From: Minisyncoccota bacterium | GTDB taxonomy: Bacteria; Patescibacteriota; Minisyncoccia; Phycocordibacterales; UBA9973 | Assembly (NCBI GenBank): GCA_041664745.1 | Contig: JBAYKD010000002.1 | Location: 6,126-70,125 of the forward strand | Direction: 5' to 3' | Length of the DNA stretch: 64,000 nt | Shown: positions 1 to 64,000 of the stretch, in pieces | Layout of the letters: each line of letters opens with the position of its first letter | Position numbering within the stretch: position 1 is the first letter of the stretch | Notes under the pieces: model-generated | What the model was told of the DNA's origin: nothing | Seen by the model: the letters and a program-made list of their open reading frames with translations, nothing else | Database searches by the model: none | Position numbers and translations under genes: made by a program

Positions 1-1203
1 ATTTATAGATAAGTTGTCTGAAAAAACCTTCTTGAGTTTATTGTTTAGTAATTTCAAATCTCCGTTATAAGAAATTTTCTCTTTCAGCAATATATATTTT
101 GGTATTTCTTCTACTATTTGAGAAATCTTTTGGTTTTGTTCGGTCATTAATTCTAAAATTACACCAATCCCTACAAGCGCATCTCTTGCAGTATTTATTT
201 TAGGGTAGATGATTCCACCATTTCCTTCTCCACTTAAAGTAGAGCCAATTTCAAACATTTTTTCCACAACATTCAGCTCACCAACTTTTGATCTTATAAG
301 TTTCTTTCCAAAACTTTCTGTTACATCCTTACACATGTTAGATGTCGACATATTTACCACAACATCAGTTTTTTCTTTTTTTAGAATATTTTTGATAGCT
401 AAGGCCATTGTATATTCTTCACTTATTATCTCTCCTTTTTCATTTACTACTAGCAGTCTATCTCCATCTGGGTCAGTAACAAAACCAATGTCTGATTTGT
501 TTTTAATAACATCTATACTTATTTGTTTTAAGTTTTTTACAAGAGGTTCAGGTGGGTGTGCAAATTCACCATCCTGTTTAGCGTTTATAATTTTAACCTT
601 ACAATTAAGCTTTTTTAAGAGTTCTCTTATTATTACGCCACTTGCCCCGTTTATGGTATCAACAGTTACTTTGTATCTAGCCCCTCTTATATCTTTGATA
701 TTAATATTTTTGAGAATTTCACTGATGTGTATTTGTCTAAATTTTTTATTATCTGTTTTTGTATAATGTATTTTTTTATTTGGTATATATTTTTCTTTTA
801 AATGTTCTTTGACTTCATTTATTTGCTCTATTATATTTTTTCCTGCAAATAAACCATCTTTGGTTACAAATTTCAAACCATTATATTCTTTAGGATTATG
901 ACTTGCTGTAATAATAATCCCTCCATCCAATTTTAACTTTTTTACTAATAGAAGTATCGATGGGGTAGGGATAACACCTGCATCTATTACAGAAATTCCT
1001 TCTTTTTTAAAAGCTAACTTTAAAATTTCAAATATTTTTGGACCACTTTTTCTTGAATCTCTACCAATAATGATCTTTTTACCGTTATTTTTTTTAATTA
1101 TTTTTGCGAAAGAAATACCAAAAGAAAAAGCTATTTCTTCATTTAATGTTTCTCCCCATATACCTCTATACCCAGAAACTGTAAGTTTTGGTTTATTTTC
1201 CAT
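1..1203 (-). CDS. phosphoglucomutase/phosphomannomutase-family sugar-phosphate mutase (C-terminus runs off the window)
   Basis: Own minus-strand translation from the ATG at 1203-1201 gives MENKPKLTVSGYRGIWGE... It has the active-site Ser loop TASHNP and the Mg loop DPDGDRL (near 450-480). The frame stays open to base 1. It is absent from the ORF track because there is no stop in the window; the 209..766 + ORF is its antisense shadow. Confidence 0.85.
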   Translation of the reverse strand, partial: MENKPKLTVSGYRGIWGETLNEEIAFSFGISFAKIIKKNNGKKIIIGRDSRKSGPKIFEILKLAFKKEGISVIDAGVIPTPSILLLVKKLKLDGGIIITASHNPKEYNGLKFVTKDGLFAGKNIIEQINEVKEHLKEKYIPNKKIHYTKTDNKKFRQIHISEILKNINIKDIRGARYKVTVDTINGASGVIIRELLKKLNCKVKIINAKQDGEFAHPPEPLVKNLKQISIDVIKNKSDIGFVTDPDGDRLLVVNEKGEIISEEYTMALAIKNILKKEKTDVVVNMSTSNMCKDVTESFGKKLIRSKVGELNVVEKMFEIGSTLSGEGNGGIIYPKINTARDALVGIGVILELMTEQNQKISQIVEEIPKYILLKEKISYNGDLKLLNNKLKKVFSDNLSIN

Positions 1204-1263
1204 TCAGTCATTATAACAGTTTTCATAAAATGAAGAAATAATTTTGTATGCTATAATATATAC

Positions 1264-2535
1264 ATGAATCTTATAGTCATTTTATCAGCCATACCTGTAA
1301 TTATATGGGCGTTTATGGCACCAATAGCCTCTCGTTTCGCAGATCTGAACTCTATAACTACAAGTTTGGGGCAGATTTTGGGCTTGGTAGGGATGGCTCT
1401 TTTTTCTATTAATCTTATCTTAGCAGGACGGTTTAAACTTCTAGACAAGTACTTTAAAGGTTTAGATAAGGTTTATGCAAAGCACGCAAGGATTGGGGCT
1501 ATAGCTTTCTCAATGCTTTTATTCCATCCACTTTTCCTAGTTGTTAAATATTTAGTTATTTCTACACAAGAAGCCGCTCTGTTTTTTGTGCCTTTTACTA
1601 ATATGCCTATCACATGGGGGATCATTGGCTTACTCATAATGATAATCCTTATAAGTTTCACTTTCTATATTAAATTGAGATACAACAAATGGAAGATGTC
1701 GCACTACTTTATGAAGCTGGCATTCTTCTTTGCGGTTATACACACATTTTTAATCTCTAGTGATATATCTAGGAATGACTTACTGCGATACTACATGCTC
1801 GTCCTAGTATTTATTGCGGCTCTCGTAAGTATTCGCAAAGTTGTTTATGATAAACTTTCAATAAAGAAATTTAAATATAAAATTGTAGGAGTAAGAATAC
1901 TCAATCAAGATATAGTAGAAGTAGAAATGGAGGCTTTAAAGAATAAAATGACCTTCAATTCTGGGCAATTTGCTTTTTGGAGCTTCTTTTCATTGGGTGT
2001 TAGTGATGAATCGCACCCATTCTCCATTTCTTCATCGACTAAAGAGAATAATTTGAAGATTACAGTTAAGAATCTTGGCGACTTTACAAGCACTTTTAAA
2101 AGTTTAAAACTAAACGATATTGTCATAGTCGACGGCCCTTATGGCAACTTTTCTTATAGTAATGTAAATAATAAAAATCAGATTTGGATTGCTGGTGGTA
2201 TAGGTATCACTCCATTCTATAGTATGGCTATGAGTTTAGAGAGTGAATACAAAGTAGATCTGTACTATAGTGTGAAAGAAAATACTGAAGCAGTCTATAT
2301 GAAAGAATTCATAGATTTATCACAAAAGAATTCTAATTTTAGATTTAAATTATGGAGTGCCAAAGATAGAGGATATATAAATGGTGAATCAGTTGCAAAT
2401 CTAAGCAGTGGTTTAGCAGATAAAGATATATTCCTCTGTGGGCCGTCTATGTTTATGGAAAGTTTGAAAGATCAATTTGTAAAACAAGGAGTCGATGTTA
2501 AGAAAATTCATTACGAAAATTTTAGTTTTAATTAA
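1264..2535 (+). CDS. ferric reductase / NOX-like membrane flavocytochrome (6-TM ferric-reductase domain plus FAD/NAD(P)H-binding domain)
   Basis: The N-terminal half is polytopic with His-bearing helices. The C-terminal half carries the FNR-type FAD motif HPFSISS and a GGIGITP nucleotide-binding loop. Size (423 aa) and layout match bacterial NOX/FRE-family proteins. Confidence 0.8.
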   Translation: MNLIVILSAIPVIIWAFMAPIASRFADLNSITTSLGQILGLVGMALFSINLILAGRFKLLDKYFKGLDKVYAKHARIGAIAFSMLLFHPLFLVVKYLVISTQEAALFFVPFTNMPITWGIIGLLIMIILISFTFYIKLRYNKWKMSHYFMKLAFFFAVIHTFLISSDISRNDLLRYYMLVLVFIAALVSIRKVVYDKLSIKKFKYKIVGVRILNQDIVEVEMEALKNKMTFNSGQFAFWSFFSLGVSDESHPFSISSSTKENNLKITVKNLGDFTSTFKSLKLNDIVIVDGPYGNFSYSNVNNKNQIWIAGGIGITPFYSMAMSLESEYKVDLYYSVKENTEAVYMKEFIDLSQKNSNFRFKLWSAKDRGYINGESVANLSSGLADKDIFLCGPSMFMESLKDQFVKQGVDVKKIHYENFSFN

Positions 2536-2551
2536 AAAGCATTATATTTAT

Positions 2552-3070
2552 ATGAAAAATTTATCTACTATATCATTGTTTATATTTGGAATTGTTCTCA
2601 CATCTATTCTCACTGCTGGTTTGGTGTTTTATCAAAATAATAAAACGGGGAATAACGTAGAGGGGAATCAAACAGGGAATTTGGTACAAGGCACGATAAG
2701 TAATCTAACATCTGGAGGGAAAAGTATAACTTTGGATATGACAGAAATAGCAAAGCACAATAAATCCATCGATTGTTTTATGCTTATAAGTGGCAAGGTT
2801 TATAACATCACTAGCTTCTTTGGTTCACACCCTGGTGGTAATGCTGCAATGGAGGCTACTTGTGGTACAGATGCGACAGCGGCTTATGCTACGAGGGACC
2901 CTTATGCAAAAACAAGTGGAACAAAAATAAATCATTCTAAAAGTGCTCAAGCAATGCTAGCTAATTATTATATAGGAGATTTGAATCAGACTATAGGTCA
3001 GCAAAAAGTTACTGCTACAAATACTGTAGTAGCTCCAAAGACTAGTGGAGATGATGAGGACGATGATTAA
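2552..3070 (+). CDS. membrane-anchored cytochrome b5-like heme-binding domain protein with acidic tail
   Basis: Start moved to the internal ATG (MKNLSTISLFIFG...), giving one N-terminal TM helix. The b5 signature is present (ISGKVYNITSFFGSHPGG). The C-terminus is SGDDEDDD. Confidence 0.75.
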   Translation: MKNLSTISLFIFGIVLTSILTAGLVFYQNNKTGNNVEGNQTGNLVQGTISNLTSGGKSITLDMTEIAKHNKSIDCFMLISGKVYNITSFFGSHPGGNAAMEATCGTDATAAYATRDPYAKTSGTKINHSKSAQAMLANYYIGDLNQTIGQQKVTATNTVVAPKTSGDDEDDD

Positions 3071-3481
3071 TTACTGAAATTCTATTTCAAATGGATACAT
3101 TCCCATACCGCAGGAGCCGTTTAGGACTCCTGCTTTCTGTGTGCCTAGATCTATGTCAGTTACTCCTGACTGAGGAAGGCTTTTGAAAAAATTCATCGAA
3201 GGAATTCGTATAGAAGAAGAACAATCGAAAGTACCTTTTGTATTCATTCTTAGTATTGTAGGAATACCTGCTTTTGCGATACTCTTTCTGGGAGTGTAGC
3301 CTCCCTTTGCTTGTATTTCTATTATTTGTTCCCCGTCTACTATTGAGACGTTATTCACAGATGCAACTTCGGTGGGAGTATCAGTGTTCTGTTTAATATT
3401 TCCCCCTCCGCTACTAGTAAGAACTAGAGCGAAGATTATCAAAGCTGTGGCTGCTATTATTGCTAAAATTGTGTTTTTCAT
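3071..3481 (-). CDS. small secreted/anchored cupredoxin-like domain protein
   Basis: It has an N-terminal TM/signal segment. Cys and Met ligand candidates are present (FDCSSS, GSCGMGMYPF). It sits downstream of the HMA-permease and copA in the same orientation. Confidence 0.5.
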   Translation of the reverse strand: MKNTILAIIAATALIIFALVLTSSGGGNIKQNTDTPTEVASVNNVSIVDGEQIIEIQAKGGYTPRKSIAKAGIPTILRMNTKGTFDCSSSIRIPSMNFFKSLPQSGVTDIDLGTQKAGVLNGSCGMGMYPFEIEFQ

Positions 3482-3484
3482 AAT

Positions 3485-4510
3485 TTAGAAGTTTAAAAAT
3501 GGTTTTATTAATCCTATTACGACCAAGCTATTAATAATATTCAGTATAGCAAATAATATAACTATTATACCTGCTGTTTTGAAAAAGATACCGGAATTTT
3601 TATTATTCTTTATACTGAACGAACTGAAGCTTACAAGTGCAAGTACCGGCAATGTTCCTAAGGCAAAGGCTAGCATTGTGAGTCCTCCATTCCAAAAACT
3701 TCCAGTCGATAAAGTATATATTTGCATTGATTGCGTGAATCCACAAGGAAGGAAGAACGTCGCTATACCTACCAATAGTGGTGTGAGGGTGTGATTTAGT
3801 TTTGATAAAGCGAAGGCTCTTTTCGAAATGAACTTTGGCATGCTTATCTGAGCTTTTTTAGTAGAGTCGAATATATCTAGAAGATTGATTCCCATGATGA
3901 ACATGACAATACCGATGAATATTCCCAGTCCGAATGTTGCTCCTGTACTAAGTGTGAAGATGCTACCTAAAGCACCAATGACGCCACCAAGTACAAAGAA
4001 TGAGACGAGTCTTCCTCCATGGAAAAGTATTTGAGGCTTCACTTTATCGCCTTCACGTGCGAATGTTGCCGACATAGAAAGTAGAAGACCTCCGACGACC
4101 GCCATACAAGTAGATAGGGAAGCAATGATGCCTATAACAAATGCTGTTCCATAAGTTACCTTTGAAGCATTTACCAAATTCACAAGTCCAACTTTTTGTA
4201 AAATAATAAATAAAACAATAAATAAGAGAGCTATGGGTATTGCAATCTTGAAATCAGATAATTTTTTATCCCTTTTTTGTTTTTCAAGTGAGAGAGTATA
4301 TCCGTGAGGCTTCAAAAGTCTCGTTAATTCTTCAGCTATTTCTCTTTCCGTTTTTTCTCCGAAATCACCTTCGATTTCTACGGAATTATTTTTCAAACTA
4401 GATTTCACATATGAAATATTTGGTAGTTCTTTCAATTCACTTTCCGTTAGTAATACACACGAAGCACAATGCATACCGTTCACATGGAATTTATGTTTTT
4501 CTTTATTCAT
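3485..4510 (-). CDS. heavy-metal-associated (HMA) domain fused to a TauE/DsbD_2-like polytopic permease
   Basis: The N-terminus carries GMHCASC (MxCxxC metal-binding fold). It is followed by about 6 TM helices with membrane-embedded Cys (STCMAVVGG, FFLPCGFTQ). The gene ends 2 nt from the copA stop. Confidence 0.65.
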   Translation of the reverse strand: MNKEKHKFHVNGMHCASCVLLTESELKELPNISYVKSSLKNNSVEIEGDFGEKTEREIAEELTRLLKPHGYTLSLEKQKRDKKLSDFKIAIPIALLFIVLFIILQKVGLVNLVNASKVTYGTAFVIGIIASLSTCMAVVGGLLLSMSATFAREGDKVKPQILFHGGRLVSFFVLGGVIGALGSIFTLSTGATFGLGIFIGIVMFIMGINLLDIFDSTKKAQISMPKFISKRAFALSKLNHTLTPLLVGIATFFLPCGFTQSMQIYTLSTGSFWNGGLTMLAFALGTLPVLALVSFSSFSIKNNKNSGIFFKTAGIIVILFAILNIINSLVVIGLIKPFLNF

Positions 4511-4511
4511 T

Positions 4512-6779
4512 TTATAATTTCTTAGTTTTTAATCGTAATGAGTTTCCGACGACAGAAACACTTGATAATGCCATAGCCATACCAGCGAATATTGGATTTA
4601 ATACTATCCCCCAAACAGGGTAGAGGAGTCCGGCTGCAACTGGAATCCCTATTATATTGTATATGAATGCCCAGAAAAGATTTTGCTTAATTCCTCGCAT
4701 GGTTAATTTTGAAAGGTGGACAGCTTTTGTTATTTTTGAAATATCTCCATGGAGAATTGTTATTCCAGCACTCTCTATTGCTACATCAGTCCCAGTGCCC
4801 ATAGCTATACCTACATCAGCTTGGGCTAAAGCAGGGGCGTCATTTACACCATCTCCAGCCATAGCCACTATATATCCCTTATTTTGCAATTCTTGTATTT
4901 TATTTAGTTTATCTTCTGGCATTACTTCAGATATAACCTCGTCGATACCAACTAATTTACCTATATAGTTTCCAGTATTTTTATTATCCCCTGTGAGCAT
5001 TATGGTTTTGATTCCCATTTTATGAAGATTTTTAATTGCATCTACTGCTTCTGGTTTGATAGCATCAGAGATCATTACAAAGCCCAAAACTTTCTCGAGG
5101 GTTGCCAATATCACAGGAGTTTTACCTTCCATCGTTTCTTTTTCAATTTCTTCTTTATCAAAACTTAGACTTAGATCAGTTAATAATTTTATATTACCTG
5201 CAAAATACTCTATTTTATTTATTGTACCCTTTAATCCTTTGCCTTTTATGATTTCAAAATTTTCAACATCACTTATTTTTATATTTTTTTCTTTGGCGTA
5301 GTTTATTATTGCATGAGCAATAGGGTGCTCGGATTTATTTTCTAAGGTTGCAAGGATTTTTATTAAATCATTATCATTTAAAACTCCGTAATTTTTAATA
5401 CTAACTAATTCAGGTTTACCTTTTGTGATGGTTCCAGTTTTATCTACAACAATTACGTTTACTTTATGTAATTTTTCAAGAGTTGCCGCATCTTTTATAA
5501 GTATTCCTTCTTTAGCACCAAGTCCGACTCCTACAATAATAGCTGTAGGTGTCGCGAGTCCTAGCGCACATGGACAAGCTATCACTAGAATCCCAACAAA
5601 TGATGATAATCCAAATGAAAGAGCAGATGAGAATCCTAAATAGTAAGCTCCTACAGAAAGCCAAATTATAAGGGTTAGAAATGCTATACCGAGAACAATA
5701 GGAACGAAAACGCTAGATATTTTATCTGCGAGTGCTTGTATAGGAGCTCGGCTGCCCTGAGCATTTTCAACCATTTTAATTATATGAGCCAAGAATGTTT
5801 CAGACCCAACCTTTGTCGCCTTGAAAGTGAAGGCACTATTAGTATTGAGAGTGCCTGCGATAACAGTATCACCAATGTTTTTCTCTGCCGGCATTGGTTC
5901 TCCTGTAACCATTGCTTCATCTATAAAAGAACTCCCTTCTGTAATGATTCCATCCACAGGGATTATTCCTCCTGGTTTCACTATTATAAAGTCTCCATGA
6001 ATTACTTCATTAATAGAAATTTCAATTTCTTTTCCATTACGAATTACGAGTGCAGTCTTTGCTTGGAGATTTAAAAGTTTTTCTATTGCATCACCAGTCT
6101 TAATTTTTGAACGAGCCTCAAGATATTTTCCAAGTGTTATAAATGCTATAACTATTATAGTCACATCAAAATATGTTTGATTTACATTTAGATATGGAGC
6201 CAAAGTTTCTTCAAATGCTCCAATGATGAAGCTATACAAGAAAGCAACAGAAGTTCCTATTCCTATCAGAGTATCCATATTTGCTTTTCCATGACGAAGA
6301 AAACGAGATAGTCCAAGTAGATAAGGCTTACCTACGACAAAGAGGGTATAAGTAGCAAATATAGGGAGCAAATGATGGAAGAATTCTTTCCAAATATTTG
6401 GCATTACTCCTACGAGATGTAATTCTGCAAATATATCCCAACCCATAATAAAGACACTAATGATAGCTAGGGGGATAACAGTCATGAGTATTGTCTTCAT
6501 GTTTTTCAACTCCATGAGTTTCTCATGTTTGGAAGTATTCATTCCCATGTGCATCATATGTTCATTTTCTTCATCTAAGGCTAGTGTATATCCCAATGGT
6601 TCTATTTTTTTTGATAGTTGTTTGCCATTTGTTTTATCTTTATCAAAATTTAGTTTGGCAGTTTCTGTCGCGTAGTTTACTTCCACGGATTCTACGCCGT
6701 CAGTTTTTTTGAAAGTTTTCTCTATTATTCCTGCACAACTTGCGCAATGCATACCTTTTATTTTATATGTTTTGTTCAT
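4512..6779 (-). CDS. copA: copper-translocating P1B-type ATPase
   Basis: N-terminal HMA motif GMHCASC, a His/Met-rich linker HMMHMGM, the CPC transmembrane motif (IACPCALGLATP), the phosphorylation site DKTGTIT, and the hinge GDGVNDAPAL. Confidence 0.95.
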   Translation of the reverse strand: MNKTYKIKGMHCASCAGIIEKTFKKTDGVESVEVNYATETAKLNFDKDKTNGKQLSKKIEPLGYTLALDEENEHMMHMGMNTSKHEKLMELKNMKTILMTVIPLAIISVFIMGWDIFAELHLVGVMPNIWKEFFHHLLPIFATYTLFVVGKPYLLGLSRFLRHGKANMDTLIGIGTSVAFLYSFIIGAFEETLAPYLNVNQTYFDVTIIVIAFITLGKYLEARSKIKTGDAIEKLLNLQAKTALVIRNGKEIEISINEVIHGDFIIVKPGGIIPVDGIITEGSSFIDEAMVTGEPMPAEKNIGDTVIAGTLNTNSAFTFKATKVGSETFLAHIIKMVENAQGSRAPIQALADKISSVFVPIVLGIAFLTLIIWLSVGAYYLGFSSALSFGLSSFVGILVIACPCALGLATPTAIIVGVGLGAKEGILIKDAATLEKLHKVNVIVVDKTGTITKGKPELVSIKNYGVLNDNDLIKILATLENKSEHPIAHAIINYAKEKNIKISDVENFEIIKGKGLKGTINKIEYFAGNIKLLTDLSLSFDKEEIEKETMEGKTPVILATLEKVLGFVMISDAIKPEAVDAIKNLHKMGIKTIMLTGDNKNTGNYIGKLVGIDEVISEVMPEDKLNKIQELQNKGYIVAMAGDGVNDAPALAQADVGIAMGTGTDVAIESAGITILHGDISKITKAVHLSKLTMRGIKQNLFWAFIYNIIGIPVAAGLLYPVWGIVLNPIFAGMAMALSSVSVVGNSLRLKTKKL

Positions 6780-6791
6780 TGTGTTTTATAG

Positions 6792-6910
6792 AACACTCCA
6801 TAAAATTATTCTCGGACTCACCACACAATAAAATTCTACTGAATTTTTTGCTCGTACTCGGCTCGTCGGCCTCCGTAAGGGTTCGCTCGAGAACATTTTT
6901 GTTGCGTGTT
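6792..6910 (+). repeat. about 119-nt palindromic intergenic element, copy 1 (fills the csoR-copA spacer)
   Basis: Near-identical to the reverse complement of 58469..58587 and clearly related to 29959..30075. Imperfect ~25-nt terminal inverted repeats (AACACTCCATAAAATTATTCTCGGA / reverse complement AACACGCAACAAAAATGTTCTCGAG). The core is GC-rich (GCTCGTACTCGGCTCGTCGGCCTCCGTAAGGGTTCGCTCGAG). Confidence 0.85.
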
Positions 6911-6912
6911 AT

Positions 6913-7176
6913 TTACTTTCTCTTCAAACCATAAACTTTTAATATTTCCTCCGTCGCCTTTTTTGTTTGACCTTTTTGTATTTGGTGGACGAGGCAGGTG
7001 CCTAGGTGGCTTTCCATTAAAGCATCCTCTACCCCCGAGAGAGCTTGCTTCACGGCCGAAGTCTGAGTAATGATATCTATACAGTATGTTCCTTTTTCGA
7101 CCATTTCCTGTAAGCCTCGAACTTGTCCTTCAATAATCTTTAAACGACGTATTAGTTTTTGATTGTTATTATGCAT
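6913..7176 (-). CDS. csoR: CsoR-family copper-sensing transcriptional repressor
   Basis: 87 aa, DUF156-like helical protein with C-H-C ligand positions (GTYCIDII ... SHLGTC). It lies upstream of copA on the same strand. Confidence 0.85.
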   Translation of the reverse strand: MHNNNQKLIRRLKIIEGQVRGLQEMVEKGTYCIDIITQTSAVKQALSGVEDALMESHLGTCLVHQIQKGQTKKATEEILKVYGLKRK

Positions 7177-7186
7177 TTGTATAGTA

Positions 7187-7204
7187 TATACCCCTAGGGG
7201 GTAT
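7187..7204. promoter_or_regulatory. putative CsoR operator (GC-tract pseudo-palindrome TATACCCCTAGGGGGTAT)
   Basis: An inverted repeat ATACCCC-TA-GGGGGTAT lies about 11-28 nt upstream of the csoR start. It matches the TACCC-N-GGGTA style of known CsoR operators. A TATAAT box follows at about 7219-7224 on the + strand (reverse-complement context). Confidence 0.55.
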
Positions 7205-7227
7205 GAGTCAAGAGGGAGTATAATATG

Positions 7228-7284
7228 TAGGCAAAAAGAAAACCCGCAAGCGAGCTTCTTTTTTGCTACGCTGTCGCGGGTTTT
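7228..7284 (-). terminator. rho-independent terminator of the 7283..7879 gene
   Basis: A hairpin AAAACCCGCGACAGCG...CGCTTGCGGGTTTT (minus-strand sense) is followed by a T-run. Confidence 0.55.
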
Positions 7285-7879
7285 AATTAAATTTTAGACT
7301 GTAGCCTATTACAAACATTGGGATATCCAACGTATGATTATAGGTTACTTCGGTAAAGATTTTTGATTTTTCGCCAATAGAGAAGGTTCTCTTGGCTGAA
7401 ACAAACCAATTCATTGGATCTGTTCTAAACCATAGTACTGATCCGCCAATACGATAGTTTTTGAAAACAGTTATTCCAACTCCTTCATAAGAAAGGAAAA
7501 ATTCTGGTTTTGTTCCAGGACTAGTCAACTCTTTGTCTTTTCCGAAACCAACTCCATTCCAAAGCATTACGTCAATGATTCCTTTTTGGTACGTTATTTG
7601 TGGACCAGTCCAGAGAACATTTTTGTAAACGCCAAAACTCTCAACTATTTGGAAATTTTTAATTTTCTTTCCAATATTAAGAATTGCCCTGTCTGCATTG
7701 GCCTGGATAAAAAGTACTCTGTTTTTGCCATTTGAAAATGATACCTTAGTATCAAGTCCAGAAGTTAGAGCTGTTTTTCCAGATGAAATTGTAATATCAG
7801 AAATCTTGAATTCCTGTGCGTTGACTGTGATTGTCGAAACAATCATGATTACAAATAATAATCCTTTAAAATTTTTCAT
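7283..7879 (-). CDS. secreted beta-strand-rich hypothetical protein (small beta-barrel-like)
   Basis: It has a Sec-type signal peptide (MKNFKGLLFVIMIVSTITVNAQE). Hydrophobic and polar residues alternate throughout. The C-terminal strand is VIGYSLKFN. Confidence 0.45.
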   Translation of the reverse strand: MKNFKGLLFVIMIVSTITVNAQEFKISDITISSGKTALTSGLDTKVSFSNGKNRVLFIQANADRAILNIGKKIKNFQIVESFGVYKNVLWTGPQITYQKGIIDVMLWNGVGFGKDKELTSPGTKPEFFLSYEGVGITVFKNYRIGGSVLWFRTDPMNWFVSAKRTFSIGEKSKIFTEVTYNHTLDIPMFVIGYSLKFN

Positions 7880-8062
7880 TTGTTTGGTTGTTTTGATTTA
7901 TAATTATTGAACTTTCTTTATCTCTCTAAATAAGGGGAACAAAGAAAGTTCAATAAATATAACTAAACCAAAAATATCAAAGAACGATAAAACTACCTAT
8001 AGTATAGCATATTTATTGGTGGTTGTCAATGGGGAAAAGAAGTCTTGTTTCCCAATCCTTTT

Positions 8063-9097
8063 TTATTTAATTGTATTTATTTCAGTATAGAATTTATCTC
8101 TTCCTTTTTGTGTTAAGTCAGGATTGCCATGTTTATCAATAGGGACTTGATTTACATCAATCGCGTTTATTTCCATATCGGTAGTTTCTTTTAGTTTATT
8201 TATTGCTACTATTGAGTCTTCTTCATTTCCATTTATCACAATTCCTTTTGTTTTTACTTCTGGATGTTTCTCTTTTTCAAGTTTTTGGAATTTACTACCA
8301 CTTCCTACATCTCCAAGAGGGGAATCACCAATAATAAGAATTTTATCATATGGAATTTTTATTCCTTTTGCTTCTAATTGTTTTATTAGATATTGCATCT
8401 TATATTCTTTTTTTCCGGGAACGTCTGTATCTGTCGCACAATCTATAAAGGATTCTCCTAGTCCTGCATATTTACAGAGTGCATTTGCAAACTTTTTTGG
8501 ATTTGCTGTCATTCCCACTATTACTACTCCAAGTCTTTTATATAAAGCATTTAATTTATATATAGGTTGTATCTTTGCTTCATCAAAAAATTCTGGATTC
8601 TCTTTCGCTTGCTTCTCTACTGTGCTAGCTGCGATATCGTCAAATTTTTCTAATAGTTTATCGCATTCTATATGTAGAGGGTCATTCGTTTCATCAATAT
8701 GTTCTCCGTCTTTTCCGACAGCTAGAAATTCTTCTTCATATTTATCTGGATTTTTCCATTCCGTTTTTCCTAAATTATAAATAGCGTGCATTCTGTAAAG
8801 TTCACGCCACATTGTTCCTAGTCGGAAACCAGCCAAATGAACACGTCCAACTTCTTCAATTCCATCTAAGGCTACAGCATCTGGCCACATGGCTTTACGA
8901 ATCTCTTTATATGTAGGTTCAAGGTGGAGTAGGGTTTTGTCTATGTCTTCGAAAACAACGAGTGGTGGCTTTCCATCTTTATCAAGTCTAATTGAAAAGG
9001 ATTCAAAATTTCCATCAGCATTTTCTAGATTGGAAGTGAAAGATTTTCGTGTGTATTCGGGTTTGGGTTCTATGGGGTTATTTATTCCTTCATGCAT
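8063..9097 (-). CDS. HAD-superfamily hydrolase-like protein (paralog of 31041..32042)
   Basis: Start moved to MHEGINNP..., because the longer ORF N-terminus reads through a palindromic repeat. It has the HAD motif I DIDKT and the motif IV-like GDSPLGD. It aligns along its length with 31041..32042 (GFRLG..RE..RM..IYNLG..EW). Confidence 0.6.
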   Translation of the reverse strand: MHEGINNPIEPKPEYTRKSFTSNLENADGNFESFSIRLDKDGKPPLVVFEDIDKTLLHLEPTYKEIRKAMWPDAVALDGIEEVGRVHLAGFRLGTMWRELYRMHAIYNLGKTEWKNPDKYEEEFLAVGKDGEHIDETNDPLHIECDKLLEKFDDIAASTVEKQAKENPEFFDEAKIQPIYKLNALYKRLGVVIVGMTANPKKFANALCKYAGLGESFIDCATDTDVPGKKEYKMQYLIKQLEAKGIKIPYDKILIIGDSPLGDVGSGSKFQKLEKEKHPEVKTKGIVINGNEEDSIVAINKLKETTDMEINAIDVNQVPIDKHGNPDLTQKGRDKFYTEINTIK

Positions 9098-9136
9098 AAG
9101 TATATAGTAGCATAAAAAATCACGAGACCGTGAGAC

Positions 9137-9161
9137 TATAGCAAGGACCGTCCTTGCTATA
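9137..9161. repeat. perfect 25-nt palindrome TATAGCAAGGAC-C-GTCCTTGCTATA (TAGCAAGGACC family)
   Basis: Perfect dyad symmetry. The same motif occurs at 60665..60693 and 62695..62732, with half-sites at 60652..60664 and 63212..63223. Confidence 0.8.
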
Positions 9162-9286
9162 GTATGGCGGGAACGTGAGTACACTTATCGATCATTACAT
9201 GACCAGTATCCCAATTCGTTTCGGTTAACACCGAAAAACGAATTGGGCTTCGATTTCCGCACGCTTCATCCGCAGGGATGAAGCTC

Positions 9287-9340
9287 ATCTCCACATAAGA
9301 AAAAACCTCATCGGAATGAGGTTTTTTCTTATGTGGAGAT
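9287..9340 (-). terminator. 25-bp perfect inverted repeat / bidirectional terminator overlapping the tmRNA 3' end
   Basis: ATCTCCACATAAGAAAAAACCTCAT-CGGA-ATGAGGTTTTTTCTTATGTGGAGAT. The inner part is a classic A-tract / hairpin / T-tract. The outer 7 nt are complementary to the tmRNA acceptor 3' strand. Confidence 0.7.
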
Positions 9341-9733
9341 GGCGGGAATCGAACCCGCGTGCAGGAGGGAATCTTATAGAATTCTACATGTTTAGTATGT
9401 TCATTTTGTTTTAACCATTTACTCTAGAGAGCATACAAGAAAAGTAAATAACGAGCTTTAAATTGTAGAACTTTACATCAAGCATTTGTAAAATCGTAAC
9501 CCGATAAATTATGCCCACTCTTTATATCGGATGTCAAAAGAGTAGACATCGTCCAGACCTAAATTTAGGCGAGGGCGAAAGCGGATTGCATACCGAATGC
9601 CGAAGCAAAAGGCGATACTATCGCTCTAGCGACTTTGTTTGCACTTAGTCTTTTCCAAGAAGTTTTAAAAGATTCCTGAGTACTTTACATGCATATATAA
9701 GATGATTCCTCTTGTCGAAGCCGATCATCCCCC
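9334..9733 (-). ncRNA. ssrA: tmRNA (transfer-messenger RNA)
   Basis: The minus-strand 5' end is GGGGGATGATCGGCTTCGAC. The 3' end is GCGGGTTCGATTCCCGCCATCTCCA (T-arm plus acceptor). An internal reading frame at 9565..9642 would encode ANKVARAIVSPFASAFGMQSAFALA*. The gene is directly adjacent to smpB. Confidence 0.9.
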
Positions 9734-9737
9734 TATG

Positions 9738-10184
9738 TTAACGAACTTTATACTCCCTACTTATTTCTATATCGCTTTCTCGTTTTTTAATAGTCTCTCT
9801 TTTATCAAAGACTCTTTTTCCACGAACGATAGCAACAGAAACTTTAATGTAGGGACCCTTACTATACAATGACAAGGGTATAAGAGTCAATCCTTTAGTA
9901 GAGTCTTTGTCGGCCAGTCTTTTAATTTCCCTCTTAGACAAGAGAAGCTTTCTCGTCCTATCTGGATCATAAGCAGGATCTGTATTGTGAGGTTGATATG
10001 GAGGAATATGCATATTCATAATATACGCTTCTCCTCCTCGCACTATAACAAAAGCAGAATTGATAACTCCACTGCCATTTTTTATGGCTTTTACTTCAAA
10101 GCCTTCGAGTTCAATTCCCGCTTCAAAAGTTTCTTCAATACTATAGTTAAAATGTGCTTTTCTATTGTCTATATATGTTGCCAT
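9738..10184 (-). CDS. smpB: SsrA-binding protein SmpB
   Basis: MATYIDNRKAHFNYSIEETFEAGIELEGFEVKAIK..., with the C-terminal basic tail typical of SmpB. Start taken at the second Met. Confidence 0.9.
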   Translation of the reverse strand: MATYIDNRKAHFNYSIEETFEAGIELEGFEVKAIKNGSGVINSAFVIVRGGEAYIMNMHIPPYQPHNTDPAYDPDRTRKLLLSKREIKRLADKDSTKGLTLIPLSLYSKGPYIKVSVAIVRGKRVFDKRETIKKRESDIEISREYKVR

Positions 10185-10262
10185 ACATTTACATGGTACC
10201 ATAAAATTTTTGAATTTCCTCTACCTTTATTTTTATCTAATCTGGTGTATAATGCACTAACT

Positions 10263-12146
10263 ATGGATAAAAACAAAAAATCAACACAACCCAAAATACC
10301 CAACATTGTAAACCAGATAATGATTGCAATATTTATATTTATTAGTATTACCCTTATTTATACTCTTGTAGCGAAGAAGCCTGAAGATATCAAGAAGATG
10401 ACTATTTCCGAAGTAGCGAAAAGTGTCGTAGATGGATCAATAGAGAAAATTGTCGTTTCAGGTGGCGATATAAATATTACTTTCAAAGATAAGACAATTG
10501 GCTCTGCAAAAAAAGAGTTAGAGAGCTCTCTGTCTGAGACTTTATACAATTACGGAGTCACTCCGGTACAATTAGCAGGTACACCGATTGAGATTAAGAC
10601 AGAGTCAGGATTCTGGTATTCTGTTTTAAATATTTTACCATTCCTTCTTCCTGTATTTATAATTATATTTTTTATTTGGATGCTCACTCGCCAAGTGAAA
10701 GGTCAAGGAATGCAAGCTTTCACTTTTGGTCAGTCCAAAGCTCGCATTACAGACCCAGATGATAAAAACAATAAAGTAACTTTTAAAGATGTCGCCGGTG
10801 CAAAAGAAGCGAAAGAAGAATTAAAAGAGATAGTGGATTTTCTAAAGAATCCTAAAAAGTTTTTAGACATAGGCGCAAGGATTCCTAAGGGTGTCCTTCT
10901 TACAGGTGCACCTGGAACAGGGAAGACTTTACTTGCAAGAGCTGTCGCAGGGGAAGCAGAAGTACCGTTCTTCCATTTGTCTGGAAGTGAGTTCGTAGAA
11001 ATGTTTGTTGGAGTTGGAGCAAGCCGTGTACGCGACTTGTTCAAAATGGCAAAAAAAGCTGCTCCTTCAATAGTATTTATCGATGAGATAGATGCAGTAG
11101 GGCGCGTCCGTGGTACGGGAGTCGGTGGGGGAAATGATGAACGTGAGCAGACCTTGAACCAAATACTTGTAGAGATGGATGGTTTTGAACCAAATGAAAA
11201 GGTGATAGTCATGGCTGCAACAAACAGAGGCGATGTACTTGATCCAGCTCTCCTACGTCCAGGACGTTTTGACAGAAGAGTCGTCCTTGATTTACCAGAC
11301 CGCGGTGACCGTGAAGAAATTCTTAAAATACATTCAAACAAGAAACCATTTGCTGAAGATGTAAACTTGAAAGTTATAGCTGAACGTACTCCCGGATTCT
11401 CAGGAGCTGACCTTTCATCAATCATGAACGAAGGAGCAATCTTGGCAGCAAGAGAGGATAGGAAAAAAGTTGCGCAGTTTGACCTCGTACGTTCTATAGA
11501 GAAAGTTATGATGGGCCCAGAGAGAAAGAGTCACTTACTTTCCAAGAAAGAAAAAGAAATAACTGCTTATCATGAAGCTGGGCACGCACTTGTAGCATCG
11601 ATGCTTCCACACGCTGATCCAGTACACAAAGTCTCCATCGTTTCTCGTGGTAATACAGGAGGATATACCTTGAAGCTCCCACTTGAAGAGCGAAGAATGC
11701 AAAGCAAGAAAGAATTTTTAGACGATATCGCAATGTCTCTCGGTGGATACGTTGCAGAAGAAATGGTCTTCGGAGATATAACGACAGGACCATCCAATGA
11801 TCTTCAAGTTGCGACAAGTCTGGCCCGTGCAATGGTAACGAGATGGGGGATGAGCGATGAGATAGGCCCAATAGCACTTGAAAGTGATGGAGGACGAACG
11901 ATGTTCGGACGTGGAGTGAACGACAGTGAATACTCTGAACGCGTCAGTGCTCTTATAGATAGCGAAGTCTCAAAGATTATGAATAATGCTTTCGCTGTGG
12001 CTCGTACCGTCCTTACAGATAAAAGAAAAGTTCTTGATGCTATTGCTCACAAACTAATCGATGTAGAAACTCTAGAACAAGCTGAATACAACGAGATAAT
12101 AGTGGCGAATGGGATCGTGCCAAAGAAAAAAGAAGAAATAAAATAA
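10263..12146 (+). CDS. ftsH: ATP-dependent zinc metalloprotease FtsH
   Basis: Start at MDKNKK..., since the ORF-track N-terminal extension overlaps smpB antisense. Two TM helices, Walker A GAPGTGKT, Walker [12 protein letters not shown] region, and zinc site HEAGHA. Confidence 0.95.
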
Positions 12147-12150
12147 AAAA

Positions 12151-12182
12151 TTGAAAAACCTTACAAAAGTAAGGTTTTTCAA
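12151..12182. terminator. bidirectional hairpin terminator between ftsH and tRNA-Ile
   Basis: TTGAAAAACCTTAC-AAAA-GTAAGGTTTTTCAA. Confidence 0.7.
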
Positions 12183-12185
12183 TTG

Positions 12186-12259
12186 TCCGTCCTCTAGGAT
12201 TTGAACCTAGGACCCCAGAGGTATAAGCTCTGTGCTCTAACCAGCTGAGCTAAGGACGG
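12186..12259 (-). tRNA. tRNA-Ile with anticodon UAU (reads AUA)
   Basis: Cloverleaf by hand: acceptor CCGTCCT/AGGACGG, D-arm GCTC-AGCTGGTTA-GAGC, anticodon arm CAGAG-CTTATAC-CTCTG, T-arm CTAGG-TTCAAAT-CCTAG, discriminator A. Confidence 0.8.
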
Positions 12260-12461
12260 AATTTGGTTATTAATATATTACACCAAATTTTAATTTATTC
12301 AAAATGCAATTTTACGCATTTGACATCATCTATATTTGCATGTTATTATATACATAATGTTTTATATGTTTGATTTTAAGTATATAATTAAACTAATTGA
12401 TATTTAATTACTTTATGAAGTGATATTGATACTATTATTAATAATTTTTTATAATATAGAT

Positions 12462-12752
12462 ATGAAAAATATAGAAGAATTTGTAGACAGATTAATTAAA
12501 GATAAGGGTTTTAAAGAGGAAGACCCCGAAGTTCTTGCTCAAATGAAAAGTGATCTTATGGATCGAGTTGAAAATCGTATCAACGCTATGATTCTTTCCC
12601 ATATAAACTCTGATAAACTTGAAGACTTCGAAAAAATTATTGATGGTGGCAACGAAGAAGAAATTCAAAATTTTGTTAAAAAGGATGTTCCAGATATTGA
12701 TGAGAAGGTTGCAATGGAGCTTTTAACTTTTAAAAACATATACCTAGGCTAA
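12462..12752 (+). CDS. small acidic helical hypothetical protein
   Basis: ATG at 12462 (MKNIEEFVDRLIKDKGF...). It lies 12 nt upstream of the giant ORF on the same strand. Confidence 0.5.
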   Translation: MKNIEEFVDRLIKDKGFKEEDPEVLAQMKSDLMDRVENRINAMILSHINSDKLEDFEKIIDGGNEEEIQNFVKKDVPDIDEKVAMELLTFKNIYLG

Positions 12753-12764
12753 TATTTAAACACT

Positions 12765-15700
12765 ATGGAAAATTTATCAAGCTCAAAATCAGAAAATTCA
12801 AACGATTCTCTCAAGAAAGTATATAAAGCGGGAATAGTAGATTTGTCCGTCTTGGCAGAAGCTCAAGCAAAAGATGTAGCTGATTCTAGGATGACTGAGT
12901 CTAAAGAAGACCGTTCCAAGAATTGGTTCACTCGCACAGCTAAGCGTTTTTGGAAGCATAACGTTGCACAAGAGTGGTATCGTAATCGTGAAGTTGAAAG
13001 AGTCCGTAGTGAAATAGCTGAAACTGGCAATCTATATGCCGGTGAGGATAAGAATGCAAATATAAAAGATTACGAGAAAGCCAAAGAAGCTATTATTGAA
13101 AGATTCACCAGCGAATATGGAGATGAAATGCTAAAGAAAGAAGAGAAAGATTCGAAAAAGCATGTCACAGATGAAAATGTAAAGAAACAAATTAAAGACT
13201 TGATTAAGCAATTTGCCGGAGATCCTAATATGTCAGAGGTGACATTTAACGAAGAGCAGAATAGAATTCTCGCTACTTCCAATCCAGAGTATACAGAGAA
13301 AGGTAAAATGTATGCTAGTAATTTACTTGATATTGCAAAAGAAATTAGAAATTCTATCGCTCACGGTGAGAAATTGGCAGAGTTGGACTTTGATGTTGAG
13401 ATTACTCTAGGTCAAGCTCGTGAGAGTTTGAATACAGAAGCCAAACATAATACTTTCGAGAGGCTCATAGAGAAAACTCAGAATTCAAAGCTTGGTAAAT
13501 ATTTATTTAATGAACCAGCAGCCGTAGCAATTGCGGCAGGATTATATTCTGCTGTTAACTTTTTAGGAGTGAAAGCTCTTCGAAGTAAGCTTGTTAAATG
13601 GGGTACATTTGGAGCCACAGCTATTTTGGCTGGAGGTATTTCAGCAAGTAAAGAAGCTGCTCGACTTAATCGTGAAGATGCTCAGGATAAAAGAGAAAGA
13701 ACAAAAGGCATGGAGTTTAAAGAGAGTGATATGAAGCGTCGCAAAGAATTTGAAAGTAGTAGATATGAGACCAAAAACGCGAGTGAGATCATTTCAAATC
13801 TTGATCAAGATTTAGCAAAAGTAACATCAGGTAATGTAACTCTAGATGAATTGAATGCAATTCTAGTTAATCTTTCTGATTTAGAAGCACGTATCTTACT
13901 TGGAGATAAGGAAAAGATCGATTTAATCGCTTATTCACGATTCAATAAAGTAGAAGAAGAGAGAATGAAGCTGGATTCATACAGAGCAAAAATTAAAGTT
14001 GCAATCAGAAGGGGTGTTGCCGACGGAAGAATTGATTTTGATAAAGGAAATAATTTCGATGATCACCTACGTAAGCTTATAGATGTTCAATCAGAAGGCA
14101 TCACTACTGATGTAGAAAAGAAGAATCAAATATTTAGCACAATGAAAAAGAAAAAGGTTGCATGGGCCTTTGCCAAAACGGCATTTATTGGTGCTTCTGT
14201 TGGATTTGCATTCCAAGAAGTACGAGCATTCTTTCAAGAGGGAACGGATGGATTCTTTGAAGGTATTGCTAAACAATTAAGAGGTGACGAGGAGCATCTA
14301 GCCTCAAAGGCCACTGCTTTCGAAGGTTTGCGACGCTGGTTCACCGGTGATGGTATTCGTGTTCCTTCTGGGGCCTTTCATGAAGTGATGCTTGGTAATA
14401 CTCATATGCAATTACCAGATGGAGTGACTATAAATCAAAATGTAGATGAGACTTGTGATATTCTTCGTGATGGTAAAGTAATTTCAGATAATGTAAAACT
14501 TGGATTTGCTCCCAACGGAGATCTTAATAAGGTTTCAAAAGAATTACTTGAAAAAGATGGCATTCTTACTACTTTTGCACAAACAGGTGGAAAGGTCACT
14601 GAGCATATTACGCGAGAAGCAGGAGAATATACTAATAAACATCCTGAATTAACTAAACAAATTCATCGTAGTTGGATGGATAATAATACTCCTATGCATC
14701 CAGACCCAGAGCACGTAGGTCATTTAATTGGAGCAGATAAAAATGAACTTAAACTTGAATGGGGAGGAGTTAATGGTTCAGGAATAAATGAAAAAGGAGA
14801 TTTCGTATTTCAAGTTAAACATATGACAGACGATGGATCATTCCATGAGGGTCTCTCGGTTGCAGCCCGTGAACAAATGAAAAAGGGTGGTCTTGAGGTA
14901 CTTCTTTCTGTAACTAAAGGCACTCAGCATATGGTAATTCCTGTAAAAATAAATGAATTGGGGGAAGCCACTATTCTTCACACAAGCGATACAGGGAAAA
15001 TGTTGTTTGAAAATGTAAATGGAAAGGCTATCTATGATGGAGCATTCGCAGAAGTTGGACATTCTACAGGATTAGCTTCAGATAGTGGAGAAAATACTCA
15101 AATATTAGCCACTCATATAGGTAAAGGAAGTCCAAAAGATATTATTGAAGAAATAATCAAAGATACAACACATGCAAATGTGAAGCTAGATGTACCTGCT
15201 GATTGGGATTATGAAGTACCCCCATTTATTCCTATTGGTGCTAGGAGACCACTCGAAAGAGGTGCATACAAAGAAGATAAAGAAGAAGCTCCAGCTTTTA
15301 CTTATTATATGGATCATTATGGGTATAATGGTGGTGGTTCACCAAAAGATAGGGCTCTGAAATTGGCTTATTTTGAAAAAAATAGATCTATTACTTTAAA
15401 AGAAAATCCAAATGCTAAATTGGATAACTTTAAAGAAATAAAAATGTATCTAGATAAGCAAGAGCCTATATATTTGGAGAGAGTAAAAAAACTTGCTGAT
15501 CAAACAGAAAAAATGGAAAAAGATTGCAAGCTATGTGCTTGTATACCTGTAGCTGGGCATCAAGAAGGTAAACAAATTTATGAATCTCTAGAAAATTACA
15601 CATATCAGACAGCAAAAAGAGAAGATTTTGAGTTGGTTCTCTTTGTAAATCATCCAGAAAAAGATAAAGAAGGAAAAATCTTAAATGCTACAGAAACATT

Positions 15701-17444
15701 AAGTGAAATAGAAAGATTTAAAAAAGATCATCCAGAGATGAAGGTTAGAGTAATGTATGAAGTGTTAGATAATGCCGAAGCAAGAATAGGTTTAATTAGA
15801 AAAATGTTATCTGATGCGACACTTGTTCGTCAACAAGAGAGAGGTCAAGATGCTAATGATTTAATTATGGTTAGTAATGATGCTGATAATAAAGGATTGG
15901 ATCCAAGGTATATTCAAACCTTCATAAATAATTTTGAGAAAAATCCAGAAGCTGATGGTTTATTAGGTCAGCTTGATTGGGATCCAGAATCATACCAAAA
16001 ATATCCAGCTATACATGTAGGAACTCGTTTGTTTCAATATTTGAGTGCTATTGGGCGTCATAGAAGTAATCGTATGGTTTCAAGTGGAGCAAATTCAGCT
16101 TATCGTTCAAGTATGTATGCGGCAATAGGTGGATATATGGATAGTAAAGAGGGAGGAGAAGATGTAGCCATTGGAGAAGCTATCGTTGCGGCTCGAGCTG
16201 ACAATAGGAATAGTTTTGCTTTTGCAGGAACAGAGACGAGACTGTTTACTTCTTCACGCAGATCAATAAGTGTCTTATTAGAATATGGATTAGCTCCAGT
16301 AGAACAATGGGACAAGGGATTCAGTGTTCATGATGATAAAGTTAGAATGCTTGAAATGAAAGAAGGTAATAAAATTGATTATAAAGATCCTGAAACTCTT
16401 AAAAAAATAAAAACTTCACTAGAGGATGTTATTAATAGGACATTGGATGTTTATGAAGTTGAACAAAAATTAGGAAAGGACAGTCCTTTTTATAGAAAAG
16501 CTGTTGGTTGGATGGGTGTTAAATATAATTTGGATAATAAAGGGAATGCAGTGATAACAGATATGACATCCTTAGTTAAAGGTCTTGAAAAATATCAAAT
16601 TCAAGGTAAATTAATGCGTGATGCAAGATCTGGTAAAACTGAAGCAATAGAGCAATTGAAATCTCTACGTGGGATAAAAAAGGAAGATAAGATAAAAGAA
16701 GAAAAACCAATAGAAGATAAGAAAGAAGTAAAACTAACAAATAGTGAAGAGATGGAAAGAGCTGTGGAGCACTATATAGATGAGCTTCCTAATAATAAAG
16801 AAAAGATAGATTCACTCAATAAACTTCTAGTCAGAAGTTTAAATAATGAATTATTGAAAAAAATAGGATTAAATATTACAGTAAATGAAATTAAGAACAA
16901 TCTAGAAAAATGTAAAAAAATAGAAAGTGGTGCAGATTTTATAAACAAAGTAAAAGAAATAATCAGACCTATCTCTATTGCAATGGATAATAATCCAGCA
17001 GAATTTGCTAACTTTAAAAGAAAAGCATTTAATGAAAGTCATAATTTTAAACCTCTCAATGAAGTATTCTCGTACAGAATAGATGAGGGTGATTTACACC
17101 TCCACATGGCTCCTGCAACTGACCTAAGTACGATTAGTAAAATTAAATTTATTAAAGATGCAATAGAAAAATTACCAGAAATCGTAAAATCTAATAAGAA
17201 AGTTAAAAAGATTTCTGCAACTTCATGGATTGTAGCCAGTAATCCAAAGATTCTTGAAAGAATTGGTTTTAAGGATGAAGGTCCAATAAGTGATGAAACA
17301 AGAAAAAGAGATTTTGAAGGAGAGACAGAGCCTATAAGTAGAGCCACTATATCACGAGAAGAATTTCTTTCTAGATATTCAAAGGGGAGTGAAGGTTTTA
17401 TGAAAAGGTTTTTGAATTTTTTTGGAATGAAATCTAAAAAGTAA
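12765..17444 (+). CDS. giant (1559 aa) multi-domain membrane protein with an internal GT-A (family-2-like) glycosyltransferase domain
   Basis: Uninterrupted 4.7-kb ORF. TM helices lie near aa 250-300 and about 470-490. The GT-A-like region contains CIPVAGHQE..., the DxD-type motif VSNDADN, GANSAYRSSMYAAIGGY and GGEDVAIG. The N- and C-terminal regions are charged/coiled with no family I recognise. Confidence 0.7.
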   Translation: MENLSSSKSENSNDSLKKVYKAGIVDLSVLAEAQAKDVADSRMTESKEDRSKNWFTRTAKRFWKHNVAQEWYRNREVERVRSEIAETGNLYAGEDKNANIKDYEKAKEAIIERFTSEYGDEMLKKEEKDSKKHVTDENVKKQIKDLIKQFAGDPNMSEVTFNEEQNRILATSNPEYTEKGKMYASNLLDIAKEIRNSIAHGEKLAELDFDVEITLGQARESLNTEAKHNTFERLIEKTQNSKLGKYLFNEPAAVAIAAGLYSAVNFLGVKALRSKLVKWGTFGATAILAGGISASKEAARLNREDAQDKRERTKGMEFKESDMKRRKEFESSRYETKNASEIISNLDQDLAKVTSGNVTLDELNAILVNLSDLEARILLGDKEKIDLIAYSRFNKVEEERMKLDSYRAKIKVAIRRGVADGRIDFDKGNNFDDHLRKLIDVQSEGITTDVEKKNQIFSTMKKKKVAWAFAKTAFIGASVGFAFQEVRAFFQEGTDGFFEGIAKQLRGDEEHLASKATAFEGLRRWFTGDGIRVPSGAFHEVMLGNTHMQLPDGVTINQNVDETCDILRDGKVISDNVKLGFAPNGDLNKVSKELLEKDGILTTFAQTGGKVTEHITREAGEYTNKHPELTKQIHRSWMDNNTPMHPDPEHVGHLIGADKNELKLEWGGVNGSGINEKGDFVFQVKHMTDDGSFHEGLSVAAREQMKKGGLEVLLSVTKGTQHMVIPVKINELGEATILHTSDTGKMLFENVNGKAIYDGAFAEVGHSTGLASDSGENTQILATHIGKGSPKDIIEEIIKDTTHANVKLDVPADWDYEVPPFIPIGARRPLERGAYKEDKEEAPAFTYYMDHYGYNGGGSPKDRALKLAYFEKNRSITLKENPNAKLDNFKEIKMYLDKQEPIYLERVKKLADQTEKMEKDCKLCACIPVAGHQEGKQIYESLENYTYQTAKREDFELVLFVNHPEKDKEGKILNATETLSEIERFKKDHPEMKVRVMYEVLDNAEARIGLIRKMLSDATLVRQQERGQDANDLIMVSNDADNKGLDPRYIQTFINNFEKNPEADGLLGQLDWDPESYQKYPAIHVGTRLFQYLSAIGRHRSNRMVSSGANSAYRSSMYAAIGGYMDSKEGGEDVAIGEAIVAARADNRNSFAFAGTETRLFTSSRRSISVLLEYGLAPVEQWDKGFSVHDDKVRMLEMKEGNKIDYKDPETLKKIKTSLEDVINRTLDVYEVEQKLGKDSPFYRKAVGWMGVKYNLDNKGNAVITDMTSLVKGLEKYQIQGKLMRDARSGKTEAIEQLKSLRGIKKEDKIKEEKPIEDKKEVKLTNSEEMERAVEHYIDELPNNKEKIDSLNKLLVRSLNNELLKKIGLNITVNEIKNNLEKCKKIESGADFINKVKEIIRPISIAMDNNPAEFANFKRKAFNESHNFKPLNEVFSYRIDEGDLHLHMAPATDLSTISKIKFIKDAIEKLPEIVKSNKKVKKISATSWIVASNPKILERIGFKDEGPISDETRKRDFEGETEPISRATISREEFLSRYSKGSEGFMKRFLNFFGMKSKK

Positions 17445-17459
17445 AAAGTATAAATAAAA

Positions 17460-18467
17460 ATGGAAGAAATAAACAACTTTAACACAACAAAATATTTCGA
17501 CCCCAATAAAGATAAAATTAATGATGATTTTGAAAATAAAGTACATCAGTTTTTGAAAGAAAACGAGTTAGACTTAGATATCCCCGAAAGAAAAGAAAAC
17601 GTTCAAATTTTAGCAGAATCTGAAAATAAAGAGATTGTTAGTGATTTTGTGATCGCTAATGATTTTAAAATAGCAAATAACATAATTTTATCTTATAAAG
17701 AAGGTGGAAATAAATTACTGGTAGTAAAAAAAACACCGGAAGAAAAAATTAGAGAATTTTCTCAATTAAACCATTGGGGAGATTTAACAGTTGAAGAATA
17801 TTTAAAAGAAAAGAAATTTAGTAGTCCAGATATTATTCTACCTATTGAAACAATAAAAAGGGACGGTACTGTATATCGATTTTATGAAGCATTAGATATG
17901 GACCTTGATCAATATATAGAAAAATACGGAAAGTTACCCCTTGAAACGGCCTTATCAATATGCATCAGAACATGTAATTCTCTTAATAAATTACATGAAA
18001 TAAAAGTAGTTCATGCTGATTTTCTATTAGCAAATATTGTTTTTAAAGATAATATTCCTAAATTGATTGATTTTGATAATTCAGTTAAAAACCCTTCTCT
18101 TGATGGAAAATATAGGAGAGATTATATTGGGGGGAATAGGTTCTCTATGGCCCCCGAACTCTTAGAGGAAAGGCCTGTTTTTGACAAAACAGTTGATATA
18201 TATGCAGCGTCAGCTATTTTGTATAAATTAATTGAGGGTCATTGGCCGTATAATATAGAAGAACAAACAAGAGGCATGCCTTTTGAAGAAAAAATTGCTG
18301 AATACAAAAAAATACACCAATCAGGACAAATAAATTTTTCTGATTTAACTCCAAATAATATCAGAATTATTATTAAAAAAGGAATGGAATCAGACCCAAA
18401 AGAAAGATATCAGGATATAAAAGAATTTATATTAGACCTATTAAATTTTTATAATTCAGAAAAATAA
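17460..18467 (+). CDS. protein-kinase-like fold protein (atypical catalytic loop)
   Basis: Beta3-Lys candidate LLVVKK, catalytic loop VVHADFLLANIVF (HxDxxxxN retained), DFD in place of DFG, SMAPE, DIYAASAILYKLIEGHWPY, and a terminal PKERY. Confidence 0.65.
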   Translation: MEEINNFNTTKYFDPNKDKINDDFENKVHQFLKENELDLDIPERKENVQILAESENKEIVSDFVIANDFKIANNIILSYKEGGNKLLVVKKTPEEKIREFSQLNHWGDLTVEEYLKEKKFSSPDIILPIETIKRDGTVYRFYEALDMDLDQYIEKYGKLPLETALSICIRTCNSLNKLHEIKVVHADFLLANIVFKDNIPKLIDFDNSVKNPSLDGKYRRDYIGGNRFSMAPELLEERPVFDKTVDIYAASAILYKLIEGHWPYNIEEQTRGMPFEEKIAEYKKIHQSGQINFSDLTPNNIRIIIKKGMESDPKERYQDIKEFILDLLNFYNSEK

Positions 18468-18476
18468 AAAAACAAT

Positions 18477-18510
18477 AAAAAATACCCCTTATACAAAGGG
18501 GTATTTTTTA
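18477..18510 (+). terminator. rho-independent terminator after the kinase-like gene
   Basis: AATACCCCTT-ATACA-AAGGGGTATT followed by TTTTA. Confidence 0.65.
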
Positions 18511-18560
18511 TTTGGAATAGTGGTATAATGTAATTATATTAATAATATTGTTATATTTTT

Positions 18561-19397
18561 ATGGATAATAAAGGAATAGATAATAAGACAGAAGTAACAG
18601 CAGAAGCTGTGGTGGAAAATCAAAATAATATGGGTCCGGAGAAGGGTATTAGCAAAGGGGAAGAAAGATATAATCAAATCGCAGGGTCTATAAGTAATGC
18701 TAAGAGTAGAGTTTCTGGATGGCTTAGTAGTGGGGCCGCAAAGTTTGGAAGACTTTTCAAAACTGGAGCTGTGGGAGTGCTTAATAGTCCTGAGGCAGTG
18801 GTTTCTGGTGTGAAAGCAACTGGAGAAGCAATAGGACAAGAAGCAGGATATATTAAAGATGCAGCCAAAGAAGGATATAATTTTGTTGGTGGAAAAGTGT
18901 CAGAAGGAATTAAGTCTGTCGGAGAAGATTTTACACAACTTGATAAATATACTAGCGAGAAAGCAGAACAATTAGGTGTATGGGTAGGTAAAGGAGCTGC
19001 CTCTGTTTATGAAACTACGTCTGAAGGTTTTCAAAAAGCTAAAAATTTTACAGCAGAGAAAACAGTTCAAGCTGGGAATTATATAAAAGATAAAGCTTTA
19101 ACTGTAGAAGCAGTCGGTAGTCTAATGAAAGAAAAAACAGTAGAAAAATTAAATGTTGCCAAAGAAGGAATTAGAAATAATTATGGTAAAGCAGTAGAGT
19201 ATGGCAAGGATGCTATTGATACTGCAACTTTGAGAGCTTGGTATGCCAAGGATGCTTTTAATGCAAAAATGAATGCTATAAAGAAAGCTATTCTAGAAAG
19301 AAAAGCAGAAGTTCAAGCAGATAAACTACAAAAGACATTAGCAAAGCTTGCTCAATATAATCAGGTCGGACAAATGAATAATCTAATTGCAGCATAA
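18561..19397 (+). CDS. amphipathic-helix repeat protein (LEA/apolipoprotein-like composition), hypothetical
   Basis: 278 aa, rich in K/E/A/G with recurring G-x-x-A-x-E/K-G-hydrophobic patterns (KATGEAIGQEAGYIKDAAKEGY, GKVSEGIKSVGEDF, AEKTVQAGNYIKDKALTVEAVG). No TM helix or signal peptide. Confidence 0.5.
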   Translation: MDNKGIDNKTEVTAEAVVENQNNMGPEKGISKGEERYNQIAGSISNAKSRVSGWLSSGAAKFGRLFKTGAVGVLNSPEAVVSGVKATGEAIGQEAGYIKDAAKEGYNFVGGKVSEGIKSVGEDFTQLDKYTSEKAEQLGVWVGKGAASVYETTSEGFQKAKNFTAEKTVQAGNYIKDKALTVEAVGSLMKEKTVEKLNVAKEGIRNNYGKAVEYGKDAIDTATLRAWYAKDAFNAKMNAIKKAILERKAEVQADKLQKTLAKLAQYNQVGQMNNLIAA

Positions 19398-19403
19398 TTA
19401 ATT

Positions 19404-19769
19404 ATGAACATACAAGAATTAAAAGATTTTTTTATAAAGAGTGATTTTTCTGATAGTACAAAGTCTGTCATAGCTTCTATTCTAGCCGACAAGACAGAAG
19501 TGACCCCAGGATTAGTTGCTCAAGTTAAAGATGTTTTACAAAAAGAATTAGACGCTGATTTTAAAGAAATGGGAGTTGATGCGACGAATGATGTAGAGGC
19601 TCAAAAGTTAGAGGGGGAATATATGGATGAATTAAATACAATTGAGAAGGATTTGAATGGTGATATGGAATTTGTCGAAAAAGAATTGGGAGAACTTGAA
19701 GAAACTAGAAAACAAGTATTGAAGATCTCTGATGAAATGGAAGCAGATGTAATAAAACAATCGATCTAA
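19404..19769 (+). CDS. small acidic coiled-coil hypothetical protein
   Basis: 121 aa with a very acidic C-terminal half (EGEYMDELNTIEKDLNGDMEFVEKELGELEE). It begins 6 nt after the preceding gene. Confidence 0.45.
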   Translation: MNIQELKDFFIKSDFSDSTKSVIASILADKTEVTPGLVAQVKDVLQKELDADFKEMGVDATNDVEAQKLEGEYMDELNTIEKDLNGDMEFVEKELGELEETRKQVLKISDEMEADVIKQSI

Positions 19770-19770
19770 T

Positions 19771-19815
19771 AAAAACAAAAAATATCCCTTAAAATAAGGG
19801 GTATTTTTTGTTTTT
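19771..19815. terminator. bidirectional terminator between 19404..19769 and recG
   Basis: AAAAACAAAAAATATCCCTT-AAAAT-AAGGGGTATTTTTTGTTTTT. Confidence 0.7.
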
Positions 19816-19818
19816 ATT

Positions 19819-22185
19819 TTATTCAAAATGCAATTTGAGATTTTTTGATTTAATTATTTCTGAGATGACGGGAAAGGATTTTAGATCTGTGTCAACCTCA
19901 ATCATTTTGATAGCTTCTGTTCGGGCAGCTTCTACCATTTTTATATTCTTTATAGCTTCCATGCCGAGGTCGGTAATGCCCCATTGCTTCTCTCCTCCCA
20001 AGAGTCCTGCTCCACGGAGCGATAGATCGAGCTCAGCAAGCTCAAATCCGTTTGATGCTTTTGTAATAGCCTTCAGTCTCTCGATTGTTTTGTCTGATTT
20101 AGCATCAGCAAATAAGTAGCAGTAGGATTGAAAAGTTGAACGAATAACTCGTCCGCGAAGCTGGTGGAGCTGGGCGAGACCGAAACGTTCTGCTCCTTCT
20201 ATTATGATTACAGTTGCGTTGGGGACGTTCACTCCGACTTCTATAACAGAAGTTGAGACCAATATATCAATTTTTTTATCGGCAAAATCTTTCATAACCT
20301 TCTCTTTTTTCTCCTTCGTCATCTTGCTGTGCATTATCTCAATATTATAATTTGGAAAGATGTCTTTCTTTAGTCTTTTGGCTTCATCATTAACAGTTCG
20401 AAGCTCGGAGATATTACTTCCGTCAGCACGCAATAAATCTCTGGTGAGATTTTTGCTAGTGCTCGGCTCGACTTCCTTACAGGAACAGTACACCTTTTGG
20501 ACACTTTGATTACAAAGTTTCTCAAAAGGTCTTGCGGAAGCTTCAGGTATTCGCTTCCTCACCTGCGTGAGGCTTCCTGAAGCAATATCTCCGAGCTTCT
20601 CACTTTCCTCACCGATTTTTGGACAAATTACATAAAGCTGTCGTCCTTCTTCTAATTCTTTCTTAATTTTTTCATAAGCTTCTGCTCTTTTATTTTCTTT
20701 TACTATTTCTGTGATGACTTGCTTGCGGCCAAGTGGCATCTCATCAATGATACTCAAATCCAAGTCGCCATAAATAGTGAGCGCAAGTGTGCGGGGGATA
20801 GGTGTCGCTGTCATTGATAAATAATGTGGGGCATGGCCATGCTTCTTTACCAACTTCATTCTTTGGTTTGTTCCAAATCTGTGTTGTTCATCTATTATTA
20901 CAAGCCCTAGATCTTTAAACTCTACGGTTTTAGATATGAGAGCATGTGTGCCGATCACTATCGGTATCTCACCATTTTTAATCCATTTCAAAAGCTGATT
21001 CTTGGCAATTGGCGTCCATGTTTTTATTTGTGAGCCTTTCTCCCATGGTGCACTTTTACTAGGGAATTTACGGCAACCAGAGCCTGTCATAAGAGCAATA
21101 GATATGCCAGTATGTTCGAAATATTTGATAAAGTTCTCATAAAGCTGGGTAGCGAGAACTTCTGTCGGAGCCATATAAGCGACTTGCAGATTACCAAAAT
21201 CTCCATACCGAGAAGTTCCTGTAGTATTCTTTATTACTGCGTATGCGATAGTTGCTGCTACGAAAGTTTTTCCACTCCCGACGTCACCTTCAAGTAGGCG
21301 TGACATTGGTTTGTCTTTCACGAAATCGGTCAAAATAGTATCGATTGTATTTGTCTGTGCCTTCGTGGGAGTGAAAGGGAAGCGAGATATAAAGTCATTA
21401 ATATCTTTCTCAGGTATTTTTAATTTATATGAAAAGTTTTCTTGATACTTCTTCTTCTCTTGCTGGCGTGAAAGCTGAATGAAAAAAACTTCTTCGAAAG
21501 CAAATCTTTTGCGAGCTATTTCTGCGTGTTCTCTCTTTTGTGGCATGTGGACCCATATCAAAGCTGTATGTAATGCTGGTAAATTATATTTATTTAATAT
21601 TTCGCTCGGTATATAGTCCACAATATCTTTCACGCAATCCTGCTTTAGTATCTTCTGTATAGCGTGATAGAACCATTTGGAAGTGATACCTCGACTTTCT
21701 CCATATACAGGGAAGCCGAATTGAGTTTGCTTTTCTTTATTATTGAAAAGTGAATCGTCGATATCTATAGGGAGAATATCTTCTTTGTTTATTTCTGGAT
21801 TGGTCAACGTAAGTCCATAAGTTTTATTATTCGTGACTTTGCCCGTTACTCGCACAGTTGAATCCTCCTTAAGCATTTTTGCTAAGTAGGGTTGATGAAA
21901 CCAAATAATATTTATAGAGGAGGTTAAGTCTGTGAGTACCGCTTGCCCCATTGGTATTTTACTTTTGAACCCTTTTTTAGTTTTTAGTCCATTTATTTTC
22001 CCAAGTATTGTTACATTTTCTCCATCCTTTAATGTATTTATATTTCGGACTTCACTTATATCACTGTAGCGAGAGGGGAAGTGATAAAGTAAATCCTTTA
22101 AAGTTTTTAAACCAAGTGTCGCTAGTGCTTTCTTTTGATTTACATCAACACGAAAATGATTTTCGATTTTATCGCCTAGATTCAT
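19819..22185 (-). CDS. recG: ATP-dependent DNA helicase RecG (carries a 66-aa in-frame insertion)
   Basis: Wedge/OB N-terminal domain, Walker A GDVGSGKT, DEQH box, QxxGRxxR-type motif HQLRGRVIRS, and C-terminal TRG region. See the insertion feature at 20400..20599. Confidence 0.9.
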   Translation of the reverse strand: MNLGDKIENHFRVDVNQKKALATLGLKTLKDLLYHFPSRYSDISEVRNINTLKDGENVTILGKINGLKTKKGFKSKIPMGQAVLTDLTSSINIIWFHQPYLAKMLKEDSTVRVTGKVTNNKTYGLTLTNPEINKEDILPIDIDDSLFNNKEKQTQFGFPVYGESRGITSKWFYHAIQKILKQDCVKDIVDYIPSEILNKYNLPALHTALIWVHMPQKREHAEIARKRFAFEEVFFIQLSRQQEKKKYQENFSYKLKIPEKDINDFISRFPFTPTKAQTNTIDTILTDFVKDKPMSRLLEGDVGSGKTFVAATIAYAVIKNTTGTSRYGDFGNLQVAYMAPTEVLATQLYENFIKYFEHTGISIALMTGSGCRKFPSKSAPWEKGSQIKTWTPIAKNQLLKWIKNGEIPIVIGTHALISKTVEFKDLGLVIIDEQHRFGTNQRMKLVKKHGHAPHYLSMTATPIPRTLALTIYGDLDLSIIDEMPLGRKQVITEIVKENKRAEAYEKIKKELEEGRQLYVICPKIGEESEKLGDIASGSLTQVRKRIPEASARPFEKLCNQSVQKVYCSCKEVEPSTSKNLTRDLLRADGSNISELRTVNDEAKRLKKDIFPNYNIEIMHSKMTKEKKEKVMKDFADKKIDILVSTSVIEVGVNVPNATVIIIEGAERFGLAQLHQLRGRVIRSTFQSYCYLFADAKSDKTIERLKAITKASNGFELAELDLSLRGAGLLGGEKQWGITDLGMEAIKNIKMVEAARTEAIKMIEVDTDLKSFPVISEIIKSKNLKLHFE
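20400..20599. mobile_element. palindromic GC-rich element inserted in-frame in recG (198-bp core)
   Basis: Perfect 16-bp terminal inverted repeat GAAGCTCGGAGATATT / AATATCTCCGAGCTTC. 20401..20598 is 198 bp, or 66 codons. It has internal nested hairpins and shares the core ATTTTTGCTnGTnCTCGGCTCG with the intergenic element family. Confidence 0.75.
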
Positions 22186-22245
22186 AATATACGGATTATA
22201 ACATAAGTTGTTTACTTTGAGCTGGTTTCTGATATTATAATTAAC

Positions 22246-22923
22246 ATGAATACACTATCAAATCTAGATCTCAAAAAACTGCTTATTGTATTGTCTATTT
22301 ATCTTACCTCTTTGTTTGCAGCAAATACTTTGGGCCTTAAAATAATGCCTTTTTTGTTCGGTACTCATATTTCAGTAGGAATTATTGCTTTTCCTTTGGT
22401 TTTCATTACTACTGATATTATAGGGGAGGTTTATGGTAAGAAGATTGCTAAAATGTTCGTTTTAGCTGGTATTATTAGTACAGCCCTTTTTACTTTATAT
22501 TCTATTATATGTCTTCTATTCCCTTGGGCAGAGGCAGGTCTCTGGGCAAAGGAAGGGTACAACATGATGTTTGGGATCTCTGCTCGAATCTCTATTGCCT
22601 CCCTCGTTGCTTTCGCTATTGGAGAATATCAGGACGTGATTGCTTTTTTCTTTTTCAAAAATAAAATTGGTAAAAAGAAATTTTGGCTTCGTTCGAATCT
22701 TTCCAATCTTTGGTCTCAGCTTCTCGACACAGTTATATTTATGATGATTGCATTTTATGGAGTTTACGATAATCATACTCTTCTCATCATTATGCTTACT
22801 TGGTGGCTATATAAAGTAGTAATGGGATTCTTTTATACCCCATTATCATATTTAGGAATACGCTTATTAAAAGGTAAAAGTGGTGCACAAAATACCAATG
22901 AAAGTAATACCAATCAAAACTAA
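22246..22923 (+). CDS. queuosine-precursor transporter family protein (YhhQ/VUT, DUF165)
   Basis: Polytopic protein with characteristic FPLVFITTDIIGEVYGKK and SQLLDTVIF motifs. Confidence 0.75.
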   Translation: MNTLSNLDLKKLLIVLSIYLTSLFAANTLGLKIMPFLFGTHISVGIIAFPLVFITTDIIGEVYGKKIAKMFVLAGIISTALFTLYSIICLLFPWAEAGLWAKEGYNMMFGISARISIASLVAFAIGEYQDVIAFFFFKNKIGKKKFWLRSNLSNLWSQLLDTVIFMMIAFYGVYDNHTLLIIMLTWWLYKVVMGFFYTPLSYLGIRLLKGKSGAQNTNESNTNQN

Positions 22924-23611
22924 AATATTTAGAGAGAATGAAGATTTGATAAAATTTATTGTTTCTCATATCAAAAAACTAGAAGAGAATTCTATTTTGG
23001 TTGTGACTTCAAAGATTGTGGCACTTTCCGAGGGGAGAGTTGTAATAGCAAAAGATGAAAAGACTCGTGAAGAAATAATAAAGAAAGAAAGTCAATTTAT
23101 GATGAGAACGAAATACACTTGGCTTACTATCAAGGATGGTATGGTGATGGCTTCAGCTGGTGTTGATGAATCGAATGCCGATGGCAAGATTGTTCTTCTT
23201 CCAAAAGATAGTTTTAAGGCTGCAATAGAAATTCGCAATAAACTTTTGAAATATTATAAAGTGAAGAATCTTGGAATCCTTATAACTGATAGTAGACTTA
23301 TGCCATTGCGAGCAGGAGTGGTGGGTGTTGCTCTTGGTTATTCTGGGTTTAAAGGAGTTAAGAATTATATAGGGCATAAAGATTTGTTTGGAAGGAAATT
23401 AAAATTCTCTAGGACTGATGTGGCTGATAGCTTAGCTACTGCTTCAGTCTACTTGATGGGAGAAGGAAATGAGTGCCAGCCACTTGCAGTTATAACCGAC
23501 TGCAAAGTAGAATTTAAAAATAAGATAGATAAAAATGAACTTAAAATAGATATTAAAGAAGATATCTACCAGCCTCTTTTTGAGAAGATTAGACAGATTA
23601 AATTAGGTTAA
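22898..23611 (+). CDS. CofE-like (F420-0:gamma-glutamyl ligase family) protein
   Basis: Start at ATG 22898 (MKVIPIKTKIF...). Motifs VVTSKIVALSEGRVV and SAGVDESNADGKIVLLP. It overlaps the preceding gene by 26 nt. Confidence 0.65.
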   Translation: MKVIPIKTKIFRENEDLIKFIVSHIKKLEENSILVVTSKIVALSEGRVVIAKDEKTREEIIKKESQFMMRTKYTWLTIKDGMVMASAGVDESNADGKIVLLPKDSFKAAIEIRNKLLKYYKVKNLGILITDSRLMPLRAGVVGVALGYSGFKGVKNYIGHKDLFGRKLKFSRTDVADSLATASVYLMGEGNECQPLAVITDCKVEFKNKIDKNELKIDIKEDIYQPLFEKIRQIKLG

Positions 23612-23619
23612 ATATTAAT

Positions 23620-24582
23620 ATGTTTTATCCAATACAATTATTAGCTGATTTTTTGACTTATAAAATTTTGGGAATTTTTCCTGATACTTTACTTGCAGAT
23701 GCTGTAAATTTTTTCATTTTTGATGTCATTAAAATATTTATTCTTCTCGCCGTTATTATTTTCGTTGTTTCAATAATCAGATCATATTTACCACCAGAGA
23801 AAATACGAATAATATTATCACGTAAAAATAAATATGTAGGTAACATCTTAGCCTCACTACTTGGTATCATAACTCCATTTTGTTCGTGTTCAGCCATTCC
23901 ACTATTTCTTGGATTTGTTCAGGCGGGTGTACCACTCGGAGCTACATTTTCTTTTTTAATTGCTTCACCAATGATTAATGAAGTTGCCCTAATTTTACTC
24001 CTTGGTTTATTTGGTTGGAAAATAGCTCTTATTTATATAGTAAGTGGACTTATTATTTCTATTTTTTCGGGAATAATTATTGGTAAATTAAAAGTAGAAA
24101 ATTTGGTTGAATCTTTTGTTTATGAAAATTCTTTGAATAGAAATAATCTTGATTTACCTAGTATGTCTAGAAAAGAAAGAATTAATTATGCTTTTGATTA
24201 TACATTAAATATTATTGAAAAAGTTTGGCCTTACATATTAATCGGTATAGGCTTAGGTGCTTGGATACATGGATATCTACCTGCTGACTTCTTGGCTCAA
24301 TACGCCGGAAGTGGCAAATGGTATGCTGTGCCCCTAGCTGTTCTTATTGGAATACCTCTCTACTCAAATGCTGCTGGAGTTATACCGCTTGTATCTGCAT
24401 TAACAGAGAAAGGTGTGTCTATGGGCACTACACTAGCATTTATGATGTCTGTTACAGCTTTATCACTTCCTGAATTTATGATTCTAAAGAAGGTTATGAA
24501 AATAAGACTCATATTTATTTTCGCAGGAATTGTAGGAGCAGGAATAATTTTTACAGGATATTTATTTAATTTTATTTTGTAA
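23620..24582 (+). CDS. COG0701-type permease (two-repeat membrane protein with CSC motif)
   Basis: About 8-10 TM helices. It has ITPFCSCSAIPLF, typical of the ArsP/YraQ-like permease family usually paired with ArsR and a thioredoxin-fold protein. Confidence 0.65.
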   Translation: MFYPIQLLADFLTYKILGIFPDTLLADAVNFFIFDVIKIFILLAVIIFVVSIIRSYLPPEKIRIILSRKNKYVGNILASLLGIITPFCSCSAIPLFLGFVQAGVPLGATFSFLIASPMINEVALILLLGLFGWKIALIYIVSGLIISIFSGIIIGKLKVENLVESFVYENSLNRNNLDLPSMSRKERINYAFDYTLNIIEKVWPYILIGIGLGAWIHGYLPADFLAQYAGSGKWYAVPLAVLIGIPLYSNAAGVIPLVSALTEKGVSMGTTLAFMMSVTALSLPEFMILKKVMKIRLIFIFAGIVGAGIIFTGYLFNFIL

Positions 24583-24625
24583 TATATTACTTGACTTATA
24601 TTTTACCATAGTATATCATTCAAAT

Positions 24626-24898
24626 ATGCGTTTGAATGAATTAGCAAAATTAATGAGAACAGCAGGGGATGAAAGCAGACTTAAAATTCTATGCACTATT
24701 TTTAGTAAAAGAAAAGTATGTGTATCTGATATAGCAAAGGAACTTGGTATGAGTGTTGCTATTGTTTCGCACCATCTCCAAGCCTTGTCTCATGAGGGTT
24801 TACTTTTATCAGTAAGAGAAGGGAAGAGGATTTGCTATGAACTACCCCAAGATCCTTTTGTTAAGGATTTAAAGAAGTTTATATGTAAATATAAGTAA
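24626..24898 (+). CDS. ArsR/SmtB-family metalloregulator
   Basis: 90 aa winged-HTH protein (ESRLKILCTIFSKRKVCVSDIAKELGMSVAIVSHHLQAL). Confidence 0.85.
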   Translation: MRLNELAKLMRTAGDESRLKILCTIFSKRKVCVSDIAKELGMSVAIVSHHLQALSHEGLLLSVREGKRICYELPQDPFVKDLKKFICKYK

Positions 24899-24928
24899 TT
24901 ATAAATTAATAATAAAAAAATAAATTAT

Positions 24929-25165
24929 ATGAAAAATCATAATGTTATCGTTTATTCAACACCAACTTGTCCGTATTGCGTTTATGCAAAAGCTTATTTT
25001 AAAAGTAAGGGTGTTGTTTTCAAAGATGTAGATGTTTCAAGGGATAGAGCAGCAGGGGAAGAAATGGTTCGTAAAAGTGGTCAGATGGGTGTGCCAGTTA
25101 TAGATATTGATGGAAATATTTTAGTCGGTTTCCAGCCAAATGAATTTGATAAGTTATTAAAATAA
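24929..25165 (+). CDS. glutaredoxin / NrdH-like redoxin
   Basis: CPYC active site within VYSTPTCPYCVYAK, and GVPVIDIDG (cis-Pro loop). Confidence 0.85.
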   Translation: MKNHNVIVYSTPTCPYCVYAKAYFKSKGVVFKDVDVSRDRAAGEEMVRKSGQMGVPVIDIDGNILVGFQPNEFDKLLK

Positions 25166-25166
25166 T

Positions 25167-25550
25167 ATGAAAAAAACTATAATCATAACTTTAGGAATTG
25201 TTGCACTGGTTGGTGCATTGATAGCTTTTAGTCCTACAAGTGCAGGCGGTCTTTTGAGTTCCTCAGATTTTATATCTAAGTATAAATCTACTCCGAATGC
25301 TGTTTTAGTTGACGTTCGTACGCCAGCTGAATTTGATGCGAGCCACATACAAGGAGCAATAAATGTGGATTACGAGAATGCCAATTTTGGAAGTGAAGTT
25401 AAAAAGTTGGATGCTTCAAAGACGTATTTTGTTTATTGCCGATCAGGTAATAGATCATCTAAATCAATAGTTATTATGAAAGATAATAGAATCAAAAATA
25501 TCTATGATTTACAAGGTGGCATAAGTAATGCTCCCGAATTGTTAAAATAA
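25167..25550 (+). CDS. membrane-anchored single-domain rhodanese (sulfurtransferase)
   Basis: N-terminal TM/signal segment. Motifs DVRTPAEFDASHIQGAINV and the active-site loop CRSGNRS. Confidence 0.85.
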   Translation: MKKTIIITLGIVALVGALIAFSPTSAGGLLSSSDFISKYKSTPNAVLVDVRTPAEFDASHIQGAINVDYENANFGSEVKKLDASKTYFVYCRSGNRSSKSIVIMKDNRIKNIYDLQGGISNAPELLK

Positions 25551-25624
25551 ATGAAAGAAAAAACTGGTTTGGATTGTATCACTAATATAAAGGTCGTATT
25601 AGTAGATATAAAACAATTAAAACA

Positions 25625-26011
25625 ATGAATAAAAAAATATTAGGGTTAGTAGGAGTAGCAACATTAGCACTAGGTGCATTAGTTATACTTCCAAGTATGA
25701 CACTCGCTTATCGAGGGGACGCATCAGTTAAGGGACCAAATTATACAGTAGAACGCCATGATGCAATGGAAAAAGCTTTTGACAACAATGACTTTACAGC
25801 TTGGCAAACACTTATGACAGGACGAGGCAATGTAACACAAGTTGTTACTAAAGATAACTTTGCAAAATTTTCTCAAATTCACAAACTAACAGAAGAAGGT
25901 AAAACAGTAGAAGCCAATGCTTTAAGAGCAGAACTTGGCTTAGGGTTACATAATGGAAAAGGCAATGGTATGGGACAAGGCAGAGGTATGGGAATGATGC
26001 ATAATCGTTAG
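25625..26011 (+). CDS. secreted hypothetical protein with Gly/Met-rich tail
   Basis: Signal peptide, helical body, and C-terminus HNGKGNGMGQGRGMGMMHNR. A hairpin terminator follows (ACCCCGATTTATTCGGGGGT). Confidence 0.5.
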   Translation: MNKKILGLVGVATLALGALVILPSMTLAYRGDASVKGPNYTVERHDAMEKAFDNNDFTAWQTLMTGRGNVTQVVTKDNFAKFSQIHKLTEEGKTVEANALRAELGLGLHNGKGNGMGQGRGMGMMHNR

Positions 26012-26070
26012 TTATTAATTTTTAATTCCTTACCCCGATTTATTCGGGGGTTGGTTTTAAAAAATATATT

Positions 26071-26613
26071 ATGTTTGAATATGAAAACAAAACAGACGAA
26101 GAAGTAGTTCTATATATCCAATCAAAAGATCAGGAGGTATATTTTGTAATAGTAGAGAGATATCAAGCTAAACTCTCGCGTTACGTTAATTCTATTGTTC
26201 ATGATGAAGCTAAGGCATCTGATATAATACAAGAAACTTTTATAAAAGCATTTATTAATTTACGAAGTTTTGATAATAAGAAAAAGTTTTCAAGTTGGAT
26301 TTATCGTATTGCCCACAATGAGGCAATAAATGCAATTAAGAAAAATCGCAAAGAGGTGTCTTTTGAAGAAGATTTTGATATACAAAGTGATGAAAATATA
26401 GTAGATAATTTTGAGAGAAAAGAGATATCTTCCAAGGTGGAAAAATGTATAAGTAAAATGTCGTTAATATACTCTGAACCGTTGGTCCTGTATAGTATAG
26501 AAGATAAATCATATGAAGAGATAAGTGATATTTTAAGAATTCCAATGGGAACAGTTGCCACAAGGATTAGTCGAGCTAAAATTTTAATGAAAAATATATG
26601 TCAAAAGAGTTAA
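26071..26613 (+). CDS. ECF-type sigma-70 family RNA polymerase sigma factor
   Basis: Region 2 (IIQETFIKAFINLRSF..FSSWIYRIAHNEAINAIKK) and region 4 HTH (SYEEISDILRIPMGTVATRISRAK). Confidence 0.85.
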   Translation: MFEYENKTDEEVVLYIQSKDQEVYFVIVERYQAKLSRYVNSIVHDEAKASDIIQETFIKAFINLRSFDNKKKFSSWIYRIAHNEAINAIKKNRKEVSFEEDFDIQSDENIVDNFERKEISSKVEKCISKMSLIYSEPLVLYSIEDKSYEEISDILRIPMGTVATRISRAKILMKNICQKS

Positions 26614-27086
26614 AAAAAACAACAGAAGAGATAATGAGTAAAATTCACAAAGGACAAATCAAAATGCGTCCAAGATTATATTTCGTATTTGGTTATATTT
26701 TCGCAATAATTGGGTTGGTTTTTTCTTTTATTACTTCTATATTCTTTGTAGGATTAACAAGATTCACTTTAAGATCTCACGGACCAATGGGAGAGTATCG
26801 TTTAGAGCAATTACTCTCAACTTTCTCTTGGTGGATGCCAGTATTAGCTATTATTGGATTGATAACTGGTATATGGTTGCTTCGTAAATATGATTTTTCA
26901 TACAAGATAAATTTTAAGTTATTAATTATAGGTTTAGTAGCATCTATATTAATAGCCGGTTTTGTTATAGATATGACGGGATTAAATGATTTTTGGCTTC
27001 ACAGAAGCCAAGGTCAGGGTCAAGGTTATAGACAGGGACAATTTAGGAGTTTAAATAGCTTTCCTGTATTTAATCGTCTTAATTAA
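26598..27086 (+). CDS. putative anti-sigma / membrane protein coupled to the ECF sigma
   Basis: It overlaps the sigma gene by 16 nt. It has 4 predicted TM helices and a Gly/Gln-rich tail SQGQGQGYRQGQFRS. Confidence 0.45.
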   Translation: MSKELKKTTEEIMSKIHKGQIKMRPRLYFVFGYIFAIIGLVFSFITSIFFVGLTRFTLRSHGPMGEYRLEQLLSTFSWWMPVLAIIGLITGIWLLRKYDFSYKINFKLLIIGLVASILIAGFVIDMTGLNDFWLHRSQGQGQGYRQGQFRSLNSFPVFNRLN

Positions 27087-27132
27087 TAATAAGTATTATT
27101 TACTATTTATTATTTTTTAGTATAATAGCCAG

Positions 27133-28341
27133 ATGTTTTCAAATACTCTAGAAGGTAATATTCTCAAATACAATTTATATAAGACTTTTACAAAACGAGT
27201 GTTTTTACCTTTGATAGCTGTTTATTTAACGACGATTGGTAATGTAACTCTTACACAATTGGGAATTATTGCTAGTATTACTGCTGTTGTGAGTCTCTTT
27301 ATGGAAGTGCCTACTGGTTACTTTGCGGATAAGATGGGTCATAAAAAAAGTTTATTACTGGGTTCTTTTATAACTGCAATATCTCCACTTTTTTATGTAA
27401 TTATGCCTAATTTTATTGGTGGTATTTTAGGCTCAGTTTTATTTTTTGCGGGTTCTTCTTTTACACAAGGAGCTATCCAAGTCTTTATTCATGAGACACT
27501 AATAGGATTAAAAAGAGATCAAGATTATGTGAAGATAATGGGTAAGGGACAGAGTTATGGACTCGTTGGCAATACTATACTATTAGCTATAATTCCTTTA
27601 ACTTATAGTATTCATCCATCATTACCATTTATAGCTGGATTTATTTGTCTTTTTATTGCATTTTTATTGGTTCTTTCTTTTAAAGAACCGGATGTTCATT
27701 TAAAAAGTAATGAAGATAACAATGTTTCATTTTTTCATGAGGTAAAAAATTCTTTTTCTCGTAAATTAATTTATAGTATGGCTTTGATTTTTCTAATTTT
27801 TGGAATTGCTACAGCAACTTTTAATAGTAGTACTATTTATCGAGAAATTGTTTTTACAAATTTTAAAATACCAGTTTCCTATTTTGGTTTTATTTTAGCA
27901 TTTGGAAGTCTTTTGGCTGCATTAACCGGCAATTATATTCACCATCTTAAAAAGTTAAAAGCCATTACTTTTTATATTTTTGATGTTTTATATATAGTAA
28001 TTACTTTAATGTTAATTAGTTTTGCTAAAAGTCCGATACTTGTCATATTGGCCTTTAGTTTAATACCAATTTATAGTAGAACGCGTGCTATAATTTTTGA
28101 ATCAGTTATTTTTGAAGAATTTCCGAAAAGTAATTATAAGGCTACACTAATTTCAATAATGAATTTTTTCTACCTTGGAAGTGCGATTGGTATTCCTCTT
28201 ATTTTTGCATTTACGGTTAGTAAATATGGAATAATGAAAGGTCATTTTATTTTTGGCTTAATAATTATTACAATTCTTCTCCCGATCTTTTTGATGCTGT
28301 ATTTGGTAAAAAGGAATAACCCCAACAAAAAGGTGAGTTAG
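27133..28341 (+). CDS. MFS-type transporter
   Basis: About 12 TM helices, with the loop 2-3 motif GYFADKMGHKKS. Confidence 0.7.
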   Translation: MFSNTLEGNILKYNLYKTFTKRVFLPLIAVYLTTIGNVTLTQLGIIASITAVVSLFMEVPTGYFADKMGHKKSLLLGSFITAISPLFYVIMPNFIGGILGSVLFFAGSSFTQGAIQVFIHETLIGLKRDQDYVKIMGKGQSYGLVGNTILLAIIPLTYSIHPSLPFIAGFICLFIAFLLVLSFKEPDVHLKSNEDNNVSFFHEVKNSFSRKLIYSMALIFLIFGIATATFNSSTIYREIVFTNFKIPVSYFGFILAFGSLLAALTGNYIHHLKKLKAITFYIFDVLYIVITLMLISFAKSPILVILAFSLIPIYSRTRAIIFESVIFEEFPKSNYKATLISIMNFFYLGSAIGIPLIFAFTVSKYGIMKGHFIFGLIIITILLPIFLMLYLVKRNNPNKKVS

Positions 28342-28352
28342 AATATTATTTG

Positions 28353-28442
28353 TGGCGGAGCCAGCTGGATTCGAACCAGCGGGGGAAATTACTCCCCGCC
28401 TCTTTAGCAAAGAGGTAGATTAAACCACTCTCCCATGGCTCC
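28353..28442 (-). tRNA. tRNA-Ser (anticodon GCU), CCA encoded
   Basis: GGAGCCA acceptor, anticodon arm CCTCT-TTGCTAA-AGAGG, long variable arm CGGGGAGTAATTTCCCCCG, T-loop TTCGAAT, discriminator G, terminal CCA. Confidence 0.9.
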
Positions 28443-28540
28443 GTAACTCTAAAGTATCATATTTAGACTTATTTCTCAATGATATTTATAAATATAAAAA
28501 ATTGTGCTAATATACATAAAGTTTAGTATTGTATATATAA

Positions 28541-28627
28541 GGAGGCGTGGATGAGTGGTTTAAATCAACAGTTTACTAAACTGTCGAACCTTTACCGGTT
28601 CCGTGAGTTCGAATCTCACCGCCTCCG
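28541..28627 (+). tRNA. class II tRNA with Ser-like architecture and apparent anticodon ACU
   Basis: Acceptor GGAGGCG/CGCCTCC, Ser-type D-arm, anticodon arm ACAGT-TTACTAA-ACTGT (perfect 5-bp stem, 7-nt loop), long variable arm CGAACCTTTACCGGTTCCG, T-loop TTCGAAT, discriminator G. Confidence 0.7.
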
Positions 28628-28663
28628 CAAAGTTTTTATCGAAGCAAATTATTAATTAATTAA

Positions 28664-29956
<1,293 letters not shown>

Positions 29957-29958
29957 AA

Positions 29959-30075
29959 AACACTCCATAAGAATATTCTCGGACTCACCACGCATATTTC
30001 CTTGCTAGGAAATTGCTCTGCTCGGCCCAGTCGGCCTGCGCAAGTGTTCCCTCGAGAACATTCTTATTACGTGTT
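29959..30075 (+). repeat. about 117-nt palindromic intergenic element, copy 2 (3 nt after the eno stop)
   Basis: The termini match copy 1 (AACACTCCATAAGAATATTCTCGGACTCACCAC ... CTCGAGAACATTCTTATTACGTGTT). The central core is diverged (GCTCTGCTCGGCCCAGTCGGCCTGCGCAAGTGTTCC). Confidence 0.8.
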
Positions 30076-30108
30076 TTTTTAAAAAATATTTTGTGATACA
30101 ATATATAT

Positions 30109-30285
30109 ATGGAAACAATACAAACGTTTATACAAACTATTTGGGCCTCGATTCTTGTTCTTGGTTGGGTGAAAGTTATTATTGCGGCTGTCGCAATATC
30201 TGTTTTATCTAAGTATCAATATATCTTAGGTCTCGTTGCCGCAGCACTATTCATTGCATACTTGGCTCATTGGATAGCATTCTAA
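30109..30285 (+). CDS. possible 58-aa two-TM membrane peptide
   Basis: Own translation: METIQTFIQTIWASILVLGWVKVIIAAVAISVLSKYQYILGLVAAALFIAYLAHWIAF*. It is followed by a strong hairpin (AAGGAAAAGAGTGAGGC-GTA-GCCTCGCTCTTTTCCTT). It falls below the ORF-track size cut-off. Confidence 0.35.
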   Translation: METIQTFIQTIWASILVLGWVKVIIAAVAISVLSKYQYILGLVAAALFIAYLAHWIAF

Positions 30286-30350
30286 TATTGGGGGAATAAA
30301 GGAAAAGAGTGAGGCGTAGCCTCGCTCTTTTCCTTGTATTTTGAGAAAAT

Positions 30351-30524
30351 ATGACTACAAGGTATAATAAAAATATGAAACCAGATTCTTATAAAACGTG
30401 GTTAATAATATCTATTATTATTATTGGTAATATTATGGTCTTCGTTATGTTATCGAAAAAATTAGAGAATTATGTAGTGGTTAAGATGGATAGTCAGGAG
30501 GCTATTGATGTGCTAAAACTTTAA
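30351..30524 (+). CDS. possible 57-aa single-TM peptide
   Basis: Own translation: MTTRYNKNMKPDSYKTWLIISIIIIGNIMVFVMLSKKLENYVVVKMDSQEAIDVLKL*. It ends 2 nt before the next gene. Confidence 0.3.
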   Translation: MTTRYNKNMKPDSYKTWLIISIIIIGNIMVFVMLSKKLENYVVVKMDSQEAIDVLKL

Positions 30525-30526
30525 AT

Positions 30527-31063
30527 ATGGCAAACGTAGAATTAACAAAAATACAAATTTTCAAAAAAAATATTTGGAAGCATTTATACAAATATTTTCC
30601 CTGGGTTCAAAAACACTTTTTGAAGTGGCATTTAGTATGGCACGAAAAGGGTCGCCAGCCTTATCATGTCGGATGGCTCGCACCAGGTAAAACCCTAGAA
30701 GAACTCGAAAAGCATTTACATAATGAATGGGGTTTCGGGAACCATTTCGTAGCATGGAAAGATAGTGGGCAAGTTCTTTCGTGGCGCAAGCTTGAAGATT
30801 TTGATAATCAATATCACATAAGAGTCTTTAAAGATGGCGAGATAAGAGGGCACCATGAATTCACCCCTGAGAGTAGGCCACTAGAGCACTTCGTTGAGAT
30901 TAACGAAGAACAAAGAATGGATGAATTTAAGAAATTTTTGGGAAGTTATATTGTAGAGAGAAAATATATTTCACATTTAAAAATAGACAGAAAGACAGCT
31001 CCTGATTCTGAAATTACAGTGGATGATCCACTAGACAAAAATGGAAGACACAGAAAAAATTAA
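30527..31063 (+). CDS. hypothetical protein (His/Trp-rich, no recognised family)
   Basis: 178-aa ORF that overlaps the downstream HAD-like gene by 23 nt, which suggests coupling. Confidence 0.5.
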   Translation: MANVELTKIQIFKKNIWKHLYKYFPWVQKHFLKWHLVWHEKGRQPYHVGWLAPGKTLEELEKHLHNEWGFGNHFVAWKDSGQVLSWRKLEDFDNQYHIRVFKDGEIRGHHEFTPESRPLEHFVEINEEQRMDEFKKFLGSYIVERKYISHLKIDRKTAPDSEITVDDPLDKNGRHRKN

Positions 31064-32042
31064 AAATACAATAAAGATTTATTCAGAACTTCCCGGGATT
31101 AATGGGAATTTCAGCTCGATTTCTATAACTCTCGGAGAGGATGGTACGCCCGCGGCTTTGGCCTTTTTTGATATTGATAAGACTTTGGCAGAATTGAAGA
31201 ACATCCATGGAGCAGCTATTAGGACTTTATTCAAAGAGCTTTTCGATAAAGAGTTTGAGGGGATAGAAGAAGTTTATTTTAAGGGCTTCCGCTTAGGAAA
31301 TTCATTCCGCGAATTTGACCGCATGAACGGGATTTATAATTTAGGTTTTAAAGAGTGGATTGATGAGGATGTCTATATTAAAGAACGGCTAAATCATAAA
31401 AAGAAGGAGATAGATAGTGATGGCAACGAGACCCATAAAATCGCCAAAATGTATCTCGATAGATACGCTATTATTGCATCAAAAATAGCGGAAGATATTT
31501 ATAGAAATGATAAAGAAGAATTTGAAACTTCAAAAATCAAGCCAGTATTTGCGCTCGCAAAGTTCTACCAAAGTATGGGGATACCAATGTTCGGCATGAC
31601 AGCCAATGGCAAAGACTTTGTCCATACTATTGCCAAGTATTTAGGCTTGTCAGAGTTATTTATAGATATAGCGACCGATGAAGACATGGTAGGAGGTGGA
31701 AAAGAAATAATAATTCCAAAACTTATTAAACGAATGGAAGATAAGGGAATTAAAATTTCAAAAGAGAAGCTCGTCATAGTAGGAGATTCACTTTTTGGTG
31801 ATATTGGTAGTGGTTATAGATTCAAAGAGAATGGGCAAGAAGTTTTCATTAAAGGAATCCTTGTTCTAAAAGACATGAATGAATTACAAGTAATGAAAAA
31901 TCAAATCGAAAAGAATAGTGAATTAAAAAAGATTATAGAGAATACTGATACAGAAGCTTTTATAGTAGAAAATGTAAAAACAGACGCAAACGGCACCCCA
32001 CTAATCATGGGGGACAAAAAGAATTTCTTAATTAAGCTTTGA
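31041..32042 (+). CDS. HAD-superfamily hydrolase-like protein (paralog of 8063..9097)
   Basis: FFDIDKTL (motif I), GMTANGK, and VGDSLFGDIGSG (motif IV-like). It is collinear with the 8063..9097 product. Confidence 0.6.
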   Translation: MEDTEKIKNTIKIYSELPGINGNFSSISITLGEDGTPAALAFFDIDKTLAELKNIHGAAIRTLFKELFDKEFEGIEEVYFKGFRLGNSFREFDRMNGIYNLGFKEWIDEDVYIKERLNHKKKEIDSDGNETHKIAKMYLDRYAIIASKIAEDIYRNDKEEFETSKIKPVFALAKFYQSMGIPMFGMTANGKDFVHTIAKYLGLSELFIDIATDEDMVGGGKEIIIPKLIKRMEDKGIKISKEKLVIVGDSLFGDIGSGYRFKENGQEVFIKGILVLKDMNELQVMKNQIEKNSELKKIIENTDTEAFIVENVKTDANGTPLIMGDKKNFLIKL

Positions 32043-33236
32043 TTCTGGATAAATTATATCCCAGAGGGCAGCAGCTACGTTGTGAGACTTGCCTACTAGA
32101 GGGAAGTGATGAAGATCGATGAAGGGAGCGGAATTACATTCGATGACTCCGCATTTTGGTTGGTCTTTCCATGAAACAGATACATCATCCATAATGAAGT
32201 CTACTCCTATAAGTGGATCGTTTAGAACTTTGCCGATTTTTTCTAGCATTTCTTTATTATCAGGATGGACGACATCAGTCATATCCGTGAGTCCTCCGCC
32301 GACTGCACGACTCGTCTTCTGGCCGAGTGTCACTATCTCTTTATCTTTGGGAATTGTGTCGGCATTTTTACCCCAGTGTGTGAGTTCTTTGATGGCTTCA
32401 TCGTCTAGTGCAAGTTGATGAAAGATTGGTCCAGCTCGAAGTGGATTCTTGTTCTCAAGATCTATAAGTTCACGCACGTTGTGTACTCCATCACCGATTA
32501 CATAAGCTGGCTCACGACGAAGAACTGCTATCAATTTACCGCCGATAACTGTGCCTCTGTGTACATAGCCAGTAAGTTCTTCTTCAATCATAACCCAAGG
32601 TGAAAGTTGATGCGCAAGCTTATAAGCTTTGATTAATTCTTCTTCTGTCGATATATGCGTTGTAGTATGACGACTTCTGGAGCCTAAGTTTGGCTTTGTT
32701 ATTACTGGCTTATTTATTGAATTAAATATTTTCAATGCTTCTTTTTTACTACTTGCTATTCCTCCAGCTGCAACCTTGATGCCTTCTTTTGCAAAGTGCT
32801 TTTTCATTTCATTCTTATTATCCATCCATTCGAGACCTTTTGGATTATAGTCCTTTGTCCTTGGTAATACATCGAAAAATCTCATCTCGCCTTTAAATTT
32901 TGAAATAAATATATCATTACCGATTCCAAATAAGTGGAATTCTTTCATTGCGATTCCTCTTTTGGTAGCTTCCTCCCACAAGACTTTTGTTCGGAGACTA
33001 TCTTTATCATTTAAGGCTGTTGTTACATTACCAAAATGAAGTATTGTTAGAATTTTTATTAGTATTGGACCTATCCATTCTAGTTTATCTTCTGGTATCC
33101 ATCTGCCCATCCAGTTAGTCCAAGGTTCTATCTTGTTACTCAACCAAATAGAAATATAAACGAGCCTATGATTCACCTGTGCACCTCCGCAATCTACACA
33201 ATAATTTTTCTTTTTTTGTTCTGACATATAAAACAT
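32028..33236 (-). CDS. ATP-grasp family ligase (cyanophycin-synthetase-N-terminal-like / RimK-type)
   Basis: Start moved to MFYMSEQKKK (or MSEQ at 33227), because the ORF-track N-terminus reads through a GC-rich repeat. It has an N-terminal CxxC (YCVDCGG) and an ATP-grasp core (KPVITKPNLGSRSRHT..., VMIEEELTGYVHRGTVIGGKLIAVLRREPAYVIGDG, GVIECNSAP). Confidence 0.6.
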   Translation of the reverse strand: MFYMSEQKKKNYCVDCGGAQVNHRLVYISIWLSNKIEPWTNWMGRWIPEDKLEWIGPILIKILTILHFGNVTTALNDKDSLRTKVLWEEATKRGIAMKEFHLFGIGNDIFISKFKGEMRFFDVLPRTKDYNPKGLEWMDNKNEMKKHFAKEGIKVAAGGIASSKKEALKIFNSINKPVITKPNLGSRSRHTTTHISTEEELIKAYKLAHQLSPWVMIEEELTGYVHRGTVIGGKLIAVLRREPAYVIGDGVHNVRELIDLENKNPLRAGPIFHQLALDDEAIKELTHWGKNADTIPKDKEIVTLGQKTSRAVGGGLTDMTDVVHPDNKEMLEKIGKVLNDPLIGVDFIMDDVSVSWKDQPKCGVIECNSAPFIDLHHFPLVGKSHNVAAALWDIIYPESKLN

Positions 33237-33261
33237 AATAACATATTTATTTTTAATATAA

Positions 33262-33324
33262 AAAAGGGGAGGAAGAATTCGTCGCCCCCTGCGAAGGGGG
33301 AGATGCCGGAGGCAGAGGGGGTGT
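33262..33324 (-). repeat. GC-rich C-tract/G-tract hairpin element (family B), between comF and the ATP-grasp gene
   Basis: The reverse complement reads GACACCCCCTCTGCCTCCGGCATCTCCCCCTTCGCAGGGGGCGA. This is collinear with GACCCCTCCGCCTATGGCACCTCCCCTTAGCAGGGGAGGA at 58420..58458. Confidence 0.65.
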
Positions 33325-34011
33325 CTAATGTGCAACAGCAAAGCCGACGACCTTTTTCGCTCCAGACTTTTTCAAAAGCTTTATCATTTCTCCTAGTGTG
33401 CCGCCTGTAGTCGTGACGTCATCGATGATGATTATTATTTTACCCATAATCTGCTCCGCATCTTTTATTTCAAAAGCTCCTTTTATATTTTTCAATCTTT
33501 TGTTTCTATTTTCTATCCGAGCTTGTGGAACAGTATTGGCTTTTTTATAAATAATATCTTTTTTAATTGTAAATAAATTTGTATCTGCGAAATTACAAAA
33601 ACCTTTTGCTATTATTTCAGATTGATTATACCCACGGACCTTTCTTTTATCATTTGATATAGGTACTGGTACTATATAGATAGGGGAGCCAGCCGAAAAC
33701 ATTCGCAAAAGTTGTATCTCTTCTAAAAAAGATGAGTACAATAATTCTCCCAATTTTCTCCCCAAGTAGGGGGAGTGATAATACTTGAGTTTCCATATAG
33801 CCTTCTTAATTAAAGGGTCTCGATAGTCATATAAAGCCATTATTTTTTCTTCGGTGGGTCTTTCTGCCAAACGGAGCCCATCTATACAATTTTCACATAG
33901 TATTTGGCCTCCTTTTCTACACCCAAGACACTTGGAAGGGAATAGTATTTCTAAAATTAGACTGAATCCTCTTTTTATTGTATTAATAGTTTTTTTTGTA
34001 GTTCCCCCCAT
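33325..34011 (-). CDS. comF: ComF-family protein (phosphoribosyltransferase domain with N-terminal double CxxC)
   Basis: PSKCLGCRKGGQILCENC zinc-finger-like N-terminus and the PRT signature IIIIDDVTTTGGT. Confidence 0.8.
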   Translation of the reverse strand: MGGTTKKTINTIKRGFSLILEILFPSKCLGCRKGGQILCENCIDGLRLAERPTEEKIMALYDYRDPLIKKAIWKLKYYHSPYLGRKLGELLYSSFLEEIQLLRMFSAGSPIYIVPVPISNDKRKVRGYNQSEIIAKGFCNFADTNLFTIKKDIIYKKANTVPQARIENRNKRLKNIKGAFEIKDAEQIMGKIIIIIDDVTTTGGTLGEMIKLLKKSGAKKVVGFAVAH

Positions 34012-34054
34012 TTCATAATTTTACTATATATGTGTTATACTTAACAGTAGCACT

Positions 34055-35203
34055 ATGGATAATTCATTAAAGAATATAATATCATCTGGGTTAGCTAGCT
34101 TATCTCTAATGTTTTCTTCTGATAAATCCACTCAGAGTATTTTAGGTATCGATATCGGTTCTTCGGCTATAAAAATTGTTCAATTGAAGAAGAAAAATGG
34201 TAAGGCAATTCTTGAAACTTACGGGGCTATTTCACTTGGTCCTTATGGTAATACAGAGATAGGCACAGTCACCAATTTACAGGCGGATGATATAGTTCGA
34301 GCACTTTTAGATGTGATCAAGGAATCCAATGTAACAATTAAGTCAGGTGTTATAGCTATACCTTCTTCTGCAAGTCTAATTTTTACCATATCATTACCTG
34401 CCAATATCACTGAAGAAAAGTTGGCAAGCGTGGTTCCTATTGAAGCACGTAAATATATTCCTGTACCTATCGCCGAAGTAACTTTAGATTGGTTTATTTT
34501 ACCAAAGGAGACTGAGTCATCCGAGAATAACATCATGGAGCAGTCTAAAGTACAAACACCTGCTACTTCTAATACAGAAGTTCTTGTTGTAGCAATTCAT
34601 AACGACATATTAACTCGTTACCAAGAGATATTGAAAAAGACTGAATTGCATTCAGACTCTTTTGAAATGGAAATTTTCAGTAATATAAGATCTTCCTTTG
34701 CTCACGATTTAACTCCTGTATTACTTATGGATTTTGGCGCTTCGAAAACCAAGCTTTCTATTATTGAAGAGGGAGTTGTTCATGTTTTCCATGTTGTGAA
34801 TAGAGGAGGGGCTGAAATTACGAAAAATATTGCCTCATCTCTAAGTATTTCCTTTACAGAAGCTGAGAAATTAAAGCGCACTACAGGGCTTGATCTGAAT
34901 AGTAATCCTGAAGTTGCAGATATTGTCCGTTTGTCGATGGATTATATTCTTTCAGATACTAATAGTATTGTGTTTGCTTATCAGAAGAAGTATAATAAAA
35001 ACATCAGTAAAGTTATTTTGACTGGCGGCGGGTCTCTCACGAAAGGACTCATGGAAAGAGCAACATCCAATTTTCACACCGAAGTTGTTTACAGTAATCC
35101 TTTCGGGAAAACAGAAGCTCCAGCTTTCTTGACACCAATACTAGAGCTTAGTGGACCAGAATTTAGTGTAGCTGTAGGTTTAGCATTGAGACAATTATTG
35201 TAA
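34055..35203 (+). CDS. pilM: type IV pilus assembly protein PilM (actin-like ATPase fold)
   Basis: ILGIDIGSSAIKIVQLKKKNGK..., LLMDFGASKTKLSII, and ILTGGGS. Confidence 0.85.
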   Translation: MDNSLKNIISSGLASLSLMFSSDKSTQSILGIDIGSSAIKIVQLKKKNGKAILETYGAISLGPYGNTEIGTVTNLQADDIVRALLDVIKESNVTIKSGVIAIPSSASLIFTISLPANITEEKLASVVPIEARKYIPVPIAEVTLDWFILPKETESSENNIMEQSKVQTPATSNTEVLVVAIHNDILTRYQEILKKTELHSDSFEMEIFSNIRSSFAHDLTPVLLMDFGASKTKLSIIEEGVVHVFHVVNRGGAEITKNIASSLSISFTEAEKLKRTTGLDLNSNPEVADIVRLSMDYILSDTNSIVFAYQKKYNKNISKVILTGGGSLTKGLMERATSNFHTEVVYSNPFGKTEAPAFLTPILELSGPEFSVAVGLALRQLL

Positions 35204-35208
35204 TAATT

Positions 35209-35940
35209 ATGGAGAATTCATTTCAAACATCATTTATACCCAAAAAGCCTATTATACCTAATGCCACTTCTTCAGGTGGTGGCAGTACCACTAGTATTTC
35301 TATGGTTGTATCTGTTTTCATTCTTGTAGTAATGATATTGGCCTTTGGTGGGCTCTATGTTTATAAGAATTTTTATTTATTAAAAAATAAAGAATCGTTA
35401 TCAGCCAATTTATTTAAAATACGTGATAGTTTTAACAAAGATACAATAACTCTACTTGAGACCTTTGATAAACGTACCAGCATCGCCAAACAAATTCTAG
35501 AAGGCCACGTCGTTCTATCTCCTTTATTTGAGAAAATTAATGAGCTTACTCTTTCTTCTATTCAATACACAAAATTTGAACACAAGGTTAATAACAATCT
35601 TTTTATTGTTAGAATGTCTGGGATAGCTCGTGATTATAAATCTATAGCTATTCAAGCTGATATTTTTAATGCGGATAAAGGGCAAGTATTTAAAAATGTA
35701 ATATTTTCTAATTTAACTAAAGATAAGAATAATTTTGTTACTTTTGATGTTGAGTTTAGTGTAGATCCATCTCTTCTTTCTTATTCTAATAATGTTTCAA
35801 ATTCTAAACCAGAAACATCAGCTCCAGCTCCAGCTCAAATTCAAATCCCAACACCAGCTCCAAATCCAACTACAACAACCACTAATCCTGCCCAACCAAA
35901 TGTAGCTACTCCTTTATCAGTTACAAATAACACACAATAA
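35209..35940 (+). CDS. PilN-like bitopic pilus-assembly protein with Pro/Thr-rich tail
   Basis: It occupies the position after pilM and has a single TM helix. The C-terminus is PETSAPAPAQIQIPTPAPNPTTTTTNPAQPN. Confidence 0.4.
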   Translation: MENSFQTSFIPKKPIIPNATSSGGGSTTSISMVVSVFILVVMILAFGGLYVYKNFYLLKNKESLSANLFKIRDSFNKDTITLLETFDKRTSIAKQILEGHVVLSPLFEKINELTLSSIQYTKFEHKVNNNLFIVRMSGIARDYKSIAIQADIFNADKGQVFKNVIFSNLTKDKNNFVTFDVEFSVDPSLLSYSNNVSNSKPETSAPAPAQIQIPTPAPNPTTTTTNPAQPNVATPLSVTNNTQ

Positions 35941-35942
35941 TT

Positions 35943-36533
35943 ATGAAACTTATTTTCCCAATTTTGTTCGTAGGAATATCTATAGTTATTTTTATTTTTG
36001 GTGTTAATCCAATATATAGTGAAGTTTCAGGTTTGAAAGCTGACATCGCTACTTATAATAGAGCTCTTGATAATTCCACAAACCTTCAAAAGACAGAGGA
36101 TTCTCTTATCAAATCTTATAATGAAATAAGTCAGTCAGACAAAGATCGTTTAAGTAGTTTTCTCCCAGATTCTGTGAATAATATTCAATTTATTCTTGAG
36201 CTTGAGCGTATTGCTAATCTTCATAATATGCCAATAAAGGATATTAAATTTGAAGCTAAAAGTAATAGTAACACTTCTGCTGATCCCAATGTTGTAGTTT
36301 CAGCAATTTCAACCGACACTCGTCCTTATGGAGTTTTCCCCATTGAATTCACGACAGAAGGGGATTATAATTCATTTGTTCTTTTCATAAAAGACCTTGA
36401 GTATAATCTAAGAGTTGCTGATATAAAATCTATATCATTTACTGTTCCAGATGCTGGTGCTAAGCCTGTAGCTGGTTTTGACCCGAATGTTTATCGTTAC
36501 TTAGTAAAAGTCGAGACTTACTGGCTTAAATAA
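35943..36533 (+). CDS. PilO-like pilus-assembly protein
   Basis: N-terminal TM helix, a coiled-coil segment, and a ferredoxin-like C-terminal half. Its gene order is the same as pilMNO. Confidence 0.5.
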   Translation: MKLIFPILFVGISIVIFIFGVNPIYSEVSGLKADIATYNRALDNSTNLQKTEDSLIKSYNEISQSDKDRLSSFLPDSVNNIQFILELERIANLHNMPIKDIKFEAKSNSNTSADPNVVVSAISTDTRPYGVFPIEFTTEGDYNSFVLFIKDLEYNLRVADIKSISFTVPDAGAKPVAGFDPNVYRYLVKVETYWLK

Positions 36534-36539
36534 TTCTAT

Positions 36540-37202
36540 ATGCATAAAAAATATAATAAATTTTTAATAGTATCATTTATAATAGTTTCCATTCTTGGAG
36601 TTTATTCTTATTTTTATAATGATCTAAGATCAGAAGCTGCTACAACAGCAGACGAGGAAAGTCCTCTCACTTCATCACTCGACACAACTACTACAGCACC
36701 AACAGATACAGTAACTGCAAGTAGCCAAGCCACAGAAGACACGGCCTTTCTCATGAAATTAGTTTCCCTCACGAAAATTAAAGTTGATTCATCTCTATTT
36801 AATAATAAAGCCTTTCAGCTTCTAGTAGATAACAATATTAAACTAGAAACTGTTCCATATGGACGTACTAATCCATTTTCTCCTACGACAGGTTCTGTTG
36901 TAAATGCTAATAATAACAAAATTACTTTTTTATTGAAAACCAATCCTGCTACTTTAATAACAAGCAAATCAGTAATTTTGAACGGTTCTCTTGAAGGGGT
37001 TACGTCTGACAATATTTATTTTGAATATGGTACGACAGAAACTCTAGGTAAGGTTACACCTAAAGTTATTCCTTCTTTGATTGGAAATTTTGCTTCAAAT
37101 TTAATAGGTCTTACAAGTAAGACAACATATTTCTTCCGTGCGGCTGCCTTTGTAAATGGTGCGCTCACCTTAGGAGATATAACGTCATTCACTACAAACT
37201 AG
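36540..37202 (+). CDS. bitopic hypothetical protein with C-terminal Ig/Fn3-like domain (pilus-locus associated)
   Basis: TM helix, Thr-rich linker, and a C-terminal beta-domain (ILNGSLEGVTSDNIYFEYGTTETLG...TYFFRAAAF). Confidence 0.4.
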   Translation: MHKKYNKFLIVSFIIVSILGVYSYFYNDLRSEAATTADEESPLTSSLDTTTTAPTDTVTASSQATEDTAFLMKLVSLTKIKVDSSLFNNKAFQLLVDNNIKLETVPYGRTNPFSPTTGSVVNANNNKITFLLKTNPATLITSKSVILNGSLEGVTSDNIYFEYGTTETLGKVTPKVIPSLIGNFASNLIGLTSKTTYFFRAAAFVNGALTLGDITSFTTN

Positions 37203-37203
37203 T

Positions 37204-38931
37204 ATGATGATTCTAGAAGAATTAGTAAAACATGGTCTTCTTACTGAAGATCAAGTACCTGAGATAGTAAAAAAAGCAGAAGATAGATATGGCGGCGATA
37301 TAGAACAGGCGCTTATCAATAGTAATATCAGTGAAGATTCAATCCTTGAAATGAAAGGAACTATTTATAATATTCCAGTGAAGAAAATAGACCCAAGTAT
37401 GGTGACTGCCTCAATTTTAAAAATAATTCCAGCAGAAACAGCAAAGACATACCATTTTATACCAATAGGAGTTGCAAATAATGTTTTAGAAATTGGAATA
37501 ATTGATCCAGAAAATGTTCAAGCTATTGATGTCCTAACTTTCATTACTGCTAAGTTGGATAAGCCATTCAAACTATTTTTAATTAGTAATTCCGTTTTTA
37601 TTAAACTAATAGAAAGATATGATGCACTTGGAAGTGAAGTTGATTTAGCTCTTTCCGAACTTGATCAAGAGATTGCCAACGCAGGAGAAGGTAAGGATAA
37701 AGATAAAAAAGTAAAAAGTGCCCTAGAATTACAAGAGGAAGAGAAAATCACAGAAGATGCTCCGATTATTAAAATTGTGGCAGTTATCTTGAGGCATGCC
37801 GTTGAAGGTAATGCTTCTGATATACACATAGAGCACTCAGGGGATAGGATAAGGGTACGTTTCCGTGTTGATGGTATCCTTCACAATTCTCTAACATTAC
37901 CTGTTGGTGTTTATAACGGAGTTGTTGCTCGTATTAAAATATTAGCGAAGCTCAGGCTTGATGAAAAACGTAAGCCACAGGACGGAGGATTCTCTACGAA
38001 AATGGAAGGACGCAAGATTGACTATCGTGTATCTACGATGCCATCGTACTATGGGGAGAAGATCGTGATGCGTATACTTGATTCACAAAGAGGAGTTAAG
38101 CCACTCGATGATTTGGATATGTCATCTGACAACTTAGCTTTAGTCCGTGAAGCTCTTGATAAACCTTATGGGCTCATTCTTATTACAGGTCCGACGGGAT
38201 CAGGTAAAACAACGACATTAAACTCAATGATAAGTGAACTTGATCATGAAAAAGAAAATATTATTACTCTTGAAGATCCAGTTGAGTATCATATAGATGG
38301 AGTTAACCAATCTCAAGTTGCGCCTGAAATTGGCTATACATTTGCTTCAGGACTTCGTTCTATCTTAAGACAAGACCCGGATATTATAATGGTGGGAGAG
38401 ATTCGTGATAAGGAGACAGCCGAACTAGCTATTCAGGCCGCACTTACTGGCCACCTCGTGTTCTCAACTCTCCACACAAACAGTGCTGTCGGAGCAATCC
38501 CTCGTCTTATCGATATGGGTATCGATCCATACCTTATAGCTCCGACCTTAATTCTTTGTATGGCACAACGTTTGGCTCGTAAAATACATCCAAGCTCCAA
38601 ACAACAGATTCCAATAGATGAAGCTACTCAAATCATGTTTGATAAACATTTTGGAGACTTACCTATCGAATTTAAATCTAAAATTAATTTCTCAAAAGAT
38701 ATCTATGAAGCAGTGCCATCACCTGAATGTCCTTCTGGAATGCTTGGACGTGTCCCTGTCTATGAAATGTTTAAAATTGATAAAGAAATGCAGAAAATAA
38801 TTCTCCAAAAGCCACAAGAGGAGGAAATATATAGACTAGCACGCTCTCGTGGAATGCTTACTATTCGTGAAGATGCCATCATAAAGAGTATGAATGGGCT
38901 CATCCCATTTAAAGAAGTGTATAATTTCTAG
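37204..38931 (+). CDS. pilB: type IV pilus assembly ATPase PilB (GspE family)
   Basis: N-terminal T2SSE_N domain, Walker A GPTGSGKTTT, Asp box, Walker B IIMVGEIRD, His box TGHLVFSTLHTN, and a tetra-Cys-like region. Confidence 0.93.
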   Translation: MMILEELVKHGLLTEDQVPEIVKKAEDRYGGDIEQALINSNISEDSILEMKGTIYNIPVKKIDPSMVTASILKIIPAETAKTYHFIPIGVANNVLEIGIIDPENVQAIDVLTFITAKLDKPFKLFLISNSVFIKLIERYDALGSEVDLALSELDQEIANAGEGKDKDKKVKSALELQEEEKITEDAPIIKIVAVILRHAVEGNASDIHIEHSGDRIRVRFRVDGILHNSLTLPVGVYNGVVARIKILAKLRLDEKRKPQDGGFSTKMEGRKIDYRVSTMPSYYGEKIVMRILDSQRGVKPLDDLDMSSDNLALVREALDKPYGLILITGPTGSGKTTTLNSMISELDHEKENIITLEDPVEYHIDGVNQSQVAPEIGYTFASGLRSILRQDPDIIMVGEIRDKETAELAIQAALTGHLVFSTLHTNSAVGAIPRLIDMGIDPYLIAPTLILCMAQRLARKIHPSSKQQIPIDEATQIMFDKHFGDLPIEFKSKINFSKDIYEAVPSPECPSGMLGRVPVYEMFKIDKEMQKIILQKPQEEEIYRLARSRGMLTIREDAIIKSMNGLIPFKEVYNF

Positions 38932-38965
38932 GAGAACTATTGTAATTGTATTATAATGTATAGGT

Positions 38966-39355
38966 ATGGAAACGAACAAAAAAATTCTTATTATTGATGA
39001 TGATAATTTCCTTTTGGATATGTATGCACTCAAATTTGGCAAGTCTTCATTTGACGTGACTTCGGCCTTAGGTCCTGAAATTGCTCTCGAGAAATTACGT
39101 GGAGGCTTGCTTCCCGATATAATATTACTAGATATCGTCATGCCGGTAATGGATGGATTCGAATTATTGGAAAAAATGAAAGAAGAAAATTTATCGCCTG
39201 ATTCTATTAAAATTATTCTTTCAAACAGAGGTCAGCCTTCTGATATTGCCCGCGGAGAAGCTCTCGGTGCATCTGGATACATAGTGAAAGCTTCAAGTAC
39301 ACCGACAGAAGTAATAGATAAAGTAAGAAGTATTATTAGCGAACATAAAAAGTAA
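38966..39355 (+). CDS. stand-alone response-regulator receiver domain (CheY-like)
   Basis: ILIIDDD, phospho-acceptor context ILLDIVMPVMDG, and conserved Ser/Lys positions (ILSN..., YIVKA). Confidence 0.85.
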   Translation: METNKKILIIDDDNFLLDMYALKFGKSSFDVTSALGPEIALEKLRGGLLPDIILLDIVMPVMDGFELLEKMKEENLSPDSIKIILSNRGQPSDIARGEALGASGYIVKASSTPTEVIDKVRSIISEHKK

Positions 39356-39359
39356 CAAA

Positions 39360-40418
39360 ATGGATTATAATAAATTTTTAGAAGAAATATTAACAAGTTT
39401 AATTCATGAAGATGGATCAGATTTGCACTTAGGAGAAGGGCGTAAGCCAGCTGTTCGTGTAAATGGCCAACTTGTTTTTCTTTCGAATAAAGAAGTTTTA
39501 AAGAAAGAAGATATAACTAGCCTTCTAGATATACTTCTTGGAAAAGAAAAGACTCTTAAATTTTTAGAAGAAAAGGAAGTTGATTTTTCATATTCTTTTA
39601 AAGGAGTTACTCACCTACGTGGTAATGCTTTTTTCCAAAGAGGTGGCATATGTATAGCTATACGACTTGTTCCTAAGGCCAAAACTTTTGAAGAGCTTAA
39701 TCTACCAGCAATTCTTAAAACATTTGCACTAAAGAAACAAGGATTTTTCCTTGTTGTTGGACCTGTCGGTCAAGGTAAATCTACTACACTCTCGACAATG
39801 ATTAACTTTATAAACAAAGAAAGTACTACTCATATAATAACCATAGAAGATCCTATCGAATATGTTTATCAACAAGATAGATCCATCATTGATCAAAGAG
39901 AAATCGGACTTGATACAAAAGATTTCCCTATCGCTCTCCGGTCAGTTTTCCGTGAAGACGTGAATGTGATTCTGATAGGTGAGATGCGTAGTAATGATAC
40001 AATGTCAGCGGCAGTTACAGCAGCTGAGACGGGGCACTTAGTCTTCTCTACGCTTCATACGAACAATGCCCCTCAGACTATCGATCGCATTATAGATTCA
40101 TTCCCAGCCAATCAACAAGAACAGATTAGATTACAATTAGCATCGAGTTTGCTCGGCATACTTTCAGAGCGTTTGATTCCTCGTGTTACAGGTGGCAGAA
40201 TTCCTGCTTTTGAATTGCTTATTAATAATAATGCAGTTGCCAATCTAATAAGAGAGAAAAGAACTCATGAGATAAATACTGTCATCGAAACATCCTCCGA
40301 GCAGGGGATGATAGATATGAATAGATATCTTATAGAATTGGTAGCAAAAGGAGAAATAACTCTTGAAAGTGCTTATCAATTCTCATTTAATCCTAAGGCT
40401 CTTGAACGCATGATTTAA
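39360..40418 (+). CDS. pilT: twitching-motility (retraction) ATPase PilT
   Basis: Walker A GPVGQGKSTT, ITIEDPIEY, ILIGEMR, TGHLVFSTLHTN, and the AIANLIRE-like motif AVANLIREKR. Confidence 0.92.
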   Translation: MDYNKFLEEILTSLIHEDGSDLHLGEGRKPAVRVNGQLVFLSNKEVLKKEDITSLLDILLGKEKTLKFLEEKEVDFSYSFKGVTHLRGNAFFQRGGICIAIRLVPKAKTFEELNLPAILKTFALKKQGFFLVVGPVGQGKSTTLSTMINFINKESTTHIITIEDPIEYVYQQDRSIIDQREIGLDTKDFPIALRSVFREDVNVILIGEMRSNDTMSAAVTAAETGHLVFSTLHTNNAPQTIDRIIDSFPANQQEQIRLQLASSLLGILSERLIPRVTGGRIPAFELLINNNAVANLIREKRTHEINTVIETSSEQGMIDMNRYLIELVAKGEITLESAYQFSFNPKALERMI

Positions 40419-40423
40419 ACTTT

Positions 40424-41629
40424 ATGTTATTTAATTATGAATCCATCACAAATACAGGAGAGAAGAAGGTTGGCTCTATAGATGCTTCATCTAAAGATTC
40501 GGCTATTTCAGCCCTTCAGCGAAGAGGATTGATAGTTTCTTCCATTAAAGAAGAAGGAATTAAGAATGGTATATTCCATACATCTTTTTTTCAAAAAAGA
40601 ATAAAGATGAAGGATGTTGTGATCATGTCACGACAAATCTCTACTTTATTTGAAGCACAAGTCTCTGCCTTGAAAGCTTTTAATTTACTTGCTTCAAATA
40701 CTGAGAATCCTGCCTTAGTAAAAATTTTAAATACAATATCTGCTGATATAGAGTCTGGTGTTTCTATTTCTGAAGCTCTCGCTCGTCACCCCGATATCTT
40801 TTCTGTCTTTTATGTAAACATGGTTAAAGCAGGGGAGGAATCAGGTAAGCTCACACAAACCTTCTCATATCTAGCAGAATACCTTGATCGTCAATATCAA
40901 CTTACTTCTAAGACGAAGAATGCTCTTATATATCCATCATTTGTTATCGGAGTCTTTCTCATCGTTATGGTTTTGATGTTCGTTTTTATTGTTCCTAAAT
41001 TAGCTGCTATTATTAAAGATTCAGGACAAGAAATTCCTTTTTCTACGAAGATTGTTTTTGCGTTAAGTGATTTATTAATCAATTATGGATTATTTGTAGT
41101 TATTGGAATTTTCATTTTTGTTATTTATATAATTAGATTAAGCAAAACGCAATCTGGTCAAAAATATTTAGACAGACTAAAACTAACTACTCCTGTTTTA
41201 AAAAATATATATATCAAGCTTTATCTTTCCCGTATTGCCGACAACTTAGATACACTATTATCTTCTGGTGTTACTATTATTCGTTCGATTGAACTCACTT
41301 CTGTTGTTGTAGGCAATAGAGTCTATGAAGATTTACTGAAAGATGTAACTGAGAAAGTTAAAGGAGGCAATTCTTTATCCGAAGCCTTTTCATCTTCTCC
41401 GGAAATTCCACCAATTATGACGGGTATGATTCGTGTTGGTGAGGAGACGGGTTCTCTCGGAAGTATTTTGAAAACTTTAGGTAAATTTTACAATCGTGAG
41501 GTAAACGAAGCTGTGGATACAATGGTTTCTTTGATAGAACCGATGATGATTGTGGCTCTTGGATTAGGAGTTGGACTCCTCCTTACTTCCGTTTTGATGC
41601 CGATTTACAATATTGCTGGTGGAATTTAA
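40424..41629 (+). CDS. pilC: type IV pilus platform protein PilC (GspF family)
   Basis: Two T2SSF repeats, 3 TM helices, and the C-terminal LLTSVLMPIYNIAGGI. Confidence 0.92.
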   Translation: MLFNYESITNTGEKKVGSIDASSKDSAISALQRRGLIVSSIKEEGIKNGIFHTSFFQKRIKMKDVVIMSRQISTLFEAQVSALKAFNLLASNTENPALVKILNTISADIESGVSISEALARHPDIFSVFYVNMVKAGEESGKLTQTFSYLAEYLDRQYQLTSKTKNALIYPSFVIGVFLIVMVLMFVFIVPKLAAIIKDSGQEIPFSTKIVFALSDLLINYGLFVVIGIFIFVIYIIRLSKTQSGQKYLDRLKLTTPVLKNIYIKLYLSRIADNLDTLLSSGVTIIRSIELTSVVVGNRVYEDLLKDVTEKVKGGNSLSEAFSSSPEIPPIMTGMIRVGEETGSLGSILKTLGKFYNREVNEAVDTMVSLIEPMMIVALGLGVGLLLTSVLMPIYNIAGGI

Positions 41630-41714
41630 ATAAATCAGTGATTTTTGACTTATCCACATCTTACTCTTGTGCTTTAAAGAATTTTATATGATATAATATG
41701 AGTATTAAAAAATG

Positions 41715-41750
41715 AGGTCGCGGTCTTTTATACTAAAGACAAAATTATTA
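41715..41750 (+). promoter_or_regulatory. conserved pilin-leader motif, copy 1 (AGGTCGCGGTCTTTTATACTAAAGACAAAATTATTA)
   Basis: The motif recurs upstream of the second pilin (42234..42267). It contains the hairpin GTCTTT-N-AAAGAC and lies downstream of an extended -10 (TGATATAAT, 41689..41697). Confidence 0.4.
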
Positions 41751-41764
41751 ATTAAAATTTAATC

Positions 41765-42223
41765 ATGAAAAAAAATAAAGGTTTTACGCTTATTGAACTT
41801 CTCGTCGTTATCGCAATTATTGGTATTTTGGCTTCAGTAGTTTTAGCGTCCTTAACGAGTGCTCGAATAAAGGGTAAAGTTGCTGCTATAGAGTCTACGA
41901 TGTCTTCAATGCGAGCTGCAGCCGAGATTGGAATGTCAAATGGTAAATATATTGCACATATTTGTACCGTTCCGAGTACGGGTGGGGGTATACAGACATT
42001 ATTGGCATCTATTCAGTTAGTTTCTTCTAAGGCTACAGACGTACGATGCGCTAGTGATGCTGGACATTTCAAATGGGGTGTTTCTGCTACTCTTCCTGCT
42101 ACTTCTTCTACTCCAGCTGGTACCGTCTTCTGTGTTGATAGTACGGGATATTCTGGTACAGTTACAGGTGCTACTAAGATAGTAGCAGGTGATGATACTA
42201 GTACCGCTACTACTTGTTTATAA
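41765..42223 (+). CDS. type IV major pilin (prepilin)
   Basis: Class III signal MKKNKG|FTLIELLVVIAIIGILASVVLASL, with a variable C-terminal half containing Cys pairs. Confidence 0.9.
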   Translation: MKKNKGFTLIELLVVIAIIGILASVVLASLTSARIKGKVAAIESTMSSMRAAAEIGMSNGKYIAHICTVPSTGGGIQTLLASIQLVSSKATDVRCASDAGHFKWGVSATLPATSSTPAGTVFCVDSTGYSGTVTGATKIVAGDDTSTATTCL

Positions 42224-42233
42224 TTATTAGTTA

Positions 42234-42267
42234 AGGTCGCGTCTTTTTATAAAGACAAATTATTATT
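42234..42267 (+). promoter_or_regulatory. conserved pilin-leader motif, copy 2 (AGGTCGCGTCTTTTTATAAAGACAAATTATTATTA)
   Basis: See copy 1. This copy sits in the pilin1-pilin2 spacer. Confidence 0.4.
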
Positions 42268-42302
42268 AAGTTATTAAATTTCTACCTTTGGTAGAAAATA
42301 TT

Positions 42303-42812
42303 ATGAAAAAAAATAAAGGTTTTACACTTATTGAACTTCTAGTTGTTATTGCAATTATTGGTATATTAGCATCTGTTGTCTTGGCTTCACTTTCAAGTGC
42401 TCGAAATAAAGGAAAGGATGCCGCTGTTAAATCTCAACTCTCAAGTATGAGAGCTCAAGCAGAAATTTTCTATTCAACAGCTGAGACTTATGTTGGTATT
42501 TGTACAGGAGATATTGCTACAGTGCCAGGTGCATTTGGTGGTACAGGAGGATTACTCACTGCTATTGTAGCTTCTGAAGGTGTTTCAACTTCTGTAAATG
42601 CAGTAAACACAGTTGCAGGAAATGCTACTACTTCTCCATATTCTGTAACTTGTCACTCTATAGCTGATGCATGGGTAGCCGAGGCTCCTTTGGTCTCTGT
42701 AGCTGCAGTTGCTCCCGCTACTGTTAAAATGTACTGTGTAGATAGCACTGGTGCTTCTAAGGAAACAAGTACAGCTATAGCATCAGATGCAACAGCTTGT
42801 CCAACAAACTAA
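42303..42812 (+). CDS. type IV pilin paralog (prepilin)
   Basis: Start at ATG 42303. Its first ~30 aa are identical or near-identical to the upstream pilin (MKKNKGFTLIELLVVIAIIGILASVVLASL), and the C-terminal domain is diverged. Confidence 0.9.
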   Translation: MKKNKGFTLIELLVVIAIIGILASVVLASLSSARNKGKDAAVKSQLSSMRAQAEIFYSTAETYVGICTGDIATVPGAFGGTGGLLTAIVASEGVSTSVNAVNTVAGNATTSPYSVTCHSIADAWVAEAPLVSVAAVAPATVKMYCVDSTGASKETSTAIASDATACPTN

Positions 42813-42829
42813 ATTTTAATTAATTTTAC

Positions 42830-42861
42830 AAAAAACCACTTCAATCTTGAGTGGTTTTTTG
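42830..42861 (+). terminator. rho-independent terminator after the pilin pair
   Basis: AAAAAACCACT-TCAATCTTG-AGTGGTTTTTTG. Confidence 0.7.
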
Positions 42862-42886
42862 TTTGTTTGGATGTTATACTATATAC

Positions 42887-43699
42887 ATGAATACACTTGT
42901 CTTTATCTTTATCTTTTTACTAGGGACTATTATTGGTAGTTTCTTGAATGTCATTATTTTTAGATTTAATACTGGTAAAACTATCGTTTCCGGCCGATCT
43001 ATTTGTATGACTTGTAATCGCACCTTGAGATGGTACGAACTTATCCCTCTTTTCTCTTTTTTAATACAATCCGGCAAGTGTAGACGCTGCGCCGAGAAAA
43101 TATCTCACCAATATCCACTTGTTGAATTCATAACAGGATTAATGTTTGTTTTGGTTGCTTATCACTTCATTCCAATAATATTCTTTTCCCCATTATTATA
43201 TTTACTGATTGTTGTTTTATTTGCTTTTATTTTTTCAATTTTAATTGTTATTTCTGTATATGATATTCGTCATAAGGTTATTCCTGATAAGCTTGTCTTT
43301 ATTTTTTCTCTCACTGCTTTCCTTTCTATTTTTATAAATTATTCTGATTTTGGTACTTTGTTTGTCTTGCCGAGCGCTTCTGCAATTCTTGCGGGGCCAC
43401 TACTTGCTTTGCCATTTTTCTTTATCTGGCTTTTATCTCGTGGTAAATGGATGGGCCTAGGTGATGCTAAACTTATGCTTGGACTAGGTTGGATTCTTGG
43501 TATTTATATGGGTCTTGCTTCTATGATTTTGGCTTTTTGGATTGGAGCTATCGTCGGTCTTTTCATTATGTTCTTCTTGAAAAAGAAAGTTAGCATGAAG
43601 ACTGAGATACCATTTGCCCCATTTTTGATTATAAGTGCGTTTATTGTCTTTCTCTTTAGTATAGATATTTTTACTTTAGCAGCATTATTTCAGTTTTAA
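42887..43699 (+). CDS. pilD: prepilin peptidase / N-methyltransferase PilD (A24 family)
   Basis: Start at MNTLVFIF. Two CxxC pairs (CMTCNRTL...CRRCAEKI) and catalytic Asp contexts VYDIRHKVIPD and GLGDAKLM. Confidence 0.9.
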   Translation: MNTLVFIFIFLLGTIIGSFLNVIIFRFNTGKTIVSGRSICMTCNRTLRWYELIPLFSFLIQSGKCRRCAEKISHQYPLVEFITGLMFVLVAYHFIPIIFFSPLLYLLIVVLFAFIFSILIVISVYDIRHKVIPDKLVFIFSLTAFLSIFINYSDFGTLFVLPSASAILAGPLLALPFFFIWLLSRGKWMGLGDAKLMLGLGWILGIYMGLASMILAFWIGAIVGLFIMFFLKKKVSMKTEIPFAPFLIISAFIVFLFSIDIFTLAALFQF

Positions 43700-43711
43700 T
43701 TTATTTATTCG

Positions 43712-44380
43712 ATGTATAAGAATATAAACAGAATAATAAAATACAAGTTGCAGTTGCCTTATAATAAAGGATTAACCTTGATAGAGTTAATGGTAGTTAT
43801 TTCTATTTTCCTTGTAATTACGACTACTGTAATTTTTAATTATGGTACTTTTAACTCAAATGTTTCCTTGCAAAATCTTACAGACGACGTAGCCCTCTCT
43901 ATTCGTAAAGCTCAAGGTTTTGCTATTGGTGCCCGTGCGGTTGGGGACAATTTTAGAAATAGTTATGGCATGCATTTCTCTGTGGACAGTAGCCCATCTG
44001 GTTCTTTATCAGGATCCAATAAATCGTTTTTAATGTTCTCTGTTCCAACTGCTGATACTAAAAAATATACTGACAATGGTAGTATGAGTGACGTTTGTGG
44101 TAATAATACCAATCAATGTATAGAATTATTTAACATAACGAGTGCTGATAATATAAAAGAACTAAGAATAGATGATGTTTCAAAAGTAGCAGGATCTATA
44201 GATATTATCTTTACTCGTCCGAACACCAGAGCTTATTTTTGCTATAGAGCCAATACAAGTAGTGATTGTGTTACTGCTTCTAGGGTAGATATTGTAATTT
44301 CAAATGGACAGACAGATGTAGGTAAAGAAAGAACTAAAACAATTTCTGTTCAAAATACTGGACAGATAAGTATTCAATAA
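43712..44380 (+). CDS. minor pilin / pseudopilin
   Basis: Prepilin N-terminus NKG|LTLIELMVVISIFLVI. Confidence 0.75.
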   Translation: MYKNINRIIKYKLQLPYNKGLTLIELMVVISIFLVITTTVIFNYGTFNSNVSLQNLTDDVALSIRKAQGFAIGARAVGDNFRNSYGMHFSVDSSPSGSLSGSNKSFLMFSVPTADTKKYTDNGSMSDVCGNNTNQCIELFNITSADNIKELRIDDVSKVAGSIDIIFTRPNTRAYFCYRANTSSDCVTASRVDIVISNGQTDVGKERTKTISVQNTGQISIQ

Positions 44381-44381
44381 T

Positions 44382-45035
44382 ATGACATTCATAAAGAAAC
44401 AAGAAAATACAGGGTTTACCCCCACACCAACTTTCAAGAGTAGGGGAAAGTTGGTGTGGGGGTTTACACTTATAGAGCTAATGATCGCTACTTCATTATT
44501 TACTGTTATTATGCTTATGGGAGTAGGATCTCTAGTTGTGTCTTCAAATTCATCGAAGGCTTCCCAAAAGCTTAGAATCACAGTGGATAATGTAAATTTT
44601 GCTATGGAGAACATGACTCGTGAGCTTCGCATGGGAACTAATTATGAGTGTGCAACATCATTTGTTAATTTAGCTAGCCCAATTCCCACTGATTGTCCCT
44701 TGGGAACTACACCTGGGAATATAATTGCTTTTAATCCACAGCAAACCTTAGGTGCTCCACTTAGAGTTTCTTATCAATTAAAACCAAGAAATGACGCTAC
44801 AGGAACTAACAGCCTAGAGAGATGTGAGATCAATACAACTCCTTGTTCCGAGATTGTTTCACCGGATGTTGATATAAAGACGTTAAAATTTTTTGTAAAA
44901 GGTTCCCAAACTAATGATACTATTCAACCTAGTGTAGAAATTTTAATAAAAGGAGTTGTGACTATTAAGAATAAAAATATTTCTAAATCCTTTACTCTCC
45001 AAACAATGACTTCGCAACGTTCAGCAGAAAAATAA
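44382..45035 (+). CDS. minor pilin / pseudopilin
   Basis: Long leader followed by G|FTLIELMIATSLFTVI. Confidence 0.75.
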   Translation: MTFIKKQENTGFTPTPTFKSRGKLVWGFTLIELMIATSLFTVIMLMGVGSLVVSSNSSKASQKLRITVDNVNFAMENMTRELRMGTNYECATSFVNLASPIPTDCPLGTTPGNIIAFNPQQTLGAPLRVSYQLKPRNDATGTNSLERCEINTTPCSEIVSPDVDIKTLKFFVKGSQTNDTIQPSVEILIKGVVTIKNKNISKSFTLQTMTSQRSAEK

Positions 45036-45036
45036 T

Positions 45037-45615
45037 ATGAATAAATACAAGAAAAAAATGAATAAAGGTTTTACAATTGTAGAAGCGATGGTAGCAATTT
45101 TCATTTTGACTATTTCTGTTTCATCTATGTTAGGCATTACTGCTTCGAGTGCAGCTTCTGCTAGATATTCTAATAATGAAATTACGGCCAACTATCTCCT
45201 ACAAGAAGCGATTGACTCTATAAGAAATAGCCGTGATACTATTGCTTTCCAGATCAAAGATGGAAGTGGAGGTTGGGATAAATTCTTAGAAAGATATGGT
45301 TATCCACTAGATAAATGTTTTTCTACAGGAGGTTGTTACTTGTCCATGGATACTTTCAAGGTTGGAGATTTAACTGGATCTGATATTAGTAATTGTGGTT
45401 TAAATTGTCCTTATTTAAAATATGATGATACTGGAGGAAATCTTTTCTATAATTATACAGGGGGAGACACGAGTGAGTTTAAAAGAACTGTAAATATGAA
45501 AGAAATAACTCCAGATGAAGTAAAAGTCACTGCGACACTAGAGTGGTTAAATGGTAATGCTACAACACCAAGAACTCAGGTTTTAACAGTGTATCTTTTG
45601 AATTGGCAAAAATAA
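45037..45615 (+). CDS. minor pilin / pseudopilin
   Basis: MNKG|FTIVEAMVAIFILTISV. Confidence 0.75.
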   Translation: MNKYKKKMNKGFTIVEAMVAIFILTISVSSMLGITASSAASARYSNNEITANYLLQEAIDSIRNSRDTIAFQIKDGSGGWDKFLERYGYPLDKCFSTGGCYLSMDTFKVGDLTGSDISNCGLNCPYLKYDDTGGNLFYNYTGGDTSEFKRTVNMKEITPDEVKVTATLEWLNGNATTPRTQVLTVYLLNWQK

Positions 45616-45616
45616 G

Positions 45617-46108
45617 ATGAAAATATTTAAGAAAAAAAAGAATGGAGGATATGCGATACTATTTACGGTGGTTGTAGTCGGTATTATTTCTATGATTACT
45701 ATAGGTCTATCAAATGCCGCTTACAAACAGTTAATTCTTTCTTCTGTTGCTCGCGATTCTACAGCAGCCTTCTATCAGGCAGATATTGGCTCAGAGTGTG
45801 CATTGTATGCTGATAATGAATATAATATGACAAACATACCAGCAAATACGACATGTGGTTCAGATCCTACGGATTCTTTAAACCCTGGAATCCCTCTATC
45901 CTTTACTCCACCTGTTACCAATAATGGAGTAACTAGTTACAATTTAATTTTGGCAGATGAAAATTTGAATAAAAAATGTTTCCGTATTAATGTGACTAAA
46001 ACAGAGTCCGACGTTTCTATTTCTACAAGAGTACAAGCTATGGGTTATAATATATGTAAGAAAAGTAATAGTAGAACCGTTGAACGTGCTATTGAAGTCA
46101 ATTATTAA
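45617..46108 (+). CDS. PilX-like minor pilin (no Glu5)
   Basis: KKKNGGYAILFTVVVVGIISM hydrophobic N-terminus. It is the last gene of the back-to-back minor-pilin run. Confidence 0.5.
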   Translation: MKIFKKKKNGGYAILFTVVVVGIISMITIGLSNAAYKQLILSSVARDSTAAFYQADIGSECALYADNEYNMTNIPANTTCGSDPTDSLNPGIPLSFTPPVTNNGVTSYNLILADENLNKKCFRINVTKTESDVSISTRVQAMGYNICKKSNSRTVERAIEVNY

Positions 46109-46110
46109 TT

Positions 46111-48198
46111 ATGGAAGATAAAAAATTAAAAAACCGAATAGTTAAACTTCGGAAAGAGATTTCTCGTCTTCGCTCTGAATATCATGAGAAGAATAATCCG
46201 AAAGTTACCGATGATGTATATGAGTCCTTATCTCGCGAGCTTAAAGATCTTGAAAGTAAATATCCCGAATATCTCGATCCAAATAGCGCTATAAATAGAG
46301 TAGCGGGCAAACCTCTACCGAGTTTCCAAAAAGTGAAGCATGACATAAGAATGCTTTCTTTGAATGATGTTTTTTCTGAAGAAGAGATTACAGATTGGGA
46401 AACTCGTATCTCAAAAATTTTAGAGAATTCCAATTCTTTAAATTATTTTTGTGAAGTGAAGCTTGATGGTTTGTCAGCCTCGCTCCACTATAAAGATGGA
46501 GTTTTTGTGAGAGGGGCCACGAGAGGAGACGGATGGATAGGGGAAGATGTAACCGAAAATTTAAAAATGATTTCGTCTATACCACTTCGATTGGATGGCG
46601 ATATCAAGGGCGATGTTGAAGTTCGTGGTGAAGTTGTAATGACGAAAAAGGCGTGGGAGAAATTGAATAAAAAACAAGAAGAATCTGGCAAAACAATTTT
46701 TGCAAATACTCGTAATGCTGCTGCAGGGAGCCTCCGTCAGCTTGATCCGCAAATAGTAAAGGAGAGGAATCTTGATTTTTTTGCTTGGGATATAGCACAA
46801 TATCCTACAAGTATTTCTAACCACAGCGATAAGCATAAAATTTTGAAAGATATTGGTTTTCAAATTGCCCCATACGATAAAAAGGCCAAGAATTTAAAAG
46901 AAGTTTTTTCTTTTATAAAAGAGATTGGAAAAGTACGAGCAGGTTTTCCTTATGGTACTGATGGTATGGTTATCTCTATTGATAATTTAGAGATACAAGA
47001 AAGTTTAGGCTATGTGGGTAAGGCACCAAGATATATGACTGCGTATAAATACGAAGCGGAGAGAGCGACAACAGTAGTGACCGATATAACTGTGAATGTT
47101 GGAAGAACGGGCGTGATGACTCCACTAGCACACTTTAATTCGACTCTGGTTGCTGGTTCGACTATTTCAAAAGCAACATTACACAATATGGATCAGATAG
47201 AACGCCTTGATATAAGAGTGGGTGATACTGTCGTTATTCAAAAAGCTGGCGATGTTATTCCTGAGATTGTAGAAGTACTTATAAATATGCGTACTGGGAA
47301 AGAGAAGAAATTTAAAATGCCAGAATTTTGTCCGGTATGTAATTCTAAAATTGAACGTAAGACTGGAGTCGGAGAAAGTCCTATGAGCAACTGGTCTGGC
47401 ACCGGCTCCCGTCCCCCTCGTCCGAGGACCTTGCGAAGAGGAGCTTTCTCCGACTCCAGTCTGTCTTCTTCTGTGGCTTTTTACTGCACTAATAAAAACT
47501 GTCCTGCTAGAAGTAGGAGAGGCATGCAACATTTTGTAAATATATTTGAAATTTATGAGATAGGCCCAAAAATTCTTGATAGATTAAAAGATGAAGGACT
47601 TGTCACAGATGCGGCTGATTTATTTACACTTGAGAAGGTTGACCTTTCAGGGCTCGAAAGGTTTGGGGAAAAATCTGCCGACAACATTATTAAATCTATT
47701 GATATTCACAGAGTGGTTTTACTTTGGAGATTTATATATGCTCTTGGAATTATTCATGTAGGGGAGCAGACGGCTCGCGATCTTGCGAACCATTTTGGTT
47801 CTCTTACCGAGATATCAAAAGCCAGTGAAGAGAGTATAAATAGTATAGAAAATATTGGACCTGTAGTGAGTAAGAGTATATATGAATATTTTAGACAAAA
47901 AGAAAATATAGCTTTTATGGACAAGTTATTTAAAAATGGAGTTATTATTGATAATACATCTTTAAAGGGAACTTTTAGACTTAAAGATAAAATATTTGTT
48001 TTAACAGGAACTCTGGAAACCTTATCTAGAGATGATGCCAAAAAAATGATTATCAAAGAAGGTGGCAGAGTCTCTTCTTCTGTCTCAAATAAGACGGATT
48101 ATGTAGTGGTTGGAGCAGAACCTGGAAGTAAATATGAAGATGCTAAGAAAATTGGGGTAAAAACTCTCACAGAAGATGAATTTCTAAAAATATTGTAA
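46111..48198 (+). CDS. ligA: NAD-dependent DNA ligase LigA (carries a ~33-aa in-frame insertion in the Zn-finger)
   Basis: Adenylation site CEVKLDG, OB fold, Zn-finger CPVC...C..NC, HhH repeats, and C-terminal BRCT (FVLTGTL...). Confidence 0.95.
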   Translation: MEDKKLKNRIVKLRKEISRLRSEYHEKNNPKVTDDVYESLSRELKDLESKYPEYLDPNSAINRVAGKPLPSFQKVKHDIRMLSLNDVFSEEEITDWETRISKILENSNSLNYFCEVKLDGLSASLHYKDGVFVRGATRGDGWIGEDVTENLKMISSIPLRLDGDIKGDVEVRGEVVMTKKAWEKLNKKQEESGKTIFANTRNAAAGSLRQLDPQIVKERNLDFFAWDIAQYPTSISNHSDKHKILKDIGFQIAPYDKKAKNLKEVFSFIKEIGKVRAGFPYGTDGMVISIDNLEIQESLGYVGKAPRYMTAYKYEAERATTVVTDITVNVGRTGVMTPLAHFNSTLVAGSTISKATLHNMDQIERLDIRVGDTVVIQKAGDVIPEIVEVLINMRTGKEKKFKMPEFCPVCNSKIERKTGVGESPMSNWSGTGSRPPRPRTLRRGAFSDSSLSSSVAFYCTNKNCPARSRRGMQHFVNIFEIYEIGPKILDRLKDEGLVTDAADLFTLEKVDLSGLERFGEKSADNIIKSIDIHRVVLLWRFIYALGIIHVGEQTARDLANHFGSLTEISKASEESINSIENIGPVVSKSIYEYFRQKENIAFMDKLFKNGVIIDNTSLKGTFRLKDKIFVLTGTLETLSRDDAKKMIIKEGGRVSSSVSNKTDYVVVGAEPGSKYEDAKKIGVKTLTEDEFLKIL
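47360..47462. mobile_element. palindromic GC-rich element inserted in-frame in ligA
   Basis: Perfect 19-bp inverted repeat AGACTGGAGTCGGAGAAAG / CTTTCTCCGACTCCAGTCT flanking a GC-rich core (GGCACCGGCTCCCGTCCCCCTCGTCCGAGGACCTTGCGAAGAGG). 47362..47460 is 99 bp, or 33 codons. Confidence 0.75.
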
Positions 48199-48216
48199 AT
48201 ATGTTATTCTTGTTAT

Positions 48217-48513
48217 ATGGAACTAGAAGAGATTAAAAAGCTTGCAGATTTAGCTCGTGTAGAGATGAGCGACGAGGAAATGATAGGACTCGCCAAGGAT
48301 TTTGACGCTATTTTAGCATATGTGGGTCAGGTTCAAGAAGTTTCCAAATTAAAAAATACACAACCATTACATGACAATTCGGATAACTATTTCCTTCAAA
48401 ATGTAATGCGCGAAGATATTGTAACTAATAAGAGAGGTGAATACACAGAGAAAATTTTAGACAATGCCCCAGGTACTCAAGATGGATTTTTGAAAGTTAA
48501 GCAAATATTATAA
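48217..48513 (+). CDS. gatC: Asp/Glu-tRNA amidotransferase subunit C
   Basis: 98 aa (LADLARVEMSDEEMIGLAKDFDAILAYVGQV), immediately upstream of gatA. Confidence 0.85.
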   Translation: MELEEIKKLADLARVEMSDEEMIGLAKDFDAILAYVGQVQEVSKLKNTQPLHDNSDNYFLQNVMREDIVTNKRGEYTEKILDNAPGTQDGFLKVKQIL

Positions 48514-48514
48514 T

Positions 48515-49939
48515 ATGGCAATAGATTTAAAAAATTTAAATATAAAGAAGGTAAACGAACATTTTAAAAATGGTGATTTTACTATTCGAGAATTAGTAGA
48601 TGAATATCTTAAAGTTATTAAAGAAAAAAATACTGTTATAAATGCTTATCTAGAAATTTATGATAAAGATATAGATTCTCAAATAAAAATTGCCGAAGAA
48701 ATGTTTCAGAATGGTACAGCAACAGTCCTTACAGGTATACCAATTTCATTAAAAGATAATATTTTATTTAAAGGGCATGTTGCTTCTGCTGGTTCGAAAA
48801 TTTTAGAAAATTACAAAGCGACTTATGATGCCTTTGTTATTGAAAAATTACAAAAACACGGAGTAATTTTCTTAGGTAGAACAAATATGGATGAATTCGC
48901 TATGGGGAGTTCTACACAAACAAGTGCTTTTGGAGTAACAAGGAATCCTCATGATATAACACGAGTTCCTGGAGGAACTTCTGGAGGTCCAGCAGCTTCG
49001 GTCGCAGCAGATATGACTCTTGTTGCATTAGGGACAGAGACTTGTGGTTCAGTCAGACAGCCATCTGCCTTTTGTGGTGTTGTGGGGTTAAAACCTACTT
49101 ATGGAGCAGTGTCTCGTTCTGGAATTATAGCCATGGGGAGTTCTCTTGACCAAGTAGGTCCGATGGGAAAAAACGTAGATGATGTTGAAATTTTATTTAA
49201 AGCGATAACTGGTTATGATAGTAAGGATAGCACTTCTATTCCAGATGAAAGGAGGATTTTTAATAAAGGACCAATTAGAAAACGTATTGCAGTACCCCGA
49301 GAATTTTTAAATGGAGAAGGTATTGAAAGTGAGATTTTGAAAAATTTTGAAGAAAGTTGTGAAAAATTAAAAAAAGCTGGTTATGAAGTAGTTGATGTTG
49401 ATTTACCATCTATTAAATATTCTTTGGCTGTTTATTACGTTATAATGCCAGCGGAGGTTTCAAGTAATCTCGCTCGTTATGATGGTATAAGGTACGGATT
49501 ATCAGAAGAAGCTAATAATCTTTTAGGTGTTTATAGAAAAAGTAGAGGAAAAGGTTTTGGAGAAGAAGTTCGTCGTCGTGTCTTACTTGGTACTTATGTG
49601 TTGTCCCATGGTTATTATGATGCTTATTATAATACAGCGGTGAAAGTTCGTCAGATTATTAAAGAGGAATTAAATGAAATGTTTAAAGATTTTGATGCTT
49701 TTATAACTCCGACAGCTCCATCGTTGCCGTTTAAATTAGGAGAAAAAATGGACGATCCAATAGCTATGTATCTATCCGATATTTTTTCAGCTCCAGCCAA
49801 TTTAGCTGATTTATCTTCTATCGCTATTCCATCTGGATATACAAAAGAAGGTTTACCATTTAGTATACAATTCACAACCCCATTTTTAAGAGAGGATGTT
49901 CTCTTCACCATTGGGAAAGATTTTGAAAAGCTAGTATAA
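48515..49939 (+). CDS. gatA: Asp/Glu-tRNA amidotransferase subunit A
   Basis: Amidase signature GGTSGGPAASVAA..., with the catalytic Ser-cisSer-Lys context (KDNI, GSSTQTS, GGSVRQPSAFCGVVGLKPTYG). Confidence 0.95.
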   Translation: MAIDLKNLNIKKVNEHFKNGDFTIRELVDEYLKVIKEKNTVINAYLEIYDKDIDSQIKIAEEMFQNGTATVLTGIPISLKDNILFKGHVASAGSKILENYKATYDAFVIEKLQKHGVIFLGRTNMDEFAMGSSTQTSAFGVTRNPHDITRVPGGTSGGPAASVAADMTLVALGTETCGSVRQPSAFCGVVGLKPTYGAVSRSGIIAMGSSLDQVGPMGKNVDDVEILFKAITGYDSKDSTSIPDERRIFNKGPIRKRIAVPREFLNGEGIESEILKNFEESCEKLKKAGYEVVDVDLPSIKYSLAVYYVIMPAEVSSNLARYDGIRYGLSEEANNLLGVYRKSRGKGFGEEVRRRVLLGTYVLSHGYYDAYYNTAVKVRQIIKEELNEMFKDFDAFITPTAPSLPFKLGEKMDDPIAMYLSDIFSAPANLADLSSIAIPSGYTKEGLPFSIQFTTPFLREDVLFTIGKDFEKLV

Positions 49940-49946
49940 TGTAATT

Positions 49947-50558
49947 ATGCAACCAAATGTAATACAAACTGTTACACAAAAGCCTCTCTTTGATCCAACA
50001 TATTTAAATATAGAATATTTTTTTGATAAGCTAGCCAATGGCATAGCACCTGTTGTTGATATTATCAAGAATCCAAATACATGGAGTACTCTAGGTACCA
50101 TATCTGTGCTTATTTCAATGATTTTTGTTTTTATAATTATTTTCTCAATAGTTCGATTATATGAAATTCAAGTTTTTGATAAACTAGAAATTGAACATGA
50201 GATTAATCATGCTTTAGCAAAAGATAAAGAAACAGATAAAAGTCAAAATCCACGATGGAAGTATATTCTTACCCTAGTTGAAAGTCCTAATGATTCTGAT
50301 TGGCGAATAGCGATAATAGAAGCAGATAGTCTACTCGAAGAATCTTTTAAAGAGAAGGATTTAATAGGAGACAATATGTCAGAGCTTTTAGAAGATGCGA
50401 AGTCGAATGGATATCCTAGTATTCAAAGTGCTTGGGATGCACATGTTGTACGTAATAGAATTGCTCATGAAGGACAAGAATTTTCACTTACTCAAATAGA
50501 AGCCCGTCGTGTAATAAAGCTCTATCAAAATATTTTTGAAGACTTGAATATAATTTAG
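49947..50558 (+). CDS. hypothetical single-TM protein
   Basis: 203-aa ORF with one TM helix (TLGTISVLISMIFVFIIIFSIV) and a helical C-terminal domain. Confidence 0.5.
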   Translation: MQPNVIQTVTQKPLFDPTYLNIEYFFDKLANGIAPVVDIIKNPNTWSTLGTISVLISMIFVFIIIFSIVRLYEIQVFDKLEIEHEINHALAKDKETDKSQNPRWKYILTLVESPNDSDWRIAIIEADSLLEESFKEKDLIGDNMSELLEDAKSNGYPSIQSAWDAHVVRNRIAHEGQEFSLTQIEARRVIKLYQNIFEDLNII

Positions 50559-50586
50559 AAAAAATCACCTTTATAGGTGATTTTTT
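50558..50586. terminator. bidirectional terminator between 49947..50558 and tRNA-Asp
   Basis: AAAAAATCACCT-TTAT-AGGTGATTTTTT. Confidence 0.7.
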
Positions 50587-50592
50587 CATTTG

Positions 50593-50666
50593 CGCAGTCG
50601 AAGGGATTTGAACCCTCAACCTCCCACGTGACAGGCGGGTGCTCTAACCAGTTGAGCTACGACTGC
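50593..50666 (-). tRNA. tRNA-Asp (GUC)
   Basis: GCAGTCG acceptor, anticodon arm CCCGC-CTGTCAC-GTGGG, T-loop TTCAAAT, discriminator G. Confidence 0.9.
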
Positions 50667-50730
50667 AAATAAACTATAACTGCAAACATTTCAAACATAA
50701 CATAAATTAGAAAAAAATTCTAATCTATTG

Positions 50731-50804
50731 TGTCGGTGGGAGGGCTCGAACCTCCGACCTCGGGCTTATGAGTCCCGCGCTCTAACCAGCTGAGCTACAC
50801 CGAC
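50731..50804 (-). tRNA. tRNA with CAU anticodon, elongator type (Met; Ile-lysidine type not excluded)
   Basis: GTCGGTG/CACCGAC acceptor with a G1:C72 pair, D-stem GCTC/GAGC (C11:G24), loop CTCATAA, T-loop TTCGAGC. Confidence 0.85.
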
Positions 50805-50807
50805 ATT

Positions 50808-50883
50808 ATTCGCTTTAGTCTAACCAAAACAGCTACACAAACACCATTCGCTTTAGTCTAACCAAAACAGCTACACATACATT
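50808..50883 (-). repeat. two tandem 38-nt units that are decayed copies of the 5' acceptor/D-arm part of the adjacent tRNA
   Basis: In tRNA sense, GT(A/G)T(G/T)TGTGTAGCTGTTTTGGTTAGACTAAAGCGAAT occurs twice, compared with the genuine GTCGGTGTAGCTCAGCTGGTTAGAGCG. A further GTCGGTGTA fragment lies at about 50892-50900. Confidence 0.75.
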
Positions 50884-50948
50884 ATTAATTTACACCGACA
50901 CTATTTCGGTTTCATAGACATAATTGTGGTATGTCACTTACCGAATTG

Positions 50949-51019
50949 TTGCGGGAGGTCGAATCGAACGACCGTCTTAAGGTTATGAGCCTTACGAGAT
51001 ACCATTTCTCTATCCCGCT
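50949..51019 (-). tRNA. tRNA-Met (CAU), initiator-like
   Basis: Acceptor AGCGGGA/TCCCGCA with an A1xA72 mismatch, A11:U24 in the D-stem (GAGA/TCTC), anticodon arm TAAGG-CTCATAA-CCTTA, T-loop TTCGATT. Confidence 0.75.
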
Positions 51020-51148
51020 ATAATATACTTACTAACGAGATACCTTTTATATCCCGCTATGTTGTAAAGTCATATTATAACAAAAAATATAGATTTTGCA
51101 ATGATTGAAAATAAGCTTAATTTATAGTATTCTAAGTGGAGTTGAAAA

Positions 51149-51220
51149 GCCGTCATAGCTTAGTGGCAAAGCACTCCCTTGGTAAGGGAGAGAGCGTGAG
51201 TCCGATTCTCACTGACGGCT
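51149..51220 (+). tRNA. tRNA-Thr (GGU)
   Basis: GCCGTCA acceptor, anticodon arm CTCCC-TTGGTAA-GGGAG. Confidence 0.9.
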
Positions 51221-51240
51221 CTGTACCAATTTTTGTTTTA

Positions 51241-51313
51241 GCCGAAGTAGCTCAGTTGGTAGAGCGGCGGTATCGTAAACCGCAGGTCGCCAGTTCAATC
51301 CTGGCCTTCGGCT
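51241..51313 (+). tRNA. tRNA-Thr (CGU)
   Basis: GCCGAAG acceptor, anticodon arm GCGGT-ATCGTAA-ACCGC, T-loop TTCAATC. Confidence 0.9.
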
Positions 51314-51315
51314 CA

Positions 51316-52503
51316 TTAAATTTTCCCGTAGAATTTTTTAATTTTTTCGGCGGCGATTTTTACGTCTGTAAGTGGTGGAACTAAAGCAAATCTTACATAT
51401 TCATTTCCGGGGTTAAAATTATCTTTATCTATATCAGAAATCCAAGCTCCCGGTGTGACTACTATTGCAAGTTCTTTAGAAAGTAGTTCTTTAGCAAATT
51501 CTACAGAGTCCATTCCATTGGGAGTTTTGAGCCAGAGGTAAAATGTCGCTTCACTTTTAGGATTTTCCCATCCTGCAGTTTTAAATGCTTCAAGCATTAT
51601 ATTTCTTTTCTCTTTGTATTGCTTCCTCATTTCTTCCGCGTGGCTTTCATCTGTCAGTGCTGCTATGGATCCAGCTTGGATAAAGTCGGGAGTTCCCGAA
51701 TCTATATTTGTTTTTAACTTTTTAAATTTCTCTATTATGTTCTCATCTCCTGCTACCCAGCCGACTCTGTAGCCCGTCATATTATTCCTCTTACTTAATG
51801 AATAGAAAGTGATGATTCCTTTCGTACCGCATTCTAATATTGATATTGGTTTCTCATTGAAATAAATATCTATATAACAACCTTCATCAGACGCTATAAT
51901 TATATTATATTTCTCTGCCCAAGCTATTAATCCTTCATAGTATTGTCGTGTTGCACAAGCTCCCGTTGGGGAGTTCGGATAATTGATCCAGATAATTTTT
52001 GCTTTTTCTGCTACTTCCTCGGGTATAGATTTATAATCAAGTAAAAAGTTATTTTCTTCTCTTAGAGAGACGAAGTAGGGTATGCCTCCGGCAAAGATAG
52101 TTCCTGTCTTCATCGGTGGATATCCAGGGTTGGGTAATATGACTATATCTCCTTCATTGATAAAAGCTTGTGGCAAGTGAAAGACGGCTTCTTTGGATCC
52201 GATAGTCGCGCAAATCTCTTTATCAGTATCAAGAGTAATTCCAAATCTTTTCTTCATCCACTTTGCTATTTCTTCTCTATATGCTAATTGCCCTATGTAG
52301 CTTGGATAGCCAGCACTTCCATATACATCAAGTGCTTCCTTCACAGCCTTTTTTACGAACTCTGGCGTAGGAGCTGTCGGGTCGCCTACTCCGAAATCTA
52401 TCGGATTTATACCATCAACTTTCAATTTAGCTACTAATTTATTCACTTCATCAAAAGCGTAGCCTCCGATTTTATTTAATTTTTCTGACGCAATTATATT
52501 CAT
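51316..52503 (-). CDS. dapL: LL-diaminopimelate aminotransferase-like class I/II aminotransferase
   Basis: PLP-enzyme motifs NYPNSPTG and SLSKRNNMTGYRVGW. It overlaps dapA by 4 nt in a dapB-dapA-dapL operon. Confidence 0.7.
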   Translation of the reverse strand: MNIIASEKLNKIGGYAFDEVNKLVAKLKVDGINPIDFGVGDPTAPTPEFVKKAVKEALDVYGSAGYPSYIGQLAYREEIAKWMKKRFGITLDTDKEICATIGSKEAVFHLPQAFINEGDIVILPNPGYPPMKTGTIFAGGIPYFVSLREENNFLLDYKSIPEEVAEKAKIIWINYPNSPTGACATRQYYEGLIAWAEKYNIIIASDEGCYIDIYFNEKPISILECGTKGIITFYSLSKRNNMTGYRVGWVAGDENIIEKFKKLKTNIDSGTPDFIQAGSIAALTDESHAEEMRKQYKEKRNIMLEAFKTAGWENPKSEATFYLWLKTPNGMDSVEFAKELLSKELAIVVTPGAWISDIDKDNFNPGNEYVRFALVPPLTDVKIAAEKIKKFYGKI

Positions 52504-53393
52504 ATAATTCTCATCTGCTTCAATAATTCTTTCACTTGCTTTCCATGTTCTTCACTTATTTCGCACATTGGTAATCTGTAAACATTTTGGCAAAGACCCA
52601 TTTCATATGATGCATATTTTACTGGTATTGGATTTGTTTCTATAAATAACATTTTGAATAATGGATTTAATTTGTCATTCGCTTCTTCCGCTTCTTTTAT
52701 TTTTCCATCCAAGGCAAGGTTTACCATTTCAATCATTTTTTCTGGCACAATATTTGAAGTGACAGAAATTACTCCATTGACTCCGCAATCTTTTATCATT
52801 TTGAAAGTTATATTATCATCACCTGAAAGCACGACGAAGTCATCAGGTTTTGAATCACAAACAGCTCTAATCTGGTCCAAATCTCCAGATGCTTCTTTGA
52901 CTCCGACAATATTTTTCATTTCATTTGCTAGTCTGACTAAAGTAGGAGTCTCAATATTTACACCCGTGCGTCCTTTTATATTGTATAAGATTATTGGTAG
53001 GTCTGTGGACTCTGCTATGGCTTTAAAGTGCCTATATAGTCCCTCTTGAGTTGGTTTATTATAATAAGGGTTCACAAGTATTATCATATCGGCTCCGGCA
53101 TCTTTCGCAATTTTTGTCTTATAGATAGATTTCTCTGTATTATTTGTCCCAGTTCCTGCCATTATAAGGCACTTACTGCCAACTTTTTCTTTGGCTCTTT
53201 TTACAAGATTGCAACACTCATCATCATTTAATGTAGGGGATTCTCCAGTCGTCCCGCTGATTACAAGCCCTACTATATGAGCTTCTAGTTGCCTCTCTAC
53301 AAGACGATCAAAAGCTTCCCAATCAATAGAGCCATCCACTTTAAATGGAGTTATGAGAGCAGTCCAGACACCTTGTAGTTTTTCTTTATTCAT
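52500..53393 (-). CDS. dapA: 4-hydroxy-tetrahydrodipicolinate synthase
   Basis: GTTGESPTL, YNIKGRTG, and the Schiff-base Lys context VGVKEASGD. Confidence 0.92.
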   Translation of the reverse strand: MNKEKLQGVWTALITPFKVDGSIDWEAFDRLVERQLEAHIVGLVISGTTGESPTLNDDECCNLVKRAKEKVGSKCLIMAGTGTNNTEKSIYKTKIAKDAGADMIILVNPYYNKPTQEGLYRHFKAIAESTDLPIILYNIKGRTGVNIETPTLVRLANEMKNIVGVKEASGDLDQIRAVCDSKPDDFVVLSGDDNITFKMIKDCGVNGVISVTSNIVPEKMIEMVNLALDGKIKEAEEANDKLNPLFKMLFIETNPIPVKYASYEMGLCQNVYRLPMCEISEEHGKQVKELLKQMRII

Positions 53394-53394
53394 A

Positions 53395-54132
53395 TTATTT
53401 ATTTAAAAAATCATTCATATTAAAAAATCCCTTCTTATCTTTCAGCCACTCTGCCACCTTTACGGCTCCCAACGCATACCCACCTCGGTCACGAGCATTG
53501 TGGATGATGGTTATAGAATCCGAAGGAGAATCAAAACTGATAGTATGGTTGAAGTTTATGGCTCCACCACGAGTAGAAGAGAAGTGAATTTCATTGGGGT
53601 TTATTTTCCTATCTAATTTATCATAGATGACTTCGGTTTTCCTTTTAACATTTTCCAATAATATTTTAGATATTTCTTTGGCTGTGCCTGAAGGCGAGTC
53701 GACTTTATTATTGTGATGAAGTTCATTGCCCCAGATATCATATTCGTCATATTGATTTACCAGTTCGGCTGCCTTGGCGATAACTTTATAATACATATTT
53801 ACACCGATAGAGAAATTCGCAGACCAGAGTACTCCTATTCCACTTTCTTTTGCAATCTTTTCTACTTCTCCCATTTGTTCATACCAGCCAGTCGTGCCGA
53901 TTATCAAATTTTTCTTAAAAGAGGCGCAGACTTTTACATTCTCTAAGACGGCAGTTGCACTAGAGAAATCTATAACTATATCTGCATCTTTCAAGTCTGC
54001 TTCATTTATATTTTTGAAAGTTGCTTCTTTGCTTATTGGATCAACGATGACGTTTACAATATGCCCTCGTTTTTCTGCGATTTCTTTTATCTTAATACCC
54101 ATAAAGCCAAAGCCAATAATAGCGATATTCAT
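53395..54132 (-). CDS. dapB: 4-hydroxy-tetrahydrodipicolinate reductase
   Basis: Start at MNIAIIGFGFMG (Rossmann GxGxxG). Motifs ELHHNNKVDSPSGTA and a DapB C-terminal domain. Confidence 0.85.
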   Translation of the reverse strand: MNIAIIGFGFMGIKIKEIAEKRGHIVNVIVDPISKEATFKNINEADLKDADIVIDFSSATAVLENVKVCASFKKNLIIGTTGWYEQMGEVEKIAKESGIGVLWSANFSIGVNMYYKVIAKAAELVNQYDEYDIWGNELHHNNKVDSPSGTAKEISKILLENVKRKTEVIYDKLDRKINPNEIHFSSTRGGAINFNHTISFDSPSDSITIIHNARDRGGYALGAVKVAEWLKDKKGFFNMNDFLNK

Positions 54133-54222
54133 ATATCCGAATTCTATCAAAAATAGGCGTTTATAGCAAAAAACTATTTTTTCTCAATTTCTTAAATTTT
54201 TATATTTTGGTATGATAAGAAG

Positions 54223-55110
54223 ATGGCTCAAGATACCGAGGAAATAAAAAATGAAATAGAGAAACTTGAAGCGGAGATGACGCAAGGGAATTTCTGGGAA
54301 GATAAAGTGAAAGCTCAAGCGACAATCAGGCAGATATCTTCATTGAAAGATGAATTACTTGGCGCTCATAAATACGACAAAGGAAATGCAATTCTTTCTA
54401 TTCTCTCTGGTGCCGGTGGTGATGATGCGGAAGATTTTTCCGCTATGTTGCTTCGTATGTATTTGAAATATATTGAGAGGAAGGGTTGGCAGGTTGCACT
54501 TATACACGAAAATAAGAATGATGTCGGTGGGTATAGGAATATTACCTTAGAAGTATTAGGGAAGGGGACCTATGGTACGCTCAAGAATGAGTCTGGTGTT
54601 CATCGTCTCATTCGTATTTCACCTTTTAATGCGAAATCACTTCGCCACACATCTTTTTCTTTGGTGGAAGTAGTACCAAAATTAGAGAAGAATGATAATG
54701 CCATAGAAATACCACCTGAGGATTTAAAGATTGAATTCTCAAAGTCTGGTGGTCCTGGAGGTCAGAATGTAAATAAAAGGGAGACAGCCGTCAGGATTAT
54801 TCACTTACCTACCAATATATCTGTCCATGTCACAACCGAGCGTTCCCAAGAGCAGAACAGAGAACGCGCCATAGAGATACTAAAAGGCAAGCTTTATAAG
54901 AAACGAGAAGTTGACAAACTTAAAGAAAAGGCTGGTTTATCACCTACGAAGATGACAGAGATAGAATGGGGGAGCCAAATCCGCTCATATGTGCTTCATC
55001 CTTACAAGATGGTCAAGGATCATAGGACTAGTGTAGAAACGAATGATGTTGACTCTGTGCTCGAAAGTGGCATGATTGATGAATTTATTGTAGCTGAAGT
55101 CGATTTGTGA
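54223..55110 (+). CDS. prfB: peptide chain release factor 2 (compact, no programmed frameshift)
   Basis: SPF tripeptide (RISPFNAK) and GGQ loop (SGGPGGQNVNK). At 295 aa it lacks most of domain 1. Confidence 0.9.
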   Translation: MAQDTEEIKNEIEKLEAEMTQGNFWEDKVKAQATIRQISSLKDELLGAHKYDKGNAILSILSGAGGDDAEDFSAMLLRMYLKYIERKGWQVALIHENKNDVGGYRNITLEVLGKGTYGTLKNESGVHRLIRISPFNAKSLRHTSFSLVEVVPKLEKNDNAIEIPPEDLKIEFSKSGGPGGQNVNKRETAVRIIHLPTNISVHVTTERSQEQNRERAIEILKGKLYKKREVDKLKEKAGLSPTKMTEIEWGSQIRSYVLHPYKMVKDHRTSVETNDVDSVLESGMIDEFIVAEVDL

Positions 55111-55126
55111 TAAAATTAGGAAATTG

Positions 55127-55804
55127 ATGATTTACTTTGATAATGTAACAAAAAAATACAAAGATAATTATTCACTTGAGGAGATTACTCTATCCATCGC
55201 TCAGGGGGAATTCGTTTCCATCGTGGGGCACTCAGGTGCTGGCAAGACGACTTTGACCAAGCTTATTCTAGCCGAGGAAGCTCCTACTTCAGGAACTGTC
55301 TCTTTTGAATCTACTGATATACACAGGCTTTCTAAAAAAGACCTAATGAATTTCCGACGCAAGGTAGGGACAGTTTTCCAAGATTTCCGTCTTTTGCCAG
55401 GGCGTACGGCTTACGAGAATATAGCTTTCGCTATGGAAGCAACGGGGAAGAGCGATGAAGACATCATGGAGGACGTTCCCCATGTACTTGAGCTTGTAGA
55501 TCTTACCAATAGAGCTTTCCATTTCCCTCACCAGCTCTCAGGTGGAGAGAAGCAGCGCCTCGCTATTGCTCGCGCTATCATTACCCAGCCTGATATTATT
55601 ATTGCTGATGAGCCGACAGGAAATCTTGATCCGATGAATGCGATGGAAGTTATAAATATACTTAAGAAAATTAATGATTTAGGGACGACGGTGATACTGA
55701 CCACCCACAATAAGGGACTGGTGGATGGAATTAAAAAGCGAGTTATTACTCTTGAAAATGGACGTGTTATAAGGGATGATAAAGAAGGTAAGTATGTGTT
55801 ATAA
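55127..55804 (+). CDS. ftsE: cell-division ABC transporter ATP-binding protein FtsE
   Basis: Walker [10 protein letters not shown], signature LSGGEKQR, and Walker [13 protein letters not shown]. It lies upstream of ftsX. Confidence 0.9.
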
Positions 55805-55813
55805 TTAAACTAT

Positions 55814-56737
55814 ATGATAATTCACTCTAGAAGAATAGTAAGAACAGGATGGTACAACTTTATACGTAGTGGCTTTACTTCAATTGCCAGTATTCTTATC
55901 ATGACCATCACTCTTTTTGTGATAACTTCTCTTATCTTTGTTCAAGCAGCTCTCAATGCATCACTCAATGACATAAAAGAAAAGGTAGACGTCACTGTTT
56001 ACTTTCTACCAGGGGCAGAAGAAGTAGCTATTCAAAAAGTTGAGGATTCTCTTTCTAAATTACCTGAAGTTAAAAGTGTGACTTATACATCTGCGGTAGA
56101 AGCACTCACTAACTTCAAGGATAAACATGGTAATGATTACCTCACTTTGCAGGCTCTAGATGAGCTCAATAGTAATCCACTAGGAGCATCACTCAATGTA
56201 AAAGCTAATGATCCTTCTCAATATGAAAGTATCGCCAATTATTTTGAAAATGATAGTGCTATATCTAAAGGCAGCCTCACTATTATAGACAAAGTGGATT
56301 ACCATCAAAATAAATTAGTCATAGATAGGCTTACTTCTATTATCAAAGGAGCTCGCAGTCTTGGCTTTATCGTTTCTCTATTTCTGATTCTTATTTCTAT
56401 TATTATTACTTTCAATACTATACGTCTCATTATTTATATGTCCAAAGATGAGATTTCAGTTATGAAGCTGGTAGGCGCAGGGTCTCGTTACGTCCAAGGT
56501 CCGTTCATTGTTTCTGGTGTTTTGGTTGGAATCTGTGCATCTCTTTTAGCTATACTCATATTCATTCCTATTTCTATTTGGCTCGGGAATAATATGACTG
56601 ACTTTATTGGTATTAATTTATATCAATACTACAAATCAAACTTCTTACAATTATTTATTATAATGCTTGGTTCTGGTGTACTTCTTGGAGGTATTTCTAG
56701 CTTCTTTGCTATTAGCAGATACTTAAGAAAAAAGTAA
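55814..56737 (+). CDS. ftsX: cell-division permease-like protein FtsX
   Basis: One TM helix, a periplasmic-type domain, and three C-terminal TM helices, with the MKLVGA motif (ISVMKLVGAGSRYV). Confidence 0.85.
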   Translation: MIIHSRRIVRTGWYNFIRSGFTSIASILIMTITLFVITSLIFVQAALNASLNDIKEKVDVTVYFLPGAEEVAIQKVEDSLSKLPEVKSVTYTSAVEALTNFKDKHGNDYLTLQALDELNSNPLGASLNVKANDPSQYESIANYFENDSAISKGSLTIIDKVDYHQNKLVIDRLTSIIKGARSLGFIVSLFLILISIIITFNTIRLIIYMSKDEISVMKLVGAGSRYVQGPFIVSGVLVGICASLLAILIFIPISIWLGNNMTDFIGINLYQYYKSNFLQLFIIMLGSGVLLGGISSFFAISRYLRKK

Positions 56738-56739
56738 AT

Positions 56740-58419
56740 ATGAAAAAAGCACCAGACGAAAAGCTAGAAAAAAAATTATCTAACTGTAAGTATATATTTG
56801 TAGTTGGTGGAGTTATTTCAGGCGTCGGTAAGGGAGTCACTGCTTCATCTCTCGCTCGTATTCTCTCTGACAGAGGTCAGATTGTGACAGCTATAAAGAT
56901 TGATCCATATATAAATATAGACGCAGGAACCATGAATCCAACGGAGCATGGCGAAGTTTTCGTCCTTGATGATGGAGATGAAACTGATCAGGATATGGGT
57001 AACTATGAACGCTTCCTAGGAGTGGATCTTTCTCGTGCGAACTATATGACGACGGGGCGTGTATATCAGAGCGTCATCGAAAGGGAGAGAAATCTAGAAT
57101 ACGATGGTGCTTGCGTGCAAGTCGTTCCACATATTCCACTTGAAGTGATTAACCGCATAGAGAATGCACGTGCGAAAGTAAATGCAGATGTAGTCATTAT
57201 AGAGATTGGCGGTACAGTGGGGGAATACGAGAACATTCTTTTCCTTGAAGCTGCTCGCTTGATGAAGCTTCGCATGCCGAACCATGTATTCTTCGTCATG
57301 GTTTCTTACTTACCAATACCAAGCAATGTGGGCGAAATGAAAACCAAGCCGACTCAGCATGCCGTCCGAACTTTGAACTCTTCTGGAATTCAGCCGGACA
57401 TTATCGTTGCTCGTAGTAAAATGCCGTTAGATGATAAAAGGAAAGAAAAGATTTCTATGTTTTGTAACATTCCGAAGGAGAATATTATCTCTGCGCCCGA
57501 TGTTGCTAGTATCTACGATATACCAGTAAACTTTGAGAAGGAAGGATTGGGCGATATGATCTGCAACAAGATAGACATGGTCTGTGGTCCAGCCTTAAAT
57601 GCTGGCTCTACAAAATGGAAAAAGTTTGCAAAATCCACACATGTGAAGAACAATGTAGTGAATATTGCAATCGTTGGTAAATATTTCAACACAGGAGACT
57701 TTACACTTTCAGATTCATACCTTTCTGTTATCGAAGCTATTAAATATTCTTCATATAAATCAGGTAGTAGGCCAGTCCTCACTTGGATATCATCGATGGA
57801 CTTTGAGAAGAATCCAAAATCCATCAAAAATTTGTCCAAGTACGACGGGATTATTGTTCCTGGCGGATTCGGGACAAGAGGTATAGAAGGAATAATAAAG
57901 ACGATAGAATTTGCTCGAAAGAATAAAATTCCTTACTTTGGTTTATGTTATGGTATGCAGCTTATGGTCATCGAGTACGCTCGTAATATTCTAGGCATCA
58001 AGGATGCTACGACTCGTGAAGTGAATCCGAATTCTAATAGTTTAGTCATAGATATTATGGAGGATCAGAAGGCAAAAGTAGAGAATAAAAAGATGGGCGG
58101 TAGCATGCGCTTGGGTGCATATTCTGCAAATCTTAAGAAGGGTACAATTGCCCAAATGGCCTATAAATCATCATCCATTAGCGAACGTCATAGACACCGC
58201 TATGAGGTCTCAAATGCTTACAGAGAGGCTCTAGAGGACGCAGGGCTCGTATTCTCAGGAGTATCTCCTGATGGGAAGCTTTGCGAGATTGCCGAGCTTC
58301 CAGCCGACAAGCATCCATTCTTCCTAGGCACACAATTCCACCCAGAATTCAAAGCGCGCCCTCTTTCCCCACACCCACTTTTCACTGCATTCATCAAAGC
58401 TTGTCAGAAGAATAAGTAG
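56740..58419 (+). CDS. pyrG: CTP synthase
   Basis: KYIFVVGGVISGVGKG, a glutamine amidotransferase domain with GLCYGMQ, and HRHRYEV. Confidence 0.97.
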   Translation: MKKAPDEKLEKKLSNCKYIFVVGGVISGVGKGVTASSLARILSDRGQIVTAIKIDPYINIDAGTMNPTEHGEVFVLDDGDETDQDMGNYERFLGVDLSRANYMTTGRVYQSVIERERNLEYDGACVQVVPHIPLEVINRIENARAKVNADVVIIEIGGTVGEYENILFLEAARLMKLRMPNHVFFVMVSYLPIPSNVGEMKTKPTQHAVRTLNSSGIQPDIIVARSKMPLDDKRKEKISMFCNIPKENIISAPDVASIYDIPVNFEKEGLGDMICNKIDMVCGPALNAGSTKWKKFAKSTHVKNNVVNIAIVGKYFNTGDFTLSDSYLSVIEAIKYSSYKSGSRPVLTWISSMDFEKNPKSIKNLSKYDGIIVPGGFGTRGIEGIIKTIEFARKNKIPYFGLCYGMQLMVIEYARNILGIKDATTREVNPNSNSLVIDIMEDQKAKVENKKMGGSMRLGAYSANLKKGTIAQMAYKSSSISERHRHRYEVSNAYREALEDAGLVFSGVSPDGKLCEIAELPADKHPFFLGTQFHPEFKARPLSPHPLFTAFIKACQKNK

Positions 58420-58458
58420 ACCCCTCCGCCTATGGCACCTCCCCTTAGCAGGGGAGGA
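58420..58458 (+). repeat. GC-rich C-tract/G-tract hairpin element (family B), immediately after the pyrG stop
   Basis: GACCCCTCCGCCTATGGCACCTCCCCTTAGCAGGGGAGG, with stem CCTCCCC/GGGGAGG. It is collinear with the reverse complement of 33262..33324. Confidence 0.65.
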
Positions 58459-58468
58459 AAAATACAAA

Positions 58469-58587
58469 AACACGTAATAAAAATGTTCTCGAGCGAACCC
58501 TTACGGAGGCCGACGGGCCGAGTACGAGCAAAAAATTCAACAGAATTTTATTGTGTGGTGAGTCCGAGAATGTTTTTATGGAGTGTT
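58469..58587 (-). repeat. about 119-nt palindromic intergenic element, copy 3 (inverted orientation)
   Basis: Its reverse complement differs from copy 1 (6792..6910) at only a handful of positions. Confidence 0.85.
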
Positions 58588-58603
58588 TTTTAAATTGTGA
58601 TAC

Positions 58604-59329
58604 CTAGTTCAGCTCGTCCTCTCCATTTCGTATTTTGCTTTTCTTTATGATGTCGAGAACTTGATCCATATCATCAGTTATTACACATCTATCTATATCA
58701 AATTGTGATATAGTTTTATATTTTTCTATGAATTGTTCTTGGATTAAATTTTTTATAGGAGTCCAGAATTCTGTACCGAATAGAACTATAGGTATTGGGC
58801 CTATCTTGCCAGTCTGTAGGTGAGTGAGCATTTCGAAGAATTCATACATCGTGCCTGTACCTCCTGCACAGTATATACAAGCTTCAGTTGTGTATTGCAT
58901 GGAAACTTGTCGAGCGAAAAAGAAATGAAAAGGAATCTCTTTGGTCACATAAGGGTTCGTGAATTGTTCTTTGGGAAGTTTGATGGTGAGACCGATGGAT
59001 TCTACTCCGGCGTCGAAGGCTCCTTTGTTTGCAGCTTCCATTATTCCACCTCCTCCACCTGACATAACGATGTAGCCTAATTCTTTAGCTATTCTATAAG
59101 ATAAATTATAAGCCTTGATATACTCAGGATGGTCAGACTTTAGTCTTGCTGAACCATAGAAAGTAACCGAAGGACCTAGATTCGTCATTGCATCTATCCC
59201 TTGGCGGAATTCTCCCTCTATCATGCAGAGCTTTGCTTCCTCGCCATCTTTACCGGCTAGAGTTATGCAACCATTTTTAATATCATCCGCTGTTATGTGC
59301 CTAGGCTCATATTTTATTTCTGTTGTCAT
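58604..59329 (-). CDS. LOG-family / TIGR00730 Rossmann-fold nucleotide-binding protein (lysine-decarboxylase-like)
   Basis: VMSGGGGGIMEAANKGA and CAGGTGTMYEFFE (PGGxGTxxE-type motif). Confidence 0.8.
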   Translation of the reverse strand: MTTEIKYEPRHITADDIKNGCITLAGKDGEEAKLCMIEGEFRQGIDAMTNLGPSVTFYGSARLKSDHPEYIKAYNLSYRIAKELGYIVMSGGGGGIMEAANKGAFDAGVESIGLTIKLPKEQFTNPYVTKEIPFHFFFARQVSMQYTTEACIYCAGGTGTMYEFFEMLTHLQTGKIGPIPIVLFGTEFWTPIKNLIQEQFIEKYKTISQFDIDRCVITDDMDQVLDIIKKSKIRNGEDELN

Positions 59330-59471
59330 AGGTCTTATTCTACCGCAAAAATTCCTTTAATTCAAACTGTCTTTTTTACCATTTTGTGGTAATATGTTGG
59401 TGTTGATGGGTCTTGAGATTCTAAAAGGGAAGTTAGAAGATTTTTTAAAAAATAATATTTGTACCCAAAGC

Positions 59472-59542
59472 TGCGGGATCGTCTAATGGTAGGACCGCAG
59501 TTTCTGGAACTGTGTATTTAGGTTCGAATCCTAGTCCCGCAG
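59472..59542 (+). tRNA. tRNA-Gln (CUG)
   Basis: U1:A72 acceptor TGCGGGA/TCCCGCA, D-loop TCTAATGGTAGGA, anticodon arm GCAGT-TTCTGGA-ACTGT, T-loop TTCGAAT, discriminator G. Confidence 0.88.
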
Positions 59543-59559
59543 CTTTGGGTGTAAATAAA

Positions 59560-59760
59560 GTAGTCGCCTCATCGGCGACCCGCCGAGAAGGCGGGGACAC
59601 TCCCTCTGGAGGAGGTTATCTTGGTTCTATGTATACCGAAGAGGCATAGAGTCCAAGCCTCCCAGCTCTGCAAATAAAAATAGACAATAGGCCCTCTGGA
59701 GGAGTCAATTTTGTTAATGTTTGGGAAACGTACTTGTTGTCCAAGCCCGACATCAAGGTT
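59560..59760 (+). ncRNA. candidate structured RNA / repeat region of unknown class downstream of tRNA-Gln
   Basis: There are three consecutive GC hairpins (GTCGCC-TCATC-GGCGAC, CCGCC-GAGAA-GGCGG, CTCC-CTCTG-GAGG). They are followed by a ~90-nt two-fold pattern [CCCTCTGGAGGAG ... GTCCAAGCC] at 59602/59692 and 59651/59739. No ORF is present. Confidence 0.3.
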
Positions 59761-59805
59761 ATATAAAATAAGTATTATCTTTATTAAAGTTAGCTGTAAT
59801 TATGT

Positions 59806-60606
59806 ATGATAATAAAAGAACTGTTTAATCAAGTTAGAGATTTTTTAGGAGAAAATAATGAATTAGTTGAGTCAACGAATATTGCTATAAAAGAACGCAT
59901 GATCTCTCCTTTTTATGGATATTTTATTTGTTCATGGTTTCTTTTTAATTGGAAAATTTTTTATGTAGCTTTTTTTGTAAGTCAAGATAATATTATTTCA
60001 CAGACTGGTTTATTAAGACATCAATATTTACAAAAAATATTTCCTATTTTAGGAAGTCTAGACTTTTGGTGTTATTTTGTAATATATCCTTTCGTTTCAA
60101 CAATAATTTTCTTTTGGATTTTTCCATATATAACTAGGGTTTATTATAGAAAAAGTTTAAAGAACGAAAAAGCTCTTAAGAAAATTCAAATTCAGGAAAG
60201 CATAGAAATTAAAAAAGAAGAGAAAAAGTTAATACAAGAAGAAACTCGTATTATAGATGAAAATATAAGAAAAGCAAAGCAAGAGAAAAGAGCGCAAACA
60301 GAGACACCGGAAATATTATGGGAAAACGAATTTGCAAATTTCAGAAGAAGTTCTTTATTTAGAAAGTTTGATCACATATTAGATTCTATTTATAAATATG
60401 CTGGCTTAATTAGAGTTAAGGGTAATTTTTATGGTCAATATGAGTTTGAATTAGAACGTGATATTTTAATTTTTGCCGACTCTAACGATCTTATAAAAAT
60501 TAATGGTGATTCTATATTATTTACCGACAAGGGAAAGTTTTTTGCAAAAAGATATTCTCAAATAAAAGGAGGTGTTATTGTTACAACAAATACAGCACAA
60601 GCGTAA
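59806..60606 (+). CDS. hypothetical membrane protein with coiled-coil segment
   Basis: 266-aa ORF with 3 TM helices in the N-terminal half, then a KE-rich helix and a small C-terminal domain. Confidence 0.5.
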   Translation: MIIKELFNQVRDFLGENNELVESTNIAIKERMISPFYGYFICSWFLFNWKIFYVAFFVSQDNIISQTGLLRHQYLQKIFPILGSLDFWCYFVIYPFVSTIIFFWIFPYITRVYYRKSLKNEKALKKIQIQESIEIKKEEKKLIQEETRIIDENIRKAKQEKRAQTETPEILWENEFANFRRSSLFRKFDHILDSIYKYAGLIRVKGNFYGQYEFELERDILIFADSNDLIKINGDSILFTDKGKFFAKRYSQIKGGVIVTTNTAQA

Positions 60607-60664
60607 ATTTATTTAATTTGACTTTAAATTTTTATGAAAATTTTTTAAGTATATAGCAAGAACC

Positions 60665-60693
60665 TATATAGCAAGGACCGTCCTTGCTATATA
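60665..60693. repeat. perfect 29-nt palindrome TATATAGCAAGGAC-C-GTCCTTGCTATATA (TAGCAAGGACC family)
   Basis: Perfect dyad, preceded by an extra half-site TATAGCAAGAACC at 60652..60664. It lies between convergent genes. Confidence 0.8.
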
Positions 60694-60843
60694 AAGAAGC
60701 AAAAAATCCTCATAAGGGTTTTGGAATAATGGTAGAAAAAACTTGGTATTGGTACGAAAATTGGTTAGATTTTGTAAAAAAACACTGCAAAGATAATAAG
60801 CAACTTTACTTGCAAACTAATATTAAGGATTACATTTATTAAT

Positions 60844-61695
60844 TTAAAGAAAAAGATTTTTTTGACTCAATTCTTTTTCTTGTTTCTCTTTTAATTCTTT
60901 TAGTTCATTTTTGTGGCGTTTCTTTATTTGTTCAATATCTTCTGCTGGGGGAAGATCTTCAGGAAAGATATCCGTTTTAGTTAAAGCCTCTCTGATATTT
61001 TTATTATTACTTTTGTGTTCCTCATTTATTTTATTAACACCATAAAGATTCTTTTTGCGAGTATTTTCTGTTGTCATAGCAGTTGCTAGATCTTTTGCTT
61101 TTAGAGTTACATTTGGAAGAAAGTTGGCTAAGGGTTTGTTAGCGGGAATATCCATTTTTTCTTTTAGTCTTAGGGTTGATAATCCACCAAATAATTCTTT
61201 ATCTCCCTCACTTCGAATTATTGCAATTCCTTTATCATCAACACCTTGAGAAAATAGAGTAAAAGCAAAGTCTTTCTCTGTAATTTTTAATTTATCACGT
61301 GTTTCTAGACGTGCAAATTCTTCCATTTTTGCCTGTAAAACCTCAAGACGTCTCGTCTGTGTAACGAAATAGGCTTGAGCAAATGCAATCTCTTGTCTGT
61401 GAGGGTCGCCATTTATAGCTATTAAATAACAAGCATAACGTCTTAATTTAATATCATCAATACTTTTCTCTTCTGTTGGGTATTGATCTAGAAAATGATT
61501 TTCTGGATTTCCTCCTGCGTTTAAACAGGCCAATTTAGCTTGTTTAATAACAGGAATAAAGGTTTCCCACTTAGAATAGCCCAATGCAAGATAAAGTTCT
61601 CTTGCGTACCAAAAATCAGCCCCAGATTCATCTGTGTGTCTTATATCATCTAATGTCACAAAAAGCATTTTTAGTTGCCCAGATTCCATATTCAA
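60844..61695 (-). CDS. dinD: DNA-damage-inducible protein D-like (DinD / Bro-N-type)
   Basis: Collinear with the DinD pattern: ...WYARELYLALGYSKWETFIPVIKQAKLACLNAG, LRRYACYLIAINGDP, and AQAYFVTQTRR. Confidence 0.7.
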   Translation of the reverse strand: MNMESGQLKMLFVTLDDIRHTDESGADFWYARELYLALGYSKWETFIPVIKQAKLACLNAGGNPENHFLDQYPTEEKSIDDIKLRRYACYLIAINGDPHRQEIAFAQAYFVTQTRRLEVLQAKMEEFARLETRDKLKITEKDFAFTLFSQGVDDKGIAIIRSEGDKELFGGLSTLRLKEKMDIPANKPLANFLPNVTLKAKDLATAMTTENTRKKNLYGVNKINEEHKSNNKNIREALTKTDIFPEDLPPAEDIEQIKKRHKNELKELKEKQEKELSQKNLFL

Positions 61696-61897
61696 TAATT
61701 ATACCTGATCTAACTAAAAATACCACCCGTTTAATGCAATAAAACATCTTTCACTTTTGTCACATTTTAAGTCGCTCGAGATACATAGTTTTAGTATAAT
61801 AAAAGTAACCCAAATAGCATTATGGGGTAATAAATTAAAAGGTCCTAACTCGAGACGGCTAGCAGACTTTTTAAGTCTGTTTTGGTATAATAAACTT

Positions 61898-62260
61898 ATG
61901 CAAAAACTAATAAAGATTGATAATATAATGTTTTACGTAAAAGACCTTGATAAATCTATTAATTTTTATTCAAATATTCTTGGGTTGGAACAGATTTGGA
62001 AAGATGAAAAAAATAAAATGGTTGGATTTGTTTTTCCAAATACAAAACAAGAAATTGTTATTCATTCAAATCCTTCTATTTCAAATCCAGATTTTAGTTT
62101 CTTGGTTTCAGATGTTGAAGATTTTGTAAAGAATTATAAAGAAAATGGATTCAATGTTATAAAAGAACCTTTTAATGTTAGGTGTGGAAGGTTTGCCATA
62201 CTAGCAGATTTAGATGGAAATGTTATAAATATAATTGATTTTTCTTTGAAAGAAAATTAA
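61898..62260 (+). CDS. VOC/glyoxalase-family protein
   Basis: Start at ATG 61898, downstream of the TGGTATAAT extended -10. Motifs IDNIMFYVKDLDKSINFYSNILGLE and a C-terminal GRFAILADLDGNVI. Confidence 0.75.
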   Translation: MQKLIKIDNIMFYVKDLDKSINFYSNILGLEQIWKDEKNKMVGFVFPNTKQEIVIHSNPSISNPDFSFLVSDVEDFVKNYKENGFNVIKEPFNVRCGRFAILADLDGNVINIIDFSLKEN

Positions 62261-62263
62261 TTT

Positions 62264-62686
62264 ATGATAAAAGTTGATTTTTACGATTTAAATACAATAG
62301 AAGAAGACAAACTTGGATTTGCTGTTATTATGGCTAGATATAATAACAAATGGATATATGCTAAACATAAACAAAGGGATACTTGGGAGATTCCAGGTGG
62401 ACATAGAGAAAATCTTGAAAAAATAGAAGCGTGTGCTTTTAGAGAATTAGTTGAAGAAACAGGAGCAGATAAATTCAAACTAACTCCATTATGTATTTAT
62501 TCAGTCGATAAAGATGGAGTAAAAGATTTTGGCCAGATATTTTGTGCTGAAGTTGAAAATCTAAATAAGTTACCAGATTCCGAAATAGAAAGAATAGAAT
62601 TTTTTGATAATATACCAGATAATTTAACTTATCCATTAATCCAGCCTTTTATTTTTAAAAAAGCCTTAGAAATTTTAAAACAATAA
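62264..62686 (+). CDS. NUDIX hydrolase
   Basis: Nudix box GGHRENLEKIEACAFRELVEETGA. Confidence 0.85.
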   Translation: MIKVDFYDLNTIEEDKLGFAVIMARYNNKWIYAKHKQRDTWEIPGGHRENLEKIEACAFRELVEETGADKFKLTPLCIYSVDKDGVKDFGQIFCAEVENLNKLPDSEIERIEFFDNIPDNLTYPLIQPFIFKKALEILKQ

Positions 62687-62694
62687 AAATACAA

Positions 62695-62732
62695 AGTAGC
62701 AAGGACCAAAGTATCAAGGACGGTCCTTGCTA
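62695..62732. repeat. split TAGCAAGGACC palindrome (11-bp arms, 14-nt spacer)
   Basis: The arm TAGCAAGGACC (within AGTAGCAAGGACC at 62695..62707) pairs with GGTCCTTGCTA (62722..62732). Extra CAAGGAC copies lie at about 62716 and 62747. Confidence 0.75.
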
Positions 62733-62773
62733 TCCTTATCTTATACAAGGACGATTTATGTTATAATAAATTC

Positions 62774-63211
62774 ATGACTGAAAGATTTAAATACATTGGT
62801 TCATCATATTTGATTCTAATTAAGGATAATAATATCTTGCTTTTAAAGAGAGCCAATACAGGCTTCATGGATGGATATTATGGACTTCCGTCTGGTCATT
62901 TGGATGGTGGCGAGACAGCTAGAGAGGGAGGAGCTAGGGAAGTAAGGGAAGAAATTGGGGTAAATATAGATCCGCTTGATTTTAAGGTTGTTCATATTAT
63001 GCATAGAAAAGGAGAAAATGATGAACGTATAGATTTCTTTATGACAACAGAAAAATATACAGGCGAAATAAAAAATTGTGAACCAGAAAAATGCGAAGAA
63101 CTCAAATGGTTTCCATTAGATAGTCTACCCGAGAACATAATTCCTTACATTAAAGAAGCCATTAAAAATTCCCAAGAAAATGTTTTTTATTTAGAATGGG
63201 GGTGGAAATAA
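62774..63211 (+). CDS. NUDIX hydrolase
   Basis: Nudix box GHLDGGETAREGGAREVREEIGV. Confidence 0.85.
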   Translation: MTERFKYIGSSYLILIKDNNILLLKRANTGFMDGYYGLPSGHLDGGETAREGGAREVREEIGVNIDPLDFKVVHIMHRKGENDERIDFFMTTEKYTGEIKNCEPEKCEELKWFPLDSLPENIIPYIKEAIKNSQENVFYLEWGWK

Positions 63212-63297
63212 AGTAGCAAGACCATTCTTACTAGGTTTCAGTTACTCTCGTTTGAGTAGCTGGGTTTTTTATCTAAAAATAATGATATAATTAATCC

Positions 63298-63939
63298 ATG
63301 AAATTAACCTTCAAATACAATCAAGATAAAGATATTTGGTGTCTATTAAATAAAGGTAAGAGTTCTATTAATTCTCCATACCCAACAAAAGTATATAAGG
63401 AATTAGAGAAAGAATTTGGAGAGAATCCTTCCGAAAAAGACATCAAATTATTTGTTGAAAAGTATATTTCAAACAATAATTTGAATATAAAAGATTTCGT
63501 AGAAAAATATCAAAAAGATTGGGATAGTATTTCGGGTGAATATCAAAAAATAGCAGAGAAAATATTTAAAGCATCTTTACCCAAAGATATAATTGCTTAT
63601 CTTACTATAAATAACAGATGCCCTTACAACATAAAAGATAATTTTTTCTTTGTGAGTATACCAGATGAATTGCACCTAAGAAAGATAGTGATGCATGAAT
63701 TATGGCATTTCTATACATGGTATAAATTTGGCTATATATGGGAAAGTAAAATTGGGAAAGAAAAATATAATGAATTGAAGGAATCGCTTACTGTATTACT
63801 AAACATTGAGTGTAAAAATTTATTATCCGAAAGCATTATTGATAAAGGGTATCCACAACATAAAGAATTAAGAGAGAAAATACTTAAGTTATGGGAAAAA
63901 ACAAAAGACATAGACAAAGTTTGGGATAGTTTAATTTAA
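63298..63939 (+). CDS. hypothetical protein with HExxH motif (possible zinc metallopeptidase-like)
   Basis: 213-aa ORF containing VMHELWHFY. Confidence 0.45.
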   Translation: MKLTFKYNQDKDIWCLLNKGKSSINSPYPTKVYKELEKEFGENPSEKDIKLFVEKYISNNNLNIKDFVEKYQKDWDSISGEYQKIAEKIFKASLPKDIIAYLTINNRCPYNIKDNFFFVSIPDELHLRKIVMHELWHFYTWYKFGYIWESKIGKEKYNELKESLTVLLNIECKNLLSESIIDKGYPQHKELREKILKLWEKTKDIDKVWDSLI

Positions 63940-64000
63940 ATTATTAACTTAGATTTTTAACTATTATTTTGATATAATATAATTATGGAAATAGAATTTT

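Follow-up and report, generated by a model that had tools for sequence, protein, structure and literature searches.

A segment within recG of a Paceibacterota bacterium belongs to a family of intergenic palindromic repeats and is probably a rearranged, dispersed copy

The recG gene of the DNA shown here contains a palindromic segment whose core resembles elements between genes, and the question is whether coding and non-coding sites hold members of one family and how such an element could persist within a reading frame. The DNA studied (the window) was a 64,000-nt stretch of contig JBAYKD010000002.1, assembly GCA_041664745.1, positions 6,126-70,125 of the forward strand. An earlier note on this DNA had proposed one family for the recG insert, the intergenic elements and an insert in ligA; this holds for the recG insert and three intergenic elements (IG1, IG2 and IG3) and fails for the ligA insert of the window. 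The features concerned are as follows.

19819..22185, minus strand: recG (788 aa), host of the genic copy (ORF list, translation).
20395..20604, minus strand: whole composite insert in recG, with outer arms on either side of the family core and a nested segment.
20423..20483, minus strand: conserved family core in recG, encoding VEPSTSKNLTRDLLRADG and including 20449-20470 (IG1 match, covariance models R1 and R2).
20484..20571, minus strand: nested extra segment, about 87 nt net (alignment with L036, the closest copy without it).
6789..6913, minus strand: IG1, between a csoR-like repressor gene and a P-type ATPase gene (R1 128 bits, R2 118 bits).
29956..30078, minus strand: IG2, of a divergent subfamily (R1 104 bits, R2 106 bits).
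58466..58590, plus strand: IG3, between convergent pyrG and LOG-family genes (R1 148 bits, R2 134 bits).

The neighbours of IG3 and a neighbouring gene of IG1 were assigned by Pfam matches. The protein encoded by recG is identical to one carrying the name RecG in a Candidatus Paceibacterota MAG, and it aligns with the RecG of T. maritima (1GM5) apart from residues 533-602. The segment is an insert and not ancestral, because RecG orthologues of 722-733 aa carry no insert or stem remnants only, and because the region has 70 residues here vs 8 in the solved T. maritima RecG. Among orthologous RecG proteins the insert was absent, present as a remnant or present in a shorter standard form. The P0004-type RecG genes were considered as pristine empty sites and rejected as such; the base of the stem is kept (GAGGTCGG followed by CGACCTC) and a longer remnant is found in L035, so that both were taken as internal deletions. 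At either end of the insert of the window lies a 33-nt outer arm of an inverted repeat (20395-20427 and 20572-20604); the two arms are 82% complementary and include an exact stretch of 16 nt (GAAGCTCGGAGATATT / AATATCTCCGAGCTTC). The fold z-score of the insert was -8.8 for the coding strand and -9.2 for its complement.

The two strings compared in the earlier note lie where it had placed them, ATTTTTGCTAGTGCTCGGCTCG at 20449-20470 in the recG insert and ATTTTTTGCTCGTACTCGGCTCG at 6843-6865 in IG1, and the 22-nt match between them is real, with no need for the T indel that had been assumed, the best local alignment being ungapped. This alignment joins 20423-20470 to 6818-6865 on the same strand with 38 of 48 positions identical, and its score of 46 is to be compared with 17.7 +/- 2.4 (maximum 32) in 1000 dinucleotide shuffles and with 28 for the highest-scoring of 515 other segments (241 nt each) taken from the window. 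The 48-nt match is not GC-rich low-complexity sequence, because an A/T-rich hairpin with a covarying stem lies inside it (AAATCTC-TGGT-GAGATTT in recG, AAAATTC-TACT-GAATTTT in IG1 and ATTTCC-TTGCTA-GGAAAT in IG2). The continuation that had been suggested (CTTCCTTACAGGAAC vs CCTCCGTAAGGGTTC) adds about 13 nt of homology (GGCTCGACTTCCTT vs GGCTCGTCGGCCTCC) ending at about 20483, where it is broken by the 87-nt nested segment.

Covariance model R1 was built from 17 intergenic copies, all from other genomes, with the recG insert excluded. In the scan of the window, R1 picked IG1-IG3 and next the recG insert (20428-20483, 25.1 bits, E about 5e-4); with the independent model R2 the recG insert was likewise fourth behind IG1-IG3 (34.4 bits, E about 5e-7). 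Full-length in-frame R1 matches of 61-94 bits were obtained in recG, tsaD and ligA of related Paceibacterota, the undisrupted recG copies scoring 91-94 bits over their full length, and RecG genes of relatives that have no insert gave zero R1 matches. Intermediate copies exist: the model made from intergenic copies alone matches the recG copies of relatives over their whole length, and one intergenic copy (L005) has arms typical of genic copies. The earlier statement that members differ in their termini is borne out as well, since the subfamilies share a core and have unlike outer stems. By core similarity, model match and the same secondary structure, the recG insert belongs to the repeat family of IG1-IG3.

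The family unit is about 115-128 nt long, multi-copy and non-coding. The 64 kb window holds 4 copies, and about 45 were counted in 257 kb of fetched loci, each of which spans 8-17 kb around a copy and was selected for containing one. Several copies per genome were seen, adjacent inverted pairs among them. A genome-wide pattern scan returned 31 loci, all from Paceibacterota/Nomurabacteria or close records of the candidate phyla radiation, one of them labelled Saccharibacteria. When the whole window was searched against Rfam 15, gathering scores were reached by the tmRNA and tRNAs alone, and a permissive threshold (E up to 10) gave nothing credible at IG1. As the literature searched yielded no description of elements of this type from Patescibacteria or Parcubacteria, the family is apparently undescribed so far for the phylum.

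The recG copy of the window is a normal family member broken up by an extra 87 nt. The nested segment stands in place of 'CT' of the standard element, splits the copy by interrupting its GC-rich arm and encodes roughly RKRIPEASARPFEKLCNQSVQKVYCSCKE. As read off the sequence, its start (GTGAGG...CCTGAAGC) repeats the adjacent left arm (GCTTCAGG...CCTCAC) imperfectly and in inverted orientation, and no second copy of the segment was found in the window or the fetched loci. The right-hand 55 nt of the core are identical in the recG copy of L036.

The recG insert is thus probably a rearranged copy of a dispersed palindromic repeat of Paceibacterota/Nomurabacteria (candidate phyla radiation), comparable to the Rickettsia palindromic elements (RPEs) and to MITEs, that spread by insertion. 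Mobility is indicated by the several copies per genome and by the spacer at the 3' end of enolase. This spacer is empty in three loci (L029, L045 and L040), whereas the window, L036 and L006 each have it occupied, with three different subfamilies or orientations among them, enolase itself being 85-91% identical among the compared loci. At the filled and empty enolase spacers and recG sites the termini were A/T runs, or the flanks continued the inverted repeat; one subfamily starts and ends with TA, which is ambiguous as a target duplication. In very compact genomes, copies of a family spread in this way would survive in permissive places only, namely spacers at gene 3' ends and protein surface loops, and survival in a gene would need the one stop-free orientation and frame, the copy then being translated into a floppy stretch of protein. 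The positions of the 21 intergenic copies, given below, agree with this pattern of permissive sites. Those in recG, tsaD and ligA would be genic survivors of this kind, the copies those in recG and tsaD presumably passed on vertically in many species, and the recG copy of the window would have gained its 87 nt later, within the GC-rich arm.

The fold of the family is a stem-closed three-way junction made up of a closing stem, a GC-rich arm and an A/T-rich hairpin. The closing stems are about 20 bp in all copies and vary in sequence between subfamilies. The idea that the outer stems were pre-existing target palindromes (e.g. terminators) with the core inserted in the loop was rejected for the intergenic subtype, because the outer stems are homologous across non-orthologous sites. 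The genic copies alone gave the same junction by independent MAFFT alignment and RNAalifold. Compensatory changes were found at 15 of 44 pairs in the intergenic copies; in the genic copies 98% of base-pair positions were paired and 20 of 34 pairs showed double changes (0 of 500 shuffles as high), and the 13 orthologous recG copies were 97.3% paired with double changes at 12 pairs. After insertion the stem halves have changed together, which may be due either to selection on the hairpin, as RNA or as DNA, or to repair templated by the hairpin (template switching).

Such strong covariation in intergenic and genic copies alike also favours a reading that overlaps with the preferred one, in which the repeat serves the host chiefly as a structured RNA or DNA module, acting for example as a terminator or stabiliser of transcript ends, as a protein-binding hairpin or as the target of an RNase, and in which its mobility is secondary or ancient. 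Purifying selection would then explain the conservation and the compensatory changes, those in the recG and tsaD mRNAs included. Copies at orthologous sites are 86-98% conserved vs 67-90% for the flanking genes, a comparison that is biased because the copies were retrieved with an exact core pattern; this higher conservation, together with the covariation, could point to a host function rather than selfish DNA. Placement is strictly at gene 3' ends, with 11 of the 21 intergenic copies between convergent genes, 10 between tandem genes and 0 between divergent genes, and with ends that adjoin or overlap stop codons; IG2 begins at the stop codon of enolase, to which it is antisense. Read along either strand, the intergenic subtype opens with an A-run and closes with a T-run (GTGTTTTT), so that a non-canonical terminator role is conceivable. 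For IG1-IG3 the fold of the sense strand is more stable than that of its complement by 4-13 kcal/mol, and the sense strand is richer in G-U pairs, a count biased by the use of this strand for structure prediction. Against a host module, however, the element is sense in 4 and antisense in 6 of the tandem contexts, which leaves no strand that is consistently transcribed; Rfam has no matching family; and a simple scan for intrinsic terminators (GC-rich hairpin plus T-run) found none at IG1 or IG3. The enolase spacer, being empty or filled by varied subfamilies in either orientation, is also unexpected of a required regulatory element. On balance a host module as the main explanation is considered rather unlikely.

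A related proposal of similarly low probability is that the three-way-junction fold is itself the selected unit, recognised by a hairpin-specific enzyme or through an RNA-level function that keeps the arms complementary in recG and tsaD, and that the repeated occupation of the same loops and spacers by several unrelated palindrome families reflects targeting and not only tolerance. If so, a functioning nucleic-acid element would be lodged in the reading frames of essential genes.

Genic copies were found in recG, tsaD (Pfam TsaD) and one ligA, and the approximately 35 genic loci appear to go back to three insertion sites. All of them lie on the coding strand in one common frame (GAG CCG AGT = E-P-S) and are stop-free, a pattern that rests on about three independent genic events, and among the six frames of the intergenic copies this one is most often open (in 15 of 20, with stops in 5 of 20). 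The reading-frame filter suggested before is supported in its general sense by strand, frame and the lack of stop codons, but not with regard to length as a property of the element: the element does not keep to multiples of 3 (exact intergenic lengths 123-127 nt), so divisibility by 3 concerns the net change in the gene. In a metagenome scan for the genic subtype no hosts other than recG and tsaD were found, which together with the three genic sites shows that the family is not a prolific gene invader.

The single frame of the genic copies and its openness in most intergenic ones could also suggest a peptide module (GPSTSKK...LLRADG) under protein-level selection that was exchanged among RecG, TsaD and LigA, the intergenic copies being decayed gene fragments. 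This is very improbable, as the intergenic copies are full-length, highly conserved palindromes, unlike gene fragments, and the stems covary as the encoded residues change. In one variant with indels of -2 and -1 nt the hairpin is preserved while the peptide changes from KNLSRDLL to IFQQKNI. When a profile of the encoded peptide was searched against 1.84 billion representative proteins, the one real and strong further match was a TsaD, the rest being low-complexity noise, and a word-indexed peptide search gave three tiny hypothetical ORFs only, all on intergenic copies. The segment is predicted to be disordered, residues 526-594 being without secondary structure (pLDDT about 25) in an AF2 model that is poor as a whole (mean pLDDT 61.6). 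The constraint is on the nucleic acid rather than on the peptide, as seen from the indel variant, the stops in intergenic copies and the AF2 disorder.

The insert in ligA of the window has to be separated from the family of the recG insert.

47360..47462, plus strand: in-frame palindromic insert in ligA, not a member of the recG/IG family (exact 19-nt terminal inverted repeat).

Its terminal inverted repeat is AGACTGGAGTCGGAGAAAG / CTTTCTCCGACTCCAGTCT, its fold z-score is -5, and LigA orthologues exist with and without it. The loose likeness of its core to the family that the earlier note had seen does not survive, local alignment scores of 17-20 being equal to the shuffle mean. Membership was ruled out by these alignment statistics and by the two covariance models; with 17.4 bits (R1) and 17.8 bits (R2) the insert was outscored by the terminator hairpins at 9287-9340 (25.8-28.5 bits) and 19766-19820 (21.1-22.6 bits), and it is therefore assigned to a separate palindromic family, which has no further representative in the window or the fetched loci. 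The same LigA zinc-finger loop of another species (P0206, L032) holds a true member of the recG/IG family (77 bits). A chance likeness of unrelated GC-rich segments, with which the ligA part of the claim alone would agree, has a negligible probability and no support left for the 22-nt match in recG, whose score of 46 exceeds the shuffle and genomic maxima (32 and 28), whose site is recovered independently by R1 and R2, and for which relatives carry full-length homologues at the corresponding position in recG.

So far, 'selfish palindromes' that sit in-frame in essential genes have largely been regarded as a peculiarity of Rickettsia, and the same behaviour in a lineage of the candidate phyla radiation suggests that it recurs in small, gene-dense genomes with few insertion-tolerant sites; here several families re-use the same RecG and LigA loops and the same spacers. 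For annotation, differences in length of 30-60 residues among the RecG, LigA and TsaD proteins of these organisms are to be read as repeat DNA and not as a lineage-specific domain. The compensatory evolution of a 20-bp in-frame stem provides a natural test case for selection on mRNA or DNA structure vs hairpin-templated repair.

Among known systems, attC, REP and intein readings were set aside by size, sequence and context. REPs are single hairpins of 20-40 nt with GTAG or CGTC heads (PMC3733652), whereas the unit here has 115-128 nt and three helices; as in REP/BIME systems (RAYT, IS200/IS605-like), structure outweighs sequence and the copies cluster at 3' ends or between convergent genes, and a hairpin-recognising enzyme would be a plausible mobiliser. 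Bacterial MITE-like repeats with intragenic copies include ERIC/IRU (127 bp), Correia/NEMIS (107 bp form) and the Coxiella QMITE (PMC2229807, PMC2759123, PMC5896051). The present family resembles them in its size class (about 100-170 bp), in its terminal inverted repeats and the extensive pairing of its transcripts, in its mostly intergenic location at gene ends with open-frame forms also fused in-frame to genes, and in filled and empty sites between relatives. It differs from them in that no TA or other target duplication is definable, and unlike in a typical MITE, in which the termini are conserved, the core is conserved here and the outer stems vary.

In two papers (PMC2229807, PMC10969869), RPEs (Ogata et al. 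2000) are described as palindromic repeats of 105-150 bp with long stem-loops, which occur between genes and in-frame in conserved housekeeping genes, where the peptide is tolerated and has no obvious use; a single reduced genome holds several families, and copies at orthologous sites are kept across species. The family described here is likewise palindromic and folding (about 115-128 nt), with more than 20 intergenic copies in addition to the in-frame recG, tsaD and ligA copies, with several families in one reduced genome and with retention at orthologous sites across species. It differs in its host, a bacterium of the candidate phyla radiation and not an alphaproteobacterium, and in having three genic sites vs dozens for the RPEs; the conserved three-way junction and the compensatory evolution inside genes are stated here of the Paceibacterota family alone. 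Because the host is a Paceibacterota bacterium, the likeness to RPEs was taken as one in the way of working, with no sequence relationship to be expected, and not as membership.

The source of the window is a bacterium of low GC content, and its RecG is identical to a protein of a Candidatus Paceibacterota MAG. The features compared were as follows, with bit scores from R1, a covariance model of the repeat family.

6789-6913, minus strand: IG1, intergenic family copy (128 bits)
29956-30078, minus strand: IG2, intergenic family copy (104 bits)
58466-58590, plus strand: IG3, intergenic family copy (148 bits)
19819-22185, minus strand: recG, ORF of 788 aa
20395-20604, within minus-strand recG: recG insert, with a 33-nt inverted repeat at its ends (20395-20427 and 20572-20604)
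47360-47462, within ligA: ligA insert, with a perfect 19-nt terminal inverted repeat; folds well

The three intergenic copies are each about 125 nt long, and the recG insert folds far more strongly than its shuffles (z about -9). The earlier note had matched 20449-20470 of this insert to 6843-6865 of IG1, positions that are exact as given, and had proposed a single family for the recG insert, the intergenic elements and, by a loose resemblance, the ligA insert. The kinship of the recG insert was borne out and extended by a longer match, by covariance models and by full-length copies in relatives. The T indel proposed at the same place is unnecessary, since the best local alignment (20423-20470 against 6818-6865) is ungapped, with 38 identities over 48 nt and a score of 46, against 17.7 ± 2.4 (maximum 32) for 1000 dinucleotide shuffles and a top score of 28 among 515 other window segments. 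The 26 nt beyond the match first noticed hold CACGCAATAAA and a hairpin, of which the stem is paired in each copy despite differing sequence: AAATCTC/GAGATTT in recG, AAAATTC/GAATTTT in IG1 and ATTTCC/GGAAAT in IG2, respectively.

R1 was trained on 17 intergenic copies, exclusively from other genomes, and the window was searched with filters off. The recG core (20428-20483) scored 25.1 bits (E about 5e-4), where terminator-like hairpins score 20-28 bits on the family models via the stem alone (the practical noise level), and it was the only hit besides IG1-IG3 covering the internal core and not merely a generic long stem. By using R2, a broader model of 43 copies with the window's recG copy left out, the score rose to 34.4 bits (E about 5e-7). 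Full-length R1 scores in relatives were 91-94 bits for recG copies, 86-93 bits for tsaD copies, 77 bits for LigA of P0206 (locus L032) and 61 bits for RecG of P0075 (L034), and insert-free RecG genes (L033, L035) gave no match. The hairpins at 9286-9341, 18468-18513 and 19768-19818, which are located at gene ends, are long, perfect and A/T-rich, have A-runs and T-runs on either side, and are likely bidirectional terminators. No family matching the element was found in Rfam, and no description of such elements in this phylum was found in the literature searched.

A degenerate core pattern was scanned across 185,579 species (one genome each), and gave 31 loci, every one from a Paceibacterota/Nomurabacteria or closely related CPR record: 18 intergenic, 4 in recG and 9 in a third host gene, tsaD by Pfam. 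When metagenomes were scanned for the genic subtype, 13 recG and 8 tsaD loci were obtained and no further host gene. Concerning the proposal that only stop-free members of suitable length survive inside genes, the genic copies are all on the coding strand in one shared frame (GAG CCG AGT, E-P-S), and among 20 intergenic copies the genes' frame, the best of six, is open in 15 (one antisense frame in 12). The genic sites number about three, too few for an enrichment test.

Kinship of the window's ligA insert to the family fails. Its local alignment scores (17-20) are at noise level, and its R1 and R2 scores (17.4 and 17.8 bits, respectively) are below what ordinary hairpins reach at 9287-9340 and 19766-19820. 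The ligA insert is therefore in frame and palindromic, but separate from the family. This type (GESPMSNWSGTGSRPPRPRTLRRGAF) is common to P0122, P0124, P0136 and P0164, with no intergenic copy among the window and the fetched loci. LigA orthologues have a baseline of 655-672 aa and carry six or more unrelated types of in-frame insert in the zinc-finger loop across Paceibacterota (P0121-P0240), one of which, in P0206, does belong to the recG/intergenic family. Judged from these sequences, the loop is an insertion hot spot.

RecG orthologues of 722-733 aa have no insert or remnants only, those of about 752-758 aa carry the standard insert (about 29 aa, ...GSITEADGPSTSKKPSKVLLRADGNTLSELR), and a further class has longer forms. 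Residues 533-602 (70 residues) of the window RecG correspond to 8 residues of the solved T. maritima RecG, directly after IEESDKLN. The overall quality of the AlphaFold model is poor (mean pLDDT 61.6), and its residues 526-594 (pLDDT about 25, no secondary structure) are consistent with a floppy loop. The recG of P0004 was ruled out as a truly empty site: by DNA comparison it retains the stem base (GAGGTCGG|CGACCTC) and L035 a longer remnant, so both are internal deletions of the palindrome. In comparison with the nearest standard copy (L036, from P0009), the right-hand 55 nt are identical, 'CT' between CGCAGG and GTCGAGCC is replaced by 87 nt (about 20484-20571), 9 additional nt lie upstream, and about 4 arm base pairs are changed, every one compensated. 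At its start the nested 87-nt segment repeats the adjacent left arm, imperfectly and in inverted orientation, and it has no second copy in the window or fetched loci. Different nested additions lie inside the standard element in P0051 and P0081; the palindrome apex seems prone to expansion. The same RecG loop carries other insert types in relatives, e.g. ELNTLERLGSATARARGIFQQKNIRA.

The structure predicted by RNAalifold for the intergenic copies has a GC-rich arm and an A/T hairpin, closed by a stem of about 20 bp, with compensatory changes in 15 of 44 pairs. The same junction was obtained in an independent run (MAFFT and RNAalifold) on 16 mostly genic copies, in which 98% of base-pair positions were paired and 20 of 34 pairs had double changes, values reached by 0 of 500 shuffles (slid controls, 36-54% paired). 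In a gap-free alignment of 13 distinct orthologous recG copies, 97.3% of positions were paired and 12 pairs had double changes (2 of 500 shuffles), figures that are supportive and not probabilities, as the structure was taken from one of these related sequences; one pair occurs as GC, UA, AU and CG. In one variant, indels of -2 and -1 nt leave the hairpin intact and change the frame (IFQQKNI vs KNLSRDLL); the constraint therefore lies on the nucleic acid and not on the peptide. Pairing within genes could be maintained by selection for a hairpin in RNA or DNA, or by hairpin-templated repair, a possibility hinted at by the partial inverted duplication with which the nested segment begins.

Of the 21 intergenic copies, 11 are flanked by convergent genes and 10 by tandem genes (4 sense, 6 antisense), with none between divergent genes, and the copy ends adjoin stop codons or overlap them. 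Between enolase and a small ORF (METIQTF...), L029 has a spacer of 13 nt and L045 and L040 have one of 38 nt, all without the element; the spacer is filled by IG2 (antisense) in the window, a different subfamily (antisense) in L036 and a third (sense) in L006, at enolase identities of 85-91%. By this comparison, one permissive site is polymorphic for the insertion. The core is shared by further divergent subfamilies, whose outer stems differ. Certain orthologous copies are distinguished by entire helix variants, which suggests exchange between family copies. At orthologous sites, identity is 86-98% for the copies and 67-90% for the flanks, a comparison biased by retrieval with an exact core pattern. 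Adjacent opposite-orientation pairs of different subfamilies occur in L003 (4587-4711(+)/4730-4855(-)) and L025 (1943-2067(-)/2066-2190(+)).

Other palindromes were observed. Directly upstream of IG3, a shorter GC-rich element (58420-58460, GACCCCTCCGCC..GGCACCTCCCCTTAGCAGGGGAGG) is homologous (local score 59) to an in-frame insert (DPLRPSGTSPLAGGG) in the same RecG loop of other species (P0011, L058), and thus represents a second family in intergenic and genic sites. A palindrome at 44411-44470, whose stem has 19 perfect pairs (ACCCCCACACCAACTTTC / GAAAGTTGGTGTGGGGGT), is in frame in ORF 44382-45035 (+), which encodes a prepilin-like protein, and lies in the leader immediately before GFTLIE. 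With GGTTTAC as a direct repeat on its flanks, this palindrome has the appearance of one more small insertion of the in-frame palindromic kind, with target duplication. The near-perfect palindrome TATAGCAAGGAC(C/G)GTCCTTGCTATA, with three copies in short upstream regions (9124-9160, 60654-60690 and 62697-62733), may be a transcription-factor operator site.

The single-family reading thus holds for the recG insert and not for the window's ligA insert. The element fits a palindromic non-coding repeat of mobile origin, which would survive at the 3' ends of genes and, in a single orientation and frame, in protein loops that tolerate it. Like behaviour is described for the Rickettsia palindromic elements and for ERIC and Correia repeats in their intragenic forms (PMC2229807, PMC10969869).

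Follow-up and report, generated by a model that had tools for sequence, protein, structure and literature searches.

A GC-rich hairpin repeat in the LigA zinc finger of a Patescibacteria genome, probably one copy of a mobile family

The gene for NAD-dependent DNA ligase (ligA) in a Patescibacteria MAG carries an in-frame, GC-rich palindrome that splits the four-cysteine zinc finger of its product. This segment is probably one copy of a hairpin repeat family, termed family A here, that is small, non-coding and non-autonomous, resembles Rickettsia palindromic elements (RPEs) and REPINs, and is tolerated in a permissive loop of the enzyme, which would have become a hot spot for nested copies. The 103-nt hairpin was inserted as one unit; its basal stem is copy-specific and fast-evolving, yet complementary; and copies sit in intergenic spacers as well as in frame in flexible loops and linkers of housekeeping proteins. 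Hairpin repeats of this kind have apparently not been described before in these ultra-small bacteria. The comparison covered 64 kb of the source genome, which is the whole stretch of DNA analysed and is called the window below, together with stretches of up to ~22 kb of other genomes.

The palindrome and its host protein

The ligA gene (46111..48198, + strand) encodes 695 amino acids, and the model of its product matches 2owo, 5tt5 and 1dgs. The element splits the zinc-finger module (47329..47502, + strand; C407-x2-C410 ... C459-x4-C464): C407 and C410 are encoded at 47329-47340 and C459 and C464 at 47485-47502, and the spacer between the two pairs is 48 aa long, whereas the shortest related LigAs have 12-15 aa there. 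Pfam family PF03119 matched in two stretches with the insert in place and in one full-length stretch after its in-silico deletion. The complete hairpin (47360..47462, + strand) occupies codons 417-451, has a GC content of 60% compared with 34.8% for the 64-kb window, and aligns with 43 other copies. Its left basal arm (47360..47378, + strand) reads AGACTGGAGTCGGAGAAAG and returns as the perfect reverse complement in the right basal arm (47444..47462, + strand). For this perfect 19-nt inverted repeat 0.03 matches were expected by chance, and none of 100 shuffles gave two; the distal part of the stem is copy-specific and fast-evolving. The conserved core consists of a 5' half (47375..47400, + strand; AAAGTCCT-ATGA-GCAACTGGTCTGGC) and a 3' half (47421..47447, + strand; TCCGAGGACCTTGC-GAAG-AGGAGCTTT), the latter being the basis of our search pattern, and the two flank a variable apical segment that defines subfamilies (47401..47420, + strand; ACCGGCTCCCGTCCCCCTCG). 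As a single strand, the element folds at -57.2 kcal/mol (z = -5.4). It is open in four of the six frames, and an antisense ORF of 117 aa without a Pfam match (47179..47532, - strand) is a by-product of this stop-free, GC-rich palindrome and no gene.

These data bear out the initial annotation, which had described a palindromic, frame-preserving DNA element splitting the finger, given the coordinates of both arms exactly, and pointed to the mirrored peptide in the antisense ORF; the element is defined at the DNA level and not at the protein level. The extent of 33 codons proposed there gives way to the 35 codons of the whole hairpin, while the preservation of the frame stands. In-silico deletion of the 35 codons leaves a 13-aa spacer, which is the canonical length; relative to alleles with 18-aa spacers, the insert amounts to 30 codons. 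The annotation had also raised the prospect of an assembly chimera. Two independent JGI contigs encoding a 92%-identical LigA have this element at the very same site, and so do dozens of further assemblies; samples and projects differ, and the reading frame is intact throughout. To judge from these sequences, the ligA segment is not an assembly artefact, and we give a chimera or a sequencing error next to no credence.

In the protein, modelling shows the insert as a disordered loop that sits on the tip of the zinc-finger hairpin and usually carries a positive charge. Residues 418-456 were predicted with pLDDT below 50, between strands at 413-416 and 457-459, in a LigA model that is itself of moderate quality (mean pLDDT 69.7, with part of the OB domain also of low confidence). 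An effect on the metal-binding module, which had been thought plausible, is not indicated by a predicted disordered loop between short strands, a model that addresses the question weakly. The frame was intact in all LigA alleles examined, and each recovered insert-bearing allele lacked a stop. Inserts in intact LigA or PolA frames were always divisible by three in length and free of stops, in searches that would miss frame-disrupted alleles. Inteins, introns and bypassed segments are removed and need not keep frame or be free of stops; the recovered LigA and PolA copies did not show this behaviour, and no intein-like motifs were noted in them.

Turnover of the finger site and dispersal of copies

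The initial annotation took the ligA insert for an independent case, a view replaced here by one of clade-wide occupancy, in which the insert is neither isolated nor recent on this genome. Spacers in the 120 closest LigA homologs ranged from 12 to 74 aa: 85 were filled (28-74 aa), 32 had 17-27 aa, and only 3 had 12-15 aa. We read the 17-27-aa forms (32/120) as probable scars of such repeats. Alleles lacking the full element, which the annotation had suggested looking for, thus exist. Among 81 genome sequences (80 loci and the window), 46 had spacers of at least 36 aa, with a GC content of 0.39-0.60 as against 0.30-0.46 for their loci and minimum free energies mostly between -40 and -77 kcal/mol. 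The window copy is orthologous to that of the 92%-identical relative. Conservation of the insert as a protein feature across unrelated LigA lineages, which the annotation had said would count against it, was not seen: what is conserved is the DNA, in both orientations and three frames, giving unrelated peptides. The antisense peptide of the window is the sense peptide of other LigAs, and still others use the third frame. Among LigA copies the core can be aligned in both orientations, with 30 in the A+ and 35 in the A- orientation; the corresponding counts in PolA are 9 and 22.

The LigA finger site turns over quickly. Mapped on the LigA tree, its state required 60 Fitch changes over 120 tips (70 after shuffling), and in only 35 of the 120 LigAs did the nearest neighbour have the same state; site state and tree thus appear almost uncorrelated. 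The LigA that is closest outside the spacer (96% identical) has a family-F remnant in place of family A. Among the alleles recovered, some have the core inverted, some have another family in place of A, some hold copies in tandem or nested, and some have lost the element by a deletion that spared parts of the arms. L076 retains AAAGTCCT of the core. In the 18-aa allele L004, which reads ACGGGAGTCGGAGAAAGT and then TCTGTAGCT, the left-arm sequence occurs only once and is identical to the window arm at 15 of 15 positions although synonymous sites are saturated, so that this arm looks like a recent scar. For family A, no strictly empty and filled pair was obtained from near-identical genomes; such a pair was recovered only for the unrelated palindrome of a pilin-like gene described below.

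Metagenome sequences were searched with a 25-nt pattern from the 3' core half. This yielded 48 sites, namely 29 in the LigA finger, 3 in PolA, ~13 intergenic and 3-4 chance matches. Identical apical subfamilies occur at non-homologous sites; for example, the ligA copies L003 and L008 have the same apical variant as the non-ligA copies L083 and L099 (the last with three differences). Element-derived peptides were found in the interdomain linker of 61 of 120 PolA homologs, where the basal-arm peptides are the same as those of ligA copies; both peptides and DNA of the arms match (xG[IV]GES ... TFSDS). Of the 17 positions compared, the L081 arm agrees with that of the window at 13, and L126 retains GGCTGGAATCGGAGAAAG. 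The inner 11 nt of the arms are also common to L088 and L094. The rnhA-comEC spacer carries an A or F-like element in five of the seven contigs scored; of the other two, one has a weakly F-like hairpin and one is cut before rnhA. Here the orientation is constant, and the element takes up the spacer except for ~10 nt next to the stop and next to the start. Further copies lie in unrelated spacers (ABC/FtsX, folD/PAP2 and after enolase), and other occupied places include PheT, RecG and a second LigA site, whose left arm aligns with residues of insert-free alleles. PheT orthologs are too variable at the site for filled and empty alleles to define its junctions.

Families F, H and others replace A at the same sites, as in the LigA fingers of L006 and L037, which are filled by a family-F core. 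Sequence comparison placed three family-F hairpins in the window: an intergenic copy at 6785..6913 (+ strand), another, also intergenic, at 29954..30081 (+ strand) immediately behind the stop codon of a 428-aa ORF that we take from its sequence to be enolase, and a third at 58463..58594 (- strand) in the spacer that follows the CTP synthase gene and separates convergent genes. Two other genes of the window host palindromic in-frame inserts, in line with the initial annotation, which had called the ligA insert the second such case. One is a partly F-like insert of ~70 aa between the two helicase domains of RecG (20395..20604, - strand). The other is a 40-bp in-frame palindrome in a pilin-like gene (44412-44459), unrelated to the above and accompanied by an 8-bp direct duplication. 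No consistent direct repeats of the kind that a target-site duplication would leave flank the copies of family A or F. Origin from a known RNA family or a tRNA was rejected, as there was no tRNA match and Rfam 15 returned nothing at the gathering threshold (best E-values 0.3-10, with scores far below the cut-offs). Carriage by phages was likewise discarded, with 0 matches in viral contigs.

Conservation, covariation and competing explanations

The element is built from two inverted half-units of ~26 nt on either side of a variable apex. Their asymmetries are fixed: a one-base bulge and an internal loop of 4x4 nt (ATGA/GAAG). In an alignment of the core halves, pairwise identity between genomes was 82% for the core, whereas the whole CDS stood at 68%, the outer arms at 40% and 4-fold degenerate sites at 36%; a separate comparison of copies gave 81-91% for cores and 34-39% for outer arms. 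Synonymous sites of ligA are thus saturated between genomes, and core identity stays flat across host divergence. The internal loop and the bulge are invariant while the helices covary strongly: 94.6% of cells were paired as against 75.8% in shuffles (none of 500 reached 94.6%), 285 cells had changed on both sides as against 78 in shuffles, and slid controls were at most 56% paired. Compensatory changes affected 20 of 31 pairs, with the inner-helix pair 39-106 occurring as CG in 25 copies, AU in 10 and UA in 6, and G-U intermediates are rare. Between the window and L129, whose cores are 100% identical, two substitutions in the left arm are exactly compensated in the right. The + strand of the element folds better than the - strand in 36 of 45 copies. 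With respect to the gene, the sense strand of ligA was the more stable in 25 of 46 cases (p = 0.36); since folding energy did not distinguish sense from antisense, we rejected selection on ligA mRNA structure.

A core that is more conserved than its host gene, at orthologous positions and across deep divergence, is also expected of a functional structured nucleic acid. The hairpin could accordingly be a cis-acting element bound by a protein as RNA, single-stranded DNA or cruciform DNA and selected at fixed places in genes for lagging-strand maturation and for DNA uptake or repair, where it could coordinate the expression or stability of ligA, polA, rnhA-comEC and recG. The level of core identity where synonymous sites are saturated, the covarying helices with their invariant loop and bulge, the excess of stable + strands, and the recurrence in ligA, polA and the rnhA-comEC spacer, each time at an orthologous position and in the spacer with constant orientation and filled to ~10 nt of stop and start, all speak for such a role. 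However, both orientations are about equally used in ligA and polA, unrelated families substitute for A at the same sites, and close relatives do not agree in having the element, in its family or in its orientation. The 35 of 120 LigAs without a recognisable element, mostly the short alleles read as scars, are evidently functional; the rarity of G-U pairs is unlike selected RNA helices; copies also occupy the unrelated spacers named above; and the enrichment near replication genes was seen in a pattern scan, which is biased towards conserved sites, and not across whole genomes. We therefore hold a cis-acting function to be unlikely. A narrower version, in which the family-A hairpin is a selected, protein-recognised signal marking the lagging-strand maturation genes ligA, polA and rnhA-comEC at fixed positions in Nomurabacteria/Paceibacteria, seems slightly less likely still. 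If true, it would mean that a structured regulatory or DNA-architectural element is kept in frame in essential enzymes at the cost of a disordered loop.

Two other accounts turn on the protein and on its native codons. An adaptive extension of the zinc finger, such as an Arg-rich DNA-contacting loop with incidental palindromy, draws on the place of the finger in the part of LigA that clamps DNA, as known from structure 2OWO of the E. coli enzyme with DNA, which our model matches, and on insert peptides that are net positive in 80 of the 85 filled LigAs, with a mean of +3. Yet GC-rich codons (for Arg, Gly, Pro and Ser) account for this charge, and three frames and two orientations place unrelated peptides at the same site. 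The same DNA in non-coding spacers, the low pLDDT across the insert and close relatives without it also make an adaptive loop very unlikely. Local fold-back synthesis, by which a short mobile core was inserted and the right arm arose as an inverted duplication of native upstream LigA codons (K-x-G-x-x-E-S), would explain why 18-aa alleles such as L004 have a single left arm, why outer arms diverge so much more than cores between copies, and why the left arm of the second LigA site aligns with insert-free alleles. Against it, PolA copies have the same arm peptides and DNA, as L081 and L126 illustrate, L088 and L094 agree in their inner arms, the L004 arm has the look of a recent scar, L076 keeps part of the core, and excision of the entire hairpin restores the canonical spacer length. 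The arm peptides and DNA shared with PolA and the element-derived bases in 'empty' alleles led us to reject such a duplication of the native flank, and to fold-back synthesis we attach even less weight than to the adaptive loop.

The mobile hairpin repeat is the explanation that we prefer. Family-A repeats would populate the AT-rich, streamlined genomes of Nomurabacteria/Paceibacteria, and the finger would act as a hot spot if leftover hairpin remnants attract or template further copies. The complementarity of the arms may be kept at the DNA level by arm-to-arm templated correction, as in quasipalindrome template switching, and not by selection on mRNA structure. The core would be conserved because some machinery must recognise it, candidates being a RAYT or an IS200/IS605-type transposase that binds single-stranded hairpins. 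One observation counts against pure selfishness and is not predicted by it: ligA, polA and rnhA-comEC stand for three Okazaki-fragment maturation enzymes, and the family recurs at all of them.

Likeness to known repeats and wider meaning

The closest likeness in the way of working is to the Rickettsia palindromic elements, or RPEs (Ogata et al. 2000). A later summary (PMC10969869) presents these as small, palindromic, non-autonomous repeats of a reduced, AT-rich genome that lie in non-coding DNA and also in frame in unrelated housekeeping genes, where they are translated and thought to sit where the fold tolerates them. The present palindromic repeats likewise lie in frame in housekeeping genes, namely LigA (two sites), PolA, PheT and RecG, with intact frames and, in LigA, an insert modelled as disordered. 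The likeness ends there, as the host is a Patescibacteria MAG and not a Rickettsia, and the sequences differ. Unlike RPEs, the Patescibacteria elements are strongly GC-rich relative to the genome, and the LigA finger tip is occupied in most of the clade, by several families, in both orientations, with nesting and rapid turnover. RPEs are described as encoding a conserved peptide (PMC10969869), whereas family A has a conserved core, a copy-specific, covarying basal stem and translation in three frames.

REPINs, or REP-BIME elements, are mobilised by RAYT transposases and form hairpins of two inverted, imperfect half-units around a spacer; they are multi-copy, long-persisting, conserved in sequence and extragenic, and occupy short intra-operon spacers (PMC3116915, PMC3337134). 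The cognate RAYT, a Y1/HUH transposase, is a single-copy gene that REPs usually flank. Family A is multi-copy as well, persists over long times with its sequence conserved, and fills short spacers within operons; its two inverted half-units align as one long imperfect hairpin with conserved asymmetries. However, many of its copies lie inside coding sequences (29 of the 48 pattern sites in ligA and 3 in polA), and no GTAG-type 5' motif of REPINs was seen in family-A copies. MITEs such as Correia/NEMIS, ERIC and BOX are small, non-coding and dispersed, have terminal inverted repeats and occasionally form in-frame ORF fusions (PMC10969869). Family A is likewise small and dispersed in many copies, with terminal inverted repeats and no coding capacity, but neither A nor F shows an evident target-site duplication, the 8-bp duplication being confined to the pilin-like palindrome. 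We know of no parent insertion sequence for families A and F. In quasipalindrome template-switch mutation, a change in one imperfect arm is copied to the other (PMC7202029). It is a type of mutation and no family of elements, and it would yield the compensated changes between the window and L129. The GC clusters or hairpin elements of fungal mitochondria are mobile, GC-rich palindromes in very AT-rich genomes, some of them in coding regions and some bypassed during translation. Those are elements of an organelle with unrelated sequences, whereas the bacterial copies recovered keep the frame without a stop.

Full-text literature searches on Patescibacteria (Candidate Phyla Radiation) and Parcubacteria turned up no account of elements that are palindromic or of the miniature inverted-repeat type, nor did they show the LigA zinc finger or the PolA linker named as sites of such insertion. 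Pfam domain matches are broken up by hairpin inserts and antisense ORFs are inflated by them, so that annotation pipelines for such genomes should mask these inserts. If our reading is correct, in-frame hairpin repeats are not peculiar to Rickettsia but recur in an independent lineage with reduced genomes, and they would account for part of the unusual protein insertions in these bacteria. The finger site would then be a natural experiment on the tolerance of a catalytic zinc finger, with 0 to ~60 extra residues at one loop. The very strong covariation of the hairpin would, in addition, offer a system in which the upkeep of palindromes at the DNA level can be separated from selection at the RNA level.

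A hairpin within the zinc finger of LigA

The NAD-dependent DNA ligase LigA (695 amino acids; 46111-48198, + strand) carries a 103-nt hairpin in frame within its zinc finger, at 47360-47462. This is one copy of a dispersed repeat that we term family A. As the initial annotation described, its ends form an exact inverted repeat, with AGACTGGAGTCGGAGAAAG at 47360-47378 and the perfect reverse complement at 47444-47462. For this 19-nt repeat, 0.03 matches are expected by chance, and no shuffle yielded two. The annotated GC-richness also held, at 60% G+C for the 103-nt unit versus 34.8% for the window. Folded as a single strand, the unit reaches -57.2 kcal/mol (z = -5.4). In a sliding fold scan it ranks among the most stable 120-nt folds of the window, equalled or bettered only by a stretch adjoining the tmRNA and by the tRNA-Gln locus. 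The element does split the finger, lying between C407/C410 and C459/C464 with the reading frame kept, and the Cys pairs are 48 residues apart, versus 12-15 in the shortest relatives. An antisense ORF with a mirrored peptide is likewise present (47179-47532) and had no family match in a Pfam search. The element itself is free of stops in four of its six reading frames.

The site varies greatly among relatives. Across the 120 closest LigA homologs (65-100% identity, all from Nomurabacteria/Paceibacteria metagenome-assembled genomes), the spacer spans 12 to 74 residues. It measures at least 28 residues in 85 homologs, 17-27 in 32 and 12-15 in three, so alleles without the full-length insert, which the initial annotation suggested looking for, exist. 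We also compared 80 species-representative loci (LigA 55-91% identical) together with the window. Spacers of at least 36 residues occur in 46 of these 81 sequences, with a GC fraction of 0.39-0.60 versus 0.30-0.46 for the host loci and minimum free energies mostly between -40 and -77 kcal/mol; short spacers do not fold.

The insert behaves as a DNA-level entity, as first proposed: one core appears in both orientations and several frames, encoding dissimilar peptides. Some LigAs carry the sense peptide of the window (SPMSNWSGTGSRPPRPRTLRRGA), others its antisense peptide (SSSSQGPRTRGTGAGARPVAHRT) and a third group a further reverse-strand frame (ALSRKVLGRGRTRGQT). The core could be aligned as DNA in six forward and 13 reverse copies of the genome set, and 30 forward and 35 reverse copies were recognized among the 120 proteins. 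The remaining finger inserts belong to the unrelated hairpin families F and H and several more, and some sites hold two elements, tandem or nested. A second LigA site in the adenylation-domain region, between YD(L/I) and HS(D/E)KH, is filled in frame by hairpin elements in four genomes (L065, at 10687-10765 of that locus; also L066, L079 and L122).

An AlphaFold2 model of the window LigA (61 homologs, mean pLDDT 69.7) has matches among solved structures of LigA, including 2owo, 5tt5 and 1dgs. Residues 418-456 fall below a pLDDT of 50 and are flanked by two short strands (413-416 and 457-459), so that in the predicted picture the insert is a loop extruded at the tip of the finger hairpin. With the insert present, the Pfam zinc-finger model PF03119 gives a match broken into two pieces (31.5 bits); in-silico deletion of 30 or 35 residues turns this into one full-length match (35.8 bits). 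Of the 85 filled LigAs, 80 have an insert peptide with a net positive charge. This charge may aid tolerance beside DNA, and it is also a consequence of GC-rich codons.

Anatomy of family A and the inserted unit

Forty-four non-redundant copies define the architecture of family A. A basal stem of ∼14-19 bp, whose distal sequence varies from copy to copy, leads into a conserved 5′ half, AAAGTCCT-ATGA-GCAAyGGTCTGGC. The apical segment, 15-45 nt long, is variable and defines the subfamilies; it is followed by the conserved 3′ half, TCCGAGGACCTTGC-GAAG-AGGAGCTTT. The halves are one unit inverted, with perfect symmetry broken by a fixed 4x4 internal loop and a one-base bulge. In the alignment, 94.6% of cells are paired versus 75.8% in shuffles (none of 500 as high), and 285 cells have changed on both sides versus 78. 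The covariation score is 0.527, versus 0.149 in shuffles and at most 0.157 with partners slid. Compensatory changes affect 20 of 31 pairs, including the core-internal pair 39-106 (CG 25, AU 10, UA 6), and G-U intermediates are rare. A 92%-identical LigA on two independent contigs has a core 100% identical to that of the window. Its left arm differs by two substitutions (GACTGG to GGCAGG), and the right arm carries their exact counterparts (CCAGTC to CCTGCC). An imperfect stem extension common to both copies indicates that the two insertions are orthologous.

We first favoured a model in which a short mobile core inserts and the right arm is copied, inverted, from native upstream codons. Two observations had pointed that way: 18-residue alleles have a single left-arm sequence, and identity between the outer arms of different copies is only 34-39%. 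Later data ruled this model out. Copies in PolA share the arm peptides (xG[IV]GES ... TFSDS) and matching arm DNA, and the close copies in loci L088 and L094 have the inner part of the arm in common. The arm of the 18-residue allele in locus L004 is identical to the window arm at 15 of 15 positions, even though synonymous sites are saturated. One ‘empty’ allele retains AAAGTCCT of the core, and once the entire hairpin (35 codons) is taken out, the spacer has 13 residues, the canonical length. The inserted unit is therefore the whole hairpin. Scars are the best explanation of the 17-27-residue alleles, in agreement with the 12-14-residue spacers of more distant LigAs.

The core is strikingly conserved. 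Over the 171 pairs formed by 19 genomes with family A in ligA, mean pairwise identity is 82% for the 55 core columns, 68% for the whole ligA coding sequence, 40% for the outer arms and 36% (saturated) for 4-fold degenerate ligA sites. Core identity is flat with host divergence (0.83, 0.82 and 0.84 in three LigA identity bins), which implies that the core is either constrained or constantly renewed from a common pool.

Dispersal, turnover and other palindromes

A 25-nt degenerate core pattern had zero matches among viral contigs and 48 in metagenome contigs: 29 in the LigA finger (both orientations), three in the PolA interdomain linker and ∼13 intergenic. Three to four of the 48 are chance hits on unrelated DNA of high GC content. 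The apical variant of the window recurs in an ABC/FtsX spacer (locus L083) and, with three differences, in an rnhA-comEC spacer (L099). Such sharing of subfamilies between non-homologous sites argues for movement or copying between them.

Element-derived peptides occupy the PolA linker, between EFKSLQNRFL and KAKIAFWLLNSERTDP, in 61 of 120 homologs (A forward in nine, A reverse in 22-23, plus at least three further families). The spacer between rnhA (RNase H) and comEC was scored on seven contigs (among them L085, L092, L098, L099, L106 and L120), one of which ends before rnhA. Five hold an A or F-like element and one a weakly F-like hairpin; the A copies here all have a single orientation. 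On one contig, A lies upstream of rnhA, an F-like hairpin separates the two genes and F follows comEC. Counting ligA and polA as well, family A thus recurs at the three Okazaki-fragment maturation genes. A copy in PheT matches in family the LigA insert of the same genome.

Family F has three intergenic copies in the window (6785-6913, 29954-30081 and 58463-58594), each ∼128 nt with conserved ends. The second lies directly 3′ of the stop of a 428-aa ORF, which we take from its sequence to be enolase. The inner 72 nt of F show 90% identity to the LigA-finger insert of another genome. RecG (ORF 19819-22185) carries an in-frame palindromic insert of ∼70 residues between its DEAD and Helicase_C domains (20395-20604, - strand). 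Its flanking 33-nt arms are 82% complementary, the folding energy of the surrounding 240-nt stretch is -95 kcal/mol, and over 48 nt the identity to the F copy at 6818-6865 is 79%. This is probably the other essential-gene case that the initial annotation counted in the window.

Turnover at the LigA site is rapid. On a neighbour-joining tree computed for the 120 LigAs after masking of the spacer, site states (empty or scar, A forward, A reverse in two frames, F, H and other) require 60 changes, versus 70 when shuffled (minimum 63), and only 35 of 120 nearest neighbours share a state. The LigA that is closest to that of the window outside the spacer (96% identical) has a 25-residue family F remnant, not A. 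Immediately ahead of the site, its codons show unusual divergence and agree with the allele of a LigA 77% identical to that of the window, so allelic exchange by recombination probably adds to inversion, replacement and deletion.

Several other repeats were seen in the window. A pilin-like ORF (44382-45035, +) has a 48-nt in-frame insertion (44412-44459) just ahead of its GFTLIELM motif, composed of a 40-nt palindrome (CCCCACACCAACTTTC...GAAAGTTGGTGTGG) and an 8-bp direct duplication, GGGTTTAC. Close relative L011 lacks it, its first 110 residues being 100% identical bar the gap and an adjoining residue; L129 and L130 have it, and a related palindrome lies in L037 and in pilin genes of L028. 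Next to each other lie ORFs 41765-42223 and 42288-42812, whose start regions have a 113-nt stretch in common (41762-41873, 42300-42412; 83% identity) and which are probably paralogous pilin-like genes. The tRNA-Gln (59472-59543) sits within a 23-nt inverted repeat, 91% complementary (59456-59557), that lengthens the acceptor stem by >10 bp into both flanks; this could reflect a stem used in processing, or a palindrome that has grown around a hairpin. A perfect 26-nt inverted repeat with a 4-nt loop (9286-9311/9316-9341) abuts the 3′ end of the tmRNA (9331-9732, - strand) and is probably a bidirectional terminator; the 120-nt stretch 9241-9360 is the most stable fold of the window (-80.7 kcal/mol). 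A 25-nt exact direct repeat (9137-9161 and 60667-60691) contains the palindrome TATAGCAAGGAC/GTCCTTGCTATA.

Nature of the family A hairpins

The main alternative is that the hairpin is under selection for a cis-acting function. Such a function would fit the very high conservation of the core and the fixed asymmetries. It would also fit the finding that the element recurs at ligA, polA and rnhA-comEC, whose products include the three Okazaki-fragment maturation enzymes, and that one strand folds better than the other in 36 of 45 copies. However, the element occurs in two orientations, unrelated families substitute for it, its presence is polymorphic between close relatives, and copies also lie within unrelated spacers. 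We consider such a function unlikely.

No Rfam family matched the element, and the literature that we searched gave no account of such elements in Candidate Phyla Radiation bacteria. On the best-supported interpretation, family A comprises non-autonomous hairpin repeats that act in the manner of REPINs or Rickettsia palindromic elements (PMC10969869, PMC3116915). Hairpin remnants could turn the LigA site into a hot spot for nesting, and recognition by some machinery may conserve the core. Arm complementarity may be upheld by DNA-level templated correction (PMC7202029), which fits two observations: G-U pairs are rare, and neither orientation is preferred relative to transcription. On the same best-supported interpretation, the copy in the window is translated, and LigA tolerates it in a permissive loop.
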